From Mobula hypostoma (taxonomy: Eukaryota), in assembly GCF_963921235.1 (NCBI RefSeq), contig NC_086097.1, positions 157,978,001 to 158,042,000 on the forward strand: 64,000 bases of DNA. Reading direction: 5' to 3'. Position numbers and translations under genes: made by a program. How positions within the stretch are numbered: position 1 is the stretch's first letter; the number at the start of each line of letters is the position of its first letter. The notes below the pieces were generated by a model. The model had not been told where the DNA came from. It made no database searches and saw nothing but the letters and a program-made list of their open reading frames with translations. Below, piece after piece: positions 1-64,000 of the stretch.

Positions 1-15
1 CAGTAATTTTAAAGC

Positions 16-3000
16 ATGGAACGCGCGCTGAGATCCGACAAGTTAGATCTTGACCTACAAACACCTGAAGCTGGAAACGCTTTGGAAATCTGGCTGGCCT
101 GCTTCAAATCATACCTGGAGGCGATTGAAGTGACCTACTCCAAGGCAAAGCGCAGAGTTCTACTGTCCAGAATCAGTCCACGGGTCTACTCGATGATCAG
201 AGACCGGCCGAGCTACGACGGCACGATAAGCGCACTCAAAGGACAATACCCACGGCCGGTAAACACCATCTACGTGTGGCATTGCTTAGCGACTTGGCAC
301 CAGCGGCCTGGGGAATCAAGTGCTGAGTTTGTCCGGGCACTACAGACGCTCATGTGGGCCTGTGATTGCCAGGGGCTGATGGCAGGACAGCATGCAGAGC
401 TCCTAGTGAGAGACGCCTTCGTCACGGGGACCAGGTCAGTGTCTGTGTGTGCCAGCGGCTGTTGGAAAAAGTTGATCTTACTTTAAGTTCGGCGATCGAG
501 CTGGCCGACACACTGGAGGCTGCTCTGCACAATTCTGAGGCTCTCCAGGCAGGCGATCCCCCGATGGCCTCATCAGCACCACAGACCCCGCAACCCGCCA
601 GCGAATCGACCTCGGCTGCTGCCAGTCGTGAGTCTGCGAAGTGCTACTTCTGCAGACTCGAGAAGCACCCCTGGAAACACTGCCTGGCCTGAGAAGCTAC
701 CTGCTCCAGCTGCGGAAAGAAGGGCCACTTTGCCAAGGCCTGAAAGTCCAAACCGCAAGTGGGATCGAGCAGCGCCGCGTGCGAGATATGGGGGTCGCCA
801 TCTTGCCTGCCGCCATCTTCCCTGCACGCCACCACCACGTGTGAGACATGGGGGCGGCCATCTTGGTCAGCGCCACCTCTCACTGCCTACGATCAACGTG
901 TGCTCATGGGGCACCCCACCACGCCGGACCAAGACAGCGACTCAACCCTGGCCTCCGTGACCCTCGACCAAAGCGCTCCCCACCAGCTCGCAAGGTCAAT
1001 GATGGACATGCTGGTGGAGGGGCGCAGGACAAGCTGCCTGTTTGACACAGGCAGCACAGAGAGTTTTATCCACCCGGACACGGTGCAGCATTGCGGATTC
1101 GCGATATGGCTGGTAAGTCAGAGGGTCGCCATGGCTTCCAGGTCACGTACAACAGACATCCGGGGGGGTTGTGTAGCGACACTAGTGGTGCAGGGCACAG
1201 AATATCGAGACTTTACGTTACTGGTCATGCCTCAACTGTGTGCCCCTGTGCTATTGGGGCTCGACTTCCAGAGCCACCTGAAAAGCGTGACAATGAAGTA
1301 TGATGGGCCCATCCCACCAATTACTGTCGTAAATCCCCAGTTTTGTGGGAATATGTCACATACCCCGCTATTGACCACACACACAGACCGATCCACACAT
1401 CCCACCCAACACCATGCCAATTGCCACACTACCGACACCACTTGCGGCCTCTCCACCCTCAGGATCCCTCCCCCACCGCTGTTCGCCAACCTGACCCCCG
1501 ACTGTAAACCTGTGGCAACTAAAAGCAGGAGGTACAGCGCGGGGGACAGAGCCTTCATTAAGTCGGAGGTGCAACGGCTGCTCAGGGAGGGGATCACTGA
1601 GGCAAGCACAAGTCCTTGGAGGGCGCAGGTGGTCGTTGTTCAGAACGGGGAGAAAAATAGGATGGTCGTGGACTATAGCCAGGCCATCAATAGGTTCACA
1701 CAGCTCAACGCGTACCCTCTACCCCGCATCGCGGATATGGTCAATCAGATAGCACAATACAAGGTGTACTCGACCATAGACCTAAAATCCACTTACCATC
1801 AGCTCCCCATCCGCCGGGAGGACCGCCCTTACACTGCCTTCGAGGCGGACGGCAGGCTTTATCACTTCCTGCACGTCCCCTTTGGTGTCACGAATGGTGT
1901 ATCTGTCTTCCAGAGGGCAATGGACCGGATGGTGGACCAGTGCCAACTGAAGGCCATGTTCCCATATCTGGATAACATCACCATCTGCGGTCACGACTGG
2001 AAGGATCATGACAACAACCTCCAAAAATTTCTCCAAGCGGCCAAAGCTTTCAATCTCACCTATAACAAGGACAAGTGTGTGTTCAGAACCACCTGACTTG
2101 CTATCCTTGGGTGTGTTGTGGAGAACGGAGTCATTGGCCTTGACCCCGACCGTATGCGCCCCCTGTTGGAACTCCCTCTTCCCAATACCCTCAGAGCCCT
2201 CAAAAGGTGCCTGGGCTTCTTTTCGTATTACGCCCAATGGGTCTCTAACTACGCGGACAAGGCCCGCCCCCGGTCAAGTCCACCACATTCCCCCTCTCTG
2301 CCGAGGCCCACGCGGCCTTCAACCACATAAAAGGGGACATTGCCAAAGCAGCAATGCAGCAAAGCAGGATGAGGCCATTCCCTTCCAAGTAGAGAGTGAC
2401 GCCTCTGACTTTGCGCTGGCTGCTACCCTCAACCAGGCGGGAAGACCGGTGGCGTTCTTCTCCCGTACCCTTCAAGGCCCTGAAGTTCGGCACTCCGCGA
2501 TGGAGGAAGAGGCCCAGGCCATAGTGGAAGCTGTTAGGCAATGGAGGCATTATCTCGCCAGCAAAAAGTTCACCCTGCTGACTGACCAGCACTCAGTCGC
2601 ATTCATGTTTAGTAACCAACAGCGGGGCAAAATCAAACATGATAAAATTCTGAGGTGGGGAATCGAACTCTCCACCTACAACTATGACATCATGTACAGC
2701 CCGGAACCTGCCTTACTCCCTTGAGGAGGAGATCAGGACAATGACCAGGGTCTGCCAAGTCTGCGCAGAGTGAAAACCACATTTCTACCGACCCGAAAAG
2801 GCACAACTAATCAAGGCCACCCGCCCCTTTGAGCAACTGAGTGTTGACTTTAAGGGCGCCCTTCCCTCCACTGACCGCAATGTGTACTTTCTGAACGTTA
2901 TCAACAAATACTCGCAGTTCCCCTTCGCCATCCCCTGCCCTGACACCACTACCACGTCAGTTATAAAAGCCCTGCGCAAGCTCTTCACTCTGTTTGGATG

Positions 3001-3778
3001 CCCATGCCATATCCACAGTGACAGAGGGTCCTCATTTATGAGTGACGAGCTGCGCCAATACTTGCTGGCTAGGTGAATTGCAACTAGTAGGACCACGAGC
3101 TATAATCCCCGGGGAAATGGACAGGTGGAGAAGGAGAATGGCACAGTGTGGAAAGCCACACTCTTAGCCCTCAGGTCAAAGGGACTGCTGGTCTCCCGCT
3201 GGCAGGAGGTCCTTCCCGAGGCACTCCACTCCATCCGCTCCCTGTTATGCACGGCCACCAATGCCACCCCTCATGACCGAATCTTTTCTTTTCCCAGAAA
3301 GTCGACCACGGGGACCACCCTACCAACTTGGCTGACGTCCCCGGGGCCAGTGCTGCTCCGGAAACATGCGAGGAGCAATAAATACTCCCCGATAGTCGAG
3401 AGGGTTCACTTACTTCATGCGAACTCCCAGCATGCCTACGTGGTTTTACCTGATGGGCGGGAGGACACGGTCTCCATCCGCGACCTGGCGCCCGCAGGAG
3501 CATGAGGCCCCTACTCTGAACACTCCGTGGTGACTATTAACCCCGTATCCACCGATGTATGTACCCACGAGACACCGCGCACTCCAAGCCCCACACAGAC
3601 ACCACACGACACTCCCATACCGGGCATGACGCACACGCACGAGGGGTTACCAACGCCTAACGTGCTGGCACCTGAAGTCAGGTCGGAGCCAGCACAACCG
3701 CCATCGCCGGTGCAATCACCGCTGGTGCTACGTAGATCACAGCGACGGACTCGACCACCTGATAGACCTGACGTGTAA
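16..3778 (+). pseudogene. Disrupted gag-pol of Gypsy copy A
   Basis: Zinc knuckle CYFCRLEKHPWKHC; protease LFDTGS; RT motifs RMVVDY, IDLKSTYHQ, PFGVTN, YLDN; RNase H VESDASD; integrase HSDRG. Several stops and frameshifts, plus a ~135-bp deletion near 2700 that removes the integrase HHCC histidines relative to copy B. Confidence 0.93.
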
Positions 3779-3844
3779 ATATACTTGTTTTAAATATTGT
3801 CAGTCACTTCACCCCACGGGACTCTTTAAAAAAAGAGGGGTGAA

Positions 3845-4077
3845 TGTGGTAAACCATATATATATGTGTTGTAACTTGGTTACCTGTCTGGACACACCCC
3901 TCTGCTGACTGCCCCTGTAGCTCCTCCCACAGTCCCTGAATAAAGGCGATTTCGCCATTGCTCCTCCCCCTCAGTCCAGGGGCAGACACTCAGCATGGAG
4001 GTCACATTTTACTGCGAATAAAAGCCTTTCAGTATTTACCCTACTTCCAGTCTTTTGGAGTTATTGATGGTGCATCA
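3845..4077 (+). repeat. 3' LTR of Gypsy copy A (233 bp)
   Basis: Starts TGTGGTAAACC directly after the PPT, ends GGTGCATCA, contains AATAAA, and is homologous to the LTRs at 35152 and 39341. Confidence 0.93.
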
Positions 4078-5290
4078 CCATCCTCCTTGTTAATTCTTCA
4101 AAGAATTTCAACAGATTTGTCAGGCAAGATTTCCCCTTTATAAAACCATTCTGACCGGCTTATTTTATCATTTTCCTCCAAGTACTTCAAAATCTCATCT
4201 TTAAAAATAGATCTCAACATCTTTCTAACCACTGAAATCAGACTGACTGGCTTATAACATCCTTTCTTCTGTCTCTCTCCCTTCTTAAAGAGTGGAGTGA
4301 AAATTGCAATTTTCCAGTCCTTCAGAACCATTCCAGAATCTATTGGTACTTGAAAAATCACAATCTTTTCGGCTAAGTCTTTCAGAGCACTGGGGTGTGG
4401 TCCATCTGGTCTAGGTGACTTATCTACCTTCAGATCATACAGCTTCCCAAGCACCTTCTCGATACAAATGGCAATGACACTCAATTCTGCCCTCTGACAC
4501 TGTTGCATTTCTGGCATTCTGCCAGTGTCTTCCACAATGAAGACTGTTGCAAAATATTTATTAAGTTTGTCTGCCGTTTCTTTGTCCCCCATTACAATTT
4601 CTCCAGCATCATTTTCCAGTGGTCTGCTATCTTCTCTTGTCTCTCTTTTACTCTTTATATATCTGAAAAAACTGCTGTATCCTCTTTGATATCATTGTTT
4701 TTCAGCTTTCTGCCTACCTCCCTATATTCTGTCTGGACCCTATGAAGGACATCCTTGACCCTGGCACTTGGGAGGCAATATACCATGTGGGTGTCTCTTT
4801 CACATCCACAGAATCTGCTTTCTGCTCCTCTGATGATCGAATCCCTTATCACTACTGTACTCCTCTTCTCCCCACTTCCCTTCTAGGCCATAGAGCCAGT
4901 CTCCATGCCAGAGATCCACTCACTGTGGCTTCTCCCTGGTAGGTCATCCCCTTCATCAGTATCCAAAGCAGTATACTCATTATTGAGGGGAATGACCACA
5001 GGGTTGATATGCACTGTCTGCCTATTCTCTTTCCCTCTTCAGATAGTCATCTAGGTACCTATGTCCTGCAACTCAGGGGTGACTACCTTCCTGTAGTTTC
5101 TATCTATCACGTCCTCATTCTCCCATATGAGCCAAAGGTCACCAAGCTGCCACTCCAGTTCCTTAAAATGGGCTTAAGGGGCTGCAACTTAATGCACTTT
5201 GTGCAGAGGTAGTTATCAGGGAGACTGGAGGTCTCTCAGATTTCCCACATTTCACATAAGGAGAATACCACTACCTCCAGATCCATTCTC
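4078..5290 (-). mobile_element. Decayed CR1 LINE (ORF1 and ORF2 fragments); probable insertion target of Gypsy copy A
   Basis: ORF 4098-4592 has KSPRPDGPHP...IFTPLFKKG...YKPVSLIS (CR1 ORF2). ORF 4655-4852 has DSIIRG...CLPSARVKDV, resembling the CR1 ORF1 esterase. Confidence 0.85.
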
Positions 5291-5999
5291 AGCACACTAG
5301 ATATATACTAACAGAAAAATAACAACTCATTAGAAACTTTCTTACTTAGAAACTCCACCTGTTCTTGCCCAAGCCTGGTGACTCACTCTAACGATGCCTC
5401 ACTCACACAATAGCCACTCCAACAATACTGCTCTACTCCTCCTTTCTTTTTATTGGCCTGCACCGATTGCTACCCACCAAAAAGAAGCTGAAAGCTCCCA
5501 AGTTCTTTTAAAACTTATTGCTGCTCCACCAACGAATAACCTCTCATGTTGATTTCAACCTGCTGAAAAATATACTGCAGGACAACACGCAGCCATCATG
5601 TAACAAGCTACAACAACAAAGCAAACTCCTTTTCCTTCCCTCTTCCCCACCCATACACACAGAAGAGCCCCCAGCCCCAGGCAGCCTGCCTCTGGGCCTC
5701 TGACGTCTGGAATTACCAACTTGGGATCTTGATCTATATTTATGGATCAGAACATGCAAGTTTACTTCAAAGCTTACTCTGATGTGTTTATTTTCAAGAT
5801 GATAGATGGCCATTCATAAAGAACATAATGGCTTAAGGTAAGCGACCTCCCTTCAGCTGTACAGAATATGAAAAATTAGCCTGGTGCAATAAAATGCATT
5901 AGAGAATTCCTGGTGCCAGTGGAAGTGTACCTCAATATGTCTGTGTCTTCAGTGGATACAAAAATAGAGACAACTTAATATTTTAAAACAGTATGTTTA

Positions 6000-6088
6000 T
6001 TGATCCACTTGACCCAAAACAGGAGTGTGTGGGCCATGGCAGTCAAAGCTCAAACTGGGCACGGCACCTGATGATGATGATGATGATG
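6000..6088 (+). mobile_element. Short LINE 3' end (RTE-like) with (TGA)n tail
   Basis: GGGCACGGCACC followed by TGATGATGATG. Family assigned from memory of RTE-like 3' ends only. Confidence 0.4.
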
Positions 6089-6793
6089 TTTATGTCTGTA
6101 TATTACCAACTTTTGAAGGAAAATATGATACAAACTGGCCATAGGTCACATAAATAAAATAAATGTTAAATGCTTTTGATTTAATTTTTTTTCTTCATTT
6201 AAAGAATGTGGGCATCATTGTAAAGTACTTGTTGCACTACTGGAAGACTTTAAAAGAGGTGGCGTGACTATCTACTTGAACTCCTGCAATTTTGATGAAG
6301 GCGACCCCACAATGTTGTTAAATTGAGATCGAAGGTAGATTTGGCAATGAATAATTGGCAATATGCTTAAAGTCAAGATGTTGTATGACTCGGAGGGAAA
6401 CTCCTGAAGGATGTCCAATCAACATCCAATCAGGGAGTGTTGATTGGATGGGGCAACTCAGCTGTGCTAATGCTGCCAAAAATCAGTGGTACACAGCTCT
6501 ATTTTTCTTTTGTGGGAGATGATCAATACATTCCACATGTAACTTGCAAACATTACTTTCTATTTATCACCCCTTGTCGGAACTTATTCAAGTCTTGCTG
6601 CATGCAGACAGTTTCAAAGGTTCTGCAAATAAGACTGAACATTGTGCATCAATAAACATCTTCACTTCTGACTTTATGATAGAAGGAAAGTCATCAATAA
6701 ATCTGCTGAATAAAACTGAGCTTAAGAGATTACACAGAGGAAGTCATCCAGTGATGTCCTGCCGCCAACATAATTAATCTTCACAAGCCTTTT

Positions 6794-7580
6794 CTGTGGA
6801 TTCTGGTTAATTGGCCCATTGGTTTTTCGGGGCAGCCGCTTATTTGGAACAACTCTTAAAGAACAAAACCTAATTGAGAAAATAGCCAGGATTCCCTTGG
6901 AACAAGAGACTGCTGCTGAACAGTTTCTAACTAGTGTCAGTTGTGTGCACCTTGAGTGAACAGTTTTTAAATGGCATCAGTTGTGTGTACTTCTGTTCAA
7001 AAAGCAGTGATTTTTGTCACTGATAGTTGGCAAGAAATACACAGGAGGACAATTCCAAACTGTTTTGCTGACTACAGTTTCAAGCTTAGAGGCTTAGAGA
7101 TGCCAGAACTGGCTGGGAGTGAAAATGAAACAATTTCATGGCTTCAACAAGTTAGAAACTACAGAGAATTTGAAGGCAATGACAATAATCTTGAATGTAA
7201 AAATGAAAGTGAAGCTTTGGAGGATGCAATTGTCAAAAGCATTGTATGAATGCAGTATGAAGGTATCTGCATGAGGTGTCTGCATTGATTTTGTTCATTT
7301 ACAGTCAATCAAAAGAACACTGCAGGAAATACTGAATAAATTCCTCCATTGATAATTATTAGGAAATAATACATAGTTTACAGTATTGCAGTAGAATTGG
7401 CAGTGTTATAATTTGTTCTGTATTTCTTTTAATACATAATTTGTTACTAAGTTAAACAGCAGTTAGTCTTTTTCATACCTGTTTAACTATATCCATGAAA
7501 CTTGAGCTAATTAATGTAGCCACTTAATTGGGCCAAAATGTATTGGTCCCAATGCGTCCCAGTTAATCGGAATCCACTTT
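6794..7580 (+). mobile_element. Tigger/pogo-like non-autonomous DNA transposon
   Basis: Imperfect terminal inverted repeats GTGGATTCTGGTTAATTGG and CCAGTTAATCGGAATCCAC. Residual peptide AVIFVTDSWQEI..TIPNCF resembles the pogo/Tigger transposase C-terminal region. Confidence 0.7.
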
Positions 7581-7589
7581 GTAAAGCAA

Positions 7590-8300
7590 TAGGGTGGCAG
7601 CGTAGCACAGCTGGTAGAGGAGCTGCCTCACGCTCCAGCAATCTCAGTCAAATTCCGACCTCCTGTGCTGTCCAAGTGGAATTGCTTCTGTCGGTGTGGG
7701 CTCTGGAATTGCTTCTGTGTCTGTGTGGGTTCTGAATGGGTTCTGTCTGGGTTCTGGAATTGCTTCTGTCTGTGTGGGTTCTGGAATTTCTTCTGTCTGT
7801 GTGGGTTCTGGAATTGCTTCTGTGTCTATATGGGTTCTGTGTGGGTTCTGGAATTGCCTCTGTGTCTGTGTGGGTTCTGTGTGGGTTCCGGAATTGCTTC
7901 TGTTTGTGTGGGTTCTGGAAGTGCTTCTGTATCTGTATGGGTTCTGGAATTGCTTCTTTCTGTGTGGGTTCTGGAAGTGCTTCTGTGTCTGTGTGGGTTC
8001 TGTGTGGGTTTGGAATTGCCTCTGTGTCTGTGTGGGTTCTGAAATTGCCTCTGTGTCTGTGTGGGTTCTGGAATTGCTTCTGTGTCTGTGTGGGTTCCCT
8101 CCAAATGTTTTGGTTTCCTCCCACATCCCATGGTTGTGCAAGTCAGTAGGTTAATTGGCCCATGTAAGTTACTGTTAGCTTGTAGAAAAATATCAGAATC
8201 TACATGGGCTGATGGAAATGTGGGAAGAATAAAGTACAATTAGTGTAAATGGCCCTTTGCTGTTCAGCGCAGACTTGTTGGGTGGAAGGAAACATTTCTA
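7590..8300 (+). mobile_element. tRNA-derived V-SINE/HE1-like SINE expanded by an internal minisatellite
   Basis: tRNA-like head (GTAGCACAGCTGGTAGAG...GCTGCCTCAC). The body resumes after the array with GGTTTCCTCCCACATCCC...GTAGGTTAATTGGCC. Confidence 0.75.
7677..8096. repeat. Minisatellite, ~25-29-bp unit TTCTGGAATTGCTTCTGTGTCTGTGTGGG with 12-bp subrepeats
   Basis: About a dozen directly visible tandem units. Explains the six overlapping low-complexity ORFs here. Confidence 0.95.
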
Positions 8301-10411
8301 TTCTGTATTTATGCTGACCCTGTGACTAGCCCTTGACTGTATTTTACCTCAAGACCTTTTGATTTGTTTTCCTTGGGGTCACTAATATTCTTTACAAGAT
8401 CAGATCAAGGGTAATCAATCTCACCTCACCAGATGAATCCAGTTCTTTGACCCATACTGATGCAACTTGGAGCTGAGAAGTCCCAGCAGAACACACAATG
8501 ACTGTTGGTAAGCAGAATATTGCTGAGTAATTGCTGCTTGAAAACACTGTCAACAACACTTTCCATCATTTTCACAATGACTAAGACTGCCAGGTAGATG
8601 TTAATGTCATATCTGTTCTAGAGCAGCTGGTTTTGGAGGGCAAGCCTTTAAATTCTAGAGCTAAGTCCCTTTATTGTGTGCGGCGCTTTCACTTCTGATT
8701 CTTGATATTATATGGAGTGAAACAAAAACTGGCTTCAGTGATGGTGGGAATCTCAGACTGAAGGTAGGTCAGATTTCTGCAATTCTGGCTGAAGATTATT
8801 ACAAATTCTTCAGCCTTCCTTTTGAAACTCACATAAAAACAGTCCCATCATTGGATACTAACTCTTGAAATTTTGACATTTCCTCACTTCTCTAACCTTT
8901 TTAGTTGTTCACTCCCAGCCAAAGGATATGGTTTGTTTTGTTGTTATATCACTAAGTTCTTCTTATTTTGTGCTTCTTTTGTGATTTAGCATGCATTAGT
9001 ACTATCATCAGTAATTCTCTTTAGTGTTTGGATTGCATATCCCTTATTTATCTCAAAAAGGCTAAATCTGTTATTTATAACTTGCATTCAAAACAGTGGA
9101 ATGATTTTGCCATGGGCTATCATGTGCAGCTTAATTTCCTGAACAGCAGCGAAAGAAAATGAACCAATCCTAACCCATCTATAATTATAATGCTACTTCT
9201 CAAGCAGTTCATGAGCTATTTCAATGGCATCAGTGGTGAAACATTTGAATCATTCAGGGAAAGATTCTGCCCTCAAAGGATATTTAACTATGCTCCCAAT
9301 AATCTACGGAGGACAGCAACAGCTTTACACGAACAAAACAAAATAAAACATGATGAATTTGAAAAGTGAAAATTGACTTGCAGCAATTTATAGTGCCAAT
9401 TTCTACTAGGGAATACAATACTTTGCCTGGCACCTCTCTAAAAATTATTTACCACCTTGAACTTTCATTCAGAACCCTATCTTTCGGGCAGATGACTTGT
9501 TTCTCCCTTCAGAAGATTGGTTAGCTCCCTGAACTTCCTCCCTGCCACTAAAATGGTGAAATCTGAAAGTACATCAAAGTGTGCCGAGTTTCCATTGTCC
9601 ATCTCTATAAAATCTAATTTTGCAGCATCTCTGTTCTACATTACTTCATATCCAGCCTTGACTCTTATACAACTGTTCTACATTGACTCAATTCTTATTG
9701 CTGTCTCTCAGTCTCCTCATGGTTTCACACTGTCCTACCTCTTCAAGATCCTCTGGTTCAACATTCTTCCCTAACCTCTCCATCTAAAAAAAAAATTTGC
9801 AATCTCTCCAACCTATTTCCCACCACTTGCACACTACCTCTTTTAAATCAGTACAATTGGCATTGTCTGTACACTTGCAATATGTTTCTCCAAGGTTCCT
9901 TGAGTCTTTCTTTTGCCTCATCCCACTTTCCTTCCCTTTCCTCAATATACACATTATTTATCTTTGACATTATCTTCCTAAAAGTCAGCAATTACCTCAG
10001 ACCTATAATCACCTCTTCTGATATATCCTTCTCAGTGCTTGGGGTCTGTTTAGCAGTTGACGATTTTCTGTGAGCTTGATATAGTACTCGCTATTTTCAT
10101 ATTCACTTCTGTTGTTCACTGAAGGTTTTGTAATATTCATGGTGTAGAGCAGTAAAGTACTTTGGGATAGTTTTTCCAATGAAATCTCCACATAAAAGCA
10201 GATTATTTTTGTAAGCTAGACTACATTTTCCTCAGAAAGGCAAACTAAAGAAGCCACACCAAACAGACTAAGTGAGGGAACAGCATTTACCTGAAACTCA
10301 TAGGTGGAAGAACCGATCCCCACATCATTATATCATGATTTAAAAACACATGTACAAATACCGAGTAGTCAGGTTTCCTTTCAGAATACATAATATTCCA
10401 ACTTAGAAACT

Positions 10412-10789
10412 GTCTCTGGAGACAGTTTATCGACTAATACCTTTTATAAACACACTGATTCTCACAGCTACCTGGACTCTACCTCTTCCCATCCTGTTAC
10501 TTGTAAAAATGCCAGCTCCTTCTCTGTTTCTCCATCTTTGCCGCATCTGCTCTCAGGATGAGGCTTTTCATTCCAGAACTAATGAGATGTCCTCCTTCTT
10601 CAAAGAAAGGGGCTATCTTTCCTCTGTCGTCAATGCTGCCCTCACTCTCATCCCTTCCATTTTGCGACATCTGCCCTCACCTCATCCTCCCACCGCCCCA
10701 CCAGGGATAGGGTTCCTCTTGTCCTCACTTACTATCCCAGTAGCCTCCATATCCAGCACTTAACTCTCTGTAACTTCCGCCATTCCCAA
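10412..10789 (+). mobile_element. Penelope-like element fragment (RT C-terminal/thumb region)
   Basis: Translates to YKHTDSHSYLDSTSSHPVTCKN and LHLCRICSQDEAFHSRTNEMSSFFKERGY, typical of Penelope-like RT. Confidence 0.85.
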
Positions 10790-10794
10790 ATAAT

Positions 10795-13183
10795 TGTCAT
10801 AGGGAGGGCGTGCTGAGAGCGGACCCAAATGCAAGACACAGACACTGAAAAAAAATATAGAAAAACTACAGAACAGAAACAGGCCTTTTGGCCCTTCTTG
10901 GCTGTACCAAACCATTTTCTGCCTAGTCCCACTGACCTGCACACGGACCATATCCCTCCATACACCTCCCATCCATGTATCTATCCAGTTTATTCTTAAA
11001 TGTTAAAAAAGAACCTGCATTTACCACCTCGTCTGGCAGCTCATTCCATACTCCCACCACTCTCTGTGTGAAGAAGCTCCCCTAATGTTCCCTTTAAACT
11101 TTTCCCCCTTCACCCTTAACCCATGTCCTCTGGTTTTTTTTCTCCCCTTGCCTCAGTGGAAAAAGCCTGCTTGCATTCACTCTATCGATACCCATCATAA
11201 TTTTATATACCTCTATCAAATCTCCCCTCATTCTTCTATGTTCCAGGGAATAAAGTCCTAACCCATTCAACCTTTCTCTGTAACTGAGTTTTTCAAGTCA
11301 CGGCAACATCCTTGTAAACCTTCTCTGCACTCTTTCAACCTTATTAATATCCTTCCTGTAAGTTGGTGACCAAAACTGAACACAATACTCCAGATTTGGC
11401 CTCACCAATGCCTTATACAACCTCATCATAACATTCCAGCTCTTATACTCAACACTTTGATTAATAAAGGCCAATGTACCAAAAGCTCTCTTTACAACCC
11501 TATCTACCTGTGACACCACTTTTAGGGAATTTTGTATCTGTATTCCCAGATCCCTCTGTTCTACTGCATTACTCAGTCCCTTACCATTAACCCCGTATAT
11601 TCTACCTTGGTTTGTCCTTCCAAAGTGCAATACCTCACACTTCTCTGTATTAAACTCCATCTGCCATTTTTCAGCCCATTTTTCCAGCTGGTCCAAATCC
11701 TTCTGCAAGCTTTGAAAACCTTCCTCACTGTCCACTACACCTCCAATCTTTGTATAATCAGCAAATTTGCTGATCCAATTTACCACATTATCATCCAGAT
11801 CATCGATATAGATGACAAATAACAATGGACCCAGCACTGATCCCTGTGGCACACCACTAGTCACAGACCTCCACTCTGAGAAGCAATCCTCTACTACCAT
11901 TCTTTGCCTTTTTCCATTGAGCCAATGTCTAATCCAATTTACCACCTTTCCATGTATACCTAGCAACTGAATTTTCCTAACTAACCTCCCATGCGGGACC
12001 TTGTCAAAGGCCTTACTGAAGTACTAGGAACAGGACTAGGCGTGATAAGGAAGCAAGGGGAGGGGGGAAGAAAGAATGCTGGACATGACACAGGCCCTAG
12101 ATGAGACAAGGATCCAGGGCCTGGGCTAGGACTTGACTAGGATACTGGAACCAGGACATGGAACTTGGAACTAGGAGCCTAGGCTTGGACTCTGAGCCAG
12201 AGACTGGACAAGGACCCAGAACCTGGGACTTGATTCGGGCTCGGACCTCTGAACTAGGTGAGGACATGACAAGGCTACAGGACGTGGCGTGGCTACAGGA
12301 CGGGAAAAGAGACTCCAGGACAGGACGAGGGAACTCCAGCCCAGGACGAGGAATCTTCAGCACCGGGCTGGGTGAGGTACCCCTGGGCTGGGTGAGCCAC
12401 AAGGACAGTACAAGATTCTCGGACATTGCTAGGACTGGATGAGATCCTGAAGCCTTGACTTGGTTGAGGGAGAGACAGGAACGCAGAGCCTTGGTCGAGG
12501 GAGAGACAGGAACGCAGAGCCTTGGTTGAGGGAGAGACAGGGACATGGAACACAGAGCTGGGACCCCTCCTTGGAAACAGGACGTAGGGCCGGGACTCAG
12601 AGCCAGGACCCCGCCTTGGGTACAGGACATAGGGCCGGGACTCATTACGCAGAATGCAGAATACAACAAGACAGTTCTCAACACAAGGTAGCGGCAGATG
12701 GCCAGACCTACCTAGCGAAGGTGAGGACACAAAGACAGATCGTAACACTAGGTAGCAGCAAACGGCCAGACCTACCTAGCGAAGGCATGGACACAGAGAC
12801 AGTTGAAAACAACGGTAAACAGTTCCTTATTTTGCTCTGACGAAAGAACTTGACCCCAGTGCAGGCGAGGGTTACAGGCAAGGCAAGGCTTTAGACGAGG
12901 CAAGGCAAGGCTTCAGACGAGGCAAGGCGAGGCAAGACGAGATGAGGTGAGTCTTCAGGTGAGGCTCTGGGAGGAAGGGGAAGGGAAGGAAAGGGATACA
13001 GACAGCAGGTTTGGACAGGAACAATCCAGCAGCCAGAGGATGAATCCTGAAGCTATTTATGAAGCCAGCCCAAATGAAAATCAGCTGCCTCAACAGAAAC
13101 TGGGGAAAACCGGAAAACCTGGAATAAGGAACGTGGACTGGGCCGTGAACCGGAATGCATATTTCACGGACCGGACCATGACA
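10795..13183 (-). mobile_element. Solo LTR (~1.2 kb, Gypsy-type) interrupted by a CR1
   Basis: TGTCAT...ATGACA termini and 5-bp TSD ATAAT (10790-10794 / 13184-13188). Contains short internal tandem repeats and no gag-pol. Confidence 0.8.
10850..12020 (-). mobile_element. 5'-truncated, well-preserved CR1 LINE inserted in the solo LTR
   Basis: ORF 11298-11966 has SGVPQGSVLGPLLF, KFADYTK (FADD variant) and LVRPNLEYCVQFWSP. ACTGAA occurs at both junctions (10844-10849, 12015-12020). Confidence 0.93.
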
Positions 13184-13640
13184 ATAATAATAATAATAAA
13201 CAAGTAAATCAATTATGTATATTGAATAGATTTTTTAAAAATGCAAAAACAGTAATACTGTATATTAAAAAAAGGTGAGGTCGTGTCCAAAGATTCAATG
13301 TCCATTTAGGAATCAGATGGCAGAGGGGAAGAAGCTGTTCCTGAATCGCTGAGTGTGTGCCTTCAGGCTTCTGTACCTCCTACCCGATGCTAACAGTGAG
13401 AAAAGGGCATGCCCTGGTGCTGGAGGTCCTTAAAAATGGATACTGCCTTTCTGAGACACTGCTCCCTAAAGATGTCCTGGGTACTTTGTAGGCTACTACC
13501 CAAGATGGAGCTGACTAGATTTACAACCTTCTGCAGCTTCGTACAGTCCTGTGCAGTAGCCCCTCCATACCAGACAGTGATGCAGCCTGTCAGAACACTC
13601 TCCACAGTACAACTATAGAAGTTTGTGAGTGTATTTGTTC
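13184..13640 (-). mobile_element. Rex1/Babar-like LINE 3' fragment
   Basis: ORF 13390-13605 ESVLTGCITVWYG...LQKVV matches the C-terminus of this LINE group. The (AAT)n run marks its 3' end. Confidence 0.8.
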
Positions 13641-13857
13641 AGTGAAGATGAAAATAGCTAGTACTATATTAAGATTGTCTAAACTAAGGCGTATCATCAA
13701 GGAGCAGAACAAATGAAAATAACAAACTTAAAACAATCATATTATGGCAAAAATGTCAAATTCAAACTGTTAAAAAAACTACTTGTTAATTCATGTTTAA
13801 AGGCAGGAATAACACATGCTAACATTGCAAAGAATTAAGTAGCCAGTGAGAACTGAG

Positions 13858-14062
13858 CAACACACACAAAATGCTGGAGGAGCTCAGTATGCTAGACAGC
13901 ATCTATGGAAAAAAAGACAGTCGACAGTTCAGGCCGAAACCTTTCAGGAACAAGTCCTGCTGAAGGGTTTTTCCATAGATTCTGCCTGGTCTGCTGAGTT
14001 CCTCCAGCATTTTCTGTGTGTGTTACTCGGATTTCCAGCATCTGCAGATTTTCTCTTGTTTG
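13858..14062 (+). mobile_element. Fold-back Penelope terminal-repeat-derived short element
   Basis: Inverted arms (AAAATGCTGGAGGAGCTCAG / CTGAGTTCCTCCAGCATTTT) and 14-bp TSD CAGTGAGAACTGAG (13844-13857, 14063-14076). Confidence 0.85.
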
Positions 14063-14084
14063 CAGTGAGAACTGAGTTATAGAT

Positions 14085-14362
14085 ATTGTCATAGAACGAT
14101 ATATTTGGGCCGTCAAATCTGCACTGACCATCAGCCAGTCACATTTTTAAAAAATTCTCCCCAGATTCTCATGAAATCTCCCAGATTCTATCCCTCATCT
14201 ACGCACTAGAGATAATTTATAGCAACCAATTAACCTACCAACCGATATGTCTTTAGGATGCAGAGAGGAAATGTGCAAAGTCCATTCAAGCAGCAAACAA
14301 GGTCAGAATTAAACACAGATTTCTGGTTCTATGAGGCAGCATTTCTACTAGCTGTGCCACTC
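14085..14362 (-). mobile_element. V-SINE/HE1-like SINE, decayed
   Basis: Reverse complement has a GTGGCACAGCTAGTAGAAATGCTGCCTCA head and GTAGGTTAATTGG body, as in the SINE at 7590. Confidence 0.6.
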
Positions 14363-15566
14363 CGCTGTGTGACACAGAGTTGTGATTATTTTTAATGCAA
14401 GGAAAGTAAGAATAGCGTGATAAATTAAAAGAGAAGACCTCAAAGATACTGTATAAAAGACCTAGATTTTCCCTCATTTTATTCAGTAGCAAGTGATAAT
14501 AGACACCTGTAGTACACATAGAAAGAACTGGGAAATGAACCCCACGTGCACTGTCTTCCTGCCCTGCTGGAGCTGGTGACCCGAAGGTGATTGCTGTGTG
14601 GAAGTTGCAGCAAGGCAAATATTAAAATACTGTCCTGACAGAACAAACTGCAGATGCTGTATAGTCTCAAACTGAATCAAATTTTTATAGTATTTTGTGT
14701 TTTATAGCTGGACTTTTCTAAGTGTGGAGGTTCAATAAGGTAAGAATCAAGATGATAAGCTGACAGAGACACTGTTCAGACATCCAGGCTGAACACAGCC
14801 ATTGAAAGACTAACTCTCTTTTGTACAGACTTTCCATTCAAACTTGGGAACCAAGGTCACCAGGGATACCAAGACAAGATAAAGATGCAGACAAAAGATT
14901 CCAGTGCAATATATACTATGGGCATTTATATTCCTATTTTCCAGTATTATTGGCCTTTGGCACACATTTAATTCATTCTAAAAACCTGAAATATGTATTA
15001 TGATTGGTACTTAAATATGCAAATGATAGGGTTCAGAAGTGCACAAAGTTTCTAATAGATCAATATTTACAATATAACCAACCAGTCAATTTCTGTTTAA
15101 AAATGTAATTCCTTTGTTCAATCTTCCGAACAGTTTGCTATTGAGACCAAGCTGTTCCTTCCTCTGCACAAGCAAGATTGAGCAATGCGTGCAAGTTGTC
15201 GGAGTCCTGTTAATCAGCAATGACAGCTGTCCCTCACTCTCCTCCAAATGTATATCATCATTTATACATGTACAGCATATTGTGAATCATTGTGTTATGT
15301 TTGACTAAAAGGTGTGTGCAGACATTACAGGGTAGATTTAAATGCTGTGCCAATTAAACATTGTGCATGTGGTTTAGAACAAGAATTGCATATGTAACAG
15401 CTTCATAATGAATGGTTGAAAAATGAGCACAAGGCATCAGGGATGTTTATAAACAAGAGAAAAAACTTTAAGTGACAAATGATAAGAGAAGGAAGAAAAA
15501 TAATTGTGAAGTCAGCTGTTACAGAAGTTTGAAAATAAACAGATAATGTTTCTATAATCAGATAAG

Positions 15567-15676
15567 AATAGTCCGTGAAAGACTAAGAAAAGAGCACAGA
15601 ATGAGGGACAGATTGCAGAAATAGTCCGTGAAAGACTAAGAAAAGAGCACAGAATGAGGGACAGATTGCAGAAATA
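15567..15676. repeat. Perfect 53-bp tandem duplication
   Basis: 15567-15619 is identical to 15620-15672, followed by AATA. Confidence 0.95.
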
Positions 15677-18600
15677 AAATGTGGTGGAAGATGCAGGATC
15701 TCTCAGGACAGATCATAGATTATGCCAGGCTAAAATAATAAATGCTATTACAAATCCCACGGGAAGAATAGCTAGCTGTTTTTTGCATTAACAGGGTTGT
15801 GAAGGCTGCTTTGCAGCACAGGTCGTTTGCACTCCACAAATCCAGAAAATGACCAAAATATAATATCCCGTTTGATTGAAAGAGAATCAAAGACTCTAAT
15901 ATGTACAAACTTTGGCAGAAAGTAACAGAGTGAAAGGGAAAGAGAGAGAGCCATGTATCTGACACTAACCCCTTTGCATCCCATCCCCCATTGCCAGTGA
16001 TTTCGATCATCTACCATAATATTCAAAATACCTTCATAAAATAACAAAAAATCGCTTCAAAATCAGATGAACATACAAAATGAATACGTTGAATTTCTGT
16101 GTATGAACAGAGAGCAAGGCCTGAAAAGTCTTTTTAAAACTTTTGTTTCTTTATAGGGAATGTACTTCATCGTGAAAAGTAGGATTTCCCTTAAAGATAA
16201 AACCTCTTGGTCACTACAGTCAAGAAGGATGAATTGGTCTTTCATTAGCAGATGTTGACAGGTTGGCTAGTGAGACAGGGACTGCAGTGAGGTAAGACAA
16301 CAGCACGCATCTCACTGAAGTGTCAGTGTATTAACCCCCAGGATGGTTGCACTTGCAGCTTATAGCATTGAGGTGTAGACAGAAAGCTGTGCAAGCTGTG
16401 ATATTGAAATCATTGTACCCTCTCATACTCAAGTAAATACATAATGAATGATTTTAAATTAAAAATCATTATTCAGGACAAATTACAGTCCATAGTAATT
16501 GAATACCAATATGATGTAAAAGGAAATAGGCTGGAGATGACAACAGTCCTACAATGCTTTGAAAACAGAAACTGTGCCTTGCTATTCAAAAATCACCGTG
16601 CACCATTCAGTGGAAATATAATGGGATTTTGATGGTCAGCAAAGACAGTGGTGGAAAGGCCTGTTTCTGATAAATAAATCTGCGGATGTATCAGAAATGT
16701 AACTTACTTACTCAAACATTATCAGTAGCTTGGTAGAACTCACATTTTAATTTCAAATAGCTTGCTGATACTGCTCACCCAAGTTCACATTTTATCACCT
16801 GTCCTGGATGAATGAGGTCCACACAGATTGGTCGACCTGTCCAAAAAAATGTTTTAGTACTACCAATGCCTAAGAAAAAATGGACCTGCAGCTCATCTTA
16901 AGTATAGGATCCTCCAAGTTACTTTACAAATGATTTCAAAGTATAGTATTCATTGTTTCATAAACAACGGCAGCTGCCTAATAACACAAAGTTCTACAGT
17001 GGTGATTTAAATTCAGATAATCTATTTTTGTTAAGCGACAAATATTGCCCATGACACCAGGAACTTTTCCTTGATGGTTTTCCAGGATATACTTGAGACA
17101 GTCTTGGGAATTGAGATCTCAGGGGAAACTGGATGTCAGGGTTAAGGAGAGAGGTTACCTTCTCTGGAGAGTTGCTACAAGATTAACTTGAGGGGACATG
17201 TGTTGAAGAGCAATCTCGCACATACTGGCACATCAACGAGGCTGTAAGATCAAGCATTTCACAAAGTTCAAATGTAGCTTCAGTGCAAATCGGACAGTGT
17301 CAAATTCATGGCATGCATTTTATTGGTACCTCTTCCTCCCTGTCTCCCAAATTCCTGTAATTATTGGCGCACAAGCAGCTCCATGGAAAAAACAAAGCTG
17401 TCAGACTTCACCAGATAGGCCACACAGCATTTGGAAATAAAGTAAAACAAAATAAAGCAATGCTAAAAATCAAAAATGCTTTTAAATAATTCAAGCCAAG
17501 ATATTGTCTCTTCTAACTGGAGTCATTTGTACAACAAGAGGAAACAATTTGTTTGAAGCACACTTTTCTCCCGAGGTTAATGGATGATGGAAGTAAGAAG
17601 GTTTTTATACTTTTAATTGTTAAGTTTGGACATGTTTAACATACAAATTGTTTATTTTAATATCATTTCTGAAGGGACATTGTCACTTCAATTGGATAAT
17701 TTATGTAGCATTCAAGGCATTAAAAACGGTTGAAACTTGCGTGATATATTTCGCTTTCTCTTAACTTTCCTGCTGACTTCAGAATGAATGAGGGTAGACA
17801 GAACAATATAGTGAAGTTGTCACATCACTGATCAAATCATTATTCACTCCTCCATCTAGACCTTACTGTTGTAATACACAACATGACCCTTCAATATTCC
17901 TCCTTCTTCTTTTATTCATTCATGAAATGCGGACATTCCTGCTAAAGTCAGCATTTAATGCTCATCCCTAATTGCCCTTGAGATGTTGAAAAAGTACTGC
18001 AGCATGATTGTCGTACGTCGCCCTACTGAACAATAGTTAAAGCATGTTTCCAACTCAGGATGATGTCTGACGTGGTACAGGAACGTGCAATTAATTTCCT
18101 AATACAATCAACTCATCCTTATCAGGAAATTAGCTGCAGGTTAATATTTGGGAATTATAAATATAAGGAAGTTTTGCACTAATTCAATATAATTACCAAC
18201 TCAGAAAATGAATCATAACAAAAATGAAAGGTCACCATCCCACATGGCTGCCATATTAGGACAAATATGTACAACTGTGTGGGAATATTTGTCCCTCTCA
18301 ACTATGGTGACACAGCTGTTTTTTAATCTGAAATCTATATTCACCCATCTCTCCAGTCTTCCGTGACACATCACCAAACTGCAAAATCAAACTTACAATT
18401 TATTGCACAAAATGAAATATAAATTACAGGAGCATTATAAAAACCTGGGGTGGAAAACTAAAAAGGACAAATATTATAAGAGTCATGGGGATAAAACTGA
18501 AGCTTTTGATTTTTATATAACAGGTTGCCTCTGAACTGAAAATACATGTACTTTTCCAATAGCCCTGGATTATTCAAAATCTTCAGCATGCACTTTCTAA

Positions 18601-19177
18601 CCTGTGAATGTATAATTGACTTGTAATACAAACCTTCTTTTGCAACCTTATTCATTTAACGAGCAGATTTGCTTTCAGTTCATGTTTCCATGGTTACGGA
18701 AGTAGCTTGTTTACACTGTCTGGTGCGACAAGAAAGGATATTTATTCCTTGGATGTGAATGATGAAAGTCAATGCACAACTGATTTGCTGATTCTTTGCA
18801 ATAATATTAAATGGAAGATAGCCACAAAAATAATAAAATTACTCAGAATAAACCACCACAAAACAGAAGGTTGTATGACCCCAAAGTGACGAAAATATCC
18901 AGGTGATGTAAAAAATCTTCTTGTTCAGCTTTTCATTAAAATGTAGCTGTCTGGTCTGTTTTGCTACACTTTAACATCAGCATTAAAATATTGGTTTGTT
19001 TGCCAGTCCCAGGCTTCCCCTCCTGTCTCAAGATTTACATTGACCTAATTAATGTCATGGGAAATAGTGGATAGCAACCTCTAACCTCCACATTATCTTT
19101 TCAGGTTATCAATGGCTTCTCTACCTTCCTATCTATCATCCAAGAACCCAACCTTGCTGTTATCCTCATCTATATCT

Positions 19178-19689
19178 CAGAAAGGATGTGTTGTCTTTGA
19201 AGAGAGGTGCATGAGGATGATTCCAGGAACGAATGGGTTAACATATGAGGAGCAATTGGCAGTTTGGGCCTGCGCTCACTGGAATTTAGAAGAATGCAGG
19301 GGGATCTGATTAAAACCTACTAAATGTTGAAAGGGCTAGATAGGGTGGATGTGGAGAGGATGTTTCCTGTGGTGGGGGTATCCAGAACTAGAGGGCACAG
19401 CCTCAAAATTGAAAGACGACCTTTTAGGACAGAGGTAAGTAGGATTTTTTTTAAGCCTGAGAGTAGTGAATCTGTGGAATGCTCAGTCACAGACTGTGGT
19501 GGAGGCCAAGTCTGTGGGTATATTTAAGGGGAAGTTGATAGTTTCCTGATCAGTCAGGGCATCAAAGGAAATGGCAAGAAGGCAGGTGTATCGGGTTGAG
19601 TGGGATCCGGGATCAGCCATGCTAGAATGGTGAAGTAGACTCGATGGGCTGAATGGCCCAATTCTGCTTCTATGTCTTATGGTCTTACA
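19178..19689 (+). mobile_element. CR1 LINE 3' end
   Basis: LKGLDRVDVERMFP...TRGHSLKI, then 3' UTR ending in TCTTATGGTCTTA. Confidence 0.85.
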
Positions 19690-19994
19690 TGCTGCCCCAT
19701 GCTAACTTCACTTATGTTTTTTATGCAAACAAAATGTCAGGGAAATATATCGCAGACTACCGATAAAATAGCAAAACAAAATTCCATATTTAGTACTAAG
19801 TGTTTGGAAGACAATAATCTTCTCAAAATTTTCACGACAAAGTTGTCTGTCACCAGACATAGAATAATATGTAATTCTATGCCAGACTTCCAATCTGCAG
19901 TTTGGGAGCAGTATTTTTAAAGCCCTTTAATTACAATGTTCCATAAATGAAGAGAGATAGTTAAGAGCTCAGTTTATGCTGGCTTACCTAATGA

Positions 19995-21640
19995 ATCCAT
20001 TATTAAGGATGAGGTTTTGTAGAACTTGCAGGCACAAAAAAAAGGCCAAAGTCAGCATGCTTTTCTCAAGGGGAAATCTTGTCTGACAAATTTGTCGGAA
20101 TTTTTTGAGGAAATAACAGGCAGGATCAACAAAGCAGAGTCACTGGATATTGTTTACTTGGATTTTCAGAAGGCCTTTGACAAGGTGCCACATATGCAGC
20201 TCTAAACAAGATAAGAGCCCGTGGTATTATATGAAAGCTACTAGCATGGACAGAAGATTAGCTGACTAGCAGAAGGCAAAGAAATGGGGCTTGTTCTGTT
20301 GGCTGCTGGTGACCAGTGGTGCTCCGTAGTGGTTGGTGTTGTGTCTGCTACTTTTCACACTATATGTTAATGAACTGGATGACAGAATTGATGGTGTTTG
20401 GCCAAGTTTTCAGACTAAACAAATATGGGAGGAGAGGCAAGTAGCGTAGAGCAAGCAGGGAGACTGCAGAAGAAATTAGGCAAATAAGGAGAATGGGCAA
20501 AGAAGTGGCAGATGGAATATAGCATTGGGAAATGTATGATTATGCATTTTGGTTAAAGGAACAATATTGCGGACAGTAGAAGAATTAAAAGTGTGGACTA
20601 TTTTCTAAATGGAGAGAAAATTCAAAAATCCAAGTGCAAAGGGACTTGGGAGTCCCAATGCAGGATTTCCTAAAGGTTAGTTTGCTGGTTGAGCCAGTGG
20701 TGAGGAAGGCAAATTAGATTAGATTATGAGGACACTCAGTCCTCGATTATTGTCATTTAGAAATGCATGCATTAAGAAATGATGCAATGTTCTTCCAGTA
20801 TGATACCACAGAAACACAAGACAGACCAAGACTAAAACTGACAAAAACCATATAATTATAACATATAGTTACAACAGTGCAAAGCAATACCATAATTTGA
20901 TAAAGAGCAGACCATGGGCACGGTTTAAAAAAAAGTCTCAAAGTTCCGATAGCCCATCATCTCACGCAGAAGGTAGAAGGGAGAAACTCTCCTTGCCATG
21001 AACCTCCAGCGCCACAAACTTGCCGATGCAGCATCCTGGAAGCACCCGACCACAGCCGACTCTGAGTCCGTCCGAAAACTTTGAGCCTCTGACCAGCCCT
21101 CCAACACCAAGCACCAAGCACCATCTCTGCCGAGCGCTTTGACCCCTCCCCAGCCGCCGAGCAACAAGCAAAGCTGAAGACACGGAGCCTTCCCCTCCGG
21201 AGATTCTGGATCACACAGTAGCAGCAGTAGCGAAGCAGGCATTTCAGAAGTTTCACCAGATGTTCCTCTGTGCTCTCACGTCTGTCTCCATCAAATCAGG
21301 ATTGTGCATGGCACCCTACTTGACAGATAACAGATATTCATCACCGGAGTGGCCACTGTGCGCTGCATCGCGCCGCCACCTTCTCCTCAACAATGTTTGC
21401 ACTCATTTCAAGAGAACTAGAATATAAAAGCACTGAAGTATTGCTGAAGATTTATAACACATTGGTCAGACTGCATTTGGAGTATTGTGATCAGCTTTGG
21501 CCCTGTATCTAAGAAAGGTTGTGCTACCATTGCAGTGGGTCCAGAGGAGGTACACAGAATGATCCAGGGAATTAAAGGATTAACATATGAGAAACATTTG
21601 ATTGGTCTGGGCTTGTACTCACTGGAGTTTAGAAGAATGA
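19995..21640 (+). mobile_element. Decayed CR1 ORF2, interrupted at 20714-21390; probably resumes at ~25255-25565
   Basis: GKSCLTN, YLDFQKAFDKVPH and EKIQK/QRDLGV motifs. The sequence is contiguous across the 20714-21390 insert. Confidence 0.8.
20714..21390 (-). mobile_element. Non-coding SINE-like retroposon inserted in CR1
   Basis: Splits the CR1 between GGAAGGCAAAT and CAATGTTTGCA. On the minus strand it has a GC-rich 5' part, an AT-rich 3' part and a (TCTAA)n tail. Confidence 0.7.
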
Positions 21641-22428
21641 ATCAGAATCAGTTTTAAGATCACCAGCACGTGTCGTGATATTTGTTGTCTTTGCCGCAGC
21701 AGAACAATGCAATACATATTCATAGAAAAAATGCGAATTACAGTTAAGTATATATATTAGTTAAAATAAATATTACAAAAATAGAAATTAAAAATTAGTG
21801 AGGTAGTGTTCATAGATTTAATGTCCATTCAGAAATCAGATGGCAGAAGAGAAGAAGCTGAATCATTGAAACCTGTGCCTTCAGGCTTCTATATTTCATT
21901 CCTGAAGGTAGCAATGAAAACAAGGCATGACCTGGGTGATGGGGGTCCTTACATGATGGATGTTTCATTTTTGAGGCATCACTCCTTGAAGATGTCCTGG
22001 ATACTGTAAAGCCCATGAAGGAGCTGACTAAATTTACAACATTCTGCAGCTTATATAACCAGGTGGTGATGCAGCCAGTTACAATGCTGTCCATAGTACA
22101 TCTGTCTAAATTTGTGAATGTCTTCGGTGAGATACCAAATCTCCTCAAACTCCTAATGAAATATAGCTGCAGTCATATCTTCTTTGTTGCTGCATTGATA
22201 TGATGAGCACAGGATAGATCCTCAGAGATATTAAGACCATAAGACATAGGAGCAGAATTAAAGCATTTGGTTTATCAGGCCTGCTCTATTATTTAATCAT
22301 GGTTGATCCTTTTTTTTTCCCCGCCTCAGCCCCACTCTCCAGCCTTCTCCCCTTAACTTTTGATTCTGCAGCCAATCCAGAACCTATCAATCTCCGCCTT
22401 AAATACTTCCAAAGTTTGCTCCGAGTGA

Positions 22429-22815
<387 letters not shown>

Positions 22816-22882
22816 GGTGAAATGTTCTGGAATGGATGACAAGTGAAGATATTGTATACAAAAAATAAAAAGTAAAATACTC

Positions 22883-22938
22883 ATAAATAAATAAATAAAT
22901 AAATAAATACATACATACATACATACATACATACATAC
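22883..22938. repeat. Compound microsatellite (TAAA)n(TACA)n at the tail of the RPS25 retrocopy
   Basis: Directly visible between the 3' UTR and the 3' TSD. Confidence 0.95.
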
Positions 22939-25900
22939 TTCCAAAGACCTGGCCTCCACAACTGCCTGTGGTAATAAATACCACAAATTCACCACCCTCT
23001 GGCTAAATAAATTTCTCCTTTATCTCTGCTTTAAATGGATGCTCCTCTATTCTGAGGCTGTGCCCTCCTGTCCAGAACTCCCCCACCATGGGAAACATCC
23101 TTTCCACATCTACTCTGTCTAGGCCTTCCAACATTTGAAAGGTTTCAATGTGATCCCATCTCATCCTTCTAAATTCCAGTGAGTACAGACCCAGAGCCAT
23201 CAAATATTCCTCATATGATAACCCTTTCATTCCCAAAATCATCCTTGTGAATCTTCTCTACACCCTCTCCAATGCCAGCACAACTTAGTTTAGCTAAGGA
23301 GCCTAAAGCTGTTCACAATACTCACAGTGAGGCCTCACCAGTGCCTTATAAAGCCTCAGTATCACATCCATGCTCTTCTGGACCTCTTGAAATGAATGCT
23401 AACATTGCATTTGCCTTCCTCAGCACTGCATCAACTTGCAAGTTAACCTTTAGGGTATTCTGCGAAGGTACTCCCAAGACCCTCTGCTTATCAGGTATTT
23501 TGGATTTTCTCCCTGTTTAGAAAATTGCCTGCACATTTATTTCTTCTACCATGCATTTTCCAACATTGTATTTCATTCTTGCCCATTCCCCTAATCCGTC
23601 TAAGTCTTTCTGCAGCCTTTCTGTCTCCTCAACACAACCTGCCCATCCACCAATCTTTGCATTATCTGCAAACTTTGCAACAAAGCCATCTATTCCATCG
23701 CCTAAGTCATTTATACACGACATAAAAAGAAATGGTTCCAACTCTGACCCTGCGGAACACCACTAGTCACCAGCAGCCAACCAGAAAATGATCATCCTTT
23801 CATTCATATTCACTGCTTTCTGCTGATCAGCCATTACTCCAACCATGTTAGTAACTTTCCTGTAATGCCATGGGCTCTTAACTTGGTGAGCAATCTCAAG
23901 AGTGGTGCCTTGTCAAAGGTCTTCGGAAATTCCAAATGTGCAATATCAACTGCGACCCCTTTGCAGCTGAAGTCCTACTTGTAATCTCTTCAAGGAACTC
24001 CAACAGGCTTGTCAGGCAAGATTTTCCCTTGAGGAAGCCACGCTGACTTTGTCTTATCTTACCCTGTGTCACGAAGTACTCAATAACTTCATCTATAACA
24101 ACTGACTCCAATATCTTCCCAACCACTGAGGTCAGACTAACTAGTCTATAATTTCCTTTCTGCTGCCTCCCTCCTTTCTTGAAGAATGGGGTGACATTTG
24201 CAATTTTTCAGTCCTCCAGAACCATGCTAGAGTCCAATGACTCTTGAATGATCATTGCTAAATCCTCCACAATCTCCAACTCTACCTTTTTCTGGATCCT
24301 AGGGTGCAGTTCATCTGATCCAGGTGACTTATGTAACTTTAGGTTTTTCAGCTTTTTGAGAACCTTCTCACTTGTAATAATAATTCTACTATTTTGCCTT
24401 TTGAGTATTTCTCTGTTTCTGGAATACATCTATCCTGCACTTTCCTCATTTTTCACAGAAACTCAAGCATTTGCTGCTCTGCTATCATCCCTGCCAGCAT
24501 TTCATTCCACTTTACTTTGGACAACTCCTCTCTCATACCACTGTAATTTCTTTTACTCCACTGAAATACTGTTATGTCAGACTTTACTTTCTCCCCATCA
24601 AATTTCAAGTTGAACTCAATCATATTGTGATCACTGTCTCCTAAGGGTTCCTTTACCATAGGCTCCCTAATCACCTCTGGTTCATTACAAAACACCCAAT
24701 ATTGACACCCAGGAACTTGAAATTGCTCTGTCTTTACACTTCTCATCCTTCAATGTGGACTGGCATGTGTTCCCTCGCCTTATCCTTTCTGAAGGGCAAA
24801 TCTCTTTGAAACCTACCTAATATTGAAAAACCTAAACAGAACTGACATGGGGCGTGTTGGAGTCATGCATCTTTTCTCTATCTGCATTGTATTCTGTGTT
24901 GCATGTTTTTTTTTAGGTTTAATGTGGTAACTAGCCTCATGAGTGGGGTCATAGTAAAAGAAAAGGAAATAAGTTATGTCTTAATTCTGTGTTCTAGGCA
25001 TTTTCTAGCTGGGGGCCGACAGAGGTTTTATCTTTTTCTGAATGCTCAGTAATGCTTAATTACATTTAGCTTATATTTGAGTACACTTAGATTTCATTGT
25101 TTCAAGATTGTATGTTTGCTAATTACTAATAAAGGATTGGATAAAGGATTTGACTTTTAAGACAATCATTATTGGAGCTGGGGGTGCATCATGCAAGTAT
25201 GATAAATCCGCAGGGTGGACGGCAGCAGCAGTTGTTTCGGTTTGATTTGGCCGCTACAGAGATGATATTTCCAATAGTGGGAGAGTTTAGGGCCAGATGG
25301 AACAGCTTCAGAATGGAAGGACATCCCTTTAGAACAGATGAATCTGGTGAATCTGTGGAATTCTCTGACCGAGATAGCTGCGGAGGCTAAGTCATAGGGT
25401 ATATTTAAAAGCAGGTTGATAGGTTCTTAATTAGAAAGGACATTACATGTTATAAGGAAAAGGCAGTAGAATGGTATTTAGAGGGAAAATAAATCATCGA
25501 ATGGCATAACGGTCATTGTTGCCTCAAATGGCCCAATTGTATTCCTATATCTTATAGTGTATTGTGACCAGTAGTTTTACAGAAGATCTTTGGCATAGAC
25601 CTGATGGACCAAATGGCCTCCTTCTATGTCATAAGAAATAGGAGGGCATAAGAATGTGAGGTATGCCAGAAATCTTAGGCAGATCAACATGTGATTGGTG
25701 TGGATGGGACAACAGGTCAACATGAATGTTATGGGCTGAAGGGTCTGTTTCTGTGCAGTCCAACTCTATGACTCTATTTGGGAATTTCACCCCCATGTGT
25801 TCATATTTTCATTATAATAGATCAGGGTTTAAAAAAAACGGAGATAGAATGCGGATAAGCGAACTGCAGACAGAAAGAAAATGGTCAGGTAGATAGAAGT

Positions 25901-28900
25901 AGGCAAAGAAAGGCTTGCTGGAATCAAAAGCAATTGCCCAAAATGTAGACTAAAATAGAGTAAACAGAAAATACACAATCTAAAAGATAATATTTAAAAG
26001 TACTTCAGATGCCATAAATTAATTTAAAGAACAATGTCTGCGGTTAAGCAGACAAATTCAATATCTGTTGTGCACAAAGTATTGCTGGACACCACACAAT
26101 AAAATTAATGACAAATTATTGATGGCTTTGGTCTGCATTGTCCCTTGAGTAAGTGCAGAAAAGATTTACTGGAACAATACCAAAACTGAGAAGTAAAATT
26201 TAAAAGTCAAGGCTCTCAAGTTAAATGCCTTTTCTTTGGAAAACAAGATTATGGAAGGTTTTGCAAACTAAACAGTTCTGCTTGTTTCTTTCAATGGAAA
26301 GGACTACAATGAAAGCATATAACTATGGTGTTGTCTTTAATCAGTACAGTATCAATGGGAACTGTATCCTATTCAGAGAGCACTTTAAAACATCGTATCA
26401 CAAACGGGATATCACAGACATAATGAAGTGGAAGCTAGATAAACAGTGAGAGAAAGGAAATAGAGACAAGTTTAGGTTGAATGGGAGTTCAATGAAGAAT
26501 AGGAAGAATCTCATATAGATTCCAGTGCAGCAATAGACAGGTCTATTCATCTGAAGGGCCTATTACCACATTGTAAATACATTGGAGCTAAGTACATGTC
26601 TTAGCAACAGTCGAGCAAAAAAAGACACGGGTCAACAGAACAGCACTGAGAAGCAGAAACCGGTGGTATTGCAGCTGAAGTCCTGCAGCAGGAACCACTC
26701 TCTAACTCAGCAGCTGGAACACAATCTGAGCCACTGGTCAATGCAGCACGTGGAAGAGCTTGGAAGTGGCATAAATAAATAAATGATAGACAGACTAATG
26801 AAGGTGTGGGGAAACAGAATTAGACCAAAACTAAGAGAGGAAGAGGCCAGAAGAGAAGCATAGGGGGAAAATACTTTCTGTCTGGAATTGTAGTTAGAAA
26901 TGGCTTAATGAGGGAATCTCTGATAACATTTACAAAGTTACTTTCAGCAGGAATTTAATCACAAGAAAATTGAAAACAATGATAAAAAATATGGAGAAAA
27001 GAATAGGATACAACTTAAGGTGAACAAGATGTTAGCTCCCACAGTGCCAGCTTGGATTCATCAACCAATATTTAATAGTCATGAATGACTGTTGAACACA
27101 TTGCTGAAAAAAGGTAACAGGTATTCTATAAGGGAAAATCTAATTATTTCACGGTGCTTCAGACAAGTTGAACTGTTACTCTGTTTCACTCCATGATAAC
27201 TTTCTCTGTTTACATTTCACAAGTAAAGCTTCTGCAACAATAGTTTGTAATGAGACAGAAATTTTGTTATCTAGTAACATTAGTAACTACATAAACCTCA
27301 ACTACAGTATTTGGAGTCATGATCATAACATGTTTTTATGGAAATAATTGTCATGAATAAAATAATTGTCATGAATCAAATAAATATAAAGCGGAATAAC
27401 AGGTAAAATCGAGACACCAGGCTTAAACATGAGAAAAAGGGTTAAAACTCCTGTCAGATAGCATGCTCAATTACCGTATGATAGAGTAAGGATTCTGATA
27501 GAGTAGATGGGGAGAAGCTGTTTTGACTGGCAGGAGGGTCAATAACTAGAGAATCATTGCTTTAAAATAATTGGCAAAAAAACCTTGGGGGATATGTATA
27601 CTTTTTTATTTCAGCAAGTTAATACGATCTGAAATGCATTGTCTTAAAGTCTAGTGGAGTCAAATTCAGACTTAAATTTTGAAAGAGAATTTGATCTATT
27701 TAAAACGGAAACACTTCTAAGGCTGTGAGAAGAGAGCAGTGAAGTCAAGCTAACTGGAAAGATTTCTAACAAAGCTAGGATATGCATGACAGAGCAAATT
27801 ACCTCCTCCTGTGTTGTATATAATTTTATAAGATATTATGCAGAAATAATGTAATGAAACTGGGGAGAAGAGCAAGTTAAATCCTCTTTCTTTTCTGCAG
27901 GTTCCGATTTGGAAAATGTCATCTTGAAAATTGTGCAATGATTAGGATTTTGCTGTCAGCAGCTAAAAGACGACTCCAAACATTCATTATACTTAGATTT
28001 GACTCTGTTTAATGTGGGCTTATTAAAATGCAACTAGCCATTAATAGAAGTGAGAGGAAACAGGACAGGGATGTCTTAGCGGATAGCACACCCATGATCA
28101 CAGAAAGCAACATGGAAAATTAGGGAAAAATCAGACTAATGAATGCTTACATGAGTGAAGAAACCTGCCCTTGCTTATTGTCATAAAATATGTGTTTGAG
28201 AATATCAGGCACCTTCAAATCAAATGAAATCAATGGAATCAATTCTAACGAGGTAAGTACAATTTAAACCCATACTTGCTATCAGTGCTTGCGACTAAAA
28301 CAAATTTCTCCCTCCCCACACCACAGATCTAACTTAGAAAGTGAATACTGAAATATTTAACTCAATGTTAAAGTATATGTAGAATATAACACAAAAGGAA
28401 AGAAAGTTTTGTATTAATTAAAATACAGAAATAAAACATTTAGATTTTTCTTAGGTACAAGAGATTCTGCAGATGCTGGAAACTTTTAGTATCAAGGGAG
28501 TTAGTTGGCAATATTTAAAACTTCACATCTTGTTAAAAATTCACTAACACTTAAAGCTGTACAAGAATGAGAAGGAGAGGATCATAAAGTACATCAATTT
28601 TTTGTGCAGTTCATTGAGGTCATTGTTGATTTTTAACCTCCTTCATTTTCCATAACACCTCCATTACTCCTCCAAATTCCCTGTCATCTTCATCAAATGA
28701 AAATAATTCAACTGCCAATACTGGAAATCCAAAGTAACAATAATAGATGATGCTTGACCTGCTGAGTACTTCAAGATTTACTGTTTTTATCCCAACTTCC
28801 TCAATACTCAAACACTTAATTGTTCTCCAATTTGACTACTCAATGACAGTGGTCAAAGTATTAGGAGTTTAAAAATTTCGAAGATTCACAACCCTTGGAA

Positions 28901-29319
28901 ATAAAACAACTCATTTCTGTCATAAAGTCCTTATCCTGAGATTATGTCCCATAGGTCTACACTTTGCAGCCCTAAACAAAAAAAGAACTTCCAACATCCA
29001 ACCTAATAAAACTTCTATTAATATAATCCTTTTCAAAGAGTTTGCCACTCATTCTCCTAACCTCCAGTGAATATGAACATATAGTGCTTGGTCTTTCCAC
29101 ATCAGATATCTCTCTAAATGACTCAATATCATGTCCTAAGTTTTTCTGATGTATTTAAAGGATAATCAGATTTTGAAACAAGAAGAGTAGGAAGAAACTC
29201 AATGTGGATTATAAATGTTTCAAAAGACCTATTGTGTTGAATGGGGCATATTGACTTGTAAATTCAACGTAACTTTCTAAGTGTTTCAGTGTTGATTAAT
29301 CAACAGGAGGATGTCGGGT

Positions 29320-29470
29320 CAACAGAGTATTGACTTAACTTCTCATTTGAAGGACAGCACCCTCAACATTGCTATTTTAGCTTGCACTGAAAGGGAAAGT
29401 TGCATTGTTTGCTCAAGTTCTGCAGCCAGCAACATTTTCTGACTCGGCAGTGAAAGCACAACCAACCTAT
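29320..29470 (-). mobile_element. Old DeuSINE/SacSINE-like SINE remnant
   Basis: TTAACTTCTCATTTGAAGGACAGCACC...TGCTCAAGT...TTCTGACTC resembles the reverse complement of the Deu domain and head. Similar remnants near 30085-30260, 42290-42330 and 43300-43790. Recognised from memory and highly diverged. Confidence 0.45.
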
Positions 29471-31002
29471 GCCATGCTGGCAAATACTCCACATGGAAGG
29501 GCTTGGATTTAGTGTGAGGTAACCGGGTTTACACAGCAGAGCGACAAGGCAGTGCTATGATTATAGTCCTGGGAACATGAAGAAACCTGGACAGCACTTC
29601 GTTGGCTTCTGTCAGAAGTTTCTCTACCATTACTCATGCAAAAGTGATCAATTCAAGATCCAGAGCAATGTAATATTAAAACCACCACACAATGTGCTCC
29701 AATTAAAATGAACACTGTTTCAATTTATTTGCAAAGCTGATTCACGCAATGATTATATTTTGTATTCTTTATTGTCACATATTGTGCTTTGTTACAAAGA
29801 GGAGCACATAATTCACTCAGCTTTGCTTTATCACTGTATTTAATGAACTGCTGGAAAGATACAGCCAAGGGTGAGGAGACTTTCTGCAGAATCCCCTTTC
29901 AGTGACGTGATGAATGGTGATTAAAGTTTAAGCATGAACTTTCAACTCAGTGGGGTGGATGTGCTGTCACCAGGTTATGTGAATGAAATATTTTCTTAAG
30001 AACCTTGAAGGAAATATTCAAACAAAAAGAAGTTACACTTTTTTTTGGTAATTCCTAACCTGACATACCCAATTTTTCACTTTACAGTCAGAAGGATGTT
30101 GGCTCAAGTGTCTTTCCAGAGACTTGAATGTCAAACAGGATACAATATTGATGAGGTGACTGGGTTTCAGATGCTATTTCAGATAAGAAGTTTAACTAAG
30201 CTGTTGTTCTTCTTTTGAACTGAATGGGCAAAGGTGGCCAGGCAAAATTTGAAGAGCAGCAAGCGTACCATGGCACACTGACTGATAACCCTTTAGCAGC
30301 ATCAAGACCAAATCCTCTCTTCATGATCACTTTGCTATGCAAATTGGCCGTACAACTTCAGACACCAGTAAGCACTTTTATTCACAGTGAAATACTGTGA
30401 GTTATCTTGATGGTAAAAGATACAATATTCATTTCTCTCATCCCTTTTCTCTTGAGGTGTATCAAATTCTTTCCTGAGTACTTCTGTCATGTTTGTTCCA
30501 ATGACCTTTGTTACCAATATCTTGTGTGTTTCCAACTGATTTTCATCTTTATTAATGGACATCCTGATTTTTATCTTTCATTTGTTAGTTACTGAGTATT
30601 ACATCATCAATGTAGATTCATTTCAATCAACTTTGACAGTTCCTTTTCTAACCTTGAAAACAATTTGAGGTTACCTTGTTCCATCCCTTTTCTTCGACAA
30701 GGATAAAAAGCTCACAGTTTCTTCTTTTTTCAAAATTTTCATAATAACTTATAAGTGCCAAAATATAAAGTTTCAGGTACTTCTGCTAAACCCTTAGCAA
30801 TCAGATATCCTCTTTCAGTTATCCTTGCATTCAGACGTACACTTCTAACTAAACACAAACATTAAATGAAGTGCCAGCATAGCCCCTAGCACAATCTCTT
30901 TCCTTCTGTGGCACTGAGGTTCACGGGCCAGACCCTTCATCGATTCTTGATCGGTTCTCAGTTATCAACTGAATTTACATAAAATATTTGACAAGGCCCA
31001 TC

Positions 31003-31570
31003 ATAAGACCATAAGACATAGGAGCAGAAATAGGCCAGTCAATCATAGCTGATCCTTTTTCCCACTCTTAAGAACCATTCCCCAGCCTTATCCCCGTAAG
31101 CTTTGATGCCGTGTCTGATCAATAACCTATCAAGCTCTGCCTTAAATACGCCCAATGACCTGGTCTCCACAGCCGCCTGTGGTAACAAATTCCACAAATT
31201 CACCAACCTCTGGCTAAAGAAATTACTCTGCATCTCTGTCTTAAATGCATGCCCTCTATCCTGAGGCTGTGACCTCTTGCCTAGACCTCCACCATGGGAA
31301 ACATCCTTTCCACCTCTACTTTCTCTAGGCCTTTCAACATTTGAAACATTCCAATGAGATCCCCTCTCACCTTTCTAAATTCTAGCAAGTACAGACTCAG
31401 AGCCATCAAACATTCCTGGTATGATAACCTTTTCATTCCCGGAATCATCCTTGCGAACCTCCTCTGAACCCTCTCCAATGCCAGCACATCTTTTCTTAGA
31501 TGAGGAGCCCAAAACGGTTCACAATACTCAAGGTGAGGCCTCACCAGTGCCTTACAAAGCCTCACCATCA
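31003..31570 (-). mobile_element. CR1 LINE 3' fragment
   Basis: ORF 31281-31568 LVRPHLEYCEPFWAP...ERVQRRF, plus the ATAAGACCATAAGACATAGG tail. Confidence 0.9.
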
Positions 31571-32189
31571 GATTCTGAAGATTAAGTCACATGAAATTCA
31601 CAGAAAGTTGGTAGGTTGAATTCAAAATTAGGTTAGTCATAGAAGGTAGTCATGGGTGTGGTGACGGCATGGATGGTGTCATTCTGACCAGTGGCAATGC
31701 AGAGTCTAAGAGACACATGGTCATACAGCACATACAGGATCCTTGGCCCTATTCAACCATGCTGACCAAGATGCCTATCTGCACTCGTCCCATTTTCCTG
31801 CATTTGGCCCATATCCTTTTAAGATTTTTCCTCTTCATGTACCTCTCCAAATATCTCTTAAATGCCGTAGTTACTCCCACATGATTGGTGTGGTCTGAAA
31901 TGCCTGTGAGTATTCAGTACTGTTCTACATTCTGACTAATCAGGGCACCACACATGCAATGCAAAAAATTGCTGATGCTGTATGTCTGAAATAAAGACAG
32001 AATATGTTGTAAATGCTCAGCAGATCAGGCAGCATCTGTGGAAAGTGAAACAGGGTCTTAGTCTGTAATGTGAACCCCGTTTTCTCTTTCTATTGATACA
32101 ATAAAATGTGTCATAGTGTCCTTGTGAAGAAATTGGCCAGGAATTCTAAACTATTAGCTCAATACTCAGATGTAAAATTAAAAAGTTCT

Positions 32190-33067
32190 CTGTAACTTCC
32201 GCCACTTCCAATGGGATCACAGTGCCAAGCATGTCTGTCCCTCCCCACTTTCCACTTTCTACTGGGATCGCTCCCCACACAACTCCCTTGTCCACTCTTC
32301 CCTCCCCTCTGATCTCCCTCCTGGTACTTATCCTTGCAAACAGACAAGTGCCACACCTGCCCCTACACCTCCTCCCTCACTACCATTCAGGGCCCTGAAC
32401 AGTCCTCCCGGGTGACGCAATACTTTACCTGCAAGTCTGTAGGAGTCATCTACTGTAGCCAGTGTTCATGGTGTGGCCGCCTATATATCGGTGAGACCTG
32501 ATGTAGATTGGGAGACTGCTTCATTGAACACCTTCCCTCCGTCCGTCACCCATTTCAATTCTACTTCTCATTCCCATTCCGACATGTCAGTCCATCTTCT
32601 CCTCTACTGCCACGATGAGGCCACACTCAGGTTGGAGGGGCAATATCTTATATTCCATCTGGGTTGCTTCCAACCTAATAGCATGAACATCTATTTCTCG
32701 AACTTTAAGTAATTGCCCCCCCCTTCACCATTCCCCATTCCTGTGTCCCTCGCTCACCTTATCTCCTTACCTGCCTATCACCGCCCTTTGGTGCTCCTCC
32801 TCTTCCATGGTCTTCTGTCCTCTCCTATCAGATTCCACCTTCTCCCTCTCATCAAGCAGCTTCACAGCTCTTTACTTTACCCCCTCCCCCCTCCCAGTTT
32901 CAGCAATCACCTACCACCTTGAACTTCTTCCTCCCCACCTTCTTGGTCTGACTTGTTCCCTCTTCCTTTCCAGTCCTGATGAGAGGTCTTGGCCTGAAAC
33001 ACTCACTGTTCCTTTCCGTAGATGCTGCCTAGCCTGCTGAGTTCCTCCAGCATTTTACATGTGTTGT
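32190..33067 (+). mobile_element. Penelope-like element 3' part (GIY-YIG endonuclease remnant plus terminal repeat)
   Basis: GVIYCSQCSWCGRLYIGET near 32440-32500, a pyrimidine-rich 3' region, and a terminal repeat with a degenerate CTGATGA...GAAA motif at ~32971-33008. Confidence 0.85.
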
Positions 33068-35151
33068 CTCATAAAAAGCTGGAGACTGGAAGAGTTAAAG
33101 GAAATTTTCTATTCTCTTTTTGACAACTCACAGATCACGAAATTTAAAAAGTTGCAAACTAAAAATAATGCTGATGTAATATATTTTATTTCAGTAATGA
33201 GTCTTCTGATTAAGGACTGATGCTGGAAATCAAGTCATTCATATCTTTTACCTTTTCCTCAGAATAGACAAAGGTTATCCAGAGCCCCCACTAATGTCAT
33301 ATAATATCATTCACTTACATCAGATATCTGTGGTGAATGTTGCCATCAAAAATATAAATACAGTGTGATTCATAATAAATATGAAAATATTCTTCAAATA
33401 CAGCTATCTAGCTGGGATTCCATTAAACTAACGTGATGAGTCAACTTATCAATATATATTACAATATCGGCATCATCTGCAGATGAACATTGAACTTTTG
33501 TTCATTTAAAAAGATACAGATTAACGGTCTATATATTTTGCAAGTGAGCAATACAAGGCATTTTCCCTTTTTGAAGCAAACCGACTTTGTTAACTGAAAT
33601 AAACCTATCTGCAGAAATTTCATTTTCATTGTGTTCCTTTTTCCACACATTTTATCTGGTTCAATTAACTTTAAATTACATAAATCTGTGAAAGCTTTGG
33701 AGAATTGCAGAACAATATTATCCTTCACTAGTTAATTATGATGGGCATCTTGACATTATCAGCATTCTAGGTTTGAATGGCTACTGGTATAGTGAGGAAT
33801 GCACAGAAGAAAGACGTGGTAGGAAATTATAGACAAGACAAAATTCTAACACTAACATTTTGTGACCAAATGACTCACAAAGGTTCTACAATCTAATAAT
33901 AAAAGCAGGCAAGCGCCCATCTTTCAAAATGTGCTGATCATACCAGTTGGTGGCTTTTATAACTAACTGTCAATTCAAAAGGCAGCCATTGTCTGGCTGT
34001 GGTGGAGATGGTGGGTGGGCAAAATTAAACATAATTTGGTAACTACTTGGTTTTTGTACAAACTTTTGGAATGAATCTCTTGAAATGTGAGATACTAAAA
34101 TGGACAAATTGTCCCTACTAACATTGAATAATAAGAATAGAAATAGTAAGTACATTAGTGAGAATGCAGAAGAGGTTCAGCAGAATGTTGACTGGATTAG
34201 AGAGAATCAGCTACAAGGGAAGTTTGGACAAAAGAGGATTGTTTCCTCGGAAGTGTCAGAGGCAGAGGGGCATTTTGATCTGGTATATACAATTATGAGA
34301 GGGATAGGCAGAGTAGGTAGTCAAAGTCTTTTCCCTATAGTAGGAATGATAAATGCTTAAGCACATGGATTTAGATTGAAAGGGAGAAAGATTAAAGGAA
34401 ATTTATGAATCTTTATTTTTACACTGAAACTGGTGGATTCCAGCAATGTGCTGCCAAGGGAGGCAGTGGAAGCAGATATGATGGCAATGTTTAAAAGGCA
34501 TATGAACAGACAAGGATTGGAGGGATTATAGGCCATGTTCATGCATGTGGGATTATTTAAATTGGCATCGTGTTTGGCACTGGTATTGTGTTTTGGTGCT
34601 GCACCCCTCTATGCCCATGTTTCATGTCCAAGCAACTACATGCTTTCACTTCCTGTCCCATTTTCTTTACAATCTGTCTTTATCACCTTCAGTGTGTGTA
34701 AAAAAAAGATTCCTCTGTCCTTGCAAACTATTATTCCATATTCAAAGTCTCTTTGAAGTACTTCACACTCATTTTTCCCAAAGTCATATCTAAGTTCCTT
34801 GGTCTCTTTGTTCAAATATTTGGATTTAGGAGAGGGCCAGGGGTTAATGATTCAAGGCGTAAGAGGAGGATGAAAGAGATGAAAAGGATAAATTCTGCTC
34901 CTATATCTTAGAAGATACAAGGAGAAGGGAAAGAATGGGGTTGAAAGGAGTAACAAATCAGCTATGACAGAATGGCAGGCAGTCTGGATGGGCCAAATGG
35001 CCTAATTCTGCTCCTAAATTTGTGGTCTTATGGTTTTCAATGTAGCAATACCCCAAGTGCAAAGCCCTGATTAATTTAGTTTCTGACTGCAATGTATTTC
35101 CTCTCTTTGACTACCATATCCTCTTCCAATTATTGTACTTTGTTGTTCTAC

Positions 35152-35380
35152 TGTGGTAAACCATGTATATATGTTGTAACTGGGTTACCTGTCTGGACAC
35201 ACCCCTCTGCTGACTGCCCCTGTGGCTCCTCCCACAGAGTCCTGTATAAAGGTGTTCACCTTGCCCCTCCCCCTCAGTCCAGGGGCAGACACTCACTGTG
35301 GAGGTCGTATTGTACAGCGAATAAAAGCCTTTCAGTATTTTACCAAACCTCAGTCTTTTGGAGTAATTGAAGGTGCTTCA
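35152..35380 (+). repeat. 5' LTR of copy B
   Basis: TATAAA at 35245-35250 and AATAAA at 35320-35325. Differs from the 3' LTR at 3 of 229 sites by manual alignment. Confidence 0.97.
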
Positions 35381-35406
35381 ATTTTATTTGCTGTACGTTT
35401 TAAAAC

Positions 35407-38400
35407 ATGGAACAGTCCCTGAGACCAGAAAAATTAGACCTCAATCCGCAGACACCTGAAGCTGGAAACGCTTTTGAACTCTGGCCGGCCTGCTTCAAAG
35501 CATACCTAGAGGAGATTAAAGCGACCGACCCCGTAGCGAAGCGCAGAGTTCTACTCTCCAGGGTCAGTCCACGGGTCTATTCGCTGATCAGAGACCAGCC
35601 GAACTACGACGGCGCGATGAACACACTCAAAAGACAATACCTGCGGCCGATAAACAGCGTCTATGCTCGGCACCGTTTAGCGACACAGCAACAACGTCCC
35701 GGGGAATCGAGTGCTGAGTTCGTCCAGGCCCTACGGACGCTCGTGCGAGCCTGCAATTGCCAGGAGCTGACAGCGGCGCAGCATGCAGAACTCCTAGTGA
35801 GAGACGACTTCGTCACGGGGACCAGGTCAGTGTACGTGCGCCAGCGGCTGCTGGAAAAAGCCGATCTTACCCTAAATTCGGCGATGGAGCTGGCTGATAC
35901 GTTGGAGGCCGCTCTGCATAACTCCGAGGCTCTCCAGGCACGCGATCCCCCGATGGCCTCGTGGGTGCCGCAGACCCCGCAACCTGCTGGCGAATCGACC
36001 TCGGCTGCCGCCAGTCGTGAGTCTGCGAAGTGCTACTTCTGCGGACTGGAAAAGCATCCCCGGAAACGCTGCCCGGCCCGACAAGCTACCTGCTCCAGCT
36101 GCGGAAAGAAGGCCACTTCGCCAAGGTTTGTAAGTCAAAACCACGAGCGCGATCGAGCAGTGCCGCGTGCGAGACGTGGGGGTCGCCATCTTCCCTGCAT
36201 GCCACCACCACGTGCGAGAAATGGGGGCGGCCATCTTGGTCGGTGCCACCTCCCACCACCTACGACCAACAGGTACTCACGGGGCACCCCACCACGCCGG
36301 ACCAAGACAGCGACCCCACCCTGGCTTCCGTGACCCTCAACCAAAGCACTCCCCACCAGCTCGCAAGGTCAATGATGGACATCCTGGTGGAGGGGCACAG
36401 GACAAGCTGCCTGTTTGACACAGGCGGCACGGACAGTTTTATCCACCCGGCCACGGTGCAGCATTGTGGACTCATGATATGGCCAGTCAGTCGGAGGGTC
36501 ACTATGGCCTCCAGGTCGCATACAGCAGACACCCGGGGGGGGGGGGGTTGTGTAGCGACACTAGTGGTGCAGGGCACTGAATATCGGGACTTTGTGTTAC
36601 TGGTCTTGCCTCAACTGTGTGCCCCTGTGCTGTTGGGGTTGGACTTCCAGAGCCACCTGAAAAGCGTGACAATGAAGTATGATGGGCCCCTCCCACCAAT
36701 TACTGTCATAAATCCCCTGTTTTGTAGAGATATGTCACGTACCCCGCTACTGACCACACACACACCGACCCGCGCATCCCACCCAACATCATGCCAACTG
36801 CCACACTACCGACACCACTTGCGGCCTCTCCACCCTCAGGATCCCTCCCCCACCGCTGTTCGCCAACCTGACCCCCAACTATAAACCTGTGGCAACTAAA
36901 AGCAGGAGGTACAGCGCGGGGGACAGAGCTTTCATTAAGTCGGAGGTGCAGCGGCTGCTGAGGGAGGGGGTCACTGAGGCAAGCACAAGTCTTTGGAGGG
37001 CGCAGGTGGTGGTTGTTCGGAACAGAGAGAAGAATAGGATGGTCGTGGACTATAGCCAGACCATCAATAGGTTCACGCAGCTCGACGCGTACCCTCTACC
37101 CTGCATCGCGGATGTGGTCAATCAGATAGCACAGTACAAGGTGTACTCAACCATAGCCCTAAAATCCGCTTACCATCAGCTCCCCATCCGCCGGGAGGAC
37201 CGCCCTTACACTGCCTTCGAGGCGGATGGCAGGTTTTAACACTTCCTGCACGTCCCCTTTGGTGTCACAAATGGTGTATCTGTCTTCCAGAGGGCAATGG
37301 ATCGGATGGTGGACCAGTGCCAACTGAAGGCCATGTTCCCATATCTGGATAACATCACCATCTGCGGTCATGACCAGCAGGATCACGACAACAACCTCCA
37401 AAAATTTCTCCAAGCGGCCAAATCTTTCAACCTCACCTATAACAAGGACAAGTGTGTATTTGGGACCACCCGACTTGCTATCCTTGGGTGTGTCGTGGAG
37501 AATGGAGTCATTGGCCCTGACCCCGACCGTATGCGCCCCTTGTTGGAACTCGCTCTTCCCAATACCCTCAGAGCCCTCAAAAGGTGCCTGGGCTTCTTTT
37601 CATATTACGCCCAATGGGTCTCTAACTATGCAGACAAGGCCCACCCCCTGGTCAAGTCCACCACATTCCCCCTCTCTGCCGAGGCCCACACGGCCTTCAA
37701 CCACATAAAAGGGGACATTGCCAAAGCAGCAATGCATGCGGTGGATGAGGCCATTCCCTTCCAAGTAGAGAGTGACGCCTCCGACTTTGCGCTGGCTGCT
37801 ACCCTCAACCAGGCAGGAAGACCAGTGGCGTTATTCTCCCGTACCCTTCAAGGCCCTGAAATTCGGCACTCTGTGGTAGAGGAAGAGGCCCAGGCCATAG
37901 TGGAAGCTATAAGGCACTGGAGGCACTATTTTGCCGGCAAAAGGTTCACCCTGCTAACTGACCAGCGCTCAGTCGCATTCACGTTTAATAATCAGCAGCG
38001 GAGCAAAATCTAAAATGATAAAATTCTGAGGTGGAGAATCGAACTCTCCACCTACAACTATGACATCATGTACAGGCCTGGGAAGCTCAACGAGCCCTCC
38101 GATGCCCTGTCCCGGGGAACATGCGCCAGCATGCAGATCGACCGGCTATACGCCCTACATGTAGACCTTTGCCACCCGGGAGTCACCCGGCTTTTCCACT
38201 TCGTGAAAGCCCAGAACCTGCCTTACTCCCTTGAGGAGATCAGGATGATGACCAGGGACTGCCAAGTCTGAGCAGAGTGCAAAATGCACTTCTACCGACC
38301 CGAAAAGGCACCACTCATCAAGGCCACCCGCCCCTTTGAGCGACTGAGTGTTGACTTTAAGGGCCCCCTTCCCTCCACCGACCGCAATGTGTACTTTCTT

Positions 38401-39270
38401 AACGTAACTGACGAGTACTCACGGTTCCCCTTCGCCATCCCCTGCCCCGACACCACTACCACGTCAGTTATAAAAGCCCTGCGCAAGCTCTTCACTCTGT
38501 TCGGATACCCATGCTATATCCACAGTGACAGAGGGTCCTCGTTTATGAGTGATGAGCTGCGCCAATATCTACTGGCTAGGGGAATTGCAACCAGTAGGAC
38601 CACGAGCTATAATCCCCGGGGGAATGGACAGGTAGAGGAGGAGAATGGCACAGTGTGGAGAGCCACACGCTTAGCCCTCAGGTCAAAGGGACTGTCAGTC
38701 TCTCACTGGCAGGAGGTCCTTCCCGAGGCACTCCACTCCATCCGCTCCCTGTTATGCACAGCCACCAATGCCACCCCTCATGAGCGGCTCTTTTCTTTTC
38801 CCAGAAAATCGAACACTGGAACCACCCTACCATCTTGGCTGATGTCCCCGGGGCCAGTGCTGCTCCGGAAACATGCGAGGAGCAATAAATACTCCCCGAT
38901 AGTCAAGAGGGTTCACTTACTTCATGCGAACCCCCAGTTTGCCTACGCGGTTTTACCTGATGGGCGGGAGGACACGGTCTCCATCCGCGACCTGGCGCCC
39001 GCAGGAGCTCCGGGCCCCTACCCTGAACACTCTGTGGTGACTATTGACCCCGTACCCACAAATGTATGTACCTACGAGACACCGTGCACCCCAAACCCTA
39101 TACAGACACCACACGACACTCCCATACCGGGCGCGACACACACGCATGAGGGATTACCGACGCCTAACGTGCTGGCACCTGAAGTCAGGCCGGAGCCAGC
39201 ACAACCGCCATCGCCGGTGCTACGTAGATCACAGCGACGGACTCGACCGCCTGATAGACTTAACCTGTAA
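35407..39270 (+). pseudogene. Disrupted single-ORF gag-pol of Gypsy copy B
   Basis: Two zinc knuckles (CYFCGLEKHPRKRC; CSSCGKK/GHFAKVC across a frameshift), LFDTG, YLDN, ESDASD, LHVDLCHPG...CQV*AEC, and VDFKG/HSDRG/GQVE. Stops at 37237, 38011 and 38269; frameshifts near 36110 and ~36770. Confidence 0.95.
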
Positions 39271-39340
39271 ATATACTTCTTGTAAATATTGTCAGTCACT
39301 TCACCCCGCGGGACTCTTTTTAAAAAAAAGGAGGGGTGAA

Positions 39341-39569
39341 TGTGGTAAACCATGTATATATGTTGTAACTGGGTTACCTGTCTGGACACACCCCTCTGCT
39401 GACTGCCCCTGTGGCTCCTCCCACAGAGTCCTGTGTAAAGGTGTTCACCTTGCCCCTCCCCCTCAGTCCGAGGGCAGACACTCACTGTGGAGGTCGTATT
39501 GTACAGCGAATAAAAGCCTTTCAGTATTTTACCAAACCTCAGTCTTTTGGAGTAATTGAAGGTGCTTCA
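39341..39569 (+). repeat. 3' LTR of copy B
   Basis: Follows the PPT AAAAAAAAGGAGGGGTGAA and is followed by the TSD TCTAC. Confidence 0.97.
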
Positions 39570-40299
39570 TCTACACTGGGATCATTTCTTTGCATTTCAC
39601 TCCTGGCTTCCCTAATGTACCACAAAATATCCCACTATGACTTCCCCATCTATAATATACAACAATGGAGCTCCTGCACATCCTTATCCACACGCCTCTT
39701 CGTTGGTGACAGTACCCTCAGTCATCAATTTAGCTTTCAATGGAATGGTACAATAACCTCGTCCTACCTCTGCCACATCTTTTGCTGGATGTTGGCCAAG
39801 CAGTGCAATTTAAAGTCACAAGTTTGTATGATGACTATGCAGAATCATTGAAGCCATTGTCTTCACTCATTTTCCCTGCTTTCCATCACCAAACATGAAG
39901 ACATGGATCCACTTGTCATGTTTTACACCATTCATTCAGACATAACTAAATGTTTGTGTGTTGCTAGACCTTGGCTCAGATCTGGCTCCTAGCTCCTCGA
40001 TAATAGAAAATAAATTCTTATATAGCACCTTCCACTTTTCGCACTGCACCAGCCCACACAGCAAACTGTTTTAACATTTTTTTTAATCTTATGGAAGATA
40101 GTCCAATATTCTCTTTACTAATCCAGTAAATCAGTGACACTGGATTGTTCAGAACTCATCCTGCTTCACATAATCTTGCTCAGCAAGGTCTGGGTATAGC
40201 TTCATTATACACTTTGTACTCATGCACCCCCTGAATCATTTACCATCCATCCCAACCATTAATTTCCACCCCTTCAGCTGCACCCTCTGATAATCTGTT

Positions 40300-40910
40300 C
40301 CTGCAGGTTCCTGGGCAACAACATTTCTAACTTGGGCCCAACAGATAGATGTATCACAAAGGCCCACCAGCAGCCCTACTTCATTTGGTGTTTGAGGATA
40401 TTCATCTTGAATCTCCAGAGAGAATGCCAAAGAATCTTTCTAATTTCTATAGATGTACCATGCAGAGCACTTTAACTGGTTGTGTCATTGCCTGGTATGG
40501 AGGCTCCAATACATAGGATCCCAAGAGGCAGCAGAGGATTGTAGACTCTGTTGGCTCCATCATGGGCCCAGCCCTTCCTACTACTGAGGACATCTTCAAG
40601 GTATCATACATCAAGAAAGCAGCATCCATCCCAAAGAACCTCATCATCTGAGACATGCCCTCTTCTTATTGCTATCATCTGGGAGGAGGTACAGGAGCCC
40701 AAAGGCCCAAACTCAATGATACCAAAACAGCTTCTTCCTCTCCCTCAGATTTCTGAAAGGTCCATGAACCCATGAATACTACCTAGTTATTCCTCCTTTG
40801 CACTATTTATTGATTTTCTAATTTACAGTAATTTTATAATTTTGCATTTTACTACTTCCATGAAACAACAAATTCCATGTCATATAAGTCAATGATGAGA
40901 AACTTGATTC
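40300..40910 (+). mobile_element. Rex1/Babar-like LINE 3' fragment, decayed
   Basis: FYRCTMQSTLTGCVIAWYG-like translation near 40445-40500, followed by an AT-rich 3' UTR. Confidence 0.7.
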
Positions 40911-42406
40911 ACTTCATCCCACTATTGGTAGCATGCTTATTGACATTTAAGTCCCATACTCTGATTCTTATTTTCAAATAAAGCATTCTATCTCTCCTTA
41001 CTATTTTATAATATATGCTTTGGTATCACCCCTATACCTTCCCTCCCTTAAATAAGGCCTTACTTTAAATTAACTTTCCACTGTAAGTGTAAGCTTTGGG
41101 GACACCTTTCTCATATTTTGGTTTGGCATCAACTTCTGTTTGATCATCTCACCTTAGAGCATTGGAGAATTCTCAAAGTAGCAAGTAAATGTGGCTTTCT
41201 ATACAAACACTTGCAAAATCATGCTTGAATCTAAGCCATTTGATTAAAATGGTCCTATATACAAGAGTCCTTCAATGGCCTTCAGACCTCTATAAAGACC
41301 AGCCTCTCTACTAAAAGTCCTCAAAGGCAAAGTTTCTACTTCAATCCTACATCCAGAACTGTTTTATAAAATGATTGAAATTTTGCAGCGGATTTTCAGC
41401 TGACAATTATCATCGTAGCAATGAATACCATAAGTCTTTCAACTTTTTAGGTTAGACCTTTTTTCTTTGCTATCCAGAAGGCCTGGATTTATTGCTTGTC
41501 CTAACTTAGGAGAAGCAAGAAAAGGTGCATGCTAAGCTTGCATTAGATGCTGAAAACTAATTTACACACCAATATCATCCTTGAACTGAATAATTTGTTT
41601 GGCAATATAAGAATCAACCACATTGGTGGTGTTGGGATAGCATACTGTGTAAAATTGGCACAGTTCCTTCCATGGGAATAATTTTTAAACTATTTTTTTA
41701 AAAACAATCCAATGGTCATCATTACTAAGGACTAGTTTTCTTTGTATGTTAGGTTATTAATTGAGTTTATGTTTCACAACTGCCATGGTGGGATTTGAAT
41801 TTGAATCTCTGCATTGTTAGCCTAAACCTTTATTTGACTCAGCATGACAGAGTCATAGATCACGACAGCACAGAAACACGCACTTAAGCCCATCTAGTCT
41901 ATTGTGCTAAGTCCTATTAACCTGCATATGGACTATAGCCCTCCATACCTCTCCCATCTATGTACTTATCCAAACTTTTCTTCAATTTTGCAATCAAACC
42001 CACTTTCACTGGCAGCCCGTTCCACATTTGCACAAACCTCTAGTAAAGTACCCCTCCCCCCCCACCCCCACCCCCACAAGGTTCCCCTTGAATACTTCTC
42101 CTTTAGCTACTGTCACACCATTGTATCTGGTCGTAGCAAAACAAACTGAATCTTTGGATCACTATTAAAATTAAATAAAGATTAATTCAATTGGATTTTG
42201 TTGAATTTATGTAAAATCGATTGGCCTCTCAGTAGTAGATGACTGAATAATCGATCGTCAATGTATAGTCTTACTGAATTCAACAATGCAGTGCAGCCTC
42301 AGTACTGCACTGGAGTATCAACCTAACTATTGTCTTTTGAACACATCATCATCCTTCTTATTCTCTGCATGGATATCCAGACTGAACCAGGGCTGTCAGG
42401 CCATTG

Positions 42407-43153
42407 TCAGTTAGATTAGCTGCCAAAATATTGACATGTAAATCTAATTTAACTTTTAACTACTGATGCTGTCCAATACAAATTAGCATGGAAAATTTGT
42501 ATTAGCATACAAATCAGACAATGCCCCCACCACCCATTGTGCATAGACACCATGAACAATCTCTAAGTATAATGGATGGGCAAAATTCTTGATGCTACTT
42601 TATATCTAATCATTGTATTTTATAACAGGGGCAAGTGCAACACTTGAACAGGGCAGCCACCGTTTCTCTTAATTTTAGAGATGTTTGCTTTTAATTCATC
42701 TGTAACTTAGATGTCATTCCAAATAACTCAGACATTATTTTAAATTTAGTCATTGTGTTTTTAGTAATTGAATTGCCAGTATGCTGTTTTGCCCTGAATA
42801 GAGTAACACTCCAATCTCATTGCCCTCAGCAGTGACAATAACACTCTAACTAACCAAGTAACTAACTGACTTGTGGGACCAAACTAGAAACTATTTGAGA
42901 TCCACTGCAACCAAGATACTCTCAATGAGAAGGGCTCAGCCTGCAGCAATATGTGGATGGACTGTTGTGCAGAGATGACAGGCTTCTTGTTAACGATTCT
43001 ACACAAGACTTACAAAAGTCATTGATCCTGAAACACAGTGGTTGCCCTTTAAATTAATATACAAAGGTCCATGCTAATTTGTATTGGACAGCATCAGTAG
43101 TTAAAAGTTAAATTAGATTTACATGCCAATATTTTGGCAGCTAATCTAACTGA
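42407..43153. repeat. 86-bp inverted repeat pair (42407-42492 / 43068-43153) with a 575-bp spacer
   Basis: The arms are reverse complements with a single mismatch. Confidence 0.95.
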
Positions 43154-44264
43154 ACAACATTTCCAGATTCAGATTGCAGTTAGCACTAAAAACAATAACT
43201 TCAGTGATGAAAGGATAAACATTTCTAGTCATACTCTTGTTCCTCGATCTGTGGATGTCCTAAAGCACTTTACAGCAGAGATCACACTTCAAAAGCACTT
43301 TATTGATTGTAATTTAGGAAATGTAGCAACATTAGACTCAATTAGCTTCCACATATAGACGTGATAATAACCAGGTTAGCTCATTTAGCAATGTGAGTTG
43401 GAAGTATTGGATACTGAGTTAACTCCCACCTCTTCCTTGAAATAGTGCCCTAGAATATTTTACATCTAGCTGGCTTACCATCTCATTAGAAAATCTGTAA
43501 TTTCAGATCTGCCATCAGATTTCTGAACAGTCTATGAAGTCATGAGCACAACCTCCTTATTCATCTTTTGTGCAGTTTATTTATTTTCATTTACTTAGTT
43601 TTTTTATGTTTTGCACTGTACTCTTACCACAAAACAACAAATATCACCACTTTTGTAAGTGGTGATAAACCTGATTTTAATTCTGATTCTGCTTTAATAA
43701 TGCTGTACTCTCTCAGTACTGTACTGGAATATTAGATAATGTTTCAAAGCTCACATCCTTAGAATGGGATTTGACTCCAAATATTTCAAAACTCATTGGC
43801 AAAAGAGGCATGTTTGGTTTCCTGTTTGCAGATTGCACATAGTCCATGGAATCATATGTTTTTAAAGTAGTAGAGAATCTTTTTTCAAATGTAAACATCA
43901 AGAACTCTCAAAATATCTATTTATTTGTCATAATTTTAGCAAAGTTCAAAGTACATTTATTATCAAAGTACATATACGTTATACAACCTTGAGATTCATC
44001 TTCTTTCAGGCAGCCATAAAACAAGAAACCAAAAAGAACCTATTAAAAAAAAGACTGACAATCACCCAGTGTACAGGAAGTATGAGGTTAGAAACAGATC
44101 CAAGTGTGATAATAGAAAAGTCCCAATGCACACATCTAAAAACTGCACCCAGATATCTCTCAAATTGGCTGAGTAATGACATTACTAATATACAACATAA
44201 GCACAATAATGTGATTTAAGTTAAAACAGTATGGGTAATTCATTACTGCAGGACAAAATGGGAA

Positions 44265-46300
44265 TCACGTCAAGTCATTTAATTATATACATGTAGACCA
44301 CTAAACAAGACAACATTTCTTTAGAGCAAGGTGTAAAGCACAGAAGTACACATTACACACAAATGACACAATACATTAGGAAAGTAAGAATTAAATCTAC
44401 AAATGAATTACATATAAATAAAGAAAAGTGTATAAATTAAATATTATAGGTACAAGTTATCTGGTGACATTTCGAATGAGATGGGGCAGAGAGTTCAGAA
44501 GCCTAATTGCCTGATGGAAGACGCTGTTTCCCATCTAGACCAGTCTTATCTTCATGCATCATAGGAAGTCAAAGAGGATGCTGGATGGATGGATGGAATC
44601 CTTGATAATACTAATGGCCCTACATAGGGATGGAGACCCCTATAATCCTCTCAGCTGTTCTCACAATCCAAAGGATTTCCAGTCCATGCTCAGTTGTTCC
44701 CATACCAGATGGAAATACAGCTTGTCAGAATGCTTTCAATGGTGCTCCTGTAAAATTCAGTTAAGATGGTGGGTAGGGAGCCTCACTTGCTTCAATCTCT
44801 TCAGGAAGTAGAGGTGCTGCTGTGCCTTCTTATTCAGGGAGATGATATTGAGGTCATCTCTGATATGAATTCCCAGGAACAGTGCACTTAGATTTCAGAG
44901 GAGCAATGTATGCGCAGAGGGGGATGGTTCATCTGCCCACCTTCCTAAAATCCACAATGGTTTCCTTGGTTTTCACCACATTCAGGCTTAGGTTGTTGTT
45001 CTCACACCAGTCCACCAGCCACTCGCCTTCCTCTTTATACTTCAACTCATCATCGCTGTTGATGAGGCCAACCACTGTTGTGTCATCCACAAACCTGATT
45101 GCTCTGTTTAAACTGAATCATGAACACAGTCATGCGTCAGTCATGTGATCAGCAGTGGGCTGAGCACACAGCAGTGGGGAGTGCCACTGCTCATTGTAAT
45201 GGGACGAGAGACATTGCTGCCCACACCAACTGACTGTGACCTTTCTGTTAAGAAGTCCAGGATCCAGTTACAGAGGTAGGCTTTGAGATCCAGCAAGATC
45301 AGTTTCCCCACCAATTTCTGGGGTATGATGGTTGTAAATGCCAAATTGAAGTCTATAAAGGGCAGCCTGGCATATGAGACCCCTATAATCCTCTCAGCTG
45401 TTCTCACAGTCCTTAGTAGGGATTTCCAGTCTGATGCTCAGCTGGGACTGGACAGAGAGGAGGGCAGAGGCTATGGCATCGTCAATGGATTGTTTCAAAT
45501 GATAAACAAACTGGAAAGGGTCCAATGTAGCTGGGAGAAAGGCTTTAATGTGCTCCATGACCAGCTGCTTAAAACATTTCATAATGGTCAATGTTGATGC
45601 CACTGGACGGTAGTAATTTAGGCAGCTTACTATGACCTTCTTTGGCACTGGAATAATGGGTGTCACCTTGAAAATCAAAGTGTCAATGGACTGTACCAGA
45701 GAGAGATGAGATGTTGGATATATCCATCAGCACCTCAGTTAGCTGGGCTGCACAGTCTTTCAGAACCAGACCTGGTATGTTATCGGGCCCCACAGCTTTG
45801 CGTGGGTTGACCCTGGCCAGGGTCTTCCTCACCTCAGCTTCAGCCAGACTGAGTGTTTGCTCCCCTGGGGGAGGGGTGCCTTCCTCGCCAGTGCTTTGTT
45901 CTGTACATCAAGCCAGGCATAAACGACACTCAGCCTATCTGAGAGTGAGGTGCCTGCTCACTGACACACAGGGTAGATGTGTAGTCTGTAATCCTCCGAA
46001 TTCCCTGCCGCCTGTACCTTGTGTCTCTAGTATCGCAGAAGTAGTTGTATATTCTCTGAGAAAGCTCCCGTTTTGACTTGCTGATGGAGCAGGCAAGCAC
46101 AGTTCTTGCTTCCTTGAGAGCTGTCACATCCCCCAATCTAAAGGCAGCAGTATGATTCCTCAGCCATAAATTCTGCAGTAAGCCATTCTGATTTGCCCTT
46201 AAATGTATATGTTTCATATTAGTAACATTCTCAGTACACTTCACTATGTAGCTGGTCACAGAATCCACATATTTCTCAGTGTTAACGTGGAATGATGGCA
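44265..46300 (-). mobile_element. Rex1/Babar-like LINE, decayed RT
   Basis: IIPVPKK...YRPVAST..IMKCF, FIDFNLAFTTIIP...CNWILDFL, GTPHCCVLSPLL and RFVDDTTVVG motifs. Confidence 0.85.
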
Positions 46301-46791
46301 TAGATGTTGGTACTCATTTATTATTGTCTCAAGCGCAAAGATACAATGAAAAGCTTTTGGTTCACATGCTATTGAGACAGATCACACCATACATTAATAA
46401 ATTGTCCTTGCAAAAAAAGACTGAACATGGAACAGAGTATTTGCAGTAACAGAGCAAGCGTGAACAAAACAGGTCAACAAGGGACATGATAAGGTAGATT
46501 AGGAGATCAGAGTTTAAGAGTTCATCGTTTAGCATATGAGAGGTCTTTTGATAACAGTGAATCAGCAACTCTTGAGTATGGTGGTACGTGTTTCCAAGCT
46601 TTTGTATCTTCTGGCTGATGAGAGAGGGAGAAGAGAGAATGACCAGGATGGAGAAGACGCAAACACGAGGAATCCTGCAGATGCTGGAAATTCAAGCAAC
46701 TCACATTAAAGTTGCTGGTGAACGCAGCAGGCCAGGCAGCATCTCTAGGAAGAGGTACAGTCGATGTTTCGGGCCGAGAACCTTCGTCAGA

Positions 46792-47327
46792 ACATCTGTT
46801 CTTTAACATCTGCTGGATGATGCTGAGGATGTTCTACGAGTCTGTGGTGGCCAGTGCTATCATGTTTGCTGTTGTGTGCTGGGGCAGCAGGCTGAGGGTA
46901 GCAGACACCAACAGAATCAACAAACTCATTCGTAAGGCCAGTGATGTGGGGATGGAACCGGACTCTCTCACGGTGGTATCTGAAAATAGGATGCTGTCCA
47001 AGTTGCATGCCATCTTGGTCAATGTCTCCCATCCACTACATAATGGACTGGTTGGGCACAGGAGTACATTCAGCCAGAGACTCATTCCACCGAGATGCAA
47101 CACAGAGCGTCATAGGAAGTCATTCCTGCCTGTGGCCATCAAACTTTACAACTCCTCCCTTGGATGGTTAGACACCCTGAGCCAATAGGCTGGTCCTGGT
47201 CTTATTTCATGGCATAATTTACATATTACTATTTTAACTATTTATGGTTTTATTACTAATTATTATTTATGGTGCAAATGTAACGAAAACAAATTTCCCC
47301 CGGGATCAATAAAGTATGACTATGACT
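46792..47327 (+). mobile_element. Rex1/Babar-like LINE 3' fragment with (TATGAC)n tail
   Basis: MFYESVVASAIMFAVVCWG...RKSFLPVAIKLYN and AATAAAGTATGACTATGACT. A close sibling lies at 56040-56400. Confidence 0.85.
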
Positions 47328-48472
47328 AACTTTGATGTGTGTTGCTTGAATTTTCAGCATCTGCAGAATTCTTCATGTTTGTGTTTTTAAATTCACTACT
47401 GCGAAGCCTCTTCCGGTGATGCCTACACTGAAGAAGTTTAAATCTTCTCTTCGACGGAGTTCAGTGAAACCATCTCTCACTGCTCCCCATCTGTAATTTC
47501 TTCGGCTCTTCAACTTTTCGACCACATTTTGACTCAGAACTCGCTATCACAGCCATATATCCTTCCTTGGAATGTGCCTCTGTTGCCAACTTACTCCAGT
47601 TGGCTTTAGGATTCATTTTCGAGCCTCTCAATTTGGACCCTCTGAGGCTCCCAGGTACTCACATTTTATTGACTCTGCCTCTCGCCGCTTCTTCCGTCAA
47701 GCTGTGAAGGCGACCCTCTCTGCCAGGAGGAGGTATTTGGTGTCCCTATCCCAGACCCTACCACACCTTTGGGACACTTTCTTCACCGTCTGTAATGGTC
47801 CTACCCGTTATTTCATCCTCCGTCAGTTCCATGCCTGCAATCAGAGATTTTTTTTGACTTTTTCATGTTAGGCAAAGATCACAAAATCTTACATCTGCAG
47901 ACCCCAGAGCCTGCTGGCCCTGACGCTCACAGGCATGAACTTCAGATTGCGGCTCCTGCCATTGATCTCGCCGGCTCCAACACCTCAGGGCATATTCAAA
48001 ACCCGGACTCCAGCAACGACCATGGACATCTTCAAAGCGATTGCACAACCACCAGCTGCGACTCCAGCCTTGAACTCCAGGCCGTGTCTTTATGTGCTGC
48101 TACTGTGACTCCCGTCTCCCCTTCCCCCACCACCACTCTGCAACCCCGTCTCCCTCAGATCCCACCGTCAGCTCCTGGGCCCTCAGAGGCTTCATCTTCC
48201 TCTCACCCCAAACATCCCCTCTCCACTGACACCCCCAGCCTCCCCCCTCCCCTCTCTGATCCCAGCTCTCATCCGTGCCGGATCTTTACCATCCCCTCCA
48301 ACCTTCAACTGTCTGAGGCAGAATGCTCTGTACTCAGTAAGGGCCTCACCTTTGTTCCCCTTCGCCCACACCTCAGCGAGCTCCGTGTTCGCCATGACGT
48401 GGAACTCTTCTTCCGCCGTCTGTCTCCAAGCCTACTTCTTCGGCAAGGACTCTTCCACCCCCACCGATGACC

Positions 48473-48510
48473 CAGTCCTGACGAAGGGTCTCGACCCGAA
48501 ACGTCGACTG
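48473..48510 (+). ncRNA. Minimal type I hammerhead ribozyme motif in a Penelope terminal repeat
   Basis: CAGTC-CTGACGA-A-GGGTC TC GACCC-GAA-ACGT-C-GACTG: helix I CAGTC/GACTG, CUGANGA core, helix II, GAAA, palindromic ACGT helix III and a GUC cleavage triplet. Confidence 0.75.
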
Positions 48511-48754
48511 TCCCTCTTCCTAGAGATGCTGCCTGGCCTGCTGCATTCACCAGCAACTTTGATGTGTGCTGTTAGGATGGAGAAGACCTTGATTATGTTG
48601 GTCTCTTTCCCAAAGCAGCAAGAACTGCAAACAGAGACAATGAAGAGAAGCTGATTTGTGTGATGGTCTAGGTGTAATGACCTTCAGACGACTGGACCCA
48701 GGTGCAGAGTAAACTCCAGACTCAATAGAAATTAATGATGAATATTTATTCAGA

Positions 48755-49340
48755 GAATGTTTGGTATCCGTCTGTCTTGAAGGACAATGGGTGATGATAA
48801 TCATCAAAAGTCTGGGCAGAAGACATGGAGATCCTGAGATTCCCTGTCGTCAAGATCCCCTCTCAGCCTCACCTGTGTAGTCCAAAGGAAGCAATACACT
48901 TGCCACCAGCTTGGCTGCAGGAGCTGCCGGAAGGATGTTCAATAATGCCCAGCAGCCTTAGGGACTCCACTTCAGATTTGCTGTCTGGCTTTACTCCCAA
49001 AGCCTTCATCTCTCCCAAGGCTGCCTCCAAGGCAGAGAGGCTATTGACCCATAGCTGGGGATCTGGTTCACCAGCACCAGGGCGTGTCCGCACAACGGTG
49101 GGCCTGTGTGATACATGTGAGTGGCCAGACCTCCTTCCCATCCTCCGCGGTTCCGCCTGAGTTTGAAAGGAGTTCAGTTTCTGTGTGTCACCGGCAAGAG
49201 GGTACTGCATGAGCCTTACTGTTGGAGTGGCTGTGTACTGGCAGGGAGAGACTTACACATTCAGCTCTGCTTTTTGCAAGACAGCTAGGCAGTGGTGGAA
49301 GCTGAAAGTTAGAGTGACAAGCACTACCAACTACACGACC
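48755..49340 (-). mobile_element. Probable non-autonomous RTE-related retroposon
   Basis: GC-rich block that resembles RTE-type 5' UTR-derived repeats from memory. No recognisable protein. Confidence 0.35.
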
Positions 49341-49545
49341 ACGCTAGGTGCATCACAACGACCATTTTGAGAATAATACTTGGAATAATCAAACTTACTC
49401 AGTACTTGAGCACACAGAATGGTAGTTCGCACAGAACTCAAATCCAAGAATCCATGATGAGCACTGCTCCAGAATAACCTTAAACAGAACACAAAACACA
49501 GGAAACCCATGCAGGTCAAAATCAAAGACTAATCACTTAAGAACA

Positions 49546-49768
49546 GGACAAAACACACAAAATGCTGGAGGAACTAAGCAGGCCAGTCAGCATCTATGGA
49601 AATGAATAAACAGTTGACGTTTCAGGATGAGATCTGCAATAGGTCCTGGCCCCAAACGTCAACTGTTTATTCATTTTCACAGATGCTGCCTGACTTGCTG
49701 AGTTCCTCCAACATTTTGTGGGTTTTGGCTTGGATTTCCAGCTACTGCACATTTTCTCATGTTTGTCT
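49546..49768 (+). mobile_element. Fold-back Penelope terminal-repeat-derived short element
   Basis: Inverted arms (GAATAAACAGTTGACGTTT / AAACGTCAACTGTTTATTC) and 10-bp TSD CTTAAGAACA (49536-49545, 49769-49778). Confidence 0.8.
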
Positions 49769-52310
49769 CTTAAGAACAAAAGGCATAAGGAACTGTATTC
49801 ACATAACGAGCAGCACAACAACACAGACACAACTTAATGATCAAACTAGTTATTAGCAATTCTAATAAACTCAAATAAATGACATTCAGGTGCGCCAAGA
49901 TCTGCCACATCCTGGCGACCCTCGCTGGTCCAAAGGGTTCATGACACTGGGGGGCATTCACAACTCAGCAATTTCTTGCGGCATTTGGCAGAGTAGCTGA
50001 CATAGTTAGCTCTGATGTATCCTGATAGGATGCCTTCTCCAGCACAAATGTAACATTGGTACGAGGCTATCACATCCATTTGAACTTGTTAGCATTCTTA
50101 CCTCTCAGTCCCAAGATTTCAAGTTTGTTTCATTCAGGAATAAGACAAAAATGTATAGGTTAGCATTCTAGAGCAATTGCTAATTGCTAATGAAAGGTCT
50201 TAGCCCAAGTCATAGACTATAAATAAATAAATATCGACAAATAACCCTTCTATGCATGGTCCCTGACTTGCTGAGTCCCTCCTGCATTTTGTGTTGGTTG
50301 CTCAAGATTTCAAGTATTTGCCAAATCTTTTGTGCTTATGGTTGCAATGTCTAAGCTCTGCCATTTTGGTGAAATTTTAAACTGAGATCCCATTACTCTA
50401 TCATATTGATGAAAGAAACCAAAAGCACTTCCTCAACGAAGACCAGGACTTTAATTTAATTACTATGCCTCCCTCAACATAATTTGATCATTATCATATT
50501 GCTGCTCATGGGATTTCGTTGTAGTTGTTCTGCTTTCCATGTTGCAACACTCCCCTTCATAAGATAACTCTCATATCAGTTACTTTTCCAATAGTCATGC
50601 TATAAAAAGGAAAGAGTTTAAAAAGGGTCTGGTGACTGGCCAAGGAAAGTCACTCATGTAGCTGTCCTTTGAAAAGCAATGATGAAAGGTCTTTAACCTG
50701 AAATATCCCTCACTCCTTGATTCAACCTGCTAAATGCTTGCAGCATTATATTTTTTTTAAATTTTATTTCAAAATATCCTGCAAATACAGCTTTTTGTTT
50801 TTCATTTCCTATTTAAAATCTTGTCTAATGGCTGGACTCTGACTCTGATGATGATAGGTTATATACCCATTCACATTCCTTAATTCTTGCTGTTTTTGAA
50901 AGTACCTGGTAGTTCAGGTGCCTTGTCAGACACAGGATAACACTCACTGTTTCCAGTAGTAATTCCAGAATCTTAACAGCAGCAGCCAAAGAATGAATAT
51001 ACAGCCTGTACACTCTGTGCAAGCTTCTCTCATCTCACCTTAGTAGAAAATGTAACGATGTGACTATATTATCTTTCTCAATGGGGTGCATGTTAAAGCA
51101 GGTAAAAGATAAAAATACATACAATATTATCATTACACACAAATCAAAGCATAATGGAATCTCATTACACAGAAAGAAGCAATGCAGCTTATGGTGCCTA
51201 TGCTGCTCTGATCTTCTAAAACCACTCCTCTGCACTTTCCCAATCTTCCTGTAATTGCTTTCCCTCCAGGTATAAATAGAATATTCTTTTTGACATCATG
51301 AACAAACTTGCATTCAACACCTTTACAACTCAGTGCAGGATGTCCTCAATGATCCTTGTTCTTCCAATGACCTTACAACTGTACCATTTGAAAAATAATG
51401 CCTTTTTTATATTAATAATTTTCATGAACACATCTATCGAACTTCACCTTAGTTTTCTCTGTTCTAAGTAGTACAGTCTGACTTCTTTGAACCTCATGCC
51501 CAGTGTCATTCTGGCATATCTCTCCAGTACCCTCTCCAAGACTGTAATATCTAAATTTTACTGCCATTAACTGAATATTCCATCTGATGCCAAGACAGTA
51601 ATTTATGAAGGTTTGACATAATTTCCTTATCTATATGACCACAAATTTATGCTAAGTGATGCCTGCTGCTGGACTTTATGACAGCTCCACTGGTTGTAAT
51701 ACATAGGTTTGAGGTGAGCTTGCATACTCCCTATAAGAGAGAAGTGGCATGCCATGATAGGAAGACTCCTACCACATACAATTCTAAGAAGCAAAGCCAA
51801 CAGATGGTATGCAAAATTGACTTCATATCACATAATCAAATTGAAACTGACACAAGAGCAAATGCCCTCTCTAAACTCGGGCACTCAGACACTTGTTCAG
51901 CAGCTGAAAGGGAACCCCACTAAACACTGTTGAAAACAATCATTAATGACGTACAGAACAATTCATGATTCATATCTCATCTGGACCGTTTCCAGATAAA
52001 GCCTCTGCTGAACAAGGAGCCAGTTGCAGATGGAAGGAATCTTGACTTCAAGACTTCAATAATAAATAGCTTTTCCCCCCCCAGAGGTTACCATGATAAG
52101 AAACTGCAGAAGCCCCACTGCCCAGAACAAGTTGTCAGGAGAGCAGAAAGAAGGGCTATAATTGTGGCCTCAGAAAATACATCTCGGTGCTTCTGCTCAA
52201 GCCCAATCTTAGAGCAGAGTCCGGATCTTTTCTGTGATGGTGGTCGAGCTCACTGTGCAAATGATTTTTTTTTTTATAGATAAGATTAGCTTATTTGTCA
52301 CATGTACATC

Positions 52311-52908
52311 TGTTGCAAGGAACAGGGTGAACCCAAACGCAGGACACTGGCACGGAGATTGAGTTAGGATACAGAGGAGGGTGTGAAATTGGCTGGAGCT
52401 GAACGGCGAACGGGAGGGTGACAAGAAAGCAGGAGGCAGGCAGAACTTATCTTGACACAGAGTGTAGAAAGGCAAGCGGTAGACAATACTTTTCTTGACA
52501 CGGAGAGATGGAGTTACACAGGTAAACCTCATTACTGAAATAAAACTTAGAAACTTATCTTGACATGGAGAGACAGAGTTATGCAGGTAACCTTGGTACT
52601 GAAGTAAATCTTAGAATCCTTATCTTGACACAGAAAGACAGAGTTACAAAGGTAAACCTCAGTACTAAAGTAAAATTTAGAATACACAATCCTAAGCAGC
52701 TGGGAACATTAATCACCACACTGACTAAAACAATGATCTGGCAACGAGTGGATGCAAAGCCGGGGTTTTTATGCTGCAGGTCTTGTTGAGAACCAGGTGT
52801 GCCGCCATCAAAGTGCATTAGGAGAAAATGGGGAATTAACAGTCGGGACCGTGACACAATCAAAGGGAATTAGGAGAAAATGGGGAATTAACAATCGGGA
52901 CCGTGACA
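52311..52908 (-). mobile_element. Solo LTR (598 bp)
   Basis: TGTTGC...GTGACA termini and 5-bp TSD ACATC (52306-52310, 52909-52913). The GAACCCAAACGCAGGACAC motif parallels GGACCCAAATGCAAGACAC in the solo LTR at 10795. Confidence 0.8.
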
Positions 52909-53009
52909 ACATCGAAACAAATGCATCATTTGCATCAATGACCAACAGTACTAGGATGTGCTGGGGGCAGCCTAAAAGTGTCACCAACTTCCAGCCCTTG
53001 TCCACAATT

Positions 53010-53184
53010 TACTAATCCTAACCCATTCATATTTGAAACAGGGGAGGAAACTGCAACACCCCAGGGAATCCTACAGTTACAGGGAAAATGTACAATCTCC
53101 TCACAGACATCAGCGGGAATTGAACCCTGATATTACTGGCACTGTAAAATGTGATGGTAACTGCAAAGCTCCTGTGCCACCCCA
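53010..53184 (-). mobile_element. tRNA-derived V-SINE-like SINE
   Basis: Reverse complement has a GGGTGGCACAGG head, a GGGTTCAATTCCC B-box and an AGTTTCCTCCCC body. Confidence 0.65.
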
Positions 53185-53587
53185 TTGCTCTGGATTCCCT
53201 CTAAACTGGAATTAGACATCCTGGAGGTTACCATCCCCTGTAACAGAATGAAAGAAACAAACAGTCTCTGTTCCAAGAGAGTTCATTACATTCTCTCTTG
53301 CCAAAGAGCAGCAAAAGAGATAACACATTGCTTCACGAAGACTGAAGGTTTCCCTCCGATGCCAGAAATACAAGGTGGCACTCAAACATTGCTTTGTGAG
53401 TGCCACCTTGTATCTGAGAGATGTACCTCCATCTGATGGGATTCCACTTGCTGAAACTGACTGAAATGACAGCACTGGGAATTATGCCGAATGTTCTGGC
53501 AGAAGTCATGATGCAGTTCTTCAATGCCAGCTCACTCTGCTCTTTGCATTGGTATCAACTCAGCTGAGGATGACAAAAGTAACCACT

Positions 53588-54120
53588 AATTTCTGATCCT
53601 GCACCTTCCGCTTTATTCCCAGAAATACTTGCCATTGCTGTTCCACTGTCATCCCTGCTAGAGTATTGTTCCATTGAACTTTGGCCAGCTCCTCCCTTGT
53701 AGCACCATAGTTCCCTTTGTTCAACTGTAATACTGACACTTCTGAGTTTCCCTTCTCCCTCTCAAATTGTAGATTAAAACTTATCATATTATGGTCACTA
53801 CCTCCTAATGGCTTCTTTGCCTCGAGATCCCTGATCAAATCCGGTTCATTGCACAACACTAAATCTAGAATTGCGTTCTCTCTGGTAGGCTCCAGTACAA
53901 GCTGTTCTAAGAATCCATCTCGGAGGGACTCCACAAACTCCCTTTCTTGGGGTCCAGTGCCAACTTGATTCCTCCAGTCTACCTGCATGTTGAAGTCCCC
54001 CATAACAACTGTAGCATTACCTTTGTGACATGCCAATTGTAACTCCTGATTCAACTTACACCTTACATCCAGACTACTGTTTGGGGGCCTGTAGATAACC
54101 CATTAGGGTCTTTCTACCCT
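53588..54120 (-). mobile_element. CR1 LINE APE endonuclease fragment
   Basis: ORF 53560-54054 has VVMGDFN, EPTRENAILDLVL and LGGSDHNMI. Confidence 0.9.
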
Positions 54121-56039
54121 AATGAAGTGATTTTCAATCACTTTTTACCAACACCCTCCCTCCGAAACTCATCGCCCACTTTCGTCCCCCTTTCCTTCCT
54201 AATTCCCTCACCCTCTACACACAGTTCACCCACAGGCATCCCCCTCTCCTCCATCTGGTTCTGATTCCACCTGCTATTCACCTCTCCCTGAAAGGTTCCC
54301 ATTCTCACTTACTTTATTTACCATATCCCTGCCCTAGTAGATCTGTGTTCCTGCTAGTATTCTCCAGCAGTTGGTCCAGTCTTCACACTCTCCTCCCCCT
54401 GATCACTCCATCTGACCCTGATTTTCATTCTCTTTGTCTCCCTCCATCTATTGTTCTCCTGCTACCACCTTCCAGCCCCAACCCCCTTCCCCCACCATCT
54501 CTCCAGCACACCGGCTCATCATCTTTCACCCCTCCTCTGTCCACTAATCACCTCATGCTTCTGTCTCACCATGCCCCCCCCCCCCGCTTTATCCTGACCT
54601 TCTCCCCTTTCCACTCTCAATCCTAATGCAGGGTTTCAACACAAGCAATGGCTATTCCTTTCTTCTCACAGATGCTATTTGACCTGCTGAGTCCCTCCAG
54701 CAGATTAGTTGTTGCTCCATGTTCCAGCATCTGATGTATTTTGTGTATCAACAGAAGCATTGTTGCTTTCACATAGGATTTCATGACCCGGGCCTTTCTG
54801 GGAGAACCCTGCAGCATTTTGTAGAGCTGGCCTCAAGGTTCTTGACAATGTTCTGAAAATGCACAACACCATCAGGAGGGCTCAGTTCAATCCACCATCT
54901 GTACATGAAACAACTGCTGAGCAGGAGTGGCTGCGGGCAGAAGAAACAGAATTGTGCAGGCAACCCTGAAAGCTCCATTCCTATTGGACCAACTGTGACC
55001 ACTGCGGCCAAGTGTTCTGCTAATAATTGCTTCACCAACAACCTTGACTTTAGCTTCCCTTTGCAGTGATAGTCAACAGCATCAGCTTGGCCACAATGAT
55101 AAAACAAGTATATCTACTAAATGGAACTATAAATTAATGCAAGGCAATCAATGATTAACTAATTACACATTGCAACTCTTACCTCCTGCCTTCCGCATGT
55201 CACAGTTCCTGAAGCATGATGATGGAAGTCTGACTGAAATCAGATGCCCAGATTCACACTGCATTTTCTTATCTTTAATGACAGCAGTTCAGGCTGGCTG
55301 GAGTGATGGTGAAGAGATGATAAATATTATCAAGCAAAGAAAGAACACCTAATTCATAGTCACTGCCACTCCATTCGGTTGACACCCCAACTATTCAGGT
55401 GACCTGTTGAAAAACCGATTGCTGGAATGCTATCACATCTTTTGAACCTTGCTGTACTGACACCAAATAGAAGTTGCAAGACAGCTATGCAAGCTTCAGT
55501 GTAACAATAGAGACTGAGACGCTGACAATTAAAACACGTGCTGGTAGGATGAATTATCTTCAGCCCTGCTTCCCGCAGGATGCCCATGGTTGCAGTGAGC
55601 TTTTGCAGTGGAGTAGCTCTCGTTCAAGCCTTGCCACCTTGTGAGGTGGAGGTGTCCATAGACAGAGGAACAGCCTGAGGTAACACCACTTGAGGCCCTC
55701 TCCATAGACAAATCTGGTGAGCTTTTGATGGCTTGGCTGTCAGAGGCCATTTCCATTGTCTGCAAATGTTTAATGATAGGAGGCATAAGGAACAGAGAAA
55801 GCACCTTGATAACGTATTCTAAATCAAGTTGAGTGGGTTATTTGAAAATATTATAAAATGAAATAGAAAGAAAAAAGTTAACTTAATATTTTAATGAAGA
55901 TCATTGATCCCCACTGAACTTAATGACACAGCTGAGGGGCGAGATATGAAGTATATCCTGCTGCTGAGATCAGGAAGATTTGAAATCACACTTGGACTCG
56001 GTGCTGTCCAGAGACAGAGTGTTCCATGCTTCTGAGTGG

Positions 56040-56400
56040 ACTGACATGGACTCTCTCATGGTGGTGTCTGAAAAGAGGATGCTGTCCAAGTTGCATGCCA
56101 TCTTGGTCAATGTCTCCCATCCACTACATAATGTACTGGTTGGGCACAGGAGTACATTCAGCCAGAGACTCATTCCACCGAGATGCAACACAGAGTGTCA
56201 TAGGATGTCATTCCTGCCTGTGGCCATCAAACTTTACAACTCCTCCCTTGGAGGGTCAGACACCCTGTGCCGATAGGCTGGTCCTGGACTTATTTCATAA
56301 TTTACATATTACTATTAACTATTTATGGTTCTATGACTATTAGTTATGGTGCAACTGTAAGGAAAACCAATTTCCCCCTGGGATCAATAAAGTATGACTA
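56040..56400 (+). mobile_element. Rex1/Babar-like LINE 3' fragment
   Basis: Close match to ~46950-47327, ending AATAAAGTATGACTA. Confidence 0.85.
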
Positions 56401-56649
56401 GGACATTTGTCTATTACCAAAGGATAGCTAACAGCATGGTTTGACCCAAGGTGCCTCTGCATTATATTTCACCTGCCACATATACACACAATATCCTGAT
56501 CCTTGTCCTGAAGTACCATTCACCCTGCTTTTTTGAATTTAATACAATTTATAGACTATAAAAATTATTGTCTATGTATCTAGGGCCACTAACATATGTA
56601 AGAGAAACATGCTTTCACAACAACTCATTGGATACCAGGGTCAAGGCCA

Positions 56650-59447
56650 AAAACGCAGTAGGAAAGTCGGGATTCAAACCAGGTTGAATACAATCACTTG
56701 AAAATAAGATTGATGACCTCAGGGCAAGGCTGCTGTATCAGAGGCAGATTGAGGCCAATCTCAATTGTTAGTTACATTAACAGCAAACATGCAGAATGCA
56801 ACTACCTGACCAGAAGGTTTTACAATTTTCAGAATAGATCGAACCTTGAATTCTGGCAAGGAAAAAGGTGGGTGCCATATGCTTTTTAGTCAATTCTCGT
56901 TAGTGCATGGACGTTGGGATTATATCGACTTCTTGTTCCCCCGACTTAAAACAACTAAAGATTAAACATAGACCACTCTACTTGCCTCAAGAATTCTCAT
57001 CCATGATCTTGACTGCAGTTTACATACAACCAGTGGCCAATTATAAGCAAACACTCGCAAAACTGCACAATGCTGTCTGTAAACAAGAAACGGCCCATCC
57101 CGACACATTTCAAATTATAGTCAGCGACTTTAACCAGGCCTGTCTGAAGAGAACCCTGCTCAGTTATCATCATCACATAACCTATTGCACCAGAAGCCCC
57201 AACACATTAAAGCACTGGTACACCATGATAAGGCATGCCTATCGTTCCTTCCCGAGACTGCATTTTGGGCAAGTCGGATCATTTGGCTGTACTCCTGCTA
57301 CCTGTATACAGACAGAGCCTAAAGAGCAAAGCTCCAGAGATCAAGACAACCAAGAGGTGGTTGCAGGAGGCTGAGGAATAGTTACAGGATTGCCTTGAGT
57401 CAGTGGACTGGGCCGTGTTCAAGAACTCATCCGAGGACCTGAATGACTACACCAGGGTCATTACAGACTTCATTAAAATAACTGTGGATGAGTGTGTCCC
57501 CACAAAATCATTCAGGGTTTTTTTTTAAATAAATATAAACCAGTCAGAAGCCCTGGATGACCAATGAAATCCGGAATCTGCTGAGAGTCAGATCAGAGGT
57601 GTTCAACTCTGGAGATCAAGAATGCCACAAGAGGTGCAGGTATGATCTCCAGAAAGCCATCTTTTGGGCGAAGGGGAGATTCCTGGCTAGACTGGAATCA
57701 ACAAGGGATGTTCAACAGCTGTGGCAGGGCTTCAATGCTATAACCTCATACAAATTTAAATCGTATGACATAGGGACAGCAGAGGTTCACTTCCAGATGA
57801 GCTCAATGCCTTCTATGCTCAATTTAACCAGCAGAACAGGGAGGAACCACTGCACATCCCCACGTCTCCTTGATCCTTTGGTCTCAGTGTCTGAGGATGA
57901 TGTGTGCTGCCTTCAAGAGAGTGAACCCAAGGAAAGGATCCAGTCCAGATGAAGTACCTGGCTGAGTATTGAAGACTTATGCTGACCAAACAGCTGGTGT
58001 ATTCACAGATACCTTTTACCTCTCACTTCAGCAGTGTGTGGTACCCACCTGCTTCAAGCAGGCTTCAATAGTCACCTGTGTCAATCACTACTACCCAGTG
58101 GCACTTACATCCACAGTGATGGTGTTTTGAGAGGCTGGTGTGGTAGCAGATCAGCTCAAATTGACTTCATTCAGCTCTAATTTGCCTATGAAAGCAACAG
58201 GTCTACAGCAGATACATCTCGTTGGCTCTTCACACAATCCTGGAAAATCTGAACAACAAAGAAGCATACATCAGGATGTTCTTTATTGATTACAGCTCGG
58301 CATTTCATCCCCTCAAACTAATCAGTTAACACTAAGACCTGGGCCTCAATACCCCTTTGTGCAATTGGATCCTAGGCTTCCTCACTTGTAAATGCCAGTC
58401 AGTTTAGATTGGCAAAAACATCTCCTCCACAATGTCCATCAGCGCAAGAGCATTGCAAGGATGTGTACTTAGCCCCCTGCTCTGCTCGCTTTACACCTCT
58501 GACTGTGTGGCTTAAGTACAGCTCCAACACCATATGCAAATTTGCTGATGATATCACTGTTATGGGCTGTATTGAAGAGGGTGATGAATCAGTATATAGG
58601 AGGGAGATTGAAAACTTGGCTGAGTGATGTAATAACAACAACTTCTCAATGGTAGTAACAAAGAACTGATTGTAGACTTCAGGAGTGGGAAACCAGAGGT
58701 CAATGAGCCAGTAATCATTGGAGGATCAAAGGCGGGGAAGGTCAGTAACTTTAAATTCCTGGGAATCAATCTCAGAGGACCTGTCCTGGGCCCATCATAT
58801 AAACATCATTGAGAAGAAAGCAGGACAGTACCTCTGCATCCTTAGGAGTCTGCGGATGTTTGGCATATCATCGAATACCTTGGCAAACGTCTATTGATGT
58901 GTGGTAGAAAGTGTGCAGACTGGCTGCATTATGGCCTGGTATCGGAACACCAACGCCTTTGAGCAGAAAATCCTACAAAATGTAGTGGATTCAGCCCAGT
59001 ATATCACGGGTAAAACCCTCCCAACCATTGAGCACATCTACATGAAATGTTGCCATAGACAAGCAGCATCCATCATGGAAGATCCTCCCCACCCAGTTCA
59101 TGCTCTTTTCTCGCTGCTGTTCATCAGGTAGAAAGTACAGGTGTCGCAGGACTCATACCACCAGGTTCAAGAAATGTTACTACCCCTCAGCTATCAGGCT
59201 CTTAAACAAAAAGGGGATAGCTACACTCATTTAAGGACAGTTATATTGTTATTTCATGCTTGTTATTTATTGCTATTTATTCATATCTGCATTTGCACAC
59301 AATTTATTTACAGTTAACCTTTCATGATGTTTCTAGTTCACAGTTACCGTTCTATAGATTTGCTAAGTATGCCCGCAGAAAAAGAATCTCGGGGTTATAT
59401 ATGGCAACATGTATGTACTCTGATGATAAATTTTACTTTGAACTTTG
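56650..59447 (+). mobile_element. Near-full-length but decayed Rex1/Babar-like LINE (APE endonuclease and RT)
   Basis: RPLYLPQEFSSMILTAVYI, VSDFN, QGCVLSP, KFADDITV and ESVQTGCIMAWY motifs, an ACTTTGAACTTT tail, and many stops and frameshifts. Confidence 0.9.
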
Positions 59448-60545
59448 GATCAGTAGGTCAATTGGTTACATGGGTGTAATTGGGTGGCACAGGCTCATAG
59501 GGATCGAAGCACCTATTAGCATGTTGTATCTCTAAACGAATAAGTAATACTCCTGTCAATCACACCTGATACCCACAATGTTGGAAATGACTAGGGCAGA
59601 TTTTTGCATGTAACTTTCATGCAACGATCTAGCACTCACTGCAACTTTAAGGAGAAAAATCAATAGATATTATGTAACTGTCTTGCCCTCACTGCAGCCT
59701 GCCAGAAGATTAAATATGTATTGTATAACCACTCAGCATGAATTACATCTTGATGAGGAAATCTAACTTCTTACATCAAAACGTTGGTTCAATTTCAATC
59801 AATTTTATTTAAAATCTCGGCAGACTGCTTGTTGTACTGCCTTGTCACTACTACTGAACAATAAACTTCTTTTAATGTAAAGTATTGTTTGTTGCAAGTC
59901 ATGTTCCATCTCCAGCTCACTGATAATCACAGTGCAGTTCACTAATTGACAGAGAAGTCAACAGGCAGGAGTTTTATACTTTATGTAAGGAATTTTAATA
60001 CTTCAGAATAAAACACTTCCTTTTGTATGCACATAGTCTTTGCTTCATATTTGCCCCAGGCAGAAATAACAGAGCTAAGTAGAGAGTCAGATTTATATTC
60101 TTCAACAATGTACAATCTGTCAGCTCCAGAATAGCTTCTCATGCAACATAACATTTTCATTAGCCATCTCAGCTGACATTGTGCCTTCTCTGACAAAATT
60201 GGTGAATTTTATTGTGTTTCGGAAAAACTAACGATGGGACCATCTTGTGTACATATTATTTTCAATAGGAATGATACTGGGAATGTTCATTATGCATTCA
60301 CTTGGTTCCATTTGAGATAACATTTCTTCCTTTAATTAGCATCTTCAGATCAAACCAAAATCTAGCTTTGATTTTCTTTTAGCTTTAACACTTCTATTCT
60401 GATTGTCTGCCTTCTTTTCTTTTAAGAGGTTTTTGGAAGCAGGTATGATAGAGGGGTTGAAGTGGATTTTAGGTGAACACATGAATATGCAATGGATGAA
60501 AGAACATAGATCACGTGCAGGCAGAAGAAATTAAGTTTAATTTTG

Positions 60546-60744
60546 GTGAACGCAGCAGGCCAAGCAGCATCTATAGGAAGAGGCGCAGTCGACGTTTCAG
60601 GCCGAGACCCTTAGTCCTGACGAAGGGTCTCCGCCTGAAACGTCGACTGCGCCTCTTCCTATAGATGCTGCTTGGCCTGCTGCGTTCACCAGCAACTTTG
60701 ATGTATGTAGCTTGAATTTCCAGCATCTGCAGAATTTCTGTTGT
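60546..60744 (+). mobile_element. Young fold-back Penelope terminal-repeat-derived element with hammerhead motif
   Basis: Perfect 59-bp stem (60544-60602 / 60633-60691), AGTC-CTGACGA...GAAACGTC-GACT at 60613-60648, and 15-bp TSD TTAAGTTTAATTTTG (60531-60545, 60745-60759). Confidence 0.9.
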
Positions 60745-63059
60745 TTAAGTTTAATTTTGCAGTGTTTGGCACAGATATCAATGGCTGAAATGCTGAAGTT
60801 TGTCTGAGTATCTGGTGAAGAATAAATAATCACATGTATTTTACTGAAGTTGCCCAATATCAAATGTCTCATCTCAGAAGACCTGCTGTCAGTGTCTGGG
60901 AATTTGAGTCAAACATTGTTCCTATCCTAGCATTACTTTCCAAAAGAATTAACTGCTTCTTTCTAGCATTCAGCCCACTTTTTAGGGGTAGAAACACTTA
61001 CGTTCCATTCAGAGTGGAGTGTTTGGAACCACCTGAAAGGAAAAATGATGATGTTCGTTTAAGCTCTCAGCTCTCCACTCTCCGTATCTATGTTAGAACC
61101 CTTTTGGTAAACTAATACTTGGAAGCTTTCAATTGTTTTTTTTTTGTTGCATTTTTCTTGCAAAACGCAAATGTTTATCAGACTCCAAATGCAAAGTTTA
61201 ATTAAATCCCCAGTTCTATTGAGGTAATCTCTAAGTGCTCATATTTTGCTTGCTTTGACTAGATTCAAGAACAGTTTGAATATAAAAAGCTCAAAGCATT
61301 CACGGTGGCACAACAGCCCGGTTTTATTTAACTGAGGAAAAGGGAACATCATCTGGATTTTAATTGAGACTGGCACAGCTGAAGGAGGAGCATAGGCCCA
61401 GTGCGATGGTCAAGTAAAATGGTGAAGGAGGCCTTTTCAGAATAATCACCTAGAAATCTTCCTACCTCAAAGTGAATCAATGCATGAGGAGCCTCAGGAA
61501 AGGTCACAATATCAATGGTAGTCACTCTCACCAAGGTGAAATATGACAATACAAAAATAAATCTATGTATAGTTCGTGCATGCAATAAAAAAATGGAAGT
61601 AAAAAGCTTAATTCAAAACCTGAATGTTTTAACAGATTGACTTCCCTTTTAGAGCTTTTTCTATTAGTAACATGAATGGACACCAACAATTAATAGCACC
61701 TATTTGTTATGCCATGGTAAACTAAACCTATAATTCTCTAAACAATTAATTGAATAAAATAGCCCCTACATAAGAAGTTGTTAGCTTTGGATTTTTTGGA
61801 GGCAGTTGTCTGTCAGCTGATTTGGTGTACCTTTAAGTGACAGATTTCCCTCTCTAAATGACACTGTTGAAAAAGAACGTTTTTTTACAGCACTCTGTTT
61901 CATAACTATCCTAATTGATTTCAGCTTTTGAAACTGAGACCATAAGATTAGGAGCAGTTAGGCCATTTGGCCCATTGAGTATGCTCCACCATTTGACCCT
62001 GGCTGATCCATTTTCTTCTCAGACCAAATCTCCTGCCTTCTCCCCGTAATTCATGCTCTGACATCAAGAATCAATCAACCTCCATCTTAAATACACCCAA
62101 TGACCCGGCCTCCACAGATTCACCACTCTCCAGCTAATTGGAATTTTATTCCATATTTAAGTAGGAGGATTCAAATTCATAAATCCAGATTCAAGTTCAA
62201 TAACTTATCTATTGTGTAACTAGAGCATGCTGCAAAAAAATTTAAATACTGTTCACATTATGATCAAAAGCATTGAAAATAAATCTGTAATAAATGTAAT
62301 TAGGTTTCTTTTGTATGTTTTTGTAAATAACTTCTTGCAACAGTTTTTGTTTCAAAATCATGGAAGATCCTTATATCTGCTAATAATATAGTGTGGAGTG
62401 AATCATGCTGTTTTGGATATTGGAAACTGAAGACCATGGAGCAAATTAATCCCCACAATGGGCAAAAAGCGACCAAAAAAAAAAATGGTGTCATGCTGTT
62501 TGGTTAAAGAACATGGGCCCAGGTTAAGTCAGTCTGGATACTAGAAGAGACACAGCAGATCCAAGCAGGATTATTATCAGCATAAGAACAGTAATGATTA
62601 CAGAGGGTGACTTTCCATAAGTTTGCCTGCTTCAAAGGAAAAGTCAGATAGACTGTGTGATGGTGAACATGATTGATGGCAAAAGTTGAATCAACTCCAA
62701 GGTGTCAGCTTCATAATGCAGTAGCATATAAAGGCAAGTCGTTACATTTTTTAAAGAATGTAATCAAATGGAGCCAAAAGAGCTCCTGAATTCTAACACA
62801 AAGGTTAAGACTACTTTTAAATTAACAATGAGAATAATACATAGAAAAAAAATAAAGTTCACTTCCCAAAGGATTAGTTGCTACTGTGAGTCTGAAACTA
62901 TGGTGGCCTTGTTAAATATCTGAGACCATTAGTGGTTAATTTGAGAAAAGCTGAAAAACACACAATTAATTGCAGGACCAAGCAGAGCAGATTTCAAGCA
63001 GATGTCAATGGTCAATGACGCCAACAGTAAATGAATTGCCAGAACATACATATACATAT

Positions 63060-63890
63060 AGAATCAGAATTTGGTTTAATAACAGCAGCATATTTGTTAG
63101 TATAGCAGTGGCAGTACAATGTTAAATATAGAAAAGAATAAATGTATTACAATATGTATATTCAATAGTTTAATTAAAAATGGTACAAAAACATGATAAA
63201 AATGTGTGGTAGTGTTCTTGGGTTCAATGTCTATTTAGAAATGGTATGGCAGAGGGGAAGAAGCTATTTGTGAATCACTGAGTGTGTGTCTTCAGGCTTC
63301 TGTACCTCCTACCTGATAGTAACAATGCAAAGAGGGGATCTCCTGGGCGACAGGGGTCCTTAATAATGGACGCCACTGTTTTGAGGCACCATTCCTTGAA
63401 GATGTCTTTGATACTACAGAGGCTAATACTCAAGATGGATCTGATTAATTTTACAACTTGCTGTAGTTTCTTTCAATCCTGTGCGGTAGCACCACTCCCC
63501 TCCCCCCCCATATCAGACATTGATTTAGCCTATCAGAATGCTCTCAATGGTACATCTGTAGAAGCTTTCGAGTATTTTAGGTGACAAACCAAATCTCCTC
63601 AGACTCCTAATGAAATATAGCTGCCGTCTTGCCTTATTTATAGCTGCATCAATGTGTTGGGACCTGGTTAGATCCTCAGGAACTTGAAATTGCTCACTCT
63701 CCCCACTTCTGATTCCTCTATGTGGATTAGTTCATTTTCCCTCGTCTTACCCTTGCTGAAGTCCACAATCAGTCCTTTGGTCTTACTGACATTGAGTGTA
63801 ATGTTGTTGCTGCGACACCATTCAACTAGCTGGTCTATCTCACTCTCTTTTCCATTTGAGAATCTGCCAACAATGGTCATATTATCAGCA
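63060..63890 (-). mobile_element. Rex1/Babar-like LINE 3' fragment
   Basis: ORF 63668-63901 ADNMTIVG...EWC..NNITLNVSKTK.LIVDF...FKFL. 3' UTR similar to 13184-13640 and 21641-22232. Confidence 0.85.
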
Positions 63891-64000
63891 CAGACACGCA
63901 CACAGCTACTAGGCCCAGCGGGACCATTTCTACTGACGGGAGAAGGGGTAGAAGTGGCTTACTGCCACATTCAAACTGTTTGCTTTAGGCAGATGGGTCT

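Follow-up and report, generated by a model that had tools for sequence, protein, structure and literature searches.

Layout of the element and pairing between its LTR and leader

The window analyzed here, a 64,000-nucleotide stretch of the Mobula hypostoma genome, contains a Gypsy element, which we designated element B, at positions 35152-39569, with 229-nt LTRs and a 5-bp target site duplication (TSD). The parts of the element described below lie on the forward strand. The 5′ LTR (35152-35380) has TG...CA ends and differs at 3 positions from the 3′ LTR (39341-39569); the edges at 35152 and 35380 were also visible from aligned sequencing contigs. The left TSD copy, TCTAC, occupies 35147-35151 and the right copy 39570-39574. 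Between the LTRs lies a gag-PR-RT-RNase H-IN coding region (35407-39270) that is fragmented by frameshifts and stops. It encodes two CCHC knuckles and YLDN in RT, and carries neither a chromodomain nor SH3_Tf2-1. YLDN is the RT active-site motif of most lineage members, instead of YxDD. A polypurine tract, read from the sequence, is located at 39322-39336, 4 nt upstream of the 3′ LTR; element B thus combines the TG...CA LTRs, TSD, PR-RT-RH-IN order and polypurine tract of Ty3/Gypsy elements. The tract is within an inverted repeat (TTCACCCC ... GGGGTGAA) at 39300-39340, and at 3808-3844 in a second copy; the repeat stops exactly at the 3′ LTR and possibly forms a hairpin round the plus-strand primer.

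The second copy, copy A, belongs to a different subfamily (A). Only its PBS end (1-6) and what follows are in the window, the remainder lying upstream (locus L031), and its 3′ LTR (3845-4077) carries the subfamily-A primer arm at 4009-4023. The window also contains a GT-rich tandem repeat, degenerate and built from units of ~13, 27 and 40 nt (7618-8150), and a MITE-like pair of 86-nt inverted repeats that are 99% complementary and 575 nt apart (42407-42492 and 43068-43153). At 60544-60691, a common interspersed repeat forms an almost perfect palindrome with 73-nt arms 2 nt apart.

The initial annotation had proposed that element B lacks a tRNA primer-binding site and that its PBS pairs instead with its own LTR, and both observations were reproduced. 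The 5′ LTR ends in TCA at 35380 and is followed, without TGG, by a single A at 35381 and then by the helix arm, while the gag ATG at 35407 lies 26 nt past the LTR end. The PBS (35382-35396) matches LTR positions 35312-35326 in reverse complement: 14 of the pairs are Watson-Crick, and the remaining one is G.U. The LTR arm, a candidate self-primer in R, includes AATAAA at 35320-35325, and the putative cut site follows 35326. The two arms enclose a 55-nt loop (35327-35381) that starts with GCC and has the one-nt spacer as its final base. Folding of 35270-35420 yielded both the primer helix and the inner LTR stem that had been described, with a z-score of -3.66 that was equalled by 0 of 200 shuffles.

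Where both arms could be read in subfamily B, the 15-bp match was perfect in 19 of 28 copies, with 1-2 differences in the other 9. Since 19 of 28 copies pair perfectly, the single G.U of element B looks like CpG decay. In copy A, the 3′ LTR arm and the leader remnant have the sequences first described, and the sequence predicted for the region upstream of the window (LTR-CA, one A and a T-rich arm) was found there. Two compensatory changes had been proposed between the copies. These stand as a difference between the subfamilies. The 5′ LTR of copy A itself carries two decay changes that weaken its own helix, which has 9 Watson-Crick pairs and was matched by 1 of 60 shuffles. Within subfamily A one further pair covaries (G-C versus T-A); it is T-type in both arms at 10 of 30 loci and discordant at 4 of 30.

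A TATA-like TATAAA (35245-35250; AATAAA-like in subfamily A), a putative promoter element, and an Inr-like TCAGTCC (35274-35280) predict that the transcript probably starts near A35276, LTR position 125, ~36 nt upstream of the primer arm, unlike in Tf1. The stops of the 11 partial run-ons fall into two groups, 5 at LTR positions 121-126, close to this start, and 6 at 138-147. Of six run-ons recovered once the prediction had been made, only 2 agree with it. One that stops in the 121-126 range, L225, has its TSD three bases beyond the stop. The primer may be a capped 5′ fragment of ~50 nt rather than an 11-mer at the very 5′ end.

Conservation of the helix and placement of the lineage

The closest named proteins to those of the element are from rays and sharks (68-93%), followed by proteins from sea anemone, coral, Trichinella and many other assemblies (54-61%); a search of viral contigs found no relatives. 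A metagenome scan identified 80 loci, of which 46 had a gag start and enough upstream DNA to be read and the other 34 were excluded. In 40 of the 46 readable loci the LTR-leader helix was better than all 60 shuffles. A significant helix was absent from 6 of the 46, some of which, but not all, are visibly mutated or truncated. Several of these loci are copies of the same families, and many come from few assemblies. At L108:5400-10600, a member of the lineage hosts a nested insertion of another Gypsy element, one that has a TGG primer site. L114 and L141 have the order pol-LTR-gag with a single LTR between, consistent with a tandem element or a collapsed assembly.

To compare distinct arms, 28 were assembled, 25 picked from the helix-positive metagenome loci and three from ray copies. 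The helices of the lineage are 10-19 bp long and nearly pure Watson-Crick, their letters differ between families, and they end at WAAA|RCC. Watson-Crick pairs filled 356 of 364 cells at pairs 1-13, where a single G.U occurred, and 245 of 252 at pairs 5-13, compared to 0.17-0.29 in slid controls and 0.48 in cross-family pairing; these percentages are upper estimates, given the optimised register and the lack of independence among rows. Most helix positions have 3-4 pair types. None of the 28 arms begins with TGG, and the spacer base is A in 26; the one-base register was set in this alignment, and it arose freely in most rows of the 46-locus scan. The LTR arm terminates in TAAA or AAAA in 26 of 28, with GCC or ACC next in 25, and the loops span 21-87 nt. 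A stem of at least 4 pairs directly after the cut site was observed in 18 of 27 cases, against 7.2 expected. AATAAA or ATTAAA is present within 18 of the 28 arms, and 3 of the 10 arms without the hexamer have one in the loop. The pairing pattern across the lineage is far beyond chance, and the complementarity between LTR and leader is maintained while the letters change. Covariation of this kind, read from aligned arms, shows pairing or templated copying, not cleavage.

The description of two Gag zinc knuckles and no chromodomain was correct, and neither a chromodomain nor SH3_Tf2-1 was found after integrase in 20 relatives or in the window element. RT-RNase H trees placed the lineage outside the chromovirus clade. 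In the LG+G4 tree of 27 rows, whose comparators were labelled by motif and did not include Tf1 and sushi themselves, the lineage formed its own long-stemmed clade (100/100), and the chromodomain-type comparators grouped without it (94/99). The lineage is a widespread group of animal, non-chromovirus Ty3/Gypsy retrotransposons.

The labels "Mag-like" and "sushi-like" given to comparators here are our own assignments from motifs and Pfam domains. The suggestion that element B is itself Mag-like was upheld for Gag, since the lineage capsid profile matched 8 of 8 Mag-like loci and none of the 19 remaining gypsy comparators. For RT-RNase H it holds weakly: grouping with Mag-like elements had an SH-aLRT of 88 in a quick tree and 75/61 in the LG+G4 tree. 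The lineage PR and IN profiles scored higher on non-Mag elements. The lineage shares a Mag-type capsid, a double CCHC knuckle and short LTRs with Mag, yet it is a separate long-stemmed clade, and TGG sites were present in 6 of 6 Mag-like comparators with an LTR found, as opposed to 0 of 28 lineage arms. No helix longer than 7 bp occurred in these 6 controls; in 2 more, no LTR was found. The Mag-like controls (L283-L290), taken from the ray genome, have 135-200-nt LTRs and the primer site TGGTGTCAGAAG.

The layout of the lineage may resemble that of Cigr-1 of Ciona, which was reportedly described by Simmen and Bird (2000) with ~245-bp LTRs, one ORF of ~1200 aa, and a Gag like that of an echinoderm Mag-type element alongside a pol of another type. 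Molluscs are reported to carry a Cigr-1 clade (PMC6238403). Saci2/lennie was considered as a name for the lineage and set apart, as these elements are described with tRNA sites (PMC12471100, PMC4558846).

Self-priming itself is known from the Tf1/sushi group. Tf1/Tf2 of S. pombe, Tj1 of S. japonicus and other Tf1/sushi elements are described (PMC4600332, PMC5341516, PMC6317226) as lacking a tRNA PBS, as having a PBS complementary to a 5′ LTR stretch, and as requiring cleavage to generate the primer. The present lineage likewise has a PBS complementary to its own 5′ LTR and no tRNA site, but it differs in having no chromodomain or SH3_Tf2-1 (0/20), in its position outside the chromovirus clade and in its Mag-like Gag. 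The same genome contains sushi-like chromoviruses (L184-L189) with an LTR-PBS complement of their own and at least 420 5′ junctions. Their helix is 10-11 bp with a 175-nt loop (found in 2 of 5 decayed loci and partial in the others), whereas that of the lineage is 10-19 bp with a 21-87-nt loop and a WAAA|RCC end. The sushi-like arm lies ~30 nt after a TATA-like motif, and the lineage arm probably ~36 nt inside R. Self-priming is also predicted, with LTR-PBS complementarity of at least 10 bp, for plant copia TAR/Houba/Osr-1 and moss Tcn1 (PMC6317226). Unlike the lineage, these belong to another superfamily or to the chromoviruses; that self-priming arose more than once makes the lineage case less surprising.

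In the literature covered, which did not extend to Repbase, GyDB, Dfam and older papers, no paper on self-priming in non-chromovirus animal Gypsy elements was found, and the lineage is probably undescribed in this respect. Self-priming likely arose in it independently, as the initial annotation had suggested, but the RT tree leaves a sister position to the chromoviruses standing (p-AU 0.39, not rejected).

Fold-back insertions in the ray genome

At 43 loci the LTR and ATTTT were present without the normal leader next, and in 37 of the 43 the sequence ran on into the LTR of the same copy in reverse-complement orientation. A wider pattern recovered at least 80 such fold-back loci compared to at least 930 normal junctions. 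Most fold-backs reach LTR position 1 and so form ~405-bp palindromic inserts with a U3 end at either side. When 61 of the loci were inspected, both ends were readable in 25. Twenty of these were free-standing, with a perfect 5-bp TSD in 15 of 20 and at most one mismatch in 19 of 20. The remaining 5 were flagged as fused to the 3′ end of another element, one of them (L083) wrongly. Structures in which the LTR and PBS continue as the reverse complement of the same LTR are new here.

The fold-back LTRs belong to both subfamilies and are scattered over the LTR tree, with 18 changes, at least 5 of them forced; normal copies in this tree had been chosen for their resemblance to those in the window, which biases the comparison with shuffles. 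This scatter indicated that fold-backs arose repeatedly, and a single amplified derivative family was rejected on the same ground. The inserts look like integrated fold-back plus-strand strong-stop DNA. In addition, 8 rearranged copies (L022, L024, L076, L077, L088, L090, L210 and L211) exit the element exactly at the PBS end via short homology. An inverted LTR+PBS piece recurs at these loci; a 7-nt homology links it to the protease region (element positions 1305-1311), and the other junctions differ. Tf1 cDNA is reported to retain a single-stranded tail of PBS sequence and to integrate through homology to the PBS (PMC11042837); the annealing of that tail to homologous DNA is a likeness to the present lineage.

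Fold-backs place a DNA end at the PBS, and another priming RNA of the same sequence would yield them too. They are not a general mark of self-priming, because the sushi-like family of the same genome gave 0 fold-backs against 420 normal junctions, in a search whose pattern derived from three loci of an older family. We conjecture that this contrast could stem from the lineage studied here having a longer primer.

Probable self-priming, alternative readings and significance

The covariation across the lineage, the fixed one-base spacing, and the fold-backs that end or turn at the PBS together support the reading of the initial annotation. In this lineage the RNA of the element itself very probably serves as the primer for minus-strand DNA synthesis. 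In the proposed pathway, a 10-19-nt stretch of R (35312-35326 in element B) folds back on the PBS, which a single base separates from the LTR; this pairing is shown by the covariation. A second stem that begins at the next base, in the loop, would stack on the primer helix, for which there is moderate support. The RNA would then be cut after WAAA, presumably by the RNase H of the element as in Tf1, leaving a 3′-OH from which RT would copy the spacer, U5 and the rest of R before transferring to the 3′ R. Plus-strand strong-stop DNA would in turn copy the primer, so that the PBS would be rewritten from the LTR in every cycle; such rewriting would explain the near-pure Watson-Crick covariation. 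Because its tail is complementary to the LTR, the plus strand could anneal back on its own or on a second strong-stop molecule. Extension of the annealed strand may be the route to the ~405-bp molecules with two U3 ends whose products are present in the genome, and integrase would insert these molecules with a 5-bp TSD.

Other roles for the helix must account for the same arms and junctions. That it mainly conceals the poly(A) signal of the 5′ LTR, an HIV-like occlusion with another primer in use, fits with a helix that is possible solely at the RNA 5′ end and with the hexamer in the arm, AATAAA here and AATAAA or ATTAAA in 18 of 28 arms. We consider it improbable, since 10 of the 28 arms lack the hexamer, since occlusion would require neither the one-base spacer after CA nor the avoidance of G.U, and since it leaves the elements without a primer site (TGG in 0 of 28) and the DNA ends at the PBS unaccounted for. 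Masking, which the initial annotation had raised as an additional or alternative function, may thus be a second role and a side benefit in some families, but with the hexamer in only 18 of 28 arms it is not the general function.

Pairings between LTR and leader occur in retroviruses, and the leader is short here, with the gag ATG 10 nt from the helix. Both are in keeping with a structure for packaging, dimerisation or translation control, with a tRNA primer bound elsewhere or in split form. This is very improbable, given that priming must begin no more than a few bases from where the LTR ends, a spot taken by the helix arm in every family, and that the fold-back and jump junctions fall at the far end of that arm. 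Least probable, to the point of being remote, is binding of the PBS to an internal tRNA fragment or other host small RNA, with the LTR complement incidental. Half-tRNA priming does exist in copia elements (PMC6317226); yet the arms vary between families, and even within a subfamily, in step with their own LTR, and an Rfam search of 35100-35500 returned no match.

A broader reading joins several parts. Self-priming would have been invented independently, and so far without description, in a Gypsy lineage that ranges from cnidarians and nematodes to sharks and rays. The primer would be internal and cut at WAAA|RCC, a conserved helix junction beside the poly(A) signal, the PBS would be rewritten from it in each cycle, and palindromes would be seeded as a by-product. 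Taken as a whole, this combination is plausible and somewhat short of an even chance. If it is true, the lineage would be free of host tRNAs and of tRNA-fragment silencing. Paired strong-stop DNAs would integrate as ~405-bp palindromes running from U3 to U3, with a frequency that reaches roughly one for every twelve normal 5′ junctions, and an LTR retrotransposon would seed MITE-like inverted repeats that are potential sources of hairpin RNA.

The literature covered links self-priming to the Tf1/sushi chromoviruses, with predictions for a small number of plant lineages besides. If a second Gypsy lineage, found across animals and with a distinct geometry, primes itself, then tRNA priming can be dispensed with and replaced, and the layout would explain why PBS-based annotators overlook such elements. 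The lineage would also provide a large natural alignment that pinpoints the features an RNase H needs to recognise in an RNA duplex before cutting it, and its fold-back inserts would be genomic records of a reverse-transcription intermediate as well as a source of short palindromic repeats.
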